Source: Entomortierella parvispora E1425 (taxonomy: Eukaryota > Fungi > Mortierellomycota). Taken from it: DNA of 64,000 nucleotides. The translations under genes and the position numbers were made by a program. The notes under the pieces were generated by a model. It was given only the letters and a program-made list of their open reading frames with translations, was not told the DNA's origin and made no database searches. Below, one piece after another: positions 1 through 64,000 of this stretch (positions within the stretch are counted from its first letter, which is position 1; every line of letters begins with the position of its first letter). Location: assembly GCA_020891255.1 (NCBI GenBank), contig BQFW01000001.1, positions 2,666,001 through 2,730,000 of the forward strand, given 5' to 3'.

Positions 1-15
1 TTTCATGTTTCTTGC

Positions 16-1125
16 CCTGGCAACAGGGAACAGAAGCGTGATTTGCAGCTTGCGGTTCAACTGCCGTTTTCTGGTGACAGAATCCAAAAGAAGGACTGGA
101 GGCTTGCGAGCTGTGCCGTCGTGTCCTGGCAACGGGAAACAAAGCATGGTGGGCCCTTTTTTTTTATCCCATTATAGTCCATGTATGTTTCGCGCTGTGG
201 CTATCAAACTCCGCGTGTCCGTTTCTGTTCACGCTGCCTTGGGTGTCTCTTGAGATGCCCTTGGTTCCCCTCTTTGTGGCTGTCATTCATCACGGAAGGT
301 GTTGGGGGCTTAGCCGTTCTGGCGATAATTACAAAGAGTTGAGAGGGTCCCTGAGACGAATCCTTTATGGAACCAGTCTCATACCATCGAAATCGTGGTG
401 CACTCCTAGGACCCGTAGTTAGATTGAGGAGGACTCCGGCTACCCTAGGCCCTAGTCTCCTGCACACAAGGACCAACGTAGCAACTCTTTCCGGCAACGG
501 TTAAATCGATCGTCTCGGTTGGTCGAGCCGAGACGTGCCCTGGCAACGGGGCGCCTATTGGCAATACCATTTTAGTCCTGCGTTTGCACTCCCAAACCTG
601 AACGTGGGCTAACAACCGTATGATGCAGCAGGATTACCGCCTCGAAGATCGAAGCGTCGTATCATACACCCATATACTAGCAGCCCTTTTCTGGCACTGG
701 ATGACCGTGTCAGCGATCGAAGCGTATATATGGTTGCGCGCACTCCCTCTTCCACCCAGTCCTTCAACAGGACCGTGGATACATTTTTTTTTTCAAAGTC
801 CTTTTGGCAGTTTGGGTTGCTGAGCTCTGGCAACAGAAATCGGCAACTTGTTCTTGTCAAGATGACTTTAAAGATCTCACGTCTTTCCGTTGGGGAGTTT
901 GGGAAGTGAAACGTGGTCTTTACCCGTCTAGATCGTGAAGGCGCCTTCCTTGGGGATAGAAAGTGTGTTGATCTAGAACCCAGCAAAGCTCTCTGTCATT
1001 TATTTCGGCATTTTGTGCAGATTTCGAAAGGCGGACTATGAGCTGTGGGTCCGAATCTGTCTCTTGTTCTTCTGGGACCGGAAGCAGTGAAACTCCTCTA
1101 GAGTTCTTGCGTCAATCCTGGCAAC
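16..1125 (+). repeat. Cluster of co-oriented CCTGGCAAC motifs (RFX X-box-like half sites or transposon subterminal repeats)
   Basis: Exact CCTGGCAAC at 16, 125, 539 and 1117; variants CCGGCAAC at 491 and CTGGCAAC at 827. The first copy reads CTTGCCCTGGCAAC, 12/14 identical to the X-box palindrome GTTGCCATGGCAAC. Confidence 0.6.
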
Positions 1126-1991
1126 GGGAAGTGCAACGTGGTGTTTGTCTATGATTGTTGGGATTGAGTGGAGCAAGAGCAACAGCTGTCTGAATGCTTG
1201 CTATCTGACTGATGATTGACTTTGTACTATGGACTACTCACCTCTTAACCCATTTTGGGCAGGGACTCTGGGCGGCTACTGGATGATTGGATCCGGCGGC
1301 CATGACAATGCAAGAACAGTTGGCTGAGGCGGAGGAGGTTAGGGATGGCGGGTGGGTCTTCCTTCTGCTCTCAGCGGGATCTTTCTGGCACAAGCGAGGA
1401 TACTGGACACAAGAAGACCATGCACAGAAGCAGAGCCCTAGAGGACCAGGTATAGGCAGCCTCACTCGAGCAGACGACACAGCAAAACAGAACAGAGCAG
1501 ACCATGCACCAGGCACTCCATCAAAGCCGAGAAGCAGAACTGTAGTGGACCACACATCGACAGCCTCACTCGAGCAGATGACACAACAAAACATAGTCAA
1601 AGCTGACCATGGATCAAGCAGACGATCCATCAAGTAGAATCCAGGCGGATCGCTCAAAGCCGAGTGTGGGCAAGAGAGACTTCCTGTTCTCCCTTGAGAG
1701 AAGTGAGTGAACCGACAACAGATCATGATAGCTCATTTTTTCCCAACTGAAGAAATAAAAACATCCGAGTTCAAACACCAAGAACTTTTGCCTGATCCAT
1801 AATAACACACAGGTTGCTTGATGCTTGATGTCTGCCAGCCCTTCCATCCTTTGTAACATGCACATCAGGAACCCCCAGATATCGGCGACAATTGTACCTT
1901 CCTCGTTGTTTTCCTCTTTGGATCTCTTTGTTTACCCTGTTGGGTCTTGTCTCCCCATGATGCAGTTCCTCTCGAACCTGGACCGACGCAC

Positions 1992-2070
1992 TGCAATGTT
2001 TGTGGGAGATTTCGACTCTTTCAAGTGGGCTTTGGTCATCAAAACACCAAAAAAAAAAAAAAAAAAAAAA
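1992..2070 (-). promoter_or_regulatory. Orphan copy of the upstream element shared by the F-box array genes
   Basis: TGCAATGTTTGT...CC(A)n on the + strand also occurs at 4172, 10088 (1 mismatch), 10939 and 13148. The 1992 and 10939 copies share GGG[AG]GATT(T)CGACTCTTTCAAGTGG. Confidence 0.55.
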
Positions 2071-2286
2071 AAGTCGAGAGGAGTAGAAAAAGGTCCACAC
2101 GTCCAAGAAACTGATGGGAGAACATTCATTACATATACTCGTCAATGTTCCAATAGCATCAACAGATTCACTGTTGCTTCTAATCGACAATCCTCCCCCC
2201 CCCCCCCCCCAATATCAAACGGGCCCCCACCGACAATTGGATAGGGCCATGTTCCTCTTTTTTTTATTTTTTTATTTTTTTTTGGT

Positions 2287-4038
2287 TCATATGAGGACAG
2301 AAACTACTGTGTCAGAGCTGCCTTTGTAAACCATTTGCAAGTGGCTCAGGAACCGAAACTTGAATAGCAGAGTCTTTTTCCACTTCTCAATTGCCGAGCT
2401 ATCCCCGTGTTGGTATGACAGGTGTGAGCGCTTCAGCTTCAGTCGTTCTAGACATGGACGTTCCGTCATCCTGTAATCCGTCCAAACGCTTGACGATGAT
2501 GAGGATTGAGAGATACCGTTGCCATGCTCCTCGCGGCCCAATCCATCAAACAGAGAAAGGTCCATAAGTGGCTGCAAGATTTCAAAATCTACCAGGCAAG
2601 GCAGTGATTGAAGGGCGCATCGAAAATCTTCCGTGGCTGTTATGCTGTCTAGGCACAGACGCGTCAACGTTGCTGCCCAGGCGACTCCCTTGGCTGTAGA
2701 CGGTTTAAAGCTAGGATCCGTTTTCTTTTTCGAGAACAGTGCATGGTACGGTATCATGGCTGCGATGTCGCTGCTATCCATGGAGGGAGTTCTGATCTCA
2801 AGAACCTCCAAACTCGCACAAAAACTGGTCCGCAGTATTTGCAGGGCCAGACTTTTGTCCTTTGTGTAGATCGCAAGGTCCCCCACAGTAACAGATTGAT
2901 CACAAAAGAATGTCACAACGTCCAAGTCCTCACGGAGGCCCCAGTGGGTCAGGCGAAGGCCTGAATGGCTTTGAATCCAAGACCGCGTTAAAGGACATCG
3001 ATCCCAATTGTGGACCCCGGCATATCGAATGTTGAATGTTGACAAACGAGGCATGAGCAAACTGATGCTCTTAATCTCCGCGGGGGAGAGTGGAGATATC
3101 GAGGTTAAGTGCGAGTACCCTGGGAGGTAGGCCCTGTTATCGATCTTCAAAAACTCGACGTTGTGAAAGAGATTCATCATGGCTACCTTTAGTTCATCAG
3201 GGTTGTTTGGGAATAGAAAGTCATATGTCAATCTCTTGATTTTGGATGACACTTGTGGTTGGGGTGTCTGCACTCCGGTGAAGCGGAAGCCCTCAATCTT
3301 AAGTGCCTCGAGCGCTTGGAGGCTGTTGGGCCCACCTTGAAAGAGCTCTTGGAAGACCCCCCAAGATACCTCTCTCCGATGGTCCCCCCCGGTCACGGAA
3401 AGCGAGCGCAGTGATTTGGCAACACAGCTGCGACCCAATCGCGTGAAAAAACTATCAAGACTGGCGGGTGTTCTGACTCCGACCGTAACTCTCAAAGACT
3501 CTAACCGACAGAGCATGGGCCCTTTCAGCGGCAGCAGGTCCCATCGACTCCAATTTTTTTGTTCTGGTATGAGATTTTGGCCATAGCCAGGGCAGAGACA
3601 CAGGGGAAACCATATCGCCATGGCAGTACAAGACGACTTTAAGGGAGGGGATCGTGGAGCAGACGGGTCGTCGCGCTTGGATATTTCCGAGATGGTGAGA
3701 TGTCGGAGGTTGTGGAGTTGATTCAAGAGAATAAAGCCCTCGGGATCAAGTGTGGAGAAGCGATGGTAATGATCCCCCAGAATGGCGAGAGATTGGATTT
3801 GATCTAGCGGACTCCTCTGACGCTTCGACTTTGAAGAAGCCTGTATCATGGCCTTGAAGTCGTTGTATCTTCGTTCATTGTTGAGGTTCAGTGTGATGGA
3901 GAAGAAGGGTACACTAAGCTCACGAAAGTCTCTGCTGACGAGCCGAAGTCTGTGGAAAGATTTTTTATCGAGAAACTGGACGATGACCTTGAAGAGTTCA
4001 GGGAGGCGGAAGACGACGGTCCAGGGCTTTTCTGCCAT
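2287..4038 (-). CDS. F-box-like/LRR (RNI-like) protein, array copy A, intact, about 583 aa
   Basis: Starts MAEKPWTVVFRLPELFKVIVQFLDKKSFHRLRLVSRDFREL (F-box-like), followed by LxxLxL repeats and the C-terminal family motif TERPCLERL...FKFRFL. ATG at 4038 chosen by paralog alignment; intronless. Confidence 0.85.
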   Translation of the reverse strand: MAEKPWTVVFRLPELFKVIVQFLDKKSFHRLRLVSRDFRELSVPFFSITLNLNNERRYNDFKAMIQASSKSKRQRSPLDQIQSLAILGDHYHRFSTLDPEGFILLNQLHNLRHLTISEISKRDDPSAPRSPPLKSSCTAMAIWFPLCLCPGYGQNLIPEQKNWSRWDLLPLKGPMLCRLESLRVTVGVRTPASLDSFFTRLGRSCVAKSLRSLSVTGGDHRREVSWGVFQELFQGGPNSLQALEALKIEGFRFTGVQTPQPQVSSKIKRLTYDFLFPNNPDELKVAMMNLFHNVEFLKIDNRAYLPGYSHLTSISPLSPAEIKSISLLMPRLSTFNIRYAGVHNWDRCPLTRSWIQSHSGLRLTHWGLREDLDVVTFFCDQSVTVGDLAIYTKDKSLALQILRTSFCASLEVLEIRTPSMDSSDIAAMIPYHALFSKKKTDPSFKPSTAKGVAWAATLTRLCLDSITATEDFRCALQSLPCLVDFEILQPLMDLSLFDGLGREEHGNGISQSSSSSSVWTDYRMTERPCLERLKLKRSHLSYQHGDSSAIEKWKKTLLFKFRFLSHLQMVYKGSSDTVVSVLI

Positions 4039-4500
4039 GATGGTAGAGCGGGCATCAAGGGGCACGGAGGAGGGAACCCTACGTACGAGTGCGGTGTATG
4101 TGGAGCGTGGGTAAGGGGAGGAGAAACAAAGAAAGAAGAGTGTGGGTGTGTGTTTTCTTTGTGTGCGGCACTGCAATGTTTGTCAGATTTGGACTTTCTC
4201 GGACAGGTCAAATCTGGGTCATGGATGCCAAAAAAAAAAAAAAAAAAAAAAAAACACACGCGAGAAGAGCAAAGAGAGTCCATGCGCCAAAGAAACTGGG
4301 TACAGAATGCTCATAAATGATTTAAGAAGCGCCAATAGGTCCATATTTGTCCTCTGAACGACCTTTCCCCACGGTTGTACGGGTTCCCCTTGGTAACCAT
4401 GAATGGTTGGATCTCTTCATCGAACAACCCATTACATCCCATGAAGGCTACTTTTTTTGTTAATTTTTTTTATTTTTGAAAGTAAAGTGGTTGGACGAGG

Positions 4501-6344
4501 TCAAATGTCAATATACACGAATACATCTCTGGATGGGTGCCCTTCTTCAGAAAAACAACCTGGATGGGCTCTGTGGACCATGGTCAACTGACGCAGGAAT
4601 CTAAACTTGAATAAAAGAGCCTGCCTCCACTCTTCAATGGCCGATTGATCCCCGTATTTGTATGACAGGTTCGAACGCTTAATTCTCAATCGTTCAAGAC
4701 ACGGTCGTTCCACCATCCTGTAATCTGTCCAAAATCTTGACAATGACGACGACGGTGATGATGAGGATGATCGAGGATGACCGCCCTCAGGAATGTGAAC
4801 AGTGACTGGTCCCTGGCGACCCAGCCCCTCAAAGAGGTCAAGGTTCATGAGATACTCATGAATCTCGAGATCAATTAGACATGGCATGGATTGAAGGAGA
4901 CGCCGAAAATCAGGTGTATTGACCACGTTGAAAAGACTTAGTCTTGTCAGAGTGGCTGTCCATGGTGCCAGCGGCCGGTCGCCTTGTTTCAGATTTGGTT
5001 GTAATGTTCCGTCTGCGGAAAAGTCATGGCCCATCGCCATGTTGGTGATGTCAGAACTGCTGATGTCAGAACTGTCGATGCTATAACTTCCAACTTCGAG
5101 AATCTCCAAGCTCGCGCAAAAGCTGGACGTACGTTGTAGAGTTGATATTTGTCGCTCATGTGGACCGTAAGGTGCGCCAAGGTTACGAAACTTTCACATA
5201 GGAAGGTGACAGGATCTTGGCCTGAGCGGAGACGTAAGAAGGAGAGGCGAAGACCTGGATGACCTTGGATCCATGGTTGCCATAAGGGGAGTCGAGACAA
5301 GGCATACACGTCCTCCTCTCGAAACTCGCATGTTTTCAGTTGGGGGAAGAGAGAATTCAAACGCCGTATTTCAGCTTCGAGGGATGAACGCCGGGGCTTT
5401 GTTCGGGGGTGAGTAGTCCAGGAGAGTTCTCATATTCGCGCCGGCCAAGTTCTCAACGTTGGGAAAAAGATCCAGTACTGTCAACAGGAGCTGCTTGTTG
5501 TTCCCGAATAGACCATTGAACGTCAATCTCCTGACCTTTGATGGAACTTGTTGTGGCTGTGTCAGATGCTGGGTGTTAAGGTAGGACTCCTCGATTTCAT
5601 CTATCCTGAGGCCTGTAATCTCGAGAGATTCGAGAGCTTGAAGACTGTTAGCTCCCCCTTCGAAAAGCTCCCGAAAGACCTCCCACGACACCAACCTCGG
5701 TACCATCCAATCTCCAGTGAGCACCAGTGATCGCAGTGTTTTGGATACGCAGCTATAACTCAATCGCCCGAAGAATCTGTCAAGTCGTTCGGGCGTTCTG
5801 ACACCCATTCTGGCCACCAAGGATTCCAACCGATAGAGAAATGATCCCTCCAACGGCAACAGGTCCCAACAGCACTTTCTGAGAGAAGGCCATGATCATG
5901 ACCATGGCCGAAGCACATGGAAACCCAGATCAACATCGCCGGGTACATGGGCTTTGTTGGTGGATAGTGTTCACGTTCATACCCGTACATATCCGCAATT
6001 TCGATACGCCGAAGGTTCCGAAGTTGGTTCAAGAGGACACGCCCCCGAAGTTCAAGCAAGGAGAATGAATGAAAACGGCCGCCTGGAATATAAAGAGAAT
6101 GGATCTGATCGAGTGGATTCCTTGGGCCCTTCGCCTGCCAAGAAACGTCGATCAGGCGCTTGAAGTCCGTGTACCGTCGTTCTTGGTGCAAGCTCAGTGT
6201 GATGGAGAAGACGGGTACACAGAGCTCATGAAAGTCTTTGCTGACGAGTCGAAGTCTGCGGAGAGATTTTTTATCGAGATATTGAACAATGGCTGTGGAA
6301 AGTTCTGAGAGTCAGAGAACGACAGTCCAGGGGTTTTCAGTCAT
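4501..6344 (-). pseudogene. F-box/LRR array copy B, disrupted
   Basis: MTENPWTVVL*LSEL has an in-frame TGA at codon 11 where paralogs have R. Homology then continues through ORFs 5760-6191, 5371-5859, 4989-5360 and 4501-5109, requiring three frameshifts (about 5880, 5385, 5135). Confidence 0.85.
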
Positions 6345-6597
6345 TTGGATGCAAATAGTAGAAGGTCAAGGAGGACAATACACAAGTGGAGGTACGAAGG
6401 GGGGAAGGAGAAGGGAAATGGAGAGAGACTGAAAGACAGAACGAAGAGGGAAGGAGAGAACAGTATTGATCTCTGAGTGAGGCAGTGTAAAAAAAAAAAA
6501 AAAAAAAGGCCACAGAGGACCACGCAAGAAATCGCCATGCCTCTCTCTGTCTGACTTTTTTTTTTCTTGTTGCTACGGGAGAAGTTGGTGGGAACGA

Positions 6598-6815
6598 TTA
6601 GGGACTAACAGAGATGACTACAGCATCAGGACCAAGCCCAAGATGGTGACCATGGTGGGTTTGGTAGACCACCATGTGCAAGTTTCTCAGAAAGCGAATC
6701 TTGTAGAGCAGAGCCTGCTTCCACTCGTCAATTGCCGATGTTTGATCTTGGTATTGGTATGAATGGCGCGAGCGACGAAGGTTCAAATGTTCTAGACACG
6801 GGCGTTCTGTCACTC
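6598..6815 (-). pseudogene. F-box/LRR array copy C, 3-prime remnant only
   Basis: TERPCLEHLNLRRSRHSYQYQDQTSAIDEWKQALLYKIRFLRNLHMVVY matches the family C-terminus. It begins about 35 bp after the stop codon of copy D. Confidence 0.8.
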
Positions 6816-6849
6816 CCTTTATTTTCAAACTCGGATTCGTGGGACGAGT

Positions 6850-8739
6850 TCAAATAGCAATAGACACGATTATATCTCTGGATTCGTACCGTCCTTCAGA
6901 AAAGCATTTAGGATGGGCTTTGTACACCATATGTAAATCACTCAGGAACCGGAACTTGAAAAACAGGGCCTGCTTCCACTCCTCAATTGCTGATTGATCC
7001 TGGAATTGATACGACAGTTGCGATCGTTGCAGTCGTAATCGTTCCAGGCAAGGACGCTCTGTCATCCTGTAATTTGTCCAAAACATAGAGGACAGCGACA
7101 CCAATGAAGTAGGAGAAAGACCATTGTCCTTTGTGCAGATGGTGTCTTGCCTCTCACGACCCAATCCATCAAACAAAGAAAGGCTCATGAGTGGTTCTAG
7201 AACCTCGAAGTCGACCAGGCATGGCATGGACAGCAGAGCGCGTCGAAAATCGGCCATTGCTGTCACGTTGTCAAGGCACAATCGCGTCAGAGTTGCGGCC
7301 CAAGGGACTGGCGGTCGTGTAGTTCCTTGAAAGCTCTGATCCATACTCACGTCTGAGAACAACCTCTGACCCAGCACTATGGCTATGATGATCTCACTGG
7401 TGCCAATTGAAGGAGTTCGAACCTCAAGGACCTCCAAGCTCGAACAAAGACTGGATAACAACATGTAGCGGACCTGCTCTTTGCTCTTTGTACAAATTGC
7501 AAGCTTCTCCAATGTTATAAAATGTTCGCAAAAGAAGGTAATTGGTTCCCTCCACAGAAATATATCTGGATCGTGGAGATCCCAGGAGGCAAGGCGAATA
7601 CCCGGATGACTTTGAATCCAAGGCCGCAATATGGGTGATATATCCCAATTACGGGTACCGGCGATTCGAAGGTTGAATGCTCTCAATCGAGGAAAGAGCA
7701 GACTCAGATGGTTGACCACTGATTTTGGGGTGAGGGAGGATGCCGTGCTGCATGGATACTCTGGAAGACTTGACCTACTCTCAAGCATCAAATCTTCGAC
7801 GTTAGGAAAGAGATTCATGACCGCCAACTTGAGCTCCTGGTTTGTAAATCGATAGTCGAAGGTCAGCTTCTTGACTTTAGATGGCGCTGGATGCAGCTGT
7901 TGCTGTAGCAGTTGTTGTTGTTGTTGTTGTAGCTGTATCTGCTGCTGGAGATCCAGGCCAGTGTCCTGGAATCCAGTGATTGTTAGGCCGTCGATCTCAA
8001 GAGTCTCGAGCTCTTGTAGACTACCATGTCCACCCTGGAAGAGATCTCGAAAGACGTTCCATGATACCTTCCTTGGGGCGTGCCAGTAACCGATCACTGC
8101 AAGCGATCGGAGAGATTTGGAAACACGGCTACGGCCCAGTCTTGTGAAGAATCTGTCAAGGCTAGCTGGCGTTTTGGACCCTACTACGACCCTCAAGGAT
8201 TCTAACCGAGGCAGTGTTGACCCCTCCAATGGCAACAGTTCCCATCGGCTCCATTGTTCTTTTTCAGTCTTTCGGCTTCTCCATTGTTCTTTTTCAGTCT
8301 TTCGGCCTCGGGTGGGACAAGAACACAGGGGAGACCATATAACCATGGCCGGGTATGACGCTTTTTCCTGTGAATACCCTTCTTCGCATCCAACCAATTC
8401 CAGGACCGTCAGATGCCGAAGATTCCGGAGCTTGTTCAAATAAGGAGCGAGATTGGAAAATGAATGGTAATGGCCGCTTAGAATGAAAAGAGACTGGATC
8501 TTATCCAGAGGATTCCTTTTCCATTTTGGCCTTGAAGCAGCGCTGATCAGGGTTTGGAAGTCCTTATACCGCCGTTCAGACCCGAGGTTCAACGTGATAG
8601 AGAAAAAGGGTGCAATAAGGTCCTCAAAGTCTTTGCAGACGAGTCGAAGTCTGTGGAGAGATCTTTTATCAAGGTGCTCGAGGACGGCTTCAAAAAGCTC
8701 TGGGATGCGAAAAGCCACAGTCCAGGGTTTTTCTGTCAT
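6850..8739 (-). CDS. F-box-like/LRR protein, array copy D, intact, about 629 aa
   Basis: MTEKPWTVAFRIPELFEAVLEHLDKRSLHRLRLVCKDF; full-length paralog of A with a polyQ tract and a 10-aa tandem duplication. ATG at 8739 chosen by homology. Confidence 0.85.
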   Translation of the reverse strand: MTEKPWTVAFRIPELFEAVLEHLDKRSLHRLRLVCKDFEDLIAPFFSITLNLGSERRYKDFQTLISAASRPKWKRNPLDKIQSLFILSGHYHSFSNLAPYLNKLRNLRHLTVLELVGCEEGYSQEKASYPAMVIWSPLCSCPTRGRKTEKEQWRSRKTEKEQWSRWELLPLEGSTLPRLESLRVVVGSKTPASLDRFFTRLGRSRVSKSLRSLAVIGYWHAPRKVSWNVFRDLFQGGHGSLQELETLEIDGLTITGFQDTGLDLQQQIQLQQQQQQLLQQQLHPAPSKVKKLTFDYRFTNQELKLAVMNLFPNVEDLMLESRSSLPEYPCSTASSLTPKSVVNHLSLLFPRLRAFNLRIAGTRNWDISPILRPWIQSHPGIRLASWDLHDPDIFLWREPITFFCEHFITLEKLAICTKSKEQVRYMLLSSLCSSLEVLEVRTPSIGTSEIIIAIVLGQRLFSDVSMDQSFQGTTRPPVPWAATLTRLCLDNVTAMADFRRALLSMPCLVDFEVLEPLMSLSLFDGLGRERQDTICTKDNGLSPTSLVSLSSMFWTNYRMTERPCLERLRLQRSQLSYQFQDQSAIEEWKQALFFKFRFLSDLHMVYKAHPKCFSEGRYESRDIIVSIAI

Positions 8740-9257
8740 GTCAACAACGGGGGTATCAAAGAGTGCGAAAGGCGAGAGAAGTATGTGAGGTGTATGAATT
8801 GCAATCAAGAAAGAGAGAAGACAGAGAAAGAGAGGTGAGTGGGGGAGAGAGAAGGAGAGAGTGGGAAAAGAGAAAGAGAGACGGAAAAAATAAAGAAAGA
8901 GGGAAATGAGAAAGAGGTCCGGGAATAAAATCGTCCGTGTGGGCAAGCGTGAGGAGATGAAAAGGAGAGAATCGTTTTTTTCTCTGCATGGGGCAGTGCA
9001 AAATGTCGTGGGAGAACCGGAGAAAAAAAAGCAGGCAAACGGGAGTGAGTCGTGTTTATTGGTAATGGTCGAAAAGAGTCTTCTGCTGCAGATCTGTTGA
9101 TAGCGTACACAATTTAGATATTGCCACTGCCGCTGCTCCATTAAGTCAACGATGCAACGCTTGCGAGGTTGACAGCAAGGCTCCCGGTTCCTATCCAGAT
9201 TTTTGGCCTGTTTGAGAAACCGTCCAAGAGGGTGTGGCGCGAGCATGGGTGCTGAGA

Positions 9258-9410
9258 CCTGACTGATAGAGAACGTGGCGGCGAACAGGGACGCAGGGTC
9301 CCGACTGTAATGGTGTCTGAGGGCGAATAGGGATGCTGGGTCCTGACTGACTGGGAACGTGGTGGCGAAAAGGGGTGCCGAATCCCGACTGTAATAAGGT
9401 TTGAGGATCG
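9258..9410. repeat. Degenerate tandem repeat, 4 x 42 bp (2 x 84 bp)
   Basis: CC[T/C]GACTG at 9258, 9300, 9342 and 9384. Alternate units pair up (CCTGACTGA...GAACGTGG[CT]GGCGAA and CCCGACTGTAAT). Confidence 0.75.
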
Positions 9411-9494
9411 ACAGGACGGAAATGAAATGAAAGGGGTCAAAGACGTCCTTTGTGCTGACCTGCCCTCTACGCAAGGAGACGTTCCATATCTCCC

Positions 9495-9962
9495 TCAAAA
9501 GAAACTGCCCAGTTCGTTTTCGTTTGAGGGGTTGCGCAAGGAGGAAAGCCCTCCGCTTCGGAGCACATGATTACGTCCTCGAAAGAGCACTCGATGTTCC
9601 AGAGTGATTTTCGAGATGGAGAGATGCCGAATGTTCTGGAGTTGATTCAAGACAACGCCTCCCTTTGGATCGAGCATCGAGAATTGAGAATGAGGGAAAC
9701 CTGTGATTACGACTGACTGGATCTGATCCAAGGGATTACAGCCTCCGTTTGTTGTCGAAGCAGCTTCCAGTAGGGCTTTCAGGCACTCACACCGTTCTAC
9801 ATGACCGACGTTCAGTGTGATAGAGAAGTAGGGTGCGCAGACGTTATGAAAGGCCCTGCAAACGAGCCGTAAACTATGGATGGATTTTGGATCGAGATGC
9901 TGGGCAACGACTTCAAAGAGTTCTGGGAGTCGAAAAACGACAATCCATGGCCTTTCTGCCAT
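9495..9962 (-). pseudogene. F-box/LRR array copy E, 3-prime-truncated duplicate of copy F (about 120 homologous codons plus an unrelated tail)
   Basis: 9602-10054 is identical to 12662-13114 (offset 3060). The frame then runs into the unrelated LEHRVLF...GSFF*. Confidence 0.85.
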
Positions 9963-10140
9963 GGTAGGCGTCGATTTAGAATATCGGGGAAGTCGAGGGT
10001 ACAAGAGGTGCGGGTGTGTTGGAGAGAAAGAAGGGGTGATGGTGTATCCCTTGGTGGGTCTGTTGTTTTGAAGGATGAGTGTGGCAATGCAAAGTTTGTT
10101 GGTCATGTCGATCCCCTGGTGCGGACTCGGACCATTCCCC

Positions 10141-10172
<32 letters not shown>

Positions 10173-10266
10173 AGATCGATTGCACAGTACGCGTCGCAAA
10201 TTGGTTCTCCCGTCCAATGCCTGGAGCCCTTTATTTTTCAAAAAAAAAAAAATCATTGGCGCGACT

Positions 10267-10352
10267 TCAAAGGACCACAAACACAACCCTACCGCTGCTA
10301 CTCCTATCGGGGTGGTCTTTGTAGACCATGCAGCAGGAACGGAAACTTGAAC
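10267..10352 (-). pseudogene. Short 3-prime remnant of another F-box/LRR copy
   Basis: Reverse strand reads FKFPFL (frameshift) MVYKDHPDRSSSGRVVFVVL*, matching FKFRFLxxLxMVYK...V* of copies A and D. Confidence 0.65.
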
Positions 10353-10518
10353 ATTGTGTATGTCCTTGTGTATAACCTGGGCTTTCTGTTCTCAATGTTG
10401 GGACGTGGTATCTTTTATGTCTGTATCGGTCTTCTTTGCTTGTCATGGAAGTGGTTCAACATTGTGGCTGGGTGCCTTATTATGACCGCTGGTCTTTTTT
10501 ACATGGTCATGCATTTCG
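10353..10518 (+). pseudogene. Isolated fragment of a COPI-associated/TVP15-like membrane protein gene
   Basis: YNLGFLFSMLGRGIFYVCIGLLCLSWKWFNIVAGCLIMTAGLFYMVMHF resembles the FLxxxxGRGxFYxxxG signature of the COPI-associated (Tvp15) family. No start or remainder of the gene is visible. Confidence 0.6.
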
Positions 10519-10529
10519 TAGGCGCGACT

Positions 10530-10695
10530 CCCGTGCTAGAAACATGTAAACCCAGCTTTTTTTTTTTTTTTTTTTTGTGGTCCCCCGTGCTAGAGCCATG
10601 TAAACGAAACGCAATTTCTTAACCAAATTATGACGTCGACTTTGCTCTGGTTAGATGACGTCATGCAAACTGGCCCCGTGCTAGAGCCATGTAAA
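10530..10695 (+). repeat. Three direct repeats of CCCGTGCTAGA(GC/AA)CATGTAAA
   Basis: Copies at 10530, 10584 and 10675. TGACGTC motifs lie between copies 2 and 3, including the palindrome ATGACGTCAT near 10655. Confidence 0.8.
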
Positions 10696-11243
10696 AGAAA
10701 ACGTCTTTACTTAACGTGTAATCCACAATCGAATTCAGAGGGTAATGGCACTCTGGGGGAAAAGTCGCTGTGCATGCCTATTGCCACAAAATAAAATTAT
10801 CAGTAAAGTTTGAATGGAGAATGACTATTCAAAGACGCATGGAGATCTTATCTTACCTTGCCCCTGTCACGGCAGGCTCGGTCCTGCCATCTCTTCAAGA
10901 GATATCAGACGGATACCCGGATGACCCTCAATCCATACTGCAATGTTTGTGGGGGATTCGACTCTTTCAAGTGGACTCGAGCTATGGACGCCAAAAAAAA
11001 AAAAAAAAAAAAAAAAAAAGAGAGAGAGAGAGAGAAAAAGGCAGCACCCTCGCATGCCTCCAAGGTGCACATGTTGATCGAGGTGGGGCACTAGCCGCTC
11101 TGGTTTTATTGTACAACATCCCACTGATGCACCATGCAGGAACGCGCTCTTTTTTGTTTCATGACTTGATCGGCACATTAACAAGACCACATTAAGTCCC
11201 GTTCTATCCCTTCGTCCAGAAGGGCAATTGGGGATGGGCATTT

Positions 11244-13022
11244 TCAGTCTACGTGTAAACTGCTCAGGAACCTGAACTTGTAGAGGAGTGCCCGCCGCCA
11301 TTCCTCAAGTTCTAGGGAGTGATCTGCATGTTGGTATGAATGATGTGAACGGTGAATTGTCAACCGTTCGAGACACGGACGTTCTGTCCTCCTGTAATCT
11401 ACTAAAGTGTTTGAGGACGACGACAATGACGACGACCTCGATGATAATTTGGAAAGATCTTCGGGATCAGGGCAGGCACTGGATGGTTCCCGACGACCCA
11501 GTTCATCAAACAAAGAGAGGCTCATGAGCGGGTTCGGGATTTCAAAGTCGACCAGGCGGGGCAGTGACGAAAGAAGTTGTTGGAGAGCAGGCGCCTCCAC
11601 TGTGTGAACACACAGCCGTGTCAGAGTCGCCGCCCAGGATACTCTTGTTCTTATCCTCCTGTTCGGGCACGAGGCGTTGTCCAAGGCAAGGAGAGCAATG
11701 TCATTGCTGTCCATGATCCGATTTTCACTCTCGATCACCTCCAAGTTTGAAAAAAAGCTCGACTCCAACATGCGGTAAACATCCATCTTGTTGAGATTGG
11801 TGAAAGGCAAGATCTTGAGGCGCTCGAACGTCACGCGGTTCTCCTCAAAGAAGGAAGAGGTAGGGTTGGGAATGTACGTGGTGCTAGGGAGTAGATTCCA
11901 CGAGTCCAGTCGAATCCCTGGATGATTTTGGATCCAAGGTCGTAATAAAGGGCATTGACCCCAGTTGCGAGTATCTTCTTCCGATCCAAAACGGAATACC
12001 TTCAGACGCGGAAAGAGGACACGGAAGCGCTCTATGGTGGCTCTGGAATAGGGAGACGTCGGGTTGAACCCTGGAAGATGTGGGACAGTGATCCTGCTCT
12101 GGAACGTTAAAACCTCGACGTTGGGAAAGAGTTCCATGATCGCAAACTTGAGTTCTGTATCATAGGATGGATAATTGAAGGTCAACCTTTTGACTTTGGA
12201 TTGCAGCGACTGGTGTGTCGGAGGCTGAGGAGCGTCGGGTTTTGATTTTTGGATATGACCATTGATCGTCAAGTTGTCCATCTCAAGAGCCTCTAGTCCC
12301 AGAAGACGATGGGTTTCCCCCTCGAAGAGATCCTGAAAAATTTTCCACGACACCCAGCCTTGTGTCTTTCGGGAGACTATCACTGCAAGCGATCGGAGCG
12401 ATTTGGAGACACAGCTTTGACCCAGTCGAGTGAAGAATCTATCAAGATGATAAACCGGCCTGCTCTCGTCCAATGTGATCTTCAAGGACTCTAAACGACA
12501 GAGGATCGACCCCTCCAACGGCAACAGATCCAGTAAGCTCCAGACATGTTCTTCAGGCATTAGGCCATCGCTTGGACTAAAACACAAGGGGTCCCAAAGC
12601 ATCATGGGTGGATCAGACGCCCCTCCAACAGGAAATAGCGGATATAGTTTCTCGGAAAGTCGAGTGATTTTCGAGATGGAGAGATGCCGAATGTTCTGGA
12701 GTTGATTCAAGACAACGCCTCCCTTTGGATCGAGCATCGAGAATTGAGAATGAGGGAAACCTGTGATTACGACTGACTGGATCTGATCCAAGGGATTACA
12801 GCCTCCGTTTGTTGTCGAAGCAGCTTCCAGTAGGGCTTTCAGGCACTCACACCGTTCTACATGACCGACGTTCAGTGTGATAGAGAAGTAGGGTGCGCAG
12901 ACGTTATGAAAGGCCCTGCAAACGAGCCGTAAACTATGGATGGATTTTGGATCGAGATGCTGGGCAACGACTTCAAAGAGTTCTGGGAGTCGAAAAACGA
13001 CAATCCATGGCCTTTCTGCCAT
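11244..13022 (-). CDS. F-box-like/LRR protein, array copy F, intact, about 592 aa
   Basis: MAERPWIVVFRLPELFEVVAQHLDPKSIHSLRLVCRAF ... TERPCLERL ... LLYKFRFL; intronless paralog. Confidence 0.85.
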   Translation of the reverse strand: MAERPWIVVFRLPELFEVVAQHLDPKSIHSLRLVCRAFHNVCAPYFSITLNVGHVERCECLKALLEAASTTNGGCNPLDQIQSVVITGFPHSQFSMLDPKGGVVLNQLQNIRHLSISKITRLSEKLYPLFPVGGASDPPMMLWDPLCFSPSDGLMPEEHVWSLLDLLPLEGSILCRLESLKITLDESRPVYHLDRFFTRLGQSCVSKSLRSLAVIVSRKTQGWVSWKIFQDLFEGETHRLLGLEALEMDNLTINGHIQKSKPDAPQPPTHQSLQSKVKRLTFNYPSYDTELKFAIMELFPNVEVLTFQSRITVPHLPGFNPTSPYSRATIERFRVLFPRLKVFRFGSEEDTRNWGQCPLLRPWIQNHPGIRLDSWNLLPSTTYIPNPTSSFFEENRVTFERLKILPFTNLNKMDVYRMLESSFFSNLEVIESENRIMDSNDIALLALDNASCPNRRIRTRVSWAATLTRLCVHTVEAPALQQLLSSLPRLVDFEIPNPLMSLSLFDELGRREPSSACPDPEDLSKLSSRSSSLSSSSNTLVDYRRTERPCLERLTIHRSHHSYQHADHSLELEEWRRALLYKFRFLSSLHVD

Positions 13023-13323
13023 GGTAGGCGTCGATTTAGAATATCGGGGAAGTCGAGGGTACAAGAGGTGCGGGTGTGTTGGAGAGAAAGAAGGGGTGAT
13101 GGTGTATCCCTTGGCAGATCTGTTGTTTTGAAGGATGAGTGTGGCAGTGCAATGTTTGTTGGAGTTGGACCATCCAAAAAAAAAAAAAAAAAAAAAAAAG
13201 AGAAAGGTCGACGCGCCAAGGGATTGATGTTCGACTCGTTTATTAATTGTCGATTTGACATGTTCTGACCTCACGCAGTGACATTGATCAAGGGTCGCCT
13301 TCACCCACAACGACTATGGCTGT

Positions 13324-14050
13324 CTACGCAAAAGTATATCTCACGATAAGCAACTCCGGGAATCGGAACTGGGAGCGGAGGTGAATCTCCCAAGAAGTGA
13401 ATCGGATATCGCGCATGTAGGTCACGCATCTGGAAGACTGTGTGAGCGTCATCGTTTTCAGTAGCGGACGTTCAGTTTGACAGCAGTTTTCCATTGCACT
13501 CCGTGGTTCCTCAGGATCATGACCTAGTCCCTCGAACAAGGCAAGGTCCATGAGCGGCTCCATTATCCAGGATGACTCGAGCACTTTTGAATGTGAGCGT
13601 CCTGAGTGTTGGGACTATCCAGTGCTGCAAACTAGGCACTAGATATTGATCCTTGTTTTCGGGTCCGATACTTTGTTTTGATATGGATTCCAAGACCTTC
13701 CAAGAAAAGAGCGTCGAGTGCAGTCAAACTGCAGAGAGTGTCCCGCAAAACTGTCCAGGTGAGCTTCAATGTTGAGTCGCAGAGTATCCAGTCGACTGAG
13801 CAGAGGTCCTTCCAAAGGCATGAGATTCCAGAGACTCCATGGCTTCCCATCATCACCGTCGTCATGCCCAGCGAGTGAATAAAATCTCTTTATGCGTCCA
13901 TAGTCGTCTTCCAGATCTGGCCATACCATTCGTGCAGTGTATGATGGCTTCTCGGACGGTCGCACATCACCACGATGACGGTAATGAAAATCAGATATCT
14001 CGAAACATCGGAGATTACGACAGCGATTCAAAGCAGCCTTCGTCACTGCT
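13324..14050 (-). pseudogene. F-box/LRR array copy G, strongly diverged and internally deleted
   Basis: LNRCRNLRCFEI...WSLWNLMPLEGPLLSRLDTLRL matches the family mid-region. IMEPLMDLALFEGLG...TERPLLK...FRF matches the C-terminus. Most of the intervening sequence and the F-box are missing. Confidence 0.7.
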
Positions 14051-14403
14051 TTTGATGCCGCTGTTGTCAGTGTTGTAGTGGAAGTGCTATTCCTGTGATA
14101 ATGCAATGAGCTGACTGTCGACTCGACCCAACCGCGGCACTCTCCCGCCTCTTTGAGTCCCCTGAACAGCCAAATCCTCGCGACCAAAGCACGCTCTAGA
14201 CAATTTGATTCTCAGAAAAGGTCTTTGCGTATATTTTTACAATAAAAAAGGGGGGGTTGTCGTATGGTACATGGTGGAAGTGGACGAAAGCACTGCTTGA
14301 AAGGGCGGGGTGAAGAAGAAAGAAAGAAAGAAAGAAAGAAAAAAGGATGGCAACAAAACGACCAAGGTCAAATGCTTGTATCCTCACATTTTTTTCTTTG
14401 GTT

Positions 14404-14679
14404 CTACCACAGTCTTCCGGGAATGTCAGTCCTGCGGCCATTCTCGGGCGTTTCGAGTTTGTGTTTGTGGGCCTCCAGCTCCTTGAGTTGTGTGAGGACC
14501 TTTTGCTTTGATTCCTTGAGGGTCTCGAGTCTGTTCTTGAGCAATGCATCCGAGATGGATTCTGGATTCCTGTTCAGGGTTGTCACGGTCTCGTCGGGAT
14601 CGTACATCTCGCGGTAGGCGTATCCAATAAAGTAGCACGCCGGGACGGCGGCCATCAGCATAATGTATCGACTGCTCAT
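14404..14679 (-). CDS. Small hypothetical protein, N-terminal hydrophobic segment plus coiled coil (about 91 aa)
   Basis: MSSRYIMLMAAVPACYFIGYAY, then the heptad-like LLKNRLETLKESKQKVLTQLKELEAHKHKLE. Confidence 0.55.
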   Translation of the reverse strand: MSSRYIMLMAAVPACYFIGYAYREMYDPDETVTTLNRNPESISDALLKNRLETLKESKQKVLTQLKELEAHKHKLETPENGRRTDIPGRLW

Positions 14680-14883
14680 GACGTGATTAATTAATGTGGG
14701 AAGGATGGTTGGATGGATGGAAAAAAGATCGACAATGCATGGAAGCAGGCGATATCCTTGTTTGGTGGCAAAAAAGATAGTCACACGACTTGATCACTTG
14801 AAAAAGAAAGTGATGGAAATTGGGTATATTGTTTATTGTTACAAGAGGTGGTGAGAGGGGTTGGTGCAGAGGCAACTATGGAA

Positions 14884-15363
14884 CTATACCACTGCCGTAC
14901 GGGCGGGCATCGGTTCAGGAAGAGAAGAAGGAGCAGAGGACAGAATGATCCTCCGCGGGGCCGTGGGTGCTTGTGCCGACTCCTCCATCTGAATGATAGA
15001 ATGAGGAATGTTTTGAGTCGCCGTTGTAGATCGAGAGTAGGAGGGGGGTGGTGGTGGTGGTGGTATGGCACTTGAAGTGACCCGTCGGTCCAGAGGCGCA
15101 GCTTGATACGTGGGAGGAGGCAACTCCAAAGTGGGCACAACTACTGCTCTCGCCACTCTGACGGTGGGCGATCGCTGGGAGGTTTGTGGCAGCTGTTGAG
15201 TCGTATTGCCAGTGATCAGCCTTGAGCCAGTTGGGGTAACGGCGGGGCCGTTGGCTATAGCAAAGCGATCAGCCTTTCTTTTTCTTCCGCGATGGACACA
15301 GCATGCCAGGAGGAAGAGGGCGACAACAACGAACAGGAATGTGGCAGGGAACCCCGATTGCAT
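14884..15363 (-). CDS. Single-pass membrane protein with PY motifs (PY-TM1, 159 aa)
   Basis: N-terminal TM (FLFVVVALFLLACCV), basic stop RGRKRK, Pro/Ser/Thr-rich tail with PPTY and PPSY; TATA-like TTATAAA about 150 bp upstream. Confidence 0.7.
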   Translation of the reverse strand: MQSGFPATFLFVVVALFLLACCVHRGRKRKADRFAIANGPAVTPTGSRLITGNTTQQLPQTSQRSPTVRVARAVVVPTLELPPPTYQAAPLDRRVTSSAIPPPPPPPSYSRSTTATQNIPHSIIQMEESAQAPTAPRRIILSSAPSSLPEPMPARTAVV

Positions 15364-15882
15364 GTGGAGTTGTTGGTGTCTGTGTGGAGTAGGAAGTTTT
15401 TTAAAGGAGCAGGTCTGTTGGCGGAAATGAGTGGAGTGTTGTGGTCAAAAGAGGAGGAGGTCTGGCTCGTGGAGGCAACTTTGAATGAAGTGGGGCGGAA
15501 GGTTCTGGCCCGGCCTTTTATAACGAACGCTTTTTAGAGCTGGTCCCTGGCAGCAGGACAGGTGGAGCCCCAGCCAGATTCTATTAGGTCTCGGATTCTT
15601 CGCCTCGACTTCTAAAAGACGCCTTGTCTTTGCGGTCTCACCCCCGCAAGGTGTCAGTCATGCCTTTGCCATCGACCTTTCTTCTTTGGCGCCCTTTTAG
15701 GTTGATGCAGATATCTTTCACCATGGCACAGGGATCACCCTTGCGGCCTCTTCTTTTCCCTGGGTTGCTTTATTCTAATGTACAATGGCGGCAAGGTCGA
15801 TCCTTGCACGCCGAGGAATAATCCGCATTGCGCCAACTGTCCCAAAACGGGTAACAACGACGCCGTTGAGAGGTCACATGGA

Positions 15883-16371
15883 CTAAACGGTCCTTGATTG
15901 CCCATGTTCCAGGCTGGGCAACACATATGACGGAGGATGAGCCTCTGCGAACGATTCTAGAGGCAAGTCGACCACACGTTCGGGACAATCACCGACCTCG
16001 GACCGAGCTTCGTAGGCCGGAAGTTCTTCAGATTCTGAAACGAGTAGAACTGGTGCTTCCTCAATATGCACGGTCGTAGAAGGGTTCTCCTGTGTTGTCG
16101 AGATAGGGGAGGCTGTAGCCTGCGTTGGTCGGGTCACTGGAAGGGCCGACAAGGGGATTCCAAACCTTCTTCGAGGATTGGCTTCCTGTGCAGCTCTTGC
16201 AAGGGCTCCTGACGGGGTGGTTGGTTTCTGAGGCCCATTCCTGGCTTGAGCTCGTTGTTCCAAGCTTCGAAGAGAGGCCGATATGACCTTGGCCAAGTTG
16301 GCCATTACAAACAGGATCAGCAAGAAAGCCGCAATGATGACTAGGACGAGCGTGATGGTTGAAGACACCAT
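15883..16371 (-). CDS. Single-pass membrane protein with PY motifs (PY-TM2, 162 aa)
   Basis: TM ITLVLVIIAAFLLILFVMA; tail with LPAY and PPSY. Confidence 0.7.
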   Translation of the reverse strand: MVSSTITLVLVIIAAFLLILFVMANLAKVISASLRSLEQRAQARNGPQKPTTPSGALARAAQEANPRRRFGIPLSALPVTRPTQATASPISTTQENPSTTVHIEEAPVLLVSESEELPAYEARSEVGDCPERVVDLPLESFAEAHPPSYVLPSLEHGQSRTV

Positions 16372-16777
16372 TTTGAAGATAAAGAGAGAGGAGCGAGGGG
16401 GATTGTTTGTTGTTGTTTGTGGTCGTTTTTGCTGCTGCTGCAGGCAATGTGATCCTTTTTATGGTGCGCCATGCCAAAAGTCGACAGGGCAATTGAGCGA
16501 TATTCGCGAACAAATCAAAAAAAACTTTGCCCATGGCAGTACCCAAGATTGTGACTCTCTCTCCAGATCGGCTCTTGGTCCACTTCAGATAGACCCCAGC
16601 GGGCCTCAATGGCTCAGTCCATGTGGCACCCCAGTTTACCTCACAGTCAATACGAACATGAGAGCACTTTGCAGCTGCGAGAGAAAAAAAGGAAAGAAAT
16701 GAAGAGGCGATTTTTATGAGTTGTAGAAGGTGGTGAGAGAAGAGTAAAGATCTACAACTGCAACGGTAGACATTCTA

Positions 16778-17428
16778 TCATGCCGTTTGCTGCAGCTCTA
16801 ACTGCCTTGACTCCAAGTCGCAAGTCAATAACATCACTGGTCGATTGGCTTGCTCACTGGAATACCGTGGAAGTGGGGGAGGATCCGGAGAGTCGATCGA
16901 GCTGGTAGGGACTTGCCCATCCGAGGGGGAATCGGTAGTGTTGTCCCCTGCGCCATGCGACCGACTCCTCTCTCCTGCCTGCTCCTCGGTCGTTTCTTGT
17001 GGGGACGATGCTGCGGGTGTTTCGACAACAATCCCGTCCATTCCTGTCTCCTCTCCCTGGGCGCTTTCATTTGGGGTATATTCAGGGGGAGGAGGGAGGG
17101 TCGAGATGATCCGTAGAGTCGTTAACGTTCTTTCCAACTGTTGTTGCTGCCAATCCTGCTGGATCGGCCCCACTTCGCCAATTCCCCTCGCCTCCAGGTC
17201 CTCCATCTCGACTCGAACTTCCTCGGGTAGGTCCGGGTCATAGGTGGGAAGAGGATCAACATTCTCGGCCGCAAGCTCTGCTGCCCTTCGGGCAGCCTCG
17301 GCCTCCCGTGCAGCGATGATAGGGGCTTGGACCCTTTTCTGTTGAAAGTCGATGCTTTTGCTGAGAATGAAGAGAAAAACGAGGCCGCCTCCCACTCCTA
17401 TCGCGTAGATCGATGTATCAGACATCAT
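16778..17428 (-). CDS. Single-pass membrane protein with PY motifs (PY-TM3, 216 aa)
   Basis: TM IYAIGVGGGLVFLFIL; acidic tail with LPTY, PPEY and LPRY. Confidence 0.72.
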   Translation of the reverse strand: MMSDTSIYAIGVGGGLVFLFILSKSIDFQQKRVQAPIIAAREAEAARRAAELAAENVDPLPTYDPDLPEEVRVEMEDLEARGIGEVGPIQQDWQQQQLERTLTTLRIISTLPPPPEYTPNESAQGEETGMDGIVVETPAASSPQETTEEQAGERSRSHGAGDNTTDSPSDGQVPTSSIDSPDPPPLPRYSSEQANRPVMLLTCDLESRQLELQQTA

Positions 17429-17933
17429 ATTTCATGGAGGACATCTAGGTGAAGGCGGAGCTGTGGGTATATGGGCGAGTGAAGAATAGGGTGGAAGGAG
17501 GAGGGTGGACAGCGAGACAGGAGTGAAAAGGGTCGTTCTAACAAAACACCAGCAAGGAAAGGGGGAGGGGGGAGGGGAACAATCCCTCATGAGAAATTAG
17601 AAAACAAAGAGGTTGCGAAAGGGCTGAGCCTGGAGGACCCGCAAAGAACAAACGGAAAGAGCTGGGGAATAAAAAGAGCGATAGATGTCGGATAAGAAGA
17701 GTGCCAAGAGATGGCTAGAAGCATGAGCATCAGGGAAGGGGCTTTTTATTTCTTCCTCAAGCTAAACATGATATTCCGTCCCTGCATTGACCCCATCTCT
17801 CTTCAGCTCTCATGCCCTCCCGAGTTTGGGCTGTTGCATTTGTGGTTCTAACGGAATTTTTTTTTTTTTTTTTTTGGGCAAATGGGTCGCTTGTGCATGC
17901 ACAAGACATTTGTTTATTTTTTCTCGCAAGTCA

Positions 17934-18659
17934 CTACATGTGCACAACAACGGAGGGGCAAAGGGCAGCAGACGAAGGACACTGGCTGCGTTGAGGGGGC
18001 GATGGTATAGCCGATCCTCTGAAGGGCAAGAGTGACCGTGCTCGTTCAAGGACAGTGGGTCTCACTGGTGCAGTCGCGACTTCTGTTGATGGTGTTGTGG
18101 TGATGATGATTGTGCTAGGAGAACCATCGGCCAATCTGGGGCCTTCGCTGCTGCTGCTGCTGCTGCCACTGCCACTACTATCATTATTACTGCTGCTACT
18201 GCCACTGCCATTGCCGCCACTATTACTGCTGCTGCTACCACCACGGCTGCTGCTACTATTGCTGCCACCACTGTTGCTGCAGCTGCCATTACTTCCGGCT
18301 CTAGATTTTGATTTTTTTACAGGGTGGTTCTGGACAGCGCTAAAAGGAGGGGGTGCATCGTATCCTGAAAATTCCAGGTGCTGATCCTTGGGAGTGTACA
18401 CGGGAGGCGGCACCTTGATCTCGCTGAACGAAATCACCGACTCGTTGTCAAAGGACCGCTGTATACGTTGGGTCATTGGGTCTTCAACTATAATTTGGCG
18501 ACTTTCGACCATTGGTGGGTCATCAGCAACAGCCCCAGCGGGCCGAGACGCCGCTTGTGAAAAAGGGTGCTTTCGTCGATACACAATATTTGCGATGACA
18601 ATTACTTTGATCATGACGGCGAACGCGATCAAAGCATAGAGAAACGAGTCATCGCTCAT
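17934..18659 (-). CDS. Single-pass membrane protein with PY motif (PY-TM4, about 241 aa)
   Basis: TM FLYALIAFAVMIKVIVIANIVY, then RRK; PPVY motif and a Ser/Gly-rich tail; CTATAAAA upstream near 18840. Confidence 0.7.
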   Translation of the reverse strand: MSDDSFLYALIAFAVMIKVIVIANIVYRRKHPFSQAASRPAGAVADDPPMVESRQIIVEDPMTQRIQRSFDNESVISFSEIKVPPPVYTPKDQHLEFSGYDAPPPFSAVQNHPVKKSKSRAGSNGSCSNSGGSNSSSSRGGSSSSNSGGNGSGSSSSNNDSSGSGSSSSSSEGPRLADGSPSTIIITTTPSTEVATAPVRPTVLERARSLLPFRGSAIPSPPQRSQCPSSAALCPSVVVHM

Positions 18660-20076
18660 GGTGGGGAGCGCGGGGGTATAAACGTATGCCGTTTTGGATA
18701 TGCTTTTACTTTGGGGATAGGAGCCTTTGTTGGCAGGGGCGGGATGGGGGGGGGGGGGGGTTGGACGACTGTGCAAAACAGCGGCGATCACAAATTGAAG
18801 GTTGTTCAAATGTTTGTAAACGAGGAGCAGTTCACCCGCTTTTATAGTTGCCTTCTCAGCCTGGACCTGATCGTTTGACGTTGTCTAACTGTGTCGTCTC
18901 AAAGTCTGGTGGACATTTAGTGCGTTCTGCTCGTCTTGAGACGTCCAAGGTGGACCAGTCGGCGGAATCGCAGTCGAGGGATTTTACTTTCTGCGACGTG
19001 ACCGCGAGTGGTGGCCATAATTCGCGAAAGGGTCAAGAGATTCCTCCCAGACACCATTGGACGCGTTGGTTTCATCCTAGGTCGCCTTGTGGGAAGGAAG
19101 TCACCCACCCCACCTCTATTTTCCCGCGTTTTTTTTTTTTTTTCTTTTTCTTTCCATTCATTCAATTGGCCACTCGCGTTCCATGGCTGTCCTATTCAAT
19201 TTTGAAATGGAGGTTGGTCTATTTGGACCCTTTTGTCTTTCTACTATTTTTTTTCTAGTTTTGTTGGAAGACACAGTCAGGACAATTCAAGGTGCAGCCG
19301 ACATGAGCAACTCTTGGAATTCGACGAGGCATCTTATCTTGAGGATGACCGACAAGCGTATGAGCAATGGACTGGACCCATTGCGATTCATCAAGCCAGA
19401 ACATGGACAGAGCTATTTTGTCTGTGAGAAGGTTCAGCCACCTGGGCAGAGAACGGGAGGAGGAAGGACGAAGAAAGAAGAGGAAGGAGGACGAAAAGGA
19501 AAAGGAGACGACACTGATCACACCACAACCCAGCGATGGCATGGAGGCAGGGAGAGCACTTGAGTACAAACACAACGGTGTCCCTGCAGCAAGCATGCAA
19601 GACAAGCCAGACAAGACACACACCCGGGACAGTGTCGTCACTTGCCTGCACTTGCTCCCTCTACTGGGCAAACCCAGGGAAGGACACAAGAATAATAATG
19701 CATCTCCACCACCATGTTGCATGCTTTCAGCCCATTCAGCCCAAGATGACAAAACTGCAGTCACACGATACGAGGGAGTGAGTGTGAGGTGAGACAGGAA
19801 ACAAACTGACCAGCGCAGCATGGTCGCATTCATGTTCTTGTTCTGATTCATTCCTTCACTTCACTTCATCATTGGACACACACATACATACATACATACA
19901 TACAGCAAGAGAATCACTCCTCCTTCTTCTTCTTCTTCTTCTTCTTTTCTCTCTCTCCCCTGGCTTACCTCCCCCTTTGCTTTGTTCATACCCCCCCCCC
20001 CCCCTGTCGCTGCAGGAACCCCCTTCCCCTGACTTCCGCAGTGGACAAACACCTCTTATAACAAAGCGTCCATGCC

Positions 20077-22640
20077 ATGACCGATCCTTCCTACTCCAGA
20101 CCATTGCTCAGCGACAAAGACGACTATCCCCCCAGCAGGACAAACTCCTCTGGCGCCGGATCGCCTTCTTCCATCTCGTCGTCCTCCACTTCATCCTCCA
20201 AACGATGGATCTCCGATCCTGAAATGGGCCTCGATCCCCATGCCTATGCTGAGAACCCACGCCTGTCAAAGATCACCACCGGCGGCAGTGCGCGCTCGTC
20301 CTCCATCGGGTCGCCCATCACCGCAGCGGCCGTCCTCACCAAGCCCTTGTCTCTGTTCAGCAGTCTCCGCCGTGTCTTTAGACGCAACCCCACCACCGTC
20401 ATTGGCGGTCGGTACACTGTCAGTCTACGCCAGCTTCTTGGCCTGCTGGCCGTCTTTTCCACCCTCAGCTTTCTGAGCTTCCTCAACGGTCTGCGCGACA
20501 GCAGCAGTCCAGCAGGCATCTGGGTCAGAGATATCATTGGACCTTTCACACACCGAGGCCCCATCACCTACGTCTACAACGCCGCGGCACTCGCAGAAGA
20601 ACGGGCAAATTATCTGCCGTTGCGATATGGGCTCGTTCATTCGCCAGTGGACGAGGCTGCGGTGCACGATCGATACGAACGGGTGCGTGGCAAGGGAACG
20701 CAAACCAGTTTGAAAAAGATCCAGACCGCTTTTCGCAGGGAGACACGCGTGGAAAGGGAGGAACGCGAGAGGCGGCTGCAAACTGTTCGCGATGGATTCG
20801 AGCATGCGTGGCAAGGATACCGCTCCTATGCGTGGGGACATGATGAAGTCAAGCCTGTGAGCGGCTGGGTCAGGGATTCATTCAACGGATGGGGCGCCAC
20901 GATCGTCGATGCCTTGGATACGCTGATCATCATGGGATTCAACCAGGAGTTTGATGAAGCTGTGGAATGGGTCAGGACGTCCCTCAAGTTTGACAAGGAT
21001 CCAAAGCGACAGCTGCCCTTCTTTGAAACCGGGATCCGATACTTGGGTGGATTGCTCAGCGCGTACGATCTGAGTGGCGAGAAAGTGCTCCTGGACAAGG
21101 CAGAGGAACTCGCAGATTGCTTGATGAATGCGTTCCAGTATGGTGTCTTCCCCACCGGCTTGGTGACCTCAGATCCAAAGTACACCGCCAGTGCGCGCTG
21201 GTTTGTTCTTGCAGAGGTGGGCACGATCCAGTTGGAATTCAGTCGACTGTCGCAGTTGACTGGAAATCCACTCTATGAACAAAAGGTATTATAAGTTGGA
21301 GTGGGCTTTACTTTTTTTTCTCTCTTTTTTTTTTCTTTTTGTTCTCTTTTCTCCCTTGTCAGTCTCTCGAAAGTAATAATCGCTTGTTTCAACATCATAG
21401 GCCCTGGACGTGTTCAAGGCACTCGCCAAATCGTCAACAGAACTTCCAGGACTCTATCCAGTAGACATCACAGAGAACCCAGTCTCGACATATACCAACT
21501 ACCATGCTACCGTCGGAGGTGGAGTGGATAGCGCCTACGAGTATCTTCTCAAGGAATGGATCCTTCTTGACGGCAAACACGATCTTTCCCGAGACATGTT
21601 CCTTTCCACCGTGGATTCGATCCACAAGTATATGGTCAGCAGACCCGATACAGGATCCCAGGAGTACGCCATGCTGGGCGTCGTGTCGTCCAAGGATAAA
21701 ACCATCAACACACAAATGGGGCACTTGGTAAATATCCCCTTCGATTTGGCACTGCATCTGCCTTCAGTAGCCCTGGGGTTTGACTAACCTGTGTGTATCA
21801 ATGTGTATTAGGCATGCTTTTTCGGAGGCTCGTTGGCCATGAGTTCTGGCTACTTTGATCGACCAGAAGATCTTACCTTGGCCAAGCAAATCACTGAAGC
21901 CTGCGTCTTGAGTTATCGCAGTTCTGTAACAGGCATTGGCCCAGAGATGATCAAGTTTGAGAAGGCGAATGCTGACGGTACAAAGTTTAAAGTGGATCCA
22001 AAGACGTTTTACCATCGACGCAGCTCCAGCACCGAATACCTTTTGCGACCAGGTATGGGATTCAAACGTTGAATATTTATTCTGACAATGAATCAATATC
22101 CTGTTCTTGTTTTCTAACGCGCCTGATGATCTTTCTGTTTAGAAACAATCGAGTCTGTTTGGATTCTGTATCGTATGACAGGAGACAAGAAATACCAGGA
22201 CCAGGCATGGGAGATGTTCCAGGTAAAGACATGGCTCATTTTATGTGAGAAGAAGACCCCTCTTCTTTTTCATGTTCAAAGAAAAAAGGCCAGTCTGCTA
22301 AAATTATACATTCTCTTCTTGTTCCCATGCACTACAGTCGATGGAAAGGAGTTGCAGGACCAAAATCGCGTACTCGGGATTGAGAAATGTCAACCGTCAG
22401 GGGTCGTATGATGACAAAATGGAGAGGTAAGATAAAAAGTGAAAGCATGGAGCACATGTTGCAGGAAACAATGCCCGCCTGTTCATTTGAACTCATCCGT
22501 CTTTTATTGGTCCTATCCTTTCTAGTTTCTTTTTCGCGGAGACGATGAAGTACTACTATCTCATTTTCTCTACTCCGGATGTCATCTCTTTGGATGACTT
22601 TGTCCTCAACACGGAGGCGCACCCCATCCGGAGAATGTAG
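20077..22640 (+). CDS. GH47 class I alpha-1,2-mannosidase, type II membrane protein, 6 exons
   Basis: Motifs [48 protein letters not shown] and NTEAHP. Exons 20077-21285, 21401-21727, 21812-22052, 22143-22222, 22338-22426 and 22526-22640 splice in frame at GT-AG sites. Confidence 0.93.
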
Positions 22641-22789
22641 ACAGCGGATGAAAAAATTACCACAATATTGTACATTATTAAAGCAGACGGTGATCGAGCC
22701 ATTGTCTTTTCTGGATCAACTTGTTACCACTGGTCAATGCTTTTTTTGTTTCTCCTGTTCTCGAAAGTTGCTGATGCCTCCATGCATAC

Positions 22790-23712
22790 TCCAATTTTCT
22801 ACAAACCTGATCCGCGCCCAACGCTCCTCTCTTTCGAGCTGCCCGTTCCTGTTGGCGTCCAGTCGGTTCTTCCAAAAGGATCGAAGCTGGCCTCTCGGAG
22901 CTTTTCCATGACATAGTGAGCGGTCATGAACATGGTCGACAGGCTATGACCGTCTTGATCCGACCTGAATCGGGATCGTCTGGTTTGAGCAAAGGCCTCG
23001 CGTGACCCCGATTCAAGCTCCTGGAGGATCGTCCTAGAAGTGACGCCAGCCTGGTGGATGAGGATGGGTCGTCTCCGTGCGCCAAACTTTTGAAAGAGAG
23101 GTGATTGGACTGCCGGACTGACTCTCTTTACCCCTCATTCCAGAACCTCTGTAGTATCGACGCTGTCGAGTTGCGATAGCAAAGGCACTGCTGATCTCCA
23201 TTCAAAGTTGAAGATATATCCATAGAGAGCTATCCAGATATCCGCATGAGAGATCGGGCGACCAACAAAGACGTCGTCGTTCGTGTAGATAAGCTATTGT
23301 TTTGTTTCATCAACAAAAAGAGGATGACGAAGCGTCAATGTTGGGGCTCTCATTGAACCATCTTGTCTTCCTATCCCTCTATCTCCCCGTTTTCCATTCC
23401 TTGGTGCTTACCACGTCGCTTAGACCAGAAATGTGGTGAAGTTGAGATTCGATTGCAATCGAGTTGAACGTGGGCAGGCTGTCCCTGTCCTGAAAGATCT
23501 GAGAGTGATGGACAACCTTCACCTTCATGGGAGCATCTGCTGATCGATCAGACCAACCCGGTACTTGACCCTCTGCTGCTGGATCTTTGCTCAGAACCTT
23601 TTCCCGCTGGTGTGTCGGCCATGACAATATGGATGTTGCGTACGACTGATGTCCCATATTGGTGAACTCCTCGGATCGAGTACTTGAGTTGGCTGCTGTC
23701 TCTCCATCTCCT
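22790..23712 (-). pseudogene. Stealth-family hexose/xylose-phosphotransferase pseudogene (5-prime truncated)
   Basis: Hand translation gives RWRDSSQLKYSIRGV..VRNIHIVMAD / GQVPGW..HHSQIFQDRDSLPTFNSIAIESQLHHISGLSDV [intron 23294-23411] LIYTNDDVFVG, the Stealth CR2 motif. It has a premature TGA at 23135-23137 and frameshifts near 23585 and 22895; CR1 is absent. Confidence 0.85.
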
Positions 23713-24339
23713 AGGGGTCTCCAGAGGAGGTGACCGCTGCTTCCAGCCTTTATAGAGGACTAGAATCCACTAGACTGTAAGGACGGAGAATAAAGAAAGA
23801 CGCCAGAGTTCAAGGGAGATCCGGAAAGTAGTGAGTCTAATTGCCGTGGAAAGGAAAAAAGGAAAAGAGGAGCGAGAAACGATCCAACGCGACTATGCGC
23901 CACAAACGGTGTCATATCAATTTTGTTCCCGCCCCCTTTTTTTTTGGTTTTTGGCTCATGTTCGCGCACAGACTGCAATGGCATTCCTTGGGCGCGTTGC
24001 TGATCTCAACGGACGGCTCAAGATGACCATGCTCATTTTCTAGAAACACTTGTGTTCCTGAAATGCAGGAATCCACAGTGAGCATGCAGCAGTCTAGGAC
24101 GCGACGGTCGACACACACCCTCATCTTGCAACCACCTTGTGGTTTTGAAAAATTGCAATTTCTCAACGTACGTTTCTGTGCGTTTGTGCACTTTTTTTTT
24201 TTTGGGAGAGCAATGCTGAACTTTTTTGCTTGAGAGCAAGGCTGTCTGTCGCTCCTATAAAGGTGGTCATTTCTTCGCAATCTCCAGGGGCAACATCCCT
24301 TCCTGTCAGCTCTCCACGAACCCCCAACCCTTCTCAACC

Positions 24340-26425
24340 ATGATTCTCGAAAATGAGGAATACCAGAACATCATTGACAAGATCAATAAGATCCGCAGCT
24401 ATGGTCTGAGCAAGATGATTACTCTTCCACAGATCGCCATCCTGGGCGACCAATCCAGCGGCAAGTCCAGTGTCCTCGAGGCCATCACCAAGCTTTCGTT
24501 CCCAAGAGACAAGGATACATGTACTCGTTTCGCCACTCAAGTCAGTCTTCGGCAGAGCGAGCGTGCCGGTTTGTCGGCCCATATCGACGGCGAACAAGAG
24601 TTCAACAAGAGGTTCCATGCTCTAGAGGCCACGGATAGCATTCATCCAATCATCAATGAGGCCAATCGCGTTCTTTGCACAAGAGTCGATATCAGCGACA
24701 AGGTCCTTGAGATCACCATCTCGGGTCCCACTTTGTCGCCGCTTACTGTCATTGACCTCCCAGGTACGCGCTCTATTTTGTCTGCGATAAAAGTTATACT
24801 CTCGAATAGCAGGTGATGGATGTCCACTAATCTTTTGTATTTCTTTTTACTTTGCAGGCTACATCAACACGACCGTCGATGGGCAAGACAAGAGTATTGT
24901 CGAGACCATTCGAACCATCAACACTCGGTACATCAAGGACAGTCGCACCATCATCTTGGCTGTCGTCCCCGCCAATGTTGATCTGAACAACATCTTTGTG
25001 CTCGGAGAAGCAGAGCGATACGATCCTTCGAACGAACGCACGATCCCCATCGTGACCAAACCCGACACGGTCGAGGACGATTTGCTTCCAGGATTGGTGG
25101 AGACCATCCTCAACAGACGCAAATTCATGAGACTTGGCTACCTGGTCATGAAAAACTCGAGCTACAGGGACATTGATACCCCTTGGGAAGATGCCAGGTT
25201 GAAAGAGGAAAAGTTCTTCAAGTCGAAGCCGCTGTGGGCCAAAGTGCCAGACTCTATGAAGGGACGCACAAGTGTCAAGGATTTCCTGGGCCGATTGCTT
25301 GTCGAACATATCAAGAAGGAACTGCCCCAACTGAAACTGGAACTCCTTGCCCTCATGAGCGTCTGCGAGAAGGAAGTTGCCGGTCTGGGGACGCCTATCT
25401 CCAGCATCACCAGTGCAAAGCAAAAGTACTTGGGGAGCATCATGGACCTCAAGAGCTCCCTGATTGAGCTCCTGGATGGCCGTTACACGCTCGATTACAT
25501 CAACAGTCGCAAGTTTGATGCCACAGCCACGCCGGCAACTTTATCGACCGAGGACGAGGACAACGATCTCATTGTGCCCACCTCGACCGCCGACCAAGGG
25601 TTCATTCGATCGGGCCTTCACCGGCGCTACGAAAACTTCAGCAGTGCCTTGAGCAAAGACAAGTATATCCTGCCCTCGGACAAGATTGCAGAACTGGTGT
25701 TGCGATACAAAGGAAATGAGCTGCCCGGCTTTATCTCGTTCACCACGTTTACACAGATTTACATCCAAACATTGGATCACTGGCACGAAATTACCAAGGT
25801 CCATGTGCGTAGCATGCACACGTATTTCTTTAGTGCTGTTTCCAGTTACATTGCACATACATCGGATCCCCTGTTGAAGGACATACTCCAGCTAGAGTTT
25901 GCAAAGTTCTACGCTTCCCAAGTCGGCAAGATCGACGATGCCATTGAGAACATCTTTACGGATGAGAGCTCGCCGTTTACCTTGAACAAGTACTACTATG
26001 ATAATATCCTCAGGAGTCGACATGAGAAAGCGCAAAAAAGACTGCGCGATGCCGTTGATCGTTTCAATACCTATTGCAACGAAACGGGCTCATACTCGGA
26101 CACAGCAGCAATGAATATCTTCATGCAAACCCACAAGATCGAAGAATGGAACGTCAGCGAAAATGAGAAACACGCGGTGGAGGACTTGACAGATGTGCTT
26201 CTGTCCTATTGCAAGGTGGCACGCAAACGCATCGTCGATGTGGTGGTTCTGCAGTCCATTGAACGGTACATGATCAAGCAAATCAACCTCTATTTCAATC
26301 TGTTGATTGCGGTTGACGACAGCACAGTCTCCGACAAACTTCTTGAAACGCCTCACAAGATCGCGCAGCGCGATGAACTTCAAAATCGGTTGCAGGTGCT
26401 CCGAAGGAGCCTCATGGAGATGTAG
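24340..26425 (+). CDS. Mx-like dynamin-family GTPase, paralog 1 (about 663 aa, intron 24764-24857)
   Basis: G1 GDQSSGKSS, G2 CTRFAT, G3 DLPG and G4 TKPD are present, with a middle domain and GED (SYCKVARKRIVD). There is no PH domain or B-insert. Confidence 0.92.
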
Positions 26426-26850
26426 TCCACTTGTTTCTGGAGTATGGGAAGTATGGAAAGGGTATGAAATAGTCCCCTTGCAGAGAGAAAAAAAAAGAAA
26501 GAAAAAAAAAAGTCGGATTCTTGAACTAGCCCGCTGTTGATTCATTGGTGACCGAGATCTCTTTTGTTGCAAGCGGCGCCTGTTGCATGGATTCACTTGT
26601 GCACTTTACTGAGGATCTTTTAGTTGCGGTCTTCATGGATAACTAGAATCCACAGGACGATAAGGAATACTGATAAGAAAGCGCAGAGATCTGGCTTGGA
26701 TTGACCCCCCACTGTCGTGGGCAGGAAAATGAACCAAAGACCAGTGTGCGCCCATCGTCACCTCTTCCCCCTATTTTTTTTTAATGTTACTGTACCTTTT
26801 TTTTTGGGGGGGGGGGGCTCTTGCTTGTGCACAGACAGGTGGTGTTTCTC

Positions 26851-26934
26851 TGGCGCGTATCTGATTACAAAAAGGCGAAGTACCGCAAGGGGGTATTCCT
26901 GTGGCGCGTATTTGATTCAAAAAGGCAAAGTACG
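26851..26934 (+). repeat. Direct repeat, 2 x about 33 bp, upstream of dynamin paralog 2
   Basis: TGGCGCGTATCTGATTACAAAAAGGCGAAGTAC at 26851 and TGGCGCGTATTTGATTCAAAAAGGCAAAGTAC at 26902. Confidence 0.75.
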
Positions 26935-27263
26935 GCTCGATTCTCGTCCCCATGATGTGGAAACAAAGCGTGTTCCGCCAAGGATGCTACAGTCGATTTG
27001 TCCTCATCCTTTGGGCTCCACTCTTTTTTTTTTTTCAAAAACTGCAATTCCTCGATGTCGTCCATGTGCTTGTTTGTGTGGTGTGTGTGGCATGTGCGTG
27101 TTTTTTTTTTTTCTTTTTTTGCGAGCAATGGCAAAGTATTCGCATGAAAGCAACCCAGAGTATTGATGATAAAAGGAGGCCAAAAGGTCGACCCTTTGCA
27201 ATGTTCTGGAACAAACTCCTCCCCTCTCACCTCTCCCCGACCCTCCTACCTACGCCCACCACG

Positions 27264-29358
27264 ATGTTTGAAAGCGAGGAATACCAGAACATCATCGACA
27301 AGATCAACAAGATCCGTAGCTATGGTCTGAACAAGATGATCACGATCCCGCAGATCGCCATCCTGGGCGACCAGTCTAGCGGCAAGTCCAGTGTCCTCGA
27401 GGCCATTACCAAGCTTTCGTTCCCTCGAAACATCGATACTTGCACTCGTTTCGCCACTCAAGTCAGTCTTCGGCAGAGCGAGCGCGCAGGTCTGTCGGCT
27501 CATATCGACGACGAACACGACTTTAACAAAAAGTACAATGCAATGGAGGCCACGGCCAACATCAATCCCATTATCAATGAAGCCAATCGCATTCTTTGCT
27601 CGAGAGTGGAGATCAGCGACAAGGTCCTTGAGATCACCATCTCGGGTCCCACTTTGTCGCCGCTTACTGTCATTGACCTCCCAGGTACGCGCTCTATTTT
27701 GTCTGCGATAAAAGTTATACTCTCGAATAGCAGGTGATGGATGTCCACTAATCTTTTGTATTTCTTTTTACTTTGCAGGCTACATCAACACGACCGTCGA
27801 TGGGCAAGACAAGAGTATTGTCGAGACCATTCGAACCATCAACACTCGGTACATCAAGGACAGTCGCACCATCATCTTGGCTGTCGTCCCCGCCAATGTT
27901 GATCTGAACAACATCTTTGTGCTCGGAGAAGCAGAGCGATACGATCCTTCGAACGAACGTACGATCCCCATCGTGACCAAACCCGACACGGTCGAGGACG
28001 ATTTGCTTCCAAGCCTGGTTGAGACCATCCTCAACAAACGCAAATTCATGAGACTTGGTTACTTGGTCATGAAAAACTCGAGTTTCAGGGACATTGAATT
28101 GCCCTGGGACACTGCCAGGCTGAAAGAAGAAGAGTTTTTCAATTCATCGCCCCTATGGGCTCAGGTGCCAGAGTCCCGTAAAGGACGCGCCAGTGTGGAG
28201 AAATTCTTGGGCCGATTGCTCGTCGATCATATCAAGAAAGAACTGCCTCAACTGAAGCTCGAAGTCCTCGCCCTGATAGGCGTCTGTGAAAAAGAGATCG
28301 CAGTTCTTGGTCCTCCTGTTTCCAACCTCACGAGTGCAAAACAAAAGTACCTGAGTAGTATCATGAATCTCAAAAGCTCTCTGACCGAACTTTTGGATGG
28401 CCGATACACGCTCGAGTATATCAACGCTCAGAAAGCCGAGACCACAGCTGAACCGAATCCTGTGTTGGACGAGGACGACGACAGCAATGATCTTTCTGTA
28501 CCAGCTTTGACGACCGACCAAGGGTTCATTCGATCGGGCCTTTACAAGCGTTACGAAAACTTTAGTAACGCCTTGAACAAAGACAAGTTCATCCTCTCCA
28601 AGGACAAGGTCACTGAGCTCGTCATCCGGTACAAGGGGAACGAACTACCGGGCTTCATCTCGTTTACCACGTTCACGCAGATTTACACCCAAACGTTGAG
28701 TCATTGGCATGACATTACAAAGGTGCGTGTGCTTGATATGCACAGGTATTTCTTCAAGGCCGTTTCCGACTACATTGCGTTCACGTCGGATCCATTGCTG
28801 AAGAACGTACTGCAGCTAGAGTTTGCAAAGTTCTACTCTTCCCAAATCATCAAGATTGACGACGTCGTTGAGAATATCTTCACGGATGAAGGCTCACCGT
28901 TCACAATGAACAAGTACTACTTTGACACTATTATGAAAAAGCGACAAGAGAAGGCAGAGAAGAAACAGCGCGAACAGTTGGACAAATGGAAGGGTCATAT
29001 TGAACAAGCCACGCTCGGAACAAAGGTCCTGAACAGCACAAATTACGCAAATTGCTTGAATACCCTCAAGATCGAGGACTGGACTGTCAGCGAAAACGAG
29101 AAGCACGCCGTTGAAGACCTAACGGACGAGCTTCTGTCCTACTGCAAAGTGGCGCGCAAGCGAATTGTCGATGTAGTCGTTCTGCAGTCTATTGAGCGAT
29201 ACATGATCAAGCAAATCAACCTTTATTTCGATCTGTTGATCGCTGTCGACGACAACACCATCTCGAGCATGCTTCTTGAGAGCCCCTCCAAGATTGCTCA
29301 ACGCGATGAAATTCAAAATAGGTTGCATGTACTCCAAAAGAGTCTCTTGGAGCTCTAG
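27264..29358 (+). CDS. Mx-like dynamin-family GTPase, paralog 2 (about 666 aa, intron 27685-27778)
   Basis: Same G1-G4 motifs, intron position and GED as paralog 1; tandem duplicate at an offset of about 2.9 kb. Confidence 0.92.
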
Positions 29359-29859
29359 TTCAGTTTCTGTGGAGTATGAGAAGAGCCTGCGTTCTCTCTG
29401 CAGCCGTTCATAAAAAAAAAGATGTCGACTGATTCATTGTAGATTCTACGTCAGATATGTTTTTGAATAAACCGTCAAGGGAAAAAGATGAACTACACCA
29501 CCGTTGATATCATTGGGCACCGTGGGCCCCTTCGTCGCAAGTGGAGTTTGTCGTATGGGTTCATTCTACGCTCTTTGACCATGATGTTTTTTTATCCCCG
29601 AGATCATTTGATCTCCGCGTTTTCGTAGAAAAGTGGCCTGCTCTTTTTTGTGGCTATGGTTGCTACCTCTCTAACCCTTGCAACTAGGTCGTCATCTGAG
29701 CTTGATTAATGACAGGTGCCGAATCCAAAAAAGCTAAGAAGCCGGTACTCTATAAAAACTGGGTTGGGCAGTGGTCTGGACAAGTGAATGTCAAGTCAAA
29801 ACCGCGCTCGTACTCTTTTGTAACACACATCCCCAACTTCATCCAACCCATCATCCACC

Positions 29860-30243
29860 ATGCACTTCAAGGCTGCTCTCGTTGCTTTGGTCGCCGCCTC
29901 TGTGGCCCACGCCATTGATACCTCCGACTCGACCGATCCTTCCAAGCTCTCGATCATCGAGAACAACATTGGTCCTCAGATCACGACGACGCGTCCTTTG
30001 CACACTCAGCGACACCCCCTTCTCTATGGTGACCTCGATCGAACCTACTACCCCAACAGCGGTCGTCAGATCATGTACCGCCGCTCGGATGACGCTGCCA
30101 GCGAGAGCGGTCAGAGCAAGATTGCCGTTCCAGGCTCGGAGAGCGATGAAAATGAGGATGACAAGTTTTGGATGTTCCCGTATTACGGCTACCGCTTCTA
30201 CCGACCCTTTTACTACCGTCGCACCTATCCCATCTTCTTTTGA
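29860..30243 (+). CDS. Secreted precursor with a Tyr/Phe/Arg-rich C-terminal peptide (127 aa)
   Basis: Signal peptide MHFKAALVALVAASVAHA, an acidic spacer, then EDDK-FWMFPYYGYRFYRPFYYRRTYPIFF; TATAAAAA near 29751. Confidence 0.8.
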   Translation: MHFKAALVALVAASVAHAIDTSDSTDPSKLSIIENNIGPQITTTRPLHTQRHPLLYGDLDRTYYPNSGRQIMYRRSDDAASESGQSKIAVPGSESDENEDDKFWMFPYYGYRFYRPFYYRRTYPIFF

Positions 30244-30620
30244 AGTGGAGGGGGTTACCCTGATGAGGCGAACAAGTCAATTGAACAATATCGCCGATGA
30301 TGAGTGATTTGATGATGGCAGCATGCAAAGTTCAAATAAAAAAAATCCCGTCCAGATGGGCACACCAGCAACAAAATGAAATGGGGAACTTTGCCATCAG
30401 TCCTTTGTCACCATCAATCGAAATTGGATCCTCTTTGTTCCCGAGACCTCGGGCGGATGTGAACATTAGACTCTCATCGACGAGGCAAGGATGCTTCAGT
30501 TGGGATGTTTGAAATATAAAAACGCAAAGAACGCAACTCAAATGCCCACCATCCTCCTCGCGCAGACTCTACAGCACCAACACCAATCTCCACTAGGATT
30601 ACTTCAAAAACAAGACAACC

Positions 30621-30962
30621 ATGCACTGCAAGCTCCCCTCCGCCGTTCTGATCACCGTGTCGATCATCGCCATGACTCAAGCACTCCCTCAAGGACAGAT
30701 GGTGCCAGCCATAAGTGCCACCTCTGGCGCCCCTCCAATGCTTTCAGGACCAAGCATCCCCCCCACTTCATTGACTACCTCTGCTGTCTCGGTGGATTCA
30801 CAGGCCGATGCTCCCAGTGGCGACATTGGGGACAACTCCAAGTGGGGATCGGGCTGGGGATGCGGCGGATGGGGTGGATGGGGTGGATGGGGTGGATGGG
30901 GTGGATGCGGCAATTGGAACAGCGGATGGTCGTGGCCCTCGTGGTCTGGTTGCTGGTGGTAG
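30621..30962 (+). CDS. Secreted precursor with a Trp/Gly-rich C-terminal peptide (113 aa)
   Basis: Signal peptide MHCKLPSAVLITVSIIAMTQA, a Ser/Pro/Asp spacer, then DNSK-WGSGWGCGGWGGWGGWGGWGGC...CWW; TATAAAAA near 30514. Confidence 0.75.
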   Translation: MHCKLPSAVLITVSIIAMTQALPQGQMVPAISATSGAPPMLSGPSIPPTSLTTSAVSVDSQADAPSGDIGDNSKWGSGWGCGGWGGWGGWGGWGGCGNWNSGWSWPSWSGCWW

Positions 30963-31249
30963 TTGACCGACCTGATTTTGTTTGACGCGTTCGAGTCGTT
31001 CGAATCTGTCCCATGCCCCCTCGACTGCCCTCATTAGAACATGAACCCGCCTCTTCCGGTCTTCACTACTGGCCTCCCACGACACTGCTCCACATAAAAG
31101 AATAAAGTACTTCACAAAGAGAAACCTCAGTGCTACGGAGAGATAGGAAGAAAGAATATGTTGAACATTTGTTGCACCCAATCTCTTCATCTCACATCGA
31201 CTCCTTGTGTCTGGTAAAAATCGCGTCTGGTAGCGCCAGGCTCTCACCA

Positions 31250-31280
<31 letters not shown>

Positions 31281-31464
31281 GGAGTCGAATCGAGGCAAGG
31301 CACCATTCATTTCCATCTCCATTCGCATTCTCATTCACTCAATGCCCATCCTTTGCGCCTCTCCTGGTCCTTTCAAATAACATTCAAATGCAACCCTTGG
31401 TAGGATCAAGACCGATAAGACAGCAATGGCTGAAGATGATATTTGGACCGATGAACAACTAGAT

Positions 31465-32010
31465 TTATTTTGCTATCTCGTCCTCCCTTCCCCAGTGATC
31501 AAAGGGGTGTATACCGATCCCGAGTTCAGTCTTCAGAGACGCCAGGACCTGGTCATCGCAGTCGTTGTTGGAAAAGTATATTACCACGGGCTCGCGTACC
31601 GAAAGTCGATCTCCTATACTTGTATTGGATCTGCCCATTCGTGCCTGATACTGGTCTAGAGACTTTAGGCGATCCATGTGGATAATGACGTTTATCTCTG
31701 ACGAGCCTGCCTCCATGATTAGCCCCGCTGTTTCATCTGTGGCGATGAGGACCATACAGACTTCGTTTTTGAAAGTTTGAACGCGGTCCTTTTGATGTTG
31801 CTGATCCTGACTAGGATCCATGGTCATGGCTGGACACCTGCAGTCGCTCAATTGACGACAGAGACTCTGGGATCGTTCATAAGAATCCACGTAGATCAGA
31901 GTCAAGTTGGCACAAAGAACGGACAAGACGTGCTTTAGCTTGCAAAAACCTTCGCCGTCATCAACGTGAACATGGTAGTGTTGCTGCTCATCGAAATCAG
32001 AGTTGTCCAT
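31465..32010 (-). CDS. Stand-alone degenerate DEAD-box helicase C-terminal (RecA2) domain, UAP56/Sub2-like (181 aa)
   Basis: QQHYHVHVDDGEGFCKLKHVLSVLCANLTLIYVDSYERSQSL..PAM..FKNEVCMVLIATD aligns by eye with UAP56 [54 protein letters not shown]. Motifs V and VI are degenerate and no N-terminal domain is visible upstream. Confidence 0.75.
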   Translation of the reverse strand: MDNSDFDEQQHYHVHVDDGEGFCKLKHVLSVLCANLTLIYVDSYERSQSLCRQLSDCRCPAMTMDPSQDQQHQKDRVQTFKNEVCMVLIATDETAGLIMEAGSSEINVIIHMDRLKSLDQYQARMGRSNTSIGDRLSVREPVVIYFSNNDCDDQVLASLKTELGIGIHPFDHWGREDEIAK

Positions 32011-33847
32011 GGGCGAGAAGTGGAGGGATGTGAGAATTTAGCCCCCCGAAAGAAGGAATAAACAGAAAATAAAAGGGTAGAGGAAACACAGGAGAAATCC
32101 TACTATTTCTGCTGCGGACGGACAACTGTCGGCACAGGGGCAGAAAGACAGGGCATGTCGCGCCAACGGTCGGTCGCGTTCATTTCTCTTTTTGAGCTTT
32201 TTGCTGACCTGGTACACTCGCTCTCTCCTCCGAGAGGGATCGCGATTTTAGTATCCTGCTAAGACCTTTCTCTTTTTTTTCTTGCAATTGATAGCGCGCG
32301 CGCTCACCCTCATGAACAAAACCCAGACGTCAAAATACATGGTGGTAGTTGCAGAAAATGACTATTCATGACGAACGTCCTTTTTTTTATTGGAATACTG
32401 ACTTGCAAAACAAAAGATACAGATAAATCGAGCCATCGCACTTACCTTGAAACATGGACCACAGACCGCCCCTCTTGCATCAACGATGACAGCAGTATCC
32501 CGTCAATTTTCAATTGAGGTCCAGATTCTCCTGGAATGGCCCAGACGGACGGCACCCATGTCAGCTAACTGATTGTCCAACGGCTGACCTTGAAGTTACG
32601 TTACGGCGCGCGTAGACAGGATGTGTTGCAAAGATCTGAATGGTTCAAAAAAGATGGACATATGGTTAGGAATCATGATGAATCAAAAGTTATCATTCAC
32701 AGAACCCCCATCCTCTCCCTCGCACGCGAAGCTTTTCTTTTAGAGTATGTGTGTCAGCATTAAACGGCATCTCATGAGGAACGTATTTTGTCCTTAAACG
32801 AGCTGGGTTAATAGCAATAAATGTTATCATCATAACATACTCTTGAAAAAAAATCCCCATTGCACCCAAGGTATGGAAGGAAGACCCAAAGGAATGAAAG
32901 AGAAAGGTGGTGGGTACATACCAAGCTCATTCAGAGTATCTTGTTTCGGTTGTTCGACGAGGAACAGATCGGGTGGGCCTGGAGGACAAGACCCGCCAAC
33001 TCTTTCGGGGGAGCAAAAGAGGGTGCGCGTGAGAAGCGACGCGTCTTTTTTTTCTTGATGCAGCGACCTCAAAGGCGGATTCCTTGAGTAGATCAATGAT
33101 CCATGATGGAAGGCCGGGCAGACATGCAGACGGATAGAAGAACTTGGTGACCGATGGATAAACGGATCTTGAGGACAATCCAACGGATGGATCAGGGAAG
33201 GATGGATGGATGGATGGTTGGAATGAGGGAAGGGGATGGATGGATGCAGGAAAGAGAAAAGAAGAGATCAAATTTTCTTTTTGTACGAGGTTTGATCTGC
33301 ACCTGCGCCACCAAAATTAATTTTTTTTGGTGGCGGCCGTTGTGGAAAGGGGACTTTCTGCCGTTGTTGTTTTTTGGGCATGCTGGATCTCGGAGTTCCA
33401 AGGTCCTTGGTTTTGTGACCGTGAACTTGGGCCTCGACAAGTATAAAAGAAGGGCGGCAACAGGAACACTTTTTTCTCCTTATGATCGTACTTTACAGGA
33501 TTTCTGTCTAGTTCATCTCCAGTCTTTGTTTTCCAACTTAGACACACAGTTTACTCTCGACGATGAGTTGAAGTGCGCTGCCCATAGAGGGAAGCGAAGC
33601 TCAGAGTTCTTTTTTTCGGAAAAGTCCTTTGTTGCTTATTGATGATCTTGTCTAGTCCACTTGTGGGCTATGATAAGGGCTGTCGCACATTCTGAGAGTT
33701 ACTCTGCCCTCCTTATTTTTCCTTTTCTCCCAAAAAAAAAAAAAAAAAAAAAAAAAATCGAAAATTTGTTTTGTTGTTGTTTGGTTTTTATTTGGGTCGA
33801 TCCTCTGCGACCCAATTGAGAATAAAAATATCTACATTCGAAGGACT

Positions 33848-35581
33848 CTAAAGCTTGGCTGAAGTCTTATCCTTGCGCTGCTCCTTGGCCACTACAATGA
33901 TAGAAGCAAAAGATGATTGTCAGTACTGTTGTTATTATTTTTCTAGTGGGTGGCTCAGATTGACTGGCCAAACACTCCACTTACTCATAAACTCGATAAT
34001 GGCGTTGGTGGACTCTTCAGAGGCCATCCGCTCTCCCAACAACTTCATCTCGCGATCATTGACCTCGTTCAAGAAACCATAGTCATGTGCGCGGATCAAA
34101 GCCTTTGTGTCCTTCATGGCCTGGGGAGGGAACTTTGCGGCCGCGGTAGCCAGCTTGAGAACTTCCTCCTTGAATGTGGCAGAGGGGAAGATTCTTGAAA
34201 CCATGCCAGCCTCTCTCATCTCCTCTGCTGTGAACTTACGGCCCATGAGCTATCACATCAAAGAAAGGACGGGGAAAAAGGGGGTCAGTTGGTGGAACAA
34301 CAGCTCATTCCTCAAACCAACAGCTCAACGATAATATGCAATGCAACGTACAAGCATTTCGTTGGCGCGAGAGTAACCCATGACACTATAACAGACAGAC
34401 AAGATAAAAGGTCAGCCTTCAATTGCTCGATAATGCCAGTCAATCCTACAAAAAATCCTGATCATCCAGCGTCGTACCGAGGGAAAATGACTGAAGAGCA
34501 GGCCTCGGCACAGAATCCTACGAAATAGGGGGGAGACGTGTTAATTTTGATATCTCTTGTCAGACAAAAAGACGCGAGGATCCCCCTTTTACTGTTCCCA
34601 TTGAACTTACCAAGCTGCATGAAGGGAGTGTTGAAGGTAGCTTCAGGTACCGTGTACGTGACATCGCAGAGAGAGGCGGACGTGACACCGAATCCAATGA
34701 CGGGACCTTTGAATCACGTAGAGGAATGTGGGTGTTAGTTCTCTGTGGGAGCCGCATGTCCCTTTTTTTTCTGGCTCGGCTGGAGGATTGTCGGTTGTGG
34801 TAGTTGTTTTCCCGAGTTGTGTCTTTGTTTGTGTGCAAGTGCAAGGATAGTGGAATTCAGCCGCTCCTGCCGATCTTTGCACTTCAAGAAGTACAAAGTA
34901 TCATTTCACTGCTTGAATTAAGTTCCAATGGCTCCGGGTGACCCTCCTGTGGAGACAACACAAAACCGCTTCGAGGACTCAAAGGGAGTTCAATTGGTCG
35001 GCGTTCGGTTGGCACGGCACAATTTTGCCTCCGTTGGACTTTTGATCCTGTCGACCGTCCTTTGCTTTTTTGTTTCCCTGTGGGGAAAAGACCCGCCGTT
35101 TCTTTACCTTGAACAGCGGCAATGATCAGCTTGGGGAAGTGAATCAGCTGCAGAATCACTTTTCTAATGATTGGTAAAGCAACGAGAGGAAATAGAAAAG
35201 CAGATCAGAGAGTGACCTCAAGACGATCGCGCACTCCTTCTGGACACTGCAACGAATGGTCGATTCTCCCACACAAGCGACGCCTTACTTGGTATATCCA
35301 GATCGCTTTGCGATGGCGCCCTCGATTCCGCCGTCCTCCATCTCCTCGCTTGAGGGGATGCCGAGCTCTTGACCCGAGGTATAGTATTTGCCGTTGCCGG
35401 TCATGACAACGACGCGGACATCGTCGTTGTTGGCGGCCCACTCAAGAGCCTGACCCCACTGGTCGTATACCTGGGGGTTGAGGGCGTTGTACCTCTTGGG
35501 GCGGTTGAAGGCGATAACACAGACTCCATGGTCAAGGAGCTGGATGTCAAAGGTGTCGAGATGAGTCAGAACGGCAGGCAT
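33848..35581 (-). CDS. Peroxisomal enoyl-CoA hydratase/isomerase (crotonase fold, ECI-like), 7 exons
   Basis: FNRPKRYNAL, YYTSGQE, FPKLIIAAVQGPVIGFG, TPFMQLGFCAEACSS and RANEMLLMGRKFTAEE. The last exon ends SAKL*, a PTS1 signal. Confidence 0.9.
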
Positions 35582-36555
35582 GTTTGTGAAAGTGAGTGGA
35601 GAGTAGAGAGAGAAAATGAGAGGGGAATGAAGGAGGGAACGAATGAACGAACGAACGAAGGAAGGAAGGAATGCACAAGCAAATGAAAGAGAGAACAGGG
35701 AACAGGGACACGAACAAAGCTTTGCCCCTTTGACAGTTGCGGTTTTCGCCCTTTTCCTCTGGGGAAGAAGGATGTCACTTTCGGCCTCGGTCTGTCACTG
35801 TGGGGAGATGTTCCTGCTGGCCGATCACTTTTGCACGTGATGATGCTGCATCCCTTTTTTTTTTTTTTTTTTTTTGGCCCTCTTTTTTTTCGCGTTGTTG
35901 TCGTGTGTTTGTTGCATGTCATGGTCATGTTGCGAGAAAGTGACAAGGAAAAGAAGGGTCCCTCCCGCCTTTCTTTGAACGCGAGCGCGTTCCTCGTTCT
36001 TGGGTGGGGTCGTGCTCTTCTCCATGCTGAGCTATGGTCTCAGGTCCGCCCAACGCCAGCTTGGTGCGCATCGGAATGGCCGTCGCCTTCTCGCAAGTCT
36101 TCTGACGATGATGGCGATGACATGCCCATATCCTGCCTGGTAACCCATTGTGGCTGATGGTAGTTACCGGTCCATGACAGAACATCGAATCTCGATTCAT
36201 CTCCTAGAGATTCTGGACCCTTCTTGTCCTTCCATCCTCAACGGAAAACCTTCAATAAATACCTCAATGGGTGATCAGGGTTCTGGTCTTTCTTGGTCCT
36301 GGCATGGCTGGACCTTTGGATCCCCGGGGCTCAGCTTGGTCCACCCTCTCTCTGCAAATTCTCACGTTTTCTCTTTGTCATCTGTCCCCCCTCTCGCTGT
36401 ACATTACAATTGTAGTTTCTCTTTCTTCGCTTCCTCTCTCTCTCTCTTTTTTTTCGGGTTCACTCCTTTGCTTTTTTGAATCCCCTTTGTCCTCTTCCGT
36501 TGTACTACTAACTCACCCACACCCCTTGGCCTGTGCCACTCAATTCACGCCCACC

Positions 36556-38192
36556 ATGGTAGTTCACTCGACTCGGCAACCATCCTATACTTGCTTTTGT
36601 ATCTGCATATCCATTCTCTTTGTCTTTATTGCTCTCTCGTCCAGTCCTACAGCAGAAGCCGCCACAGGATGTCAACACTATGAAGGAGGATCCAATTGTC
36701 CAGCAGAGGCTCCGTGCTGTAAATCTGGATGGTGTTCCAATGCTGAATCCTTTTGCTCACTCGCTTTGGGATGTCAACCGGAGAATTCCTTCAGTCTCGA
36801 CACCTGCCTACCCTTGCCACTTTGCAGTTCTTTCACAGAGGTACAGACTCAATGAAAATGAACCAAAAAAAAAAAAAAAAATCGCGGGGCAAGCCGCTTG
36901 TCTCTTCTCATGGGAAACCAACTCCTCTCCCTTCTCATGTTTTTCGTCCCTTTAGAACTTTGACAACCCAGAAACCATGATTGCCCTTGCCAATTTCTCT
37001 GGAAACCCAGCCGACGCAGCTTGGACCTCTGATTTCCTCCCTAGCAATGCTCACATCCAAGACGGGAACTTGGTCCTGACTCTCCTACCTGGCCAAAGTC
37101 TCAACAAGTTTGGAAAGTGGCCTGGCTTTGGTGCCACTGTCTCCAGTACCAGGTCAGTGGGAAGGAAAAAAAAAAAAAAAAAGAGAGAGAGAGAGAGAGA
37201 AGTACTCATCAGTGCTGAACCATTGCCACCCGTTTTCTTTCTCTGGATGATATCCTAGGTGGATGCTCTACGGGACTGTTACGGCCAGGATCAAGTCTGG
37301 ATCCCCCTCAGGCGGGGTGGTCTCCTCCTTCATCTACCGATCTTCTCTCACAGGAGACGAGATTGATTTCGAATGGGTGGGACAGTCCCCCGTCGAAGTC
37401 CAATCCAATTACTATTACAAAACCCCTTCTACCATGGATCCCAAGGACATTGATTACTCGCATTCCCGTCGCTCCAACATCACTTCCCCATCCTCCTCAC
37501 TCATCAACCTGTCACAGGACTATCAGACCTACACGATCGAATGGTTACCAGATAAACTGACTTGGTACATCAATGGCAAAGTGATCCGTCAGCTCTTGAA
37601 ATCCGAAACCAATGGCACGGGCACTCAATACCCCGATACACCCAGTCAGATCCAATTCAGCATCTGGGACGGCGGCTTGGGAGACCCCGCCACGATGGAA
37701 TGGGCTGGTGGGCCCACGGATTGGTCGTCGAACCGACCCACCTATCAAATGTGGATTGATTCTGTGGACGTCAAGTGCTACTCTCCATTAGACACAGCGA
37801 CCTGGCCTCCAAAGGATCAGGGATTCCAAGGATTCGTCAACCCATTGGAGAGAGATCCTACTTCCCCCTTGGCCAAAGATGCCATTGTCTTGGGAGACAA
37901 TGCACCGACCTTCTCGACCCTGGACCGAGGCGGTCTGCATTGGGGTCGGTTCCTGGGAGGTGGCAAAAGTTTGATCGGAGGCAAATACCCTATTCCCACA
38001 GCCAAGAAGAGTCAAGCCTCTTTTTCCTCCAGAACGCCGGGCTGGAAGATGTTTTGGCGTCCCAACTCTTTCCTGGACATAATGATCAGCAAAAGTACCG
38101 GTGGCGGCAGCGGCAGTGGCGGCGCGGGTCGGTGGGAGGCCATGGTGGTGGCTTTATCGGCGATCGCGATTGCCTTTTTTGGGCTTGCATAG
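36556..38192 (+). CDS. GH16 Crh/Utr2-like chitin transglycosylase with a Cys-rich chitin-binding domain, 3 exons
   Basis: Signal peptide, CPAEAPCCKSGWC chitin-binding motif, catalytic DEIDFEW and a hydrophobic C-terminus (GPI-like). Introns 36841-36955 and 37153-37258. Confidence 0.9.
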
Positions 38193-38434
38193 GTGCCTTT
38201 GCCCAGACTTCCTCGATAACCTCTCTTCAATCTGTGTCCTAATCTTTCCTCCTATTAAAAACACCACGCCGCATCCATGCCACTCACTTCACCACTCCAA
38301 GGATTGCTTTCTTTTTTGTTTGATTTTTATTCAGAAATATTTACAGGATATTTTTGTGGATATTTTTTGAAGAGGTCTTGTTCGATATCACAGATATGAC
38401 AGAATAGTTTCCTTATCGAAAGAGGGCAGGCGTC

Positions 38435-40102
38435 TTAGAAAGCGCGGGGGTTGCACTGAATGCCTGACTTGCCACCTCCAACAATGACCGAGACTTTGGC
38501 ACCAAACTCGAAAGGATCGCCGTTGTAGATGACAAGGCCGGTGGGGCCAGTAGGCAAACCGACAATCTCAGCCAAGTTCCAGCTGACAAGACCGACGGCC
38601 TCCTTCTCCGAGATTCCAAGATCCGAACGAGCCCATCCAGCAATCCAGGACAACTGACGGACATCCTCGGGCTCATGAGCAGCCAAACCGACCTTGACAC
38701 CAGCCTTGTAAAGGACAGAAAGACCAGTCTCGTTGGTAAGGGGAGCACCAGGCAAGCACTGCTGAGCAGTCCACTGGACAGGGGTGCAGAGGAATGGCTT
38801 CAAGATGACGCCAACCTCAGCCTCGGCCAAAGCCTCAGCAACAGTCCAGGCCTCGGTGGCACCAATCAAGGACATCTTGATCTGAGCACCGCTCTTCTCC
38901 AACTGCTTCTTGATCTGGAGCAAACGAAGGATCTCATCGCGGTTGTGGACCTCAATAACCAAAGGAATCTTGCCGCGGGTGACAAGGGAGAACTCCTCGT
39001 TAGGGTGGAAGAGCTCAGAGAGACCCTTCTCCAAGGCAGAGCGGAGGAAGGAAATCTGGGAAGAGACAGTAGGGAAGAGAGGCGACTTGGAGGCCTGACC
39101 AATACGGACGTGAAGAGCGACCTTCTCCTTGAGGATAGCTCCCTTGGGTGAGATGGCACTTTCAGCACCGGTCGAGAAGGCAACACTGACTCCCTGGATA
39201 ACGTGCTGAGAGTCGGGGGCAGTGACTCCGACAAGAACACCGGCCTTGTAGGCCTCATCCATATGGAGACCACCAAACTTGAGACCATCGGCAGCATCAA
39301 TGACCTCGGGGCTCAATCCGGGGTGACCGTCGCCGGTGGTGTCCTCGGCAGCAATCTCCTGCAATCCCAAGTTGGGGGCTCCAACAGAGAGCAAAGAGGG
39401 CAAGACCACACCCTCACCACCAAGGTCGTAAACGGGGGCATCCTTCTTGCCCATGGCAGCAGCCTCGTGGCGACAGTGACCAGCGCAGACAACATCGCCA
39501 TTATCAATGACAACAGTCAAATCGCCCTGAGCGCTAAACTCTTCAGCACCCTCGAGGAGAATCTTCTTGATACCAGTGAAGACACCAGACTCGGCATTGG
39601 CGGTGCACGAGTCCTTGTCCTTGGGGACAGAGAGTTCGGGAAGCTCCTCAAAGGTCAAGGGCTCACCCTGCTCATCCCAAGTCTCGGGCTTGACGTTCTC
39701 GATCTGAGCGATACCGTCAATGTAAACCTGGAGAGGGTGGGCACCGAGAGACAAGGGGTGCTTCTCCCAGACGACAACATCGGCATCCATACCGACAGCG
39801 ATTCTTCCAATACGGTGATCCAAGCCCAGAGCCTTGGCGGGAACAGAGGTAACCGAGGCAATAGCAAGGGTCTCTGAGAGGCCATAGTGACGGGCCTGAG
39901 CAGCCTCGTAAACAAGATGCTGGGAGTTGAGAACGGGGTGGTCAGACTTCATGGCGACGGGGATGCCGTTATCAGCAAGAATCTTGGCAGCATTAACAGA
40001 GCTCTGGAAAGCCTCCTTCTTGTAACTATTGGAATGAACAAGGACATTAGCGCTGCATCCTCTTTTTGTGGTTCATATTCAAATGACCCAATTGCAAACG
40101 AC

Positions 40103-40138
<36 letters not shown>

Positions 40139-41652
40139 TTACCCAAATTTGCCTGCAAAGGTGGCAACAACGGGGACAACCTTGTAGGCGCGCTTCAAGA
40201 TCTCGGGAACGCGGTAAGCATCCAAACCGTGGTGGAAGGCAGAGATCTTGAACTTGTACTCGTTTGAGTGACGGACCATGGCCTCCAGATCGTGGGTCTC
40301 GTAACAGTGAATGTTCAACTTGACATCATCACGCAAGATGCCGACCAAGCTCTCGTACTGGAGATCCTCGGGGAAGGGTTTGTCCAAGCGGTGACGACCA
40401 AACTTGGGCAAGTTCTCGGCAGCAATGCACCAATCATCCTGAGCACGCTTGAGCTCAGTGGCCTTGGCAAACTGGTCACGGAGGAGCCAGCCCTCACCGA
40501 GACGGGTCGAGGGCATGCGACCGAGGTAACCTCCATAGTAACGCTTGGGGTTCTCACCGCAGGCCATCTTCATGTATCTCCACTTGTCGTCCTCGCCAGC
40601 CTGGACGAGCATGTCCTCAGTGCTGAGGGTGTCGACCTTGCGCATCTTGACGGAGTAAGCCTCACCGCCCATAATGTTGCCAGAGCCGGGAAGGATCAAC
40701 GAGGTGGTGATACCTCCCGAAAGAACCCACTCGCGGGCGGGGTCGCTGGGGTTGAATCCATCCAGAGAGCGAACGAAGGGCGTAAGGGGCTGGGTCATCT
40801 CATTGGTATCCTGAGTGGCCTCGAGTTCGGGCCATGAGTCGACGCCAAGATGGCTATCATTGAACGGAAGAGGCAAAAAGATCGGCTCGAGTGGTTAGTG
40901 GGCCAAAGTTGATTTGACGTGGCTTGATTTCCCAGTGGGGTGTGTCGATCTTTTTTCGCAGCAATCAGAGGTGCTGAACCTTGGAAGGTCACATGCCGCA
41001 GGAACCTTTTTTTGCTCTTCATCTCCCTTCCGCTCCTCTTTTGGACAACAATTCGAGGGATGGCAATTCTATCTCCAAGCGGATCTTTGAGCAAAGACCC
41101 CAAGGAGAACAGGTGTGCGTAATGGGCATGGAGTTTTCTTTACCTGTGCATGTCGACAATACCAGGGGTAAGGATATGTCCCTTGAGATCCACCACGACG
41201 GCATCCTCGGGGGCCGTGATGTTGCCACCAACCGCGACAATCAGACCACGATCGATCAAGACATCCCCCTTGTAGGACTCGTTCACACCATCAAAGATGT
41301 ATCCGTTCTTGAACAAGGTGGGCGCAGTGCCGTTCACGAAGCGGGGGTTAACCTGGCGGGCTTCGGGTACCGGGTAGTCGTGCTTGTTCTCACGGTTGAT
41401 GGCCTTACACTTGTTCAGGCCGTTGGCAAAGTGACCAGCAGAGATGCCGACCTCCTCGTAATGGACCTTGTTGTGAGAGAGCTCGTTGGACGCACCCAAG
41501 AAGTAGGCAGAGGTAGCGAGGAGAGCGATGGCAGCGGTAGCGAGGACGATTGTGGTCTTCTTGTGTTTGCGGAAGAACTCACCCTTGGGTTGAGGGTAGG
41601 CGTGTCCAGCTTCCTCCTGGTCGTGCTGAGGGAGGGATGAGTAGTCAGCCAT
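38435..41652 (-). CDS. Type II membrane-anchored two-domain amidohydrolase, 3 exons
   Basis: N-terminal TM, PGIVDMHSHLG (HxH across intron 40854-41143), KMACGENPK, HCYE, FHHG and KSDHP. The second domain lacks the metal ligands. Intron 2 is 40026-40142. Confidence 0.88.
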
Positions 41653-42243
41653 GGGTGGACGTGTGTTTATGAAAGAGTGGTATATACAAAGGATGTGACA
41701 ATGGGAGGAAGGAAGGGAGGGAGGGAGAGAGGATGACGATGGAGAGAGAGCAGAAGAGGAGTAAAGAAGAAAAGAAGAAAGAAGACGAAGGGACCGTGTG
41801 GACGTGAGAACAAAAAAAATGGCATAATCAAATCACCTCAGCGAAGGGAAAAAAGCGGCCGTCCGTTGGGAGCAGCAGAGGGTGGGACCGTTGACGGAGT
41901 CCTTCTCGCGCGCAATTGGCCAGACCAAAATTGAGTCCTTGTCTCCCCCGGCATCCTTGCAGGAACGGGAAGGGTGGACACGTCAAAAACAAACAAAGGG
42001 CCCAAAAAAGGAAGCAATTCACACTCCTTCCACTTCATCCTTGCTACCGCCAAGGCGCTCTGGATAAAGTCCTTCATCAGCAACAATCGGCAGTCCATCC
42101 GTCGTCTACGCCCTCAAGGATCCGCCTCCAAGGGCTCTCTCGACTCGTCTTTGCCAAGGCCTATTCTCTGCTCTCTTTCTCTCTCTCTCTTTTGGTTCTC
42201 TTTTGTTAATCCTTTTCGCCTCCTTTCATGCTTCTACCAGCCA

Positions 42244-42282
<39 letters not shown>

Positions 42283-42750
42283 GGCAGAGAAAAGGCGCCA
42301 TAGGAAGATAAGAACCAGATCCCAACCAGATTCCAACAACCTTGTCATCATTTAATGACACCCGGGTTCACGTACTTCCGCCATGTGGCCCGGTGTTTCG
42401 AGGGTCGTCCTTGCAGGATTGGAACATGGCACTTGAACCCTATCCCAGGAGATCGATCTCCTCCGGGAAGATGGATCATTTCCAAGAAAAAGCAACTTGG
42501 CCCATGGATTCTTTCATTTTTTCATTCAAGCGCGCTTGGGCCGTTTTATTTTGTTGTGAATCATTACCAATATTTTTTTTCTTTTCTCCCGTGCATGCGA
42601 TTGTCCTTGTTCATGTCGGACGAACTGGTCTGGGCGGGGGTCTTTGTGGAAGAGTGGGGGGTGGTTTGGTTGCATCAACGCTGCATTGTCACGGACGTTC
42701 TTCATCTTCCAGTCGGTGCACAAGTTCTTTGTTTTTTTTGTTCTTTCCCA

Positions 42751-43654
42751 CTACTTGCGGCCATCAGCTTTGCGGCGAAAGTTGTGTTGTTTTCGAAGCC
42801 AATTGCGGTAATCGCTGATGGACTTGATCTTCTCGCCGTAATAGTCGGGAACAACATTCCGGCCTGAATTTCTAGTGGGATCCACTCTGTGCTTTACAAT
42901 GTGCTTGTGAAACTCCTTGTCCATCTTTTAATGACAAAATGGAAGTCGTAGAAAACAATATTAAAAAAAAGAAAAAGAGAGAGCAGGATGTCGTGACTGT
43001 GCTACTAGAAAAGCTTACCTTGTCCACCAGAGGGCGCGCTCTGTGGTGCAAGGCTCTGAAGGCCGTGTTACCCATCACGGGTCCAATGGCAACACCCAAT
43101 AGACCAGCAGCCAAGGTGCCAACTCCATAGACAAGAAGCTGGTCGAATCCAAAGATGGGTGTCGGGTCAAAAGGCTGCATTAAAAAGTACGCGCCGGCGC
43201 CAGAGAACCCCAAGAGGCCACAGGGGACCATGAACATGCTCTCATACCGACGACGGGTCCTGCGAAGAGCAAAGTACGTGTTCCAGTCCATGGTGGTTTG
43301 GTAACCATCGTTGTGGCCTTGTTGGACCCGAGTGCCGGTTGGCTCGAATCGTGAGAAAGAGGAAGGAGCGCCTGTTCCACCTTCGGAAGACGGCCACAGA
43401 CTGGGGCTCGCCGAGCTCCTCGTGACAGCCGTCGAGGACATGGATTTTGTGAACAGAGGCACGGCGGTGTTGTTTCTTGAAAAGAATGTGGACGAGGCCG
43501 TCGTCGTGGGACCTGTCATAAGGGTTCTGCTCCAGCAGAGACGCGTTTCAATTGTCGAGGCAAGAGGAACTCTGGCGGGTCGGCTGGAAGCCAGGACGGC
43601 CGGTACGCGTCTTTCAAGTGCAGTGAGCAAAAGGCGGGTAGCAATTGGAGTCAT
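42751..43654 (-). CDS. PAM17: Mitochondrial import motor subunit Pam17, 2 exons
   Basis: Presequence, [14 protein letters not shown], two TMs, and second exon [16 protein letters not shown]...[22 protein letters not shown]. Confidence 0.88.
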
Positions 43655-44305
43655 TAAAGTGAAAGTGACGATAAAGGTGGTGATTCAGGGGAACTGGAAG
43701 AGTGTGGCCTGGACGAGTGTCTCCTGGGCAAGTTTGATGAGGGGATGAGAGAGAGGAATGAAGGACGATGAGGACGATGAGGACAATGAGAAAAGGGGAG
43801 GAAGGAATGCAGTTCTGAAAAAGGAAAAACGCGCGAGGGCTGGTGGTGGGCAGCCATGTGACCCTTCGTGGTGTGAGCTCGTGGGATCATTGTTGTTGTT
43901 GACGGCACAACGGTCAAGTTCAATATGTTGCTGCAAGGGCCGACACCTCCCTTTATTACGAGATTACCCCTTCTCTCTCACTTCACTTGCACGACCCTGA
44001 GATAAAGTGCTTTTCAACCGCAGGTGAAGTCCGATGTCCACGCCTCCTTGTAATGAACCTTGGCATCGATTCGCTCAATTGCTGAAATCGATCTGATATA
44101 GACTGATCGTCCCGAAGACGATGCAGACAAACTTGTGATATCAATTGCAAAAAAAGATGAATGGCCTTCATTTAATGGTAAAAATACACGCAAGACTTTT
44201 ATTCTTTTTTCAACGAAGATGTGGGGGGGGGGAATCGGAAAAAGTGCTTGCTCATGCTATAGAACTGCTTATATTGAGAATGCATAGCGAAAAGGGGAAA
44301 GGCTT

Positions 44306-46168
44306 TTACTTTCCCCAAGCAGTCTGGTTGCGATAAAGATCGCAGTGGTGAGGGTGCTGGAGGCAGTACTTGGGGACCAAAGGATGGGCGTTGTGGCCAC
44401 GGGCGACCATGCGCTCACGGTAATCAAAGATACGAGCAGACAATTCAGTGGTGCGCTTGTAACCTTCAGCATTCCGGTTTCCAGACCAAAGCAACTCGGA
44501 CAAGGCAGCAGCACGGGGCCAGACCTTGGACTCGATAACGGTAGCATCGGACTGCTCAGACCACATGGCGACCTCACCTCCGAGAACGTGCTTGGCCTCG
44601 TCATCAGTCAAGCCCTTGGTGAAGTCGTAGGCGTAGATGCGCTGCCAAGTCTTGTAAGGATCGCACCAGGAAGCACCGTGTCCGAGGTAGTTGTTCGAAG
44701 CAGGGTAGTAGTCGCTGGGGTTGTTGTCGAAAGCATCTTTGATAGCCTGGGGCAAGACTGGAGGCTCGTTGACGTTGTAACGGATATCGTTAGGAACCCA
44801 TCCACCATTGCCGCAATCCAAGTAGAAGAAGTCGGCAGAGGAGACAATGATGTCGTAACCGGCCTTGGCAAGCTTCTGGATATGGTCTGTACCAGCGTTC
44901 CAGGATTGCATGATGATATCCTTGGGGACTTCCTTGGCAGGCATCTCGGGGGAGAGGACAATATCCTCCCACATCATCAAGCGACGCTCGGGCTTGTCCT
45001 TGAAGATAGGCAAGGCCTTGTCCAAGTAGTACTGAGCAAAGTCAGCGTAGGTCGAGCCGGGACGCTGCTTGAACCAATCCATGGCGGAGGTGGAGTAGTT
45101 GAAGCAGTATGTCTGGAGCTCATCGGAACCGACGTGGAAGACGTTGTCCTTGAACAAAGAGGCGGCCTCGGAGTAGATGTCCTTGATCAACTTGTAGGTG
45201 CCATCGTACGAGATGTCGAGCTGGCCGGGGTTAGGCTCAACGGCAGTGTGATGGGTCCAGCCGTCGTTATCCCACCAAGAGTCAGTGCAAGTGACCGACT
45301 TCTTGTCAATCTGCTGCCAGCCGGAGGCAGAGTGGCCGGGCATATCGATCTCGGGCATGACACGGACACCACGGTCACGGCCGTACTTGATGACGGCAGC
45401 GATATCGCGCTGGGTATAGATCTCACGGGGGGAGTAAGCATCCTTAGTCATCTGGGGGTACTTCTTGATCTCGAGTGGCCACGACTGCGAGTCGGTGATG
45501 TGCCAGTGGAAGACGTTCAACTTGGCCCAGGCAAGAGCATCGATCTGCTTGAAGAGGGACTTGAGAGGGTAGAAGTTACGGGCGGTATCGTAGAGGACAC
45601 CACGATGGGTGTACTTGGGGGCATCCTCAATGTGGACTGGCTGCTCGATCTGGAGACCGCTCTTGCCGTCATCGATGACGACTTGGGTCAAGGTGTTAAG
45701 AGCGTGCAAAGCACCCCAGACGGTCTTGGCCTTGATGGAACCCTGACCAGCAGCGGTAATGTCAAGAGTGTAGGATTCATCGACACCCATCTGGAGATCG
45801 GCCGTGAGATCGGAGACGTCGACGGTGATGGTGCGGATGACCTTGTTGCCACCGTTGTCGTGGGCAACATCTTGCTTCTCGTCATCGGCGCGCTTTTCGA
45901 GAATGGGGAAGGGAGGGAACTCGCCAGCAGGCTGCTCCCAGGTCTGGGGAATCCAACGCTCCTCCTTGATCAAAGCGGCAGTGCGGGCGTAGGCCTTGGT
46001 AAGGACGTCGTGCTTGGGACCGACAATCTTGAAGTTGTTGGCAAGCTGGATGGGACCGGAGGAGGCCCACTCGATAGTAACGGGGGCGGGCAAGGGGTTA
46101 GACCTAACGGCTTCGGAAGTGACGGCCACGGCCAAGAGACCGATGGCGGCGGCAATAGAGATTTTCAT
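44306..46168 (-). CDS. Secreted GH20 beta-N-acetylhexosaminidase, intronless (620 aa)
   Basis: Signal peptide, propeptide ending EKR, HRGVLYDTARNF, HWHITDSQSWP, PEIDMPGH, catalytic HVGSDE and VWPRAAA. Confidence 0.95.
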   Translation of the reverse strand: MKISIAAAIGLLAVAVTSEAVRSNPLPAPVTIEWASSGPIQLANNFKIVGPKHDVLTKAYARTAALIKEERWIPQTWEQPAGEFPPFPILEKRADDEKQDVAHDNGGNKVIRTITVDVSDLTADLQMGVDESYTLDITAAGQGSIKAKTVWGALHALNTLTQVVIDDGKSGLQIEQPVHIEDAPKYTHRGVLYDTARNFYPLKSLFKQIDALAWAKLNVFHWHITDSQSWPLEIKKYPQMTKDAYSPREIYTQRDIAAVIKYGRDRGVRVMPEIDMPGHSASGWQQIDKKSVTCTDSWWDNDGWTHHTAVEPNPGQLDISYDGTYKLIKDIYSEAASLFKDNVFHVGSDELQTYCFNYSTSAMDWFKQRPGSTYADFAQYYLDKALPIFKDKPERRLMMWEDIVLSPEMPAKEVPKDIIMQSWNAGTDHIQKLAKAGYDIIVSSADFFYLDCGNGGWVPNDIRYNVNEPPVLPQAIKDAFDNNPSDYYPASNNYLGHGASWCDPYKTWQRIYAYDFTKGLTDDEAKHVLGGEVAMWSEQSDATVIESKVWPRAAALSELLWSGNRNAEGYKRTTELSARIFDYRERMVARGHNAHPLVPKYCLQHPHHCDLYRNQTAWGK

Positions 46169-49100
46169 GGGACAGAGAGGGAAGAGTGGATGGTAAGTGT
46201 GAGGGGGAAGAGATGGTTGGTTGAGGACAAGGGAACAAAACGAAGCGAGGGCAGGGACTCCTTTTATAGTCTGGTCGGCAGCCAGGATCCCCATTCAGGG
46301 ATGATGCGACTCTGCGCACCCTCGGACACATCACATCTTTTGGGCATTCAGTCGAACAGCCATGTCAAACAGAGTTTGGCGATGTGCAGACGATGGAATC
46401 GTTCGAATGGAACCAAACTGAACTGAACCGACGCACTCACTCCCCACTAGACCGCAACACCCCTTCCTCCACGCGTACAGTATCGTACTGTCGTACTCTT
46501 TACCCAGTTGACCACCCTCACCGTCGCTCCCAGATCCGAGAGAAGATCAGGGCAGCAAGGGAGGAATGAGGATCTGTTCTGTTCCTTTTGATTTTTTTTA
46601 TTTTTTTTATTTTATTTTTTATTTTTTTCTTTCAATGTGTATTCTCGTCATTCCGGGGTGGATTGAGGATCCGCTATCAGATCGATGGAGACCCAAGGTC
46701 CATCCACGTTAGAATCTGAGATGCACCCCCGCCGTCCCTGGCTCATCCCGCCAAGGGACGACAATAAAGAAGAATGTGGAGTTGTAGAGTCGAAGTGCCC
46801 ACAGGGAAAAGGTTTCTGTTCCGTGTGTCCATGTCTCAGATTAGATGGGGTTGGCCCTTGTCATTGGGCCGAGATTCGCTGCTTCCTCCCTGGCTCCACT
46901 GTTCTTTCCATTCAAACCAGACTTTATTGTGCTCACCCTCAACCTCGCCCTCGCCCTGCCCCCCTCCTTTTCACCATCGTGACCAAGCTCCAGCAGGGAC
47001 ACTGAACCTGCATCGTACTCTTGTCGTCGTAGACGCAAGTCCTACAACACAAAGGCGCTCTGCAGTTGGATCACAATACACTGATTGCATTGTCCAGAAG
47101 GTAGAGAATTCATGCTTGCTACGATCAAACCCCCGTATCCTCAACTGAAGGCGCTCATCTCACTCCTCCGTGGAAATTCGAATTACACTCTTCCGCCGAG
47201 AAAAAAAAAAATCCCACGGCTACATTCATCAAAAGCAACGAATCTCCGCCTCCGCTGGTCACCCATTCTAAACGGGAGCTACCCGAGGAAGACAAGGACT
47301 CAAACGAAACGCGAACAGGCCAATTCCAGGCGCCACACCGGGTACATGAAGACTTTAAGCTCTGAGACAATGCAAATAAACCTCCCACACTGTGGTCCTC
47401 TCCATCACTCATACATTGTCGTCACTTGTATCTTCGAGCCTCATCTTCAAAACTTTCGTTGCAACTCCTCAACAGGGGGGTTATGAGGAGTACTCCAACT
47501 TTCATGGACTCACTTCCCGTTAATGAAGGGGTGGTCAATTGTAACGAGGGCAATTGAACAAAGTACCAGAAGTTTGACTAGAATGATCCTTGGAAGGAAG
47601 CGCGCCAAGATCATTATCCGTCGTTGCACAAGAGTCCAAGTTCAACGGAACTGCACTAAAGGGGGCAACTGGCTGTTGGGTGTTGAGTATATTCTTAGCT
47701 GAACGACACTGCTACAACATTCCTGGAAGAAAGAATAGCTAAAGGGAGGGCTGACATGCTGATCGTTGTTGGGATGAACAAGCGCAAGTTGAGATATTCT
47801 CGGTAGAGGAACTGAAAAATTACACTTTTGTGCGACGTGAGATCCCATGCAAGATATCCTATCTGCGGATGGCGTACTGTAGAGTTAGATGGTCTACCTC
47901 GAATGACTGTCGAGCGGATAAATAAAGGGTTACCTGAGGAAAGGGTTTGCTCACCAACACAATTGACATGCAGTGCCGTAACTGTACTTTATTCTCTCCA
48001 CGAAACAAAAACACTTCCAGCATGCGGCAGCCTACTTTGTCTTTTTCACGAGGAAAAAAAATGAATCTTTTGTTTCAAAAATCTCGGGACAAGAGGAATT
48101 GACTTGGGGATGTGCAGCTAGGTCGATAGGCAGAACCATTGAGGAGACAAATTCGCTTGTGATGGTGAGGGAACACGAACCTGAGACTCCTCTCTATGTG
48201 ACGAACGAAAACTTTGATTCAACCCAGGATGTTCAATCTTGCCAGAGAGAGACCTTGGACTGAACTGTACGCGTTTCGTTTCAGACGTGAGAACCTTCCT
48301 GCCTTCGAGCTTTTTAGTGATATCTCTGTGGAGAATGAGTAATTGCTAGCGGGTGAGTCCGTGTGAGAGGGAGCAATTCGTGACTCCGATCATGTACATG
48401 TAGGTTGCAGGGATCTGACCGATGTCGGACTTGGTCCCACATTATCGCAGCTAAGGGCTTTGACAACAAGAACAGAAGCGATAGGAACTTGGAGCAGTTC
48501 GCAGCAACAGACAAAGAACCCTGTTGTACAGCGAGAAGCGCCATTTGAATTGGTCTGCTTTGACTGTCTCTCATGTTCAATTGTATGAGTAGAAAGAATA
48601 AGAGTGACTCCTTTCCCCCCTACCATCCAGGAAGCTGACAATACGCCGCAATTGCTACTTTAGGGATATAATCGATTGTAATTGGAATGAGCGCGTAGGT
48701 CGGCCGAAACACGTTCTAGCTTGTACCTTCATTAGAACAGGACATCATCTCATGTCTGTCCACCAATGGCTAACTGGATGTCTGTCCAGAAAGCTGTCTA
48801 GAGGGGCTCAACCGACACTCTCCGAGATGGGCCGTGACGAGCGCGTCTGAAAATAAGTGGGGATCATTTGAGCCACGCGAGCTATTTTTTTTTTTTTTTT
48901 TTTTTTTTGCTTGCCTTTCATCTCGGTCCAGAGGTGTCTTTGAAGGACCCGAGTTGTTCTCGGGTCCACCAAGCGACAGCAAGATTTCAAACAACTCTTT
49001 GCGGGTGCTTTGACAGCTTTTTGAAATTGCCAACTGGAAAGTTGAGCGTTGATTTGTTTGTATCCCAACGTTTTCCCTCCACAACCCATGAGCTGGGGAA

Positions 49101-49426
49101 TGTGGAGCACGCACGGGCATCACCCTGAGCCGAGCATGGAGCTCTACATTTCGCCCGTTAACGCCGTTTTGCTCGGCTTGTGGTCTTGACGTTCATTTCC
49201 TTGACTTGACAGCAGAAATAAACAATGGCCAGCTTCCTTGATCAAAGTCGTTGTGGGCGACCGAGCGCCCTGAAAATTTGAATAGCAAACAACCTAAACC
49301 GCCTTGGTATAAATACCACGTGAATGGCATCGAAAAAAAAACTCGCCATCTCCTACTCATCCTCTTCACCAAGCAACCCTACTGCCAAGCAATCCCCCTT
49401 CCCCCCTGAAGTCTAGGCGATCAACG

Positions 49427-50687
49427 ATGCACTTTTCCAAGACTGTTTTGTCCGTTGCGGCTGTCACCTTGACATCCATCTTCTCGACTCTGATCCAAGG
49501 ATCCCCTATACCAACCCGAGATGAGGCCGCCTTGACCCCAACCCTCGCCAAACGAAGTTCGTCTGGGTTCAATGACTGGAACTGCAAGCCCACTGCCCAG
49601 CGTCCCCTGCCAGTGGTTCTCGTCCACGGGTTGACCGGCAATGCTATCACGAATTGGTTCTACATGGCACCTCGATTCGTTGCTGAAGGCTACTGTGTGT
49701 TCGCTTTGTCCTATGGCCAGTTGAACAATGTCCCTATTATCTACGGACTGGACAAGATGGAGAACAGTGCTCAGCAGCTGTCCGACTTTGTTGACAAAGT
49801 CTTGGCCTCGACCGGCACTTCCAAGGTCAACATCTTTGGCCTTTCTGAGGGAAGTTTGATGCCTAGACATTATTTGCGTTTCCTTGGAGGAGCTGCTAAA
49901 GTTAGTAAGTCATTAGGAAATTATACTCCAATGGCACGCGTTCTTCTGTGAACTTTTTGAGAAGCTAAGCTCCGATTCTTCACGGTGACGTTCCTAGACA
50001 AGTTTGCTGGGGCTTCGTCCATTCAGTATGGCACCGATCTTCTTGGGCTCGTGAACATCCTGGAACCTTTGGGATTGTACGATCCAATCGCCGCGGTAAG
50101 GAGAAAGAAAAAGACTTGCCTTTGATCGAGCAATTGGGCGGCGTCTGAGATCTTCTCAATGGTATTTTCCCCTCTAGGTTATCAGTCCTTTCTGTCTCTC
50201 CTGCACGCAGCTCATCAGAAACAGCACATTCCTCCAGAAATTGAATGCCGGTGGTGACACTGTCCCAGGTGTAGACTATCTGATGATTGCATCCAAGTAA
50301 GAAAAGCATTTTCCACCTTGATCCGTACTATTTTTTTTTCTTGATTCATTTTTTGATGCTTAATATTTCTCATTTTCTGTTCCTCATCAGATACGATGAG
50401 ATTGTCACTCCATACACTTCGGGGTTCCTCAAGGACAAGAACCCTTTGGTCCACAACCAACTTCTCCAAGACTGGTGCCCCTTCGATGTGTCCGACCACT
50501 TGTTGCAGGGAGTTAATCGTAAAGTGACAGAATGACATGACCTTGCGCATTATCTGTCGGTATCGTGATAATGTACTAACAATAATCCTATCAACTTTTT
50601 GTAGCCATTGTCTTCAACGGTGTCCATGCATTCTTCACGCCTTCGGCTGATCAGAACATCAGTTGCGGCGATTTGCTCCAAAAGTAG
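49427..50687 (+). CDS. Secreted class-2 (EstA-type) lipase/esterase, 5 exons
   Basis: Signal peptide, FNDWNCKPTAQRPLPVVLVHG, nucleophile GLSEG, YDEIVTPY (Asp) and SDHL (His). Exons splice in frame to ...CGDLLQK*. Confidence 0.88.
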
Positions 50688-51059
50688 CCGCTCCCATGCT
50701 CAGGGCTCTTACCATCTTCTGCAGGCAGAAGGAGTCTGGCCTCACCATCTAGACACTATTTTCATATGACTTATGACACGCGATTAGCGAGCACGCTCCC
50801 TCCCTTTCACTCGCCCGAACACGCTCCTTTGTCCTCACTCGCCAGATATTACATGAAAAAAAAAAAAATTGAAAAAAATTGGTGGCGCTGACACACAGAG
50901 AAGTCACAACAGGCAGATCCGTTTCAACGACGAAAATGACGTGCGGGGAGTGGAACTTCCTTAAGAGCTTCTGCGCAATTCGCATCTCTTTTTCTTTTTT
51001 TTCTTCTCTTTCATCTTCATTCCCCTCCACCCCTCTTCACTTACACAACACATTTCATC

Positions 51060-52091
51060 ATGACTGTCAAGGCTGTCTGCGTCTTCCCCAAGAACGACAA
51101 GAACATCACTGGAACCATCTACTTCACCCAGGAGAACGAGGCTGCCCCCGTTCACGTCAAGGCCGAACTCACCGGCTTGACTCCTGGTCAGCACGGTTTC
51201 CACATCCAGTACGTATCTCCTCCTGATCTCTTGGCTCATGTAGCATTGATATCCTTAGTGTCTATCCCTTTCATCTGGATTCCCAAGTTTTTATTTTTCT
51301 CGCAACGTAATGGAGCAGCGCCTTTTTTTGCGGGCCAGAGAATTTTTTTCGTGTTTTTGAGAATCTCCAACCCGATAGGGTTTCCTACTCGCTCCGAGAG
51401 CGTTGGCGTGTGTTCTCGACACCATTGTTCCTTTTGATTCTTTCCCCTTCTTTGCTTCTGAAAAGAGAGCCAACAAAATACTAGAAAAGTACTGATGCCT
51501 GTACTTTCCTGAAGCGTGAGAAATCACAAACGCGCGCATTTTTTTTTACCCCCTTCAGACGTGCGCGTGTCCTTGACCACAGTTAAAGCGGAATGATAAT
51601 CTGTCCGTGTTTTCTGCACTGAGATGGCTGACACCCCAAATTCTTTTTACCCGTCATCTTTTCATCATCATAGCGAGTTCGGTGACAACACCAACGGATG
51701 CATGTCTGCCGGCGGTCACTTCAACCCCCATGGTCAGACCCACGGTGCCCCCGACGCCAAGGTTCGCCACGCTGGTGATCTCGGAAACATCACCGCCAAC
51801 CAGAAGGGTGATGCCTCCCTCGACACCACTGACATCCAGTTGAAGCTCATCGGACCCCACAGCATCATTGGGTAAGACTATCTACATTATTTTGGAACGC
51901 GTTAGACTGCGCAGCTTGGACTCTGAGAACTAATCGCTCTCTTGCCTCCTTCTTTACATTAACTCTATAGACGCACCGTTGTCGTCCACGAGGGTGTTGA
52001 TGATCTCGGACTCGGTGGACATGAGCTCTCCCCCACCACCGGTAACGCTGGCGGCCGTCTCACCTGCGGTGTCATTGGTGTCACCAAGTAA
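51060..52091 (+). CDS. SOD1: Cu/Zn superoxide dismutase, 3 exons
   Basis: [39 protein letters not shown] and [13 protein letters not shown]. Exons 51060-51208, 51674-51871 and 51971-52091. Confidence 0.97.
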
Positions 52092-52517
52092 ATATCTACT
52101 TGGATCCCCATGCCCATTGTTTGTCGACAAAGGGATCATTTCAACCGAGGAGGAAAGCTAGGACAAGAGAGAGAGAGTATATCAGCGCGATGACTCTTTT
52201 TTTTCACCCTACCTCATTTTCGACATTGATCAGTTCTTGGAGTCGACAGCAAGAAACCCAAAAAGACACATCCTGTACATTTTGTAAAAATTCAAAAAAA
52301 AAAAAAACACCTTTCCGCTACTCAATTGCAAAATAAAAACCTGCAGAGTAGCCCAGAAAACCACCTGTTGCCGCTTTTTTGATTGATGACATGGGATGGA
52401 TGGTCGCCCAAAAGAGATAAGAAGAGAACGTTTGTCCTCTTCGCTGCGCAGTTGAAGATCTGCATCTTGAATCGTTGTTATGGCGTTTATTGGTTCTAAC
52501 GGCTGGCTCTTTTTTTT

Positions 52518-53318
52518 TCAGTAGTCATAGTTTTCTTTGACCAAATGTCTGGTGGCCTCATCTTTGTGGGAGGCATAGCAACAGACGTCTCTCATGACAC
52601 CCAACTTGGGGATCAGGATGGAAATCTTCTCCAGCTCTAGCTTCATACCAGCTCTCTCGGCGACCTTACGACTGGGCCAGTTCTCGACATAGCTGACGGC
52701 CCGGACGATATCACAGTTCATGTCCTTGAAGGCAATCTCCTCCACCAGGAACCTTCCGACTCTAGCGGCCAACCCTTTGCCAGTGTGTTCGGGACTCAAC
52801 CAGTAACCAATGTCGGCAATCACCAGAGGCTTTTGAGAGACTGGGTGGACAGGTTGAGGATGTTTGCTATCAAAGTGATCGAAATGAAGATGGGCCCAAC
52901 CGATCAAGGGACCGGTGGGCGATTGACGCATGGCCCAATGTGTGTTGATCCCAGTCGCTTCAATGTGCTCATGGGCCTTTTGGATCTTTTCACGACCTTG
53001 GGATTCGAGAAAGGGGTATCCAAACAAAGCCGAGCCGTTGTAAACGTCCATGTTGATATCTATTTTCCGCAAAGGAACAAACAAGAAAACAAAAAATAGG
53101 AGAGATCTCATGTCAATTGTCTGGTCCGCTGTGGATCCCTGACCTCAGCAGCGAGGGGCAACACACAACATACTGAGTAACCGGACCATCTCTGGGAGAT
53201 CGGAAAATTCAACCGCAGACATGTACAGCTCTGGATCGGCGCAGACTTTGTAAGGACCCATGCACTGGGCAGTCTCCCGAGAGAACCGAGGTGAGGTAGT
53301 CAAAGTTTCTTGGGCCAT
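52518..53318 (-). CDS. GNAT acetyltransferase (RimJ/RimL-like), 2 exons
   Basis: IGYWLSPEHTGKGLA and ENWPSRKVAERAGM motifs; intron 53060-53173. Confidence 0.85.
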
Positions 53319-54136
53319 GATTAGAGCTGGTGTCTGTTTGTATGTGTTTTGAGAGGGGAGAGAGAAAAGACAAGATGAAAGAAGAAGATAACGAGGAGGA
53401 CGACTGTGGAGCGGGGAATTTTTATGTATTTCCAGTGATCGGCTGAAATGGGCGCCGAATGAGGAGTGACCTCCAATGGAATACCCTGGAAGCAACCATG
53501 ACGTTCAACGTAACTGAACTCTTCAATTCGGCCAATGTGAGTCATCACCTGGGAAATGCATCGCTAGTCTCCTAGTCTCCCATCTCGTGTGACATGTAGC
53601 CAACATTTGCACCTCTCAAAAAAAAAAAAGTACATCCCCATTTGGTTTTCAGAAACCATTCTTGTCCATCGTGGGGTTCAGAAACCGCTGGAACCGGGGG
53701 GCTTGCTCGGTGATATTGCATCAATCAAGCCCAAATCCAGTAAGCAATGCCAGCATCAACCAATATTATCAATATGTATTTATTTTCTGTCCTGTGTCCT
53801 GCACTCTGGCCATGAAAGTGGGTGGGAGGGAGCTAAAGGATAACGTGAGGGGTAGTTCTAGGGATTTGAAGCAATTGCTTATCTTGTATTCGAGTCCTGG
53901 GTTGTTCAAAGGTTGCCGATCCAACCCAAAGAACACTGGTTGCCGTCGCTTCTGTAGGCTTGCCTTGTTCCGTTGAGGAGTGTCACTTATACTTGCCTCT
54001 TGAGAATGCACTGACCCTTGATTCCATGGCCTTTTTCTTCTTTAATACCAGTCGCATGCAGACCCGATAAAAAAATAATATGAACTTTTAAGAACTTCCG
54101 TCAGATTCACCTTTCTCCTAGAAGAGAGGGTACTCT

Positions 54137-55183
54137 TCAGTTGGTCTCCTCCAGTCTCCTCTTGCGGTCACCGTGCATGACTGGTCCCGGTCCTGGTGGT
54201 CCATTCGAAGGAGGGGGAGCCGATCCGGTTGCAGCTGGTGGAGGTATACTGCCCATAGGAGGGAAAGGAGGTCTGAATGGAGGGGCACTGCCAGGGGCGC
54301 CACCAAACTGGCCAGGTGGGGGTGGCATGAACGGAGGAACACCAGGTGGAGGGAAAGGAGCGCCTGGTGGGAATCCAAGAGGTGGAGGGAATTGACCTGG
54401 AGGCGGAGGAGGTCCTGCTGGGTGTGGCATTCCTGGAGGAGGTGGGCGCATGAACATGGGTGGAGGGCGAGGAGGAAGTCCATGAAAGCCGGGTGGTGGG
54501 GCATCGCCAGGTCTCAATGGAGGCATGCCAGGAGGCAAGTGTGGAAAACTTGGAGGACGTCCATAGGGATTATATTGGCCTATGTTTGAGAAGAGGGAGC
54601 GAACGGTTAGATCTGTGGTCAAATACAGGCACTGAGTCTTCTTCCAAGACTTGATTCCTACCAGGTCCTGCGTATTGCTGCTGATGGCCCGAGTAATACG
54701 ATGGCACAGCTACGTGATGTAGAGAGAGTCAAAGGTAAGAACCAGGTTACATGATCACCATATTTCAGAGTTGTGTTTTTTTCTATGCGCTGCTGGTTTC
54801 TGAGTCCAGTCCACTGTACCTTGTCCAACTTCTGCATATGCCCTTGCGATAGCATCGACGACAGACTGTGTCGTCTCTGGCTTAAGCTCTATTAGTCCAA
54901 ATGTTGTGTGTCGAGTTAATAACGACCTGAATGTTGATCGATGCATACTGCCACCATGGTATAAACACTACACTTACCTGAGTAGTAGTTTTTGACGTTG
55001 ATCAAATGGTTGCGTCCAGCATTGTGGGCCTTTCTTACAGATGAACTGTCATGAGTAAGAAAGATATCACAGTAGTCTAATAGAAGCAAAGAGCAGAGTT
55101 GTCAGCACCTCCTGGAGAGATCTGTTTACGTGACATGCATAGAGGGGATGTCGAGGGTACTCACCGCAGTAGTACTTTGGCAT
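54137..55183 (-). CDS. SNRPC: U1 snRNP protein C, 5 exons
   Basis: [38 protein letters not shown] zinc finger plus a Pro/Gly/Met-rich tail. Confidence 0.93.
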
Positions 55184-55542
55184 GGTCTAGTCCTAGTGCT
55201 GAGTCTCCTTCGTTCGCGTAGGTGGGTTGGGTTGAATGGGTCGAGTGGCCGAGTCCTGTCCTTGCTGAGTCGATGAATGAGCGGAGGGATCAATGGCAGG
55301 ATGGGACCGCATTTGTGTTTGCCACTGCAGAGGGAAAAGGGAGGGGGACGAATCGGTGGCTTAGATCGTGAAACGGATCTGATGCGCCTTCTCTGTCTTT
55401 GAATGCACACCTAGCCAGCTCTCTCTTCTTGCTCTCTTCACTCGCTCTCTCCTCGCATCCACCGACGCTTTTGACGACACTCGCCCATAACAAGGGACAA
55501 CACACACAGGAGCAAGAGCCAACACCCGTGCATTATAGCAAC

Positions 55543-57658
55543 ATGGACCTGATTCAGCAAGGTTACGGTTCATCCTCGTCAGATGGTGAAGACTCGCGCA
55601 AGCCAGCAAAGATCGCCAAGACCTCAAACTCGGTCCAGGTCAACGTGGCGCCCGATATCAGTCTCGAGGTAGGCCCTCGTCACTATTACATACTCCAAGG
55701 ATAGTGCGCATGGAAGGAAGCAGCATGGCTTACAGAGTACTTCTTCGTTTTTTTAGGACCCAAACTATGCCCGCCATATCTATACCAACCCAACAGACAC
55801 GACACTCACCGTCAATCTCAGCTACGACTCGATGTTGCAGCCAGTTAATGGACCCGCCAACCCTTTTGCGCCTACAGAGATGCAAGTCAGGAAAAACGTT
55901 TGGACTGGACACGTCGAAGAGAACATGTTTTCAGATCATGACTTTAGAACGCAACAACAATCCTATGCTGCCTTTGGGTTTGCTAAGGACCCTAGTATCT
56001 TGACTGTTGCCAACAGCGGACAAAGCGGCGCAGGAATTGATGGAACTGGATTCGTTGGAGATGTCGAGAAAGCAAAGCTTATGGACGGTATGTTTCAGTT
56101 CTCTCAACTGACCAGCAGTGCTGTACCCACAAGAGCTATGAACTCACAGACATGATAATATTTCCTGTATATGTAGGTGCCACGATATGGGATAAGGTAC
56201 CAAAGAACCTTCGCAATAACCAGAACCAGAGAAAGAGACAGACCCGTGGCGATGCTTCAGTACTGGAAGGCGAAAACGCATACAGAGGACCTTGGGCCAC
56301 TTATGTAGGCGAGGGTATCGGAGAGAAGAGCGGGCCCACAGAGGAAGAGCGGGAGAAGCACGAGAAGGACACACAGGTGTATCAGGAAGAAAAGGCAAAG
56401 AAGGAGGAGTCGTCCAAGGGCCCAAAGCCTATCGCTGCAGGATCCGAGACGTCAAAGTTCCATGGCAAGGACGAGTACGATTATATGGGCCGGACCTACA
56501 TGCACGTTCCATTGGACCTCGATGTCAACCTTCGTGGCGAGGCTGGATCACAAGAATGCTTTGTGCCCAAAAGACTGCTGCACACATATACTGGTCATAC
56601 CAAGGGTGTTTCTGCAATCCGACTCTTCCCAAAGTCTGGTCATCTGCTCTTGTCTGGAAGTATGGATTCAAAAGTCAAGGTAAGCAGAATATTTTTAAAT
56701 TCTTGATGAAAACCGTATGCCAGAGAAGTTCGAGAAATTTGTGACTGACAATTCTTTTTGCTTGTTCTTAGCTTTGGGATGTTTATCACGAACGTCGGGT
56801 ACTTCGTACCTTTATGGGCCATTCCAAGGCTGTTCGTGATGTGGCGTTCAACAACGATGGAACCAAATTCATGAGTGCCAGTTACGACCGCAATATGAAG
56901 CTTTGGGATACAGAAACAGGACAGTGTATTTCAACATTTACTACCAAGAAGATCCCCTATGTGGTCAAATTCAACCCAGACGAGGACAAGCAGAATGTGT
57001 TCTTGGCAGGTTGCTCTGACCACAAGATTTACCAGTTCGACATCAACTCTGGAGAGGTCATTCAGGAGTACGACCAGCATTTGGGACCTGTGAACTCGAT
57101 CACCTTTGTTGACGATAACAGGCGGTTTGTGACAACTTCAGACGACAAGTCGCTCAGAGCTTGGGAGTACGATATTCCTGTTGTCATCAAGTATATTGCC
57201 GAGCCCGACATGCATTCCATGCCCGCCGTCGCACTCAGCCCCAACCGTAAGTCGACTTGCTGCTGCAATGACCTGACTATCTGTCAGTACGATGTTCAGA
57301 TTCCTAACCAGCAATCCTGTCTACTTTTCTTCTAGAAAAATGGCTTGCTTGTCAGTCTCTTGATAACCAGATCTTTGTGTATGGCGCCAAGGACCGCTTC
57401 CGTCAGAACCGTAAAAAGTTGTTTTCGGGTCATATGATTGCTGGATACGCTTGCCAGCCCTCATTCTCACCGGATGGACGGTACTTGTCCTCTGGAGATT
57501 CCGACGGCAACTTGTGGATCTGGGACTGGAAGACATGCAAGGTCCACAAGAAGTTCAAGGCTCACAACGAGGTCCTTATCGATTGTGCATGGCACCCACA
57601 CGAGACGTCGTTGGTCGCAACAGCATCCTGGGACTCGACCATCAAACTCTGGAACTAG
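55543..57658 (+). CDS. CDC40: Pre-mRNA processing factor 17 (WD40), multi-exon
   Basis: [69 protein letters not shown] and terminal WD repeats. Confidence 0.95.
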
Positions 57659-57840
57659 ATGTCGAATGTGGCCCAAGGAAAAATGACAACCTCTTGTGGT
57701 GGGCTGTGCGCATGCGTATTATTAAGTTTTGGCAGACATGCAAGACCGCCGAGAAGGGGAATAAAACATTCATGAATATACAAATCTCTTCTTCATTTTT
57801 TTTTTTTTTTTTTTTGGACGGATGTACTTTCTTTGCTTCT

Positions 57841-58976
57841 TTAGGAGTTTTGATGGTCAGATGCAATGGTCAGCGAAACTGCTGGCTCGGGTGGTAAAAG
57901 TCCTGTTAGGACAGCACGGTCAAACATGTCCCAAAGCTGCTGCCATGATTCGTTGTCCTTGCTTGTTTCCATCGTTGCCGGATCGATCTGGTCTTGAATG
58001 GATCGATAATACTCCAAACAACAAATCACAAGAGAAGACGAGCATTGGAGGCGCAACACGTTGTGGAGAATGGGGGCAATGGATGTTGGAGTAAAGGTTG
58101 CATGTCGCCACTGCTTCAGGTCTCCATCGTACATGACCTTTAGCAGAGCCGGAAAATGCTCTGGCGCCGGCAACTTCAGCTGGATTGTTGGTTTGGATTC
58201 TGGCGCCGTGGAGGCAACTGACTCGAGAAGATAAATAACCCATGGCGGCATGTCTGGTCCTAATGAAGGAAGTAGGAGGGGTTCGACATTGGTGGTGTCT
58301 GAAGAGGACGAATCTTGGCTCTGCGGCAGGATTTGTAGGCATGACAGCCTCTCTTCCTGGTGCAACCGATATGCTTTTGCCTCGTCGTTTTCATCCTGAT
58401 CTCTTTGACCATCGCCATCCGCGGTTTCCCGGCTGCTGTTCAAAAGAAAATCACGAAAGATGGCGGAAGCAGGGATGAGAAAATGGTGCATGACATTGAG
58501 CACTTGAGGAGGTGTATTCGAGACCATCTTCTCCCTTGCACCCGTAGCAGCTTCCTCCATGTGATTTGTAGTACTGTCATGGACAACAATAAGTCTGTGG
58601 GTGGAGTATTGTGGATACTCAAGCCAGTTAATCTTTGGTTGCCGGAGCAAGTCTACAAGATAAAGCCATTCAGGTAAGTCATCATCGTCGTCCCCCCCTC
58701 CTCCTCCTCCTCCTCCTCCTCCTCCTCCTCCTCCTCCTCCTCCTCCTCCTCCTCCTCCTCCTCCTCCTCCTCCTCCTCCTCCTCTACTTCTTCACCCTCG
58801 CTTTCTCCATCTCCTTCTTCGTATCCCTGCTCGTCTTCATCGTCATTCTCCTGAGTCTGGTCCTGATCGTCATGGACACTCTCATTCTCGGTATCATAGT
58901 GTCCAGGAGCCATGCCGTCGTCACTGTCGGAAGCAAAGTCAATATTGTGGAAGCCAGGAAGTGAGTCGGAGTGCAT
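57841..58976 (-). CDS. Hypothetical protein with an acidic N-terminus and a BTB-like segment; one frameshift in a C7 homopolymer
   Basis: The poly-Glu ORF joins DDDDDLPEWLYLVDLLRQPK... if one base is added at 58692-58698. IQLKLPAPEHFPALLKVMYDG is BTB-like. Confidence 0.65.
58699..58785. repeat. (CCT/GAG)n microsatellite encoding poly-Glu
   Basis: About 29 consecutive CCT units. Confidence 0.95.
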
Positions 58977-59278
58977 GGATCCAAGTCGGATGATAAAGCC
59001 TCGAGCTGGGAGAGGGATGAGGTTGAAGAAAGAAAGAAAGAAAAGAAAAAAGAAAAAAAAACACATTCTGTAGGCAGCTTTTTTCTTTCTGAAGCGCCTG
59101 CCAAAGGAAATCCTGACCTCTGATTGGCTGAAAACGCGTTCTCAATTGGGGCCTGGGAAACTGCCCCAGACAGTGACACAGGTGCAACTCAAGTGGAAGA
59201 AACAAAAGAGAATGCTCTCTGGGTCATGATGGACGGTGTTTATTGAGGGACAAACAGTGGACTGTGCCCTTTTCAGCT

Positions 59279-61609
59279 TCAGATGGCAATCTCCTCCATC
59301 TCGTCCTCGCTACCATAGAGACTATCACTTCTGTGGCCATCAAACTCGCTGCTAGGGTATCCATAGTAGTCGTCCCGTCGTCGTCGGCTCTGGCCGTGCC
59401 CGCTGAAGTCAAGGGTGCCAATAGAGGATGTGGAACTGTTGCTATTGCTGCTGCTGCTGCTGCCACTGTAGATGCCGTGCTTGCTGCTACCATTATTGTT
59501 ATTGCCACTACGTTCGTTTCCCTGGCTCAGGTGTTTACTGTTTCGTTTGACATGCTTGATTTGTTTCCGGAGGTCATCATTCTCCGTTACCACCTCGTGC
59601 ATCATTTCGTTATACATGGTCGACTCCATCTACACAAGAGAGAAAAGAAATACTAGGGTAAGTCTCGCATGTTCTTTCTTTTTTTTTTCTTCCTCCCCTA
59701 TATCATCAGACTGCTGAAAGACATCTGTACCTTGGCAGCCTGAGCTTCCTGCTCCAGTTTCAAACACTGCGCTTGCATTCTCATTTTGAACTCGGTAAAG
59801 TCCTTTTGACGATCCTGTCGCTCCAATTCCAGGACCCGCATCAGCTCTTGGACTTGACCTTCAAAAGATTGAGCTTTGAGTTCCAAAATGTGGAAATCTT
59901 GAGACCGACGCTTGTGTGTAGCTACCGTCATGGGCCCAAAGTCGATTGTAGTCGAGTCAGGGTAATTGCGGTTGCTGTTGGATTGGCACTCATTTGGTGA
60001 TGTAAAGGACGACGGCGAAGAGGAGGAGGAGGAGGAGGAGGAGGAGGAGGAGGAGGAGGAGGGGGATTCATTGTTGTTGGTGGCGGATGGGAGAAAACAT
60101 GAAGCACCAACGTATCCATCTTCATATTCTAAGCTCACGAGTCGACTGCGGAGACGGGCAACTTCCTCTTGAGACGTGTTCAGGTCCTCCACGAGCTCTT
60201 CGATCCTGTCCTGTTTGACAAGTCGTTCGTGTAGATAGTCTTCCTGTTGCGCCATTTGGTCATTGTGAACTTTGGTGCGCCAGAGCAAAAAGTTTTCTTC
60301 CATCGTCACGACCTGGTCCTTGACACGATCAACTTCCTCTAAAGAACATAAAAAAAAAAGGTCGCACAGTTAGATCCTTAGCCTTCGTCCATTGTTCTCT
60401 TCTCGTCCATTTTTTTTTTTTTTTTTTACCGATCAGTTTCTTCTTGGATTCTTCAGCCAGGGCTTTGGTCTGGTCCAATTCCTTCTGCAGTACGGAGATC
60501 TGTTTCTTCGAGTAATCCAACGCTACATCCTTGTTCAGCACAGTAAAGTAGAGTCGATCTGCATAGATGGCCAGTTCAGAGACGGATTTCTCACTCTTCA
60601 TAAACTTGACATGTTGGTTCAATTGCTCCTGATCCAGTCCCTGAGCGGCCATGGGGGATCGTTTGCTGTACTGTCCTGGAACTGGTGGTACTGCAGGTTG
60701 CTGTTGACCTGTTTCTTTGGGACCACCAGAGCCAGATTCAAGTTCAGAGAACGTTGTTGAAGAGACAGAGGGTCGACGTTTCCCAACAGTCGCTCCCACG
60801 ACCGCTGCGGCAACCTTTGTGAGTGAGCTCGCGATGGAGTTGTGATGAGGCTGATGTTGTGATTGCTGATGTTGTGATTGCTGTTGTTGGTGGTGTTGTT
60901 GTTGCTGCTGTGGTGGTGGTGGATGAGGTTGTTGTTGCTGGGACTGAGAGGGAGAGTTAGACATTGGAGTAGAAGGTTGTGGAAATTTGACCCAATCTGG
61001 CGTTGGTGTTTTGGGCGATGGATCCTGAAGGTATCCTTTTGAGACCCCATTGACTTTTAGATCTTTCGTCATGACAGAAATAGATGGTGTAGATGAGGAT
61101 GAAGGAAATATAGGCATGGTGGCGGCATGGCGCTCATGTTGTTGTGCTCGCAGCACCGGATTGTTATGATAGCTACTGAACTGTGAGACATCCAGGGATT
61201 GTTTGCGAATCGGGGGAGGAATGGGGGCGGGGGCGGGGCCTAGCCGGCTTTTGGAGATCATTGGTGGGGTTCCCTTTAAGGGCAAAGGTGGTGGCATTGG
61301 TACAGATGTGGTCGCCGAAGCTGCTGAGGCAGCAGCAGAGGCAGCGGCAGCTTGATGATGGGCAGCCGAGGCCTTGGGTATGGAGGCTTTCCTGCCTCGA
61401 AAAAACTCAAAGAGGGAGGATGAATGCTGATGAGAGGGAACTATGGCATTTGAAGTGAAGAAGGGTGTTGGCGTTGTGGGCGCGGTATCCTCGCGCTCCC
61501 ATCCTGTCTTGCCTGGTGATGATGGTATGGTGATTGTAGTTGACAAAGGGAATGTAGTTGTTGAAGCAATATCTCTTGCTGCTGCTGCTGGAGGGGGAGG
61601 AGTATGCAT
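59279..61609 (-). CDS. Hypothetical low-complexity/coiled-coil protein, 3 exons
   Basis: Pro/Gln/Ser-rich ORF 60329-61714, then heptad-rich exons (VHNDQMAQQEDYL..., EVVTENDDLRKQI) joined at GT-AG sites. Confidence 0.7.
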
Positions 61610-62458
61610 GGCAGAGGTGTAGCTATCGTTGTTGGTATCTTGTCGTAATAGGTGTATCGTTCGGTGGTTTTCTGTCAATGTAAAGAGAAGCAATGGAGTG
61701 GGGAAAGAAGACACGCGTTGTCGTGTTTGTTTGTTGTGGGGTTCAAGAGAGCAAAAGTGGGCAAAGAGATGAAAGAGGCAAAGAGGTCAAGTATCAAAAG
61801 TAGTGAGACCTGTGTCTTGTTTGAAAGTTGGATCTTGACAAGAAAAACCGTCGATCGTCATCCATCACCAGCCATCCCAACAGGCACCCATCTTTGTCCA
61901 TGGCCACGACGAAAACGACAACTACAAAAAAAAAACGAAGGCGCGTTTGGATCGCGAGGCTTTCGTTTTCCCGTTCCGTTCTACTCCTCTCGTTCGGTCC
62001 ATGACGAGAAGCAGGGAAAGAAGGGAAAACATATGGGACAATACCAGAGTTCCAAACCGTACAGGACGACCTAGCTTTGGATGCTGCCACCCTCGCCGAG
62101 TCAACGGCGCAAAGATGAATGTTATCCTCAAACGAGAACATGGTCAAAGTCGGTTCTAGTATCTGTCGAAATGGCGGGATGGTGTAGACTAGAACGTCAC
62201 CTCCCAACGCAGGCACCGGCATCATGTCCCGAGCTGACTCCTGCCTCCTTTTTTTCTATTTCAGCAAAGGCTGTATATCGTCCGGATGACAAAGGCGACC
62301 ATCGATGGTTGTCTGCCCCGGCGGACCTTTGGCTTGGTGGCAATAAGACCCACGTTTTGCCACCAAAAATAGGGATCAATAGAGCGGTCACAAAGTCCCA
62401 TAATTTGAAGTTCCGTATCGTATTGTGAGGGTTCTCTCTTTCCTTTGATTTTAACAAA

Positions 62459-63850
62459 ATGGTACATGCCGTTTGAGGGGGCGCATCCATATCACAGCAG
62501 GCATCCATCCGTCGGCTATGGACACCATCGGTCAATCTATCGGGACAGCAACACTGCATATCGACATACCACACACCCACCATCGCCATTTTGTTCACAG
62601 GAGGAACTTTTTTTTTTCTTTCAGTGCATCAGGAATCCAACATGAAATCGAGATCATGTCTGTGAATGAAATCTGATCAGAGAGCTGTCTAACAGCACTC
62701 CATGACTGAATGGAACAAGAGTTCTCTGCTGGAATCAGTCAGGATCAGGGGACGACTTGACTTCAACATCTCTTCGAGACTGAGAAGCGATCAGAGGACT
62801 TGGTCTTACAAAACCATGTGGAATCCAACATCTCATCCAGCAATCTTGCATGGGAAGCAACCTACAACTCTCACCTCAATGCCCGGCCAATCGGCCTCAC
62901 GCATCTCCCAATGAGAGGACAAGACAACATATGGCCCAGGAAAAAGACGATCCTAGAGATCTTCAGGAAACCCGATCAAAAAGATCCATCGACTTACATG
63001 AATCGCAATCCTTTAATTGCTTGAACCACCTCTCTAGACTAAGGGTACCTCTTCGTTTGGTAAACGCCACACCAAGTCTCACACCTTGTGCCGTCGGTAA
63101 GTTACTGGCAACCGTATCATGGAGTCTCTTCGTGCTTGCAGTTCAGAGGATCCAGAGGCTGACTATTTTCTTCTTTCTTTCTCGTGGCACCTAGTTGCGG
63201 ACGTCGTTCGTTCCACAACCAGAAGAAGACCTGCGCTCAGTGCGGCTACCCCGCTGCTAAGCTCCGCTCTTGTAAGATCCATACTCTTTTATACCATTCA
63301 CTTCAATCAGGATTCACTGGGACTCGACTGGAACAGCAGTATCCATACAACTGTTTGGCGATACCTTACTTGTTTGGAGGACACTGATCGTATCGCTGGA
63401 CAGGAGGTTGGCCCTTCTAGTATAATCAAGGAGAACAGACAGAACGCCCATCATACTGAATAACCTGAGTCATCAGTAGGCTTCAAAGTGAAGCACAAAG
63501 CCAACACACTTCTCTTTGACTTGGGTTGAAAAGGACGACAATCCAACACTCGTCATAACTGTCCATGAGCAGGGTGGATTCACACGCCAGGAATTGTCAC
63601 CATCTCAGTCCTCGACATCTTGGAAGCCGTCGCTCTCCATTTTATTTATTATTTGGAATCATCTCACTGACAACGTTTTCGATTCTTTCATCCTTTTCTT
63701 CTAACAGACAACTGGAGCGAGAAGGGCATCCGCAGAAAGACCACCGGTACCGGCCGCATGCGCCACTTGTCCGATGTCAACCGTCGCTTCAAGAACGGAT
63801 TCCGTGAGGGCACCCAGGCCAAGAAGCAGACCAAGGCCGTTGTTGCTTAA
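62459..63850 (+). CDS. RPL37: 60S ribosomal protein L37 (eL37), 4 exons
   Basis: ATG|GT at 62459-62461, then [66 protein letters not shown]. Exons 63038-63096, 63195-63271 and 63708-63850. Confidence 0.95.
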
Positions 63851-64000
63851 ATTTCTGATCCCTAGAATTTTAATCATATAAAACGCCAACCTTGTGAACA
63901 GCGGAAAAGAACTCACCCCCCTATCTCGAAAGAAAAATTGACGTCGAGAGTTGAAAAAAAAATAAACGAAATGCTTTCGGGCATCTCGCCACCCATTTTT

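Follow-up and report, generated by a model that had tools for sequence, protein, structure and literature searches.

Mx proteins and related dynamins

The closest relatives with a solved structure of the gene pair considered here are the human GTPases MxA (MX1) and MxB (MX2). In MxA, loop L4 is the determinant of viral specificity (PMC12047444; PMC4687636). Gene conversion between the mammalian paralogues MxA and MxB is mostly limited to the BSE and the G domain and can extend into introns (PMC4687636). Fungal members, MxF1 and MxF2, were described by Langley, Dietzen, Emerman, Tenthorey and Malik (PNAS 2025, PMC11789081), with dynamic copy number, and the authors raise the question of a defence role for Mx-like dynamins outside animals. 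The paper makes no mention of Mortierella, of tandem pairs, of loop L4 in fungi or of conversion between fungal copies. A literature search listed no paper on the function of MxF. A further group of relatives consists of Vps1, Dnm1/Drp1 and Mgm1, which belong to the same superfamily, share the fold, and have an insert of variable sequence, termed InsB or the variable domain, at the equivalent position of the stalk tip. This insert (the variable domain in Drp1, InsB in Vps1) is thus also variable in dynamin-family proteins that are not known to be antiviral.

Structure of the gene pair

The window (the whole stretch of DNA analysed, 64,000 nucleotides of the forward strand) is from the soil fungus Entomortierella parvispora and harbors two tandem dynamin genes on the forward strand, EMPS_00774 (gene A, 663 residues) and EMPS_00775 (gene B, 666 residues). 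The initial annotation had placed a tandem of dynamin genes at 24340-29358; both genes are found there, and their spliced translations are the database proteins EMPS_00774 and EMPS_00775. The window was searched exon by exon, exons were joined for local alignment, dN/dS and trees, and full-length analyses made use of the database proteins, which are identical to the spliced models. A query for RNA evidence listed no run.

Each gene consists of two exons. Exon 1 of gene A (24340-24763) encodes the N-terminal BSE helix and the start of the G domain, in which the P-loop GDQSSGKS is found at residue 36 and the DLPG motif at residue 139 (Dynamin_N, 66 bits). The intron (24764-24857, 94 nt, phase 1, GTACGC...TTGCAG with GT..AG ends) directly follows the DLPG motif, and exon 2 (24858-26425) encodes the remaining G domain with TKPD at residue 208, the stalk (Dynamin_M), the GED/BSE and the stop codon. 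Gene B consists of exon 1 (27264-27684), an intron of 94 nt that is identical to the one of gene A (27685-27778), and exon 2 including the stop codon (27779-29358). The G1, G3 and G4 motifs are intact in both proteins, with B at residues 35, 138 and 207, respectively. In the Pfam comparison, A and B obtain 66-67 bits for Dynamin_N (cut-off 27) and 94-98 bits for Dynamin_M; the match to GED is weak, with 16.9 and 20.6 bits, slightly below the cut-off of 21.4. Beyond these three dynamin domains, Pfam gave for A and B only weak generic P-loop GTPase matches in exon 1, all below the cut-off.

A and B each comprise a complete G domain, a BSE and a four-helix stalk, and have no PH domain. Together with the length of both proteins and the lack of a proline-rich tail, this constitutes an architecture of the Mx type, and G domain, BSE, stalk and the missing PH domain are shared with fungal MxF1 and MxF2.

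Probable affiliation with Mx-like dynamins

A profile of 64 family members was compared with solved structures. The profile scores highest with MxA (233.7 bits) and MxB (232.7 bits), and both lead all other dynamins by more than 60 bits; the best non-Mx chains are CmDnm1 (170 bits), Vps1 (166 bits), dynamin 3 (159 bits), Drp1 (146 bits) and Mgm1 (118 bits). The likeness to MxA and MxB includes the GxELPGF motif of L2, the helix after L4, and the location of the most variable segment at the L4 position. There are also differences: the identity of A and B to the human proteins is only about 20-30%, and fungi are without an interferon system.

Housekeeping dynamins are encoded separately in the genome, namely Mgm1 (568 bits), a Drp1-like protein (Dnm1, 192 bits) and Vps1 (124 bits); taken together, the Vps1, Dnm1 and Mgm1 orthologues are located at C15:1876k, C6:2168k and C12:636k. 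The genome also harbors two EHD genes as well as one more Dynamin_N locus, possibly Fzo-like. An assignment of A or B as the orthologue of Vps1, Dnm1 or Mgm1 was considered and is ruled out: these orthologues are found elsewhere, and the family profile gives those proteins only 118-166 bits (Mgm1 to Vps1). The phylogeny against Vps1, Dnm1 and Mgm1 that the initial annotation had proposed as a check agrees, in that a branch of 2.47 (99% support) separates the Vps1 and Dnm1 of the organism from every Mx-like sequence, with its own Mgm1 as outgroup. No animal Mx or DRP4 sequence is part of the trees; A and B are therefore assigned to the Mx lineage from the profile scores obtained with solved structures and from a single family member in the published trees. 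Animal Mx was sought with a chytrid 'Mx' protein as query, and only chytrids, oomycetes and other protists were among the 120 matches listed.

The family member in question, KAF9951223.1 from a relative within the Mortierellaceae, has the motifs of the family. In the published trees it falls into the MxF clade, where it groups with four MxF proteins of Aspergillus fumigatus and with chytrids (Langley et al. 2025, PMC11789081). A Foldseek search matches MxA and MxB with E-values of 5e-24 to 3e-20 and a TM-score of up to 0.74 (target-normalised). In this PDB search, Mx cannot be told apart from dynamin or Drp1, and fold alone was therefore not used to decide on membership. Profile scores and the published clade support the description of A and B as Mx-like that had been proposed at the outset. 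As a family member is already contained in the published MxF clade, A and B probably add to a group described in 2025 and do not represent a new kind. By our reading of the published trees, they are probably lineage-specific tandem paralogues of the fungal MxF group on the MxF1 branch; the tree files carry no MxF1/MxF2 labels, and the assignment to MxF1 follows taxon order and the newick strings.

As in the published group, copy number is dynamic. Four Mx-like loci are found in the genome of E. parvispora, and the family is expanded in the Mortierellaceae, whose genomes harbor several Mx-like paralogues each, some of them adjacent. The neighbourhoods of the Mx-like genes in relatives are not syntenic. 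Another paralogue is located about 1-2 kb from DUF4238 genes. Outside the family, and after two ascomycete proteins, the next nearest sequences are proteins of oomycetes and chytrids annotated as 'interferon-induced GTP-binding protein Mx' (23-32% identity, E-values 1e-29 to 1e-34). Their length and domain layout match those of A and B; they form a clade of their own in the tree, and their GED is more readily found by Pfam than that of A and B.

Divergence and gene conversion

The full-length tree and a tree from the stalk and GED columns alone both recover A and B as sisters (SH-aLRT 100%). The two proteins are identical in 518 of 668 aligned columns (77.5%), with 86% identity in residues 1-340, 74% in residues 341-521 and 84% in residues 575-663. 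It had been noted initially that the paralogues are near-identical in GTPase domain and GED: identity in both is indeed high, but 'near-identical' is too strong for values of 84-86%. The sharp divergence reported between these regions (25997-26155 in gene A, residues 522-574; 28921-29088 in gene B, residues 522-577) is borne out. Identity in this segment is 18/57 (32%), and decreases to 9/38 (24%) in its core (residues 537-570, 26042-26143 in gene A). All five least identical windows of 34 columns in the protein alignment are located at residues 534-567. A second variable patch, absent from the initial annotation, is found at residues 361-390 of A (25514-25603) and 360-390 of B (28435-28527), where an acidic coil occupies the L1 position of the stalk.

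The synonymous divergence differs strongly along the genes. We obtain a dS of 0.59 for the N-terminal part of the G domain, 0.09 for columns 118-251, 1.05 for the stalk and 1.21 for the GED; values of about 1.0-1.3 across stalk and GED show that the duplication is old. Columns 118-251 contain a tract of 400 nt that is shared by A (24691-25090) and B (27612-28011) with one mismatch, at 25039. The tract runs from the end of exon 1 across the entire intron into the first part of exon 2, its probability by chance is about 2e-36, and dS is 0 in windows spanning alignment columns 121-195. Part of the identity between the G domains is therefore due to this conversion tract. Gene conversion has re-homogenised the G domain, with the 400 nt, intron included, as the latest tract. 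An assembly artefact (collapsed copies) could in principle also give rise to an identical tract.

We note that the terminal branch is longer in gene A than in gene B (0.15 vs 0.08), as might be expected if one copy were a decaying duplicate and the divergence at L4 marked the onset of pseudogenisation. Such decay is highly improbable: both frames and all splice sites and GTPase motifs are intact, whole-gene dN/dS between A and B is 0.135/0.69, and the GED stretch directly after L4 has an omega of 0.01-0.02 in both copies. For the GED, the comparison of A with B gives an omega of 0.07. Purifying selection on the stalk helices and the GED is strong (omega 0.01-0.15).

Location of the variable loops

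The family profile aligns through the stalk to residues 406-652 of MxA, including the GxELPGF motif of L2 as well as L4. Within this alignment MxA residues 533-572, including F561, are placed on residues of about 518-581 of gene A, and the 18-residue stretch of MxA named in the initial annotation is paired with the corresponding family stretch, as proposed there. The AlphaFold models of A and B (mean pLDDT 84.5 and 82.7) consist in this region of helices at 482-511 and 519-551/553, followed by a low-confidence loop and a helix from 574/577 onwards; the stalk helices are modelled as well, and residues 640-662 form a terminal helix. Profile alignment and models thus support the initial mapping of the variable segment to loop L4; in both models the loop lies between stalk helices alpha3 and alpha4. 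Unlike in MxA and MxB, the L4-equivalent of A and B has about 55 residues, part of which is predicted to prolong alpha3 as a helix, and at L1 both proteins carry an additional acidic insert (about 30 residues).

The pattern is found throughout the family. Column entropy across the 64 members is highest at residues 541-555 of gene A (3.28 bits), followed by residues 361-375 (2.92 bits), and the length of L4 ranges from 24 to 81 residues. Close orthologue pairs have 30-77% identity in L4 vs 84-91% elsewhere, and other paralogue pairs (consecutive locus tags on one contig) exhibit the same gradient of identity. For one family record the gene model differed from its contig by an indel of 6 residues in the acidic L1 repeat, and the coding sequence of the contig was used. 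Two surface loops, the L4-equivalent and the acidic coil at the L1 position, vary almost without restriction in both sequence and length, between A and B as well as across the whole family. By analogy to the structures of MxA and dynamin, the stalk would mediate assembly into GTP-driven oligomers, and both loops would be located at the stalk tip, facing a bound target such as a viral nucleoprotein, a capsid or a membrane.

A and B might instead be membrane-remodelling dynamins with a housekeeping or developmental role, such as organelle or vesicle fission; the variable segment would then be a linker similar to InsB or a variable domain and recognise no target. The fold is equally near to dynamin and Drp1, L4 begins with basic residues reminiscent of the lipid-binding KKKK stretch in the L4 of MxA, and the purifying selection on G domain, stalk and GED is strong. 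We nevertheless regard such a role as improbable, because canonical Vps1, Dnm1 and Mgm1 are present elsewhere, in addition to the EHD genes and the possible Fzo-like locus, because the family is restricted in lineage, multicopy and non-syntenic, and because the profile prefers Mx over every membrane dynamin by the margin given above.

Selection on the L4-equivalent loop

The initial annotation had proposed fungal Mx-like restriction factors with different target specificities. On such a reading, A and B would be antiviral proteins whose L4-equivalent loops were driven apart by positive selection and recognise different mycoviruses or other intracellular parasites. Several observations are consistent with this proposal: the segment maps to the specificity determinant of MxA, tandem duplication is recurrent and copy number dynamic, a turnover that Langley et al. 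(PMC11789081) hold to be consistent with antiviral pressure, conversion limited to the G domain mirrors mammalian MxA and MxB (PMC4687636), and DUF4238 genes lie close to another paralogue.

The codon-level evidence is different. Between A and B, pN (0.67) and pS (0.70) in the L4 core are about equal and both saturated, hence omega between the two copies is uninformative there. Codon models made use of nine Linnemannia/Podila orthologues, which constitute a sister orthologue group to A and B and provide modest power. For these nine sequences omega is 0.546 in the L4 core, compared with 0.157 for the remainder of the gene; in the core, omega = 1 is rejected in favour of a lower value (2dlnL = 10.5). 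The neutral class holds 24 of the 44 codons of the L4 core vs 56 of 534 elsewhere. On 598 ungapped codons, M2a gains no class of positive selection over M1a (2dlnL = 0.0). When all columns are used, M2a yields a 2dlnL of 20.1 with an omega of 10.7. We rejected this signal as a likely alignment artefact, because the sites with high posterior are all found in columns 380-384, in the indel-rich L1 region, and the signal is gone on ungapped columns.

Positive selection, as known for L4 of primate MxA, is hence not detected in the tests on nine fungal orthologues, and neither the expected codon-level signature nor adaptive divergence into different target specificities is upheld by these data. Given that, in addition, the equivalent insert also varies in Drp1 and Vps1, dynamins that are not known to be antiviral, we consider the antiviral proposal unlikely. 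Episodic or lineage-specific positive selection may have acted in A or B, beyond the nine orthologues of the sister group.

Members of the Mortierellaceae carry mycoviruses and endobacteria. A related and rather unlikely possibility is that L1 and L4 jointly form the target-binding face of an ancient intracellular defence GTPase of fungi. The tandem copies would then share a G domain by conversion, as do mammalian MxA and MxB, while their loops would differ in specificity, be it toward mycoviruses or toward the bacterial endosymbionts often found in Mortierellaceae.

Evolution and significance of the pair

We regard it as probable that A and B are old tandem paralogues of the MxF group, in which the G domain was re-homogenised by conversion, stalk and GED are constrained, and the L4 and L1 loops drift near-neutrally. 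The divergence of L4 is most readily accounted for by a loop under weak constraint that drifts near-neutrally beside a helix under strong constraint, and the evidence points to loose constraint on L4 rather than to an arms race. Drift could still provide A and B with different binding preferences, and a defence role for both proteins is a plausible hypothesis.

The pair adds members and anatomical detail to a described family, and no new mechanism is shown. Novel in detail are the conversion tract of 400 nt in the G domain, including an intron, and the second hypervariable loop at the L1 position. The restriction of conversion to the G domain has its counterpart in mammalian Mx genes and points to a general route by which Mx paralogues may evolve. 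With respect to the question of a defence role for Mx-like dynamins outside animals, A and B constitute a compact natural test case, in an organism that can be grown in culture: the two genes are neighbours with 86% identity between the catalytic domains, which include a stretch of 400 nt that is one base apart, and the L4-equivalent loops show no sequence relationship to each other.

Gene structure and Mx-like identity

The tandem pair, from Entomortierella parvispora (Mortierellomycota), consists of gene A (EMPS_00774; ATG at 24340, stop at 26425), encoding 663 residues, and gene B (EMPS_00775; 27264-29358), encoding 666 residues. Gene A is interrupted by a single phase-1 intron of 94 nt with GT..AG borders (24764-24857), located directly after the G3 motif DLPG, and gene B carries the same intron at 27685-27778. 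The spliced products match the annotated proteins exactly. Both contain the Pfam domains Dynamin_N and Dynamin_M as well as a sub-threshold GED, and in both the motifs G1, G3 and G4 are intact.

The initial annotation had proposed that both proteins are Mx-like, and this identity is supported by profile scores and by the place of one family member in published trees. The profile of the Mortierellaceae family of Mx-like dynamins scores highest on MxA (233.7 bits) and MxB (232.7 bits), compared with CmDnm1 (170 bits), Vps1 (166), dynamin 3 (159), Drp1 (146) and Mgm1 (118). In a 51-row tree with the genome's own Mgm1 as outgroup, a branch of length 2.47 (99% support) splits the genome's Vps1 and Dnm1 from all Mx-like rows; animal Mx proteins are not among the rows, so the tree does not directly test the grouping with Mx. 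The Mortierellaceae family forms one clade (100% support), to which two ascomycete proteins are sister (97%, flagged for a long branch); the chytrid and oomycete proteins that carry an Mx annotation group separately. The fold itself fails to discriminate, since in Foldseek MxB and MxA rank first, with dynamin and Drp1 nearly as good. We note that two proteins labelled as Powellomyces hirtus, a chytrid (P0041), and Apophysomyces ossiformis, of the Mucorales (P0032), nest within the Mortierellaceae clade, the latter paired with a Linnemannia elongata protein as its sister (100% support), which suggests assembly contamination or recent transfer.

Other dynamin relatives of the genome comprise Mgm1 (contig C12:636k, 568 bits), Dnm1 (C6:2168k), Vps1 (C15:1876k), two dynamin-like ATPases of the EHD type that carry DUF5600 and EH domains (L014, C13:208997-209269; L015, C11:1477620-1477877) and one more locus with a Dynamin_N match, possibly Fzo-like. 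Two additional Mx-like paralogues are present: locus L004 (C7:1255k) has an open frame of 684 residues and shares 40% identity with gene A, and the fourth paralogue, L003 (C13:299326-299874), is an intronless 724-residue open frame, 34% identical to gene A and placed on a long branch. At locus L010 (C13:139482-140036) a Dynamin_N match of 47.8 bits comes with a TAG in frame, and the locus may represent either a pseudogene of the dynamin family or a gene with an intron.

Divergence of A and B in the loops L4 and L1

Overall, A and B are 77.5% identical, with 86% identity in residues 1-340, 74% in residues 341-521 and 84% in residues 575-663, compared with 32% in the segment 522-574 and 24% in its core (537-570). 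The sharp local divergence reported initially is real: the five 34-column windows with the lowest identity in the protein alignment all lie at residues 534-567, and the segment coordinates proved correct. A second variable patch (residues 361-390) shows 48% identity.

The assignment of the segment to loop L4 of MxA likewise holds. A profile built from 64 full-length family members aligns to full-length MxA as two separate pieces, of which the second spans MxA 406-652. In this alignment the family motif YKGNELPGF pairs with the L2 motif YRGRELPGF, residues ~518-581 of gene A take MxA 533-572 (F561 included), and the helix following the variable segment pairs with a 20-residue stretch of MxA. 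In the AlphaFold models of A and B (mean pLDDT 84.5 and 82.7, respectively), the stalk helices 482-511 and 519-551/553 are followed by a stretch of low confidence that includes a short helix, after which a long helix begins at 574/577. Because profile alignment and model topology both place it there, the variable segment is the L4-equivalent; in MxA, L4 is a rapidly evolving specificity determinant (PMC12047444; PMC4687636). The patch 361-390 is a coil (pLDDT 54-67) and coincides with the break in the profile alignment at MxA 395-406, the position of L1.

The variability of both loops is not special to the A/B pair. Across the 64 proteins, column entropy peaks at 3.28 bits over residues 541-555 (gene A numbering), with the next highest value, 2.92 bits, at 361-375; among family members, L4 is 24 to 81 residues long and L1 is 13 to 61. 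In orthologue pairs with 84-91% identity elsewhere, L4 is 30-77% identical. The same gradient is found in the paralogue pairs P0096/P0104 of L. zychae and in P0035/P0059 of Mortierella sp. AM989 (consecutive locus tags on one contig). Within L. elongata, a contig (L019:10001-12234) and the cluster representative P0014 are distinguished by an indel of six residues (SDVSDA) within the acidic L1 repeat, which looks like microsatellite-like length variation within the species.

Selection on the variable loops

For A versus B, whole-gene dN/dS is 0.135/0.69. The omega of ~0.8 in the L4 core is uninformative because pN (0.67) and pS (0.70) are both saturated. The GED directly downstream shows an omega of 0.01-0.02 at dS 0.9-2.9; the sharp edge noticed in the initial annotation thus arises because an unconstrained loop borders directly on a helix that is among the protein's most constrained.

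The closest relative of A or B in the data searched is 68% identical, with no close orthologues found, and therefore nine Linnemannia and Podila orthologue coding sequences with gap-free L4, a sister group of A and B, were tested instead. Two annotated models lack residues relative to the other seven orthologues, namely 14 G-domain residues in P0028 (L026) and 25 stalk codons in P0036 (L028), probably due to annotation errors at intron calls. Under GY+F3X4 in IQ-TREE, omega is 0.207 for the whole gene, 0.157 outside the loops, 0.33 for the 65 codons that align with L4 of MxA, 0.546 for the 45-codon hypervariable core and 0.74 for L1. In the L4 core omega = 1 is rejected in favor of a lower value, as fixing it costs 5.25 lnL.

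Site models were fitted with custom M0/M1a/M2a code that reproduces the IQ-TREE M0 likelihood (-8841.448). M2a beats M1a on all columns (2dlnL = 20.1); this candidate signal was discarded, every high-posterior site lying in columns 380-384 of the indel-rich L1 region. When L1 is excluded and the 598 ungapped codons are used, M2a gains 0.0 over M1a. The neutral class of M1a takes up 24 of the 44 L4-core codons versus 56 of 534 elsewhere. Given a core omega of 0.546 and zero gain under M2a, L4 shows the behavior of a loop under weak constraint and not that of a detectable arms-race interface, at modest power, with a core picked for its variability and in a sister group. The proposal that A and B are restriction factors with different specificities gains no support from these tests.

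Gene conversion and age of the duplication

A 400-nt tract in the center of the G domain, including the entire intron, is shared with one mismatch (24691-25090 and 27612-28011). DNA identity outside the tract is 77%, and the chance probability of the tract is ~2e-36. The tract is a product of gene conversion, unless the assembly collapsed at this position. Between A and B, dS rises from 0.09 in alignment columns 118-251, where the tract lies, to 0.59 in the N-terminal G domain and to 1.05-1.28 in BSE, stalk and GED; this gradation implies that the duplication is old and that the G domain was homogenized more than once. The duplication is lineage-specific: the full-length tree and a tree from stalk and GED columns with L1 and L4 removed both recover A and B as sisters at 100% support, and the next relatives are found in E. 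beljakovae and Linnemannia gamsii. Conversion between tandem duplicates is generally common. The fungal tract parallels conversion between mammalian MxA and MxB, which is largely confined to BSE and G domain and can extend into introns (PMC4687636).

Genomic neighborhoods

The neighborhoods of family members are not syntenic, and include a transposase-like gene and a Crinkler-domain gene. In Mortierella alpina (L020), two family members lie 9 kb apart (1-1042 and 10001-12169), with the Crinkler-domain gene (18824-20207) ~6.7 kb downstream. At G000:C7:1250235-1255653, which covers L004 and the sequence upstream of it, L004 lies ~1-2 kb from a tandem of two DUF4238 genes (94 and 82 bits), and in L. 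exigua (L023) an EHD gene lies ~5 kb upstream of the Mx-like gene. In the window, 2 kb downstream of gene B, a 181-residue open frame (31465-32010, minus strand) has Helicase_C as its sole match (27.3 bits). Human MxA reportedly binds UAP56; the closeness of the frame to the Mx-like pair is a curiosity that carries no evidential weight.

Relation to published fungal Mx-like proteins

The fungal clades MxF1 and MxF2 have been described inside an ancient Mx-like lineage with dynamic copy number (Langley et al. 2025, PMC11789081), with MxF found in Ascomycota, Basidiomycota, chytrids and Mucoromycota (PMC11789081). The Mx-like fungal kind is already known, since KAF9951223.1, whose G domain carries the Mortierellaceae family motifs, is present in the alignment and tree files of that study; a 13-mer of this G domain, FPRDKGMCTRFAT, occurs in 16 Mortierellaceae matches. 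In the published trees KAF9951223.1 groups with four Aspergillus fumigatus proteins, adjoining a chytrid and stramenopile group. By the paper's description we read it as MxF1, based on taxon order in files that carry no clade labels. The paper discusses neither Mortierella nor tandem pairs, and it covers neither L4 of fungal proteins nor conversion among fungal copies; our literature search listed no paper on MxF function. The conversion tract in the G domain and the second variable loop thus add modest new detail to a known kind of protein.
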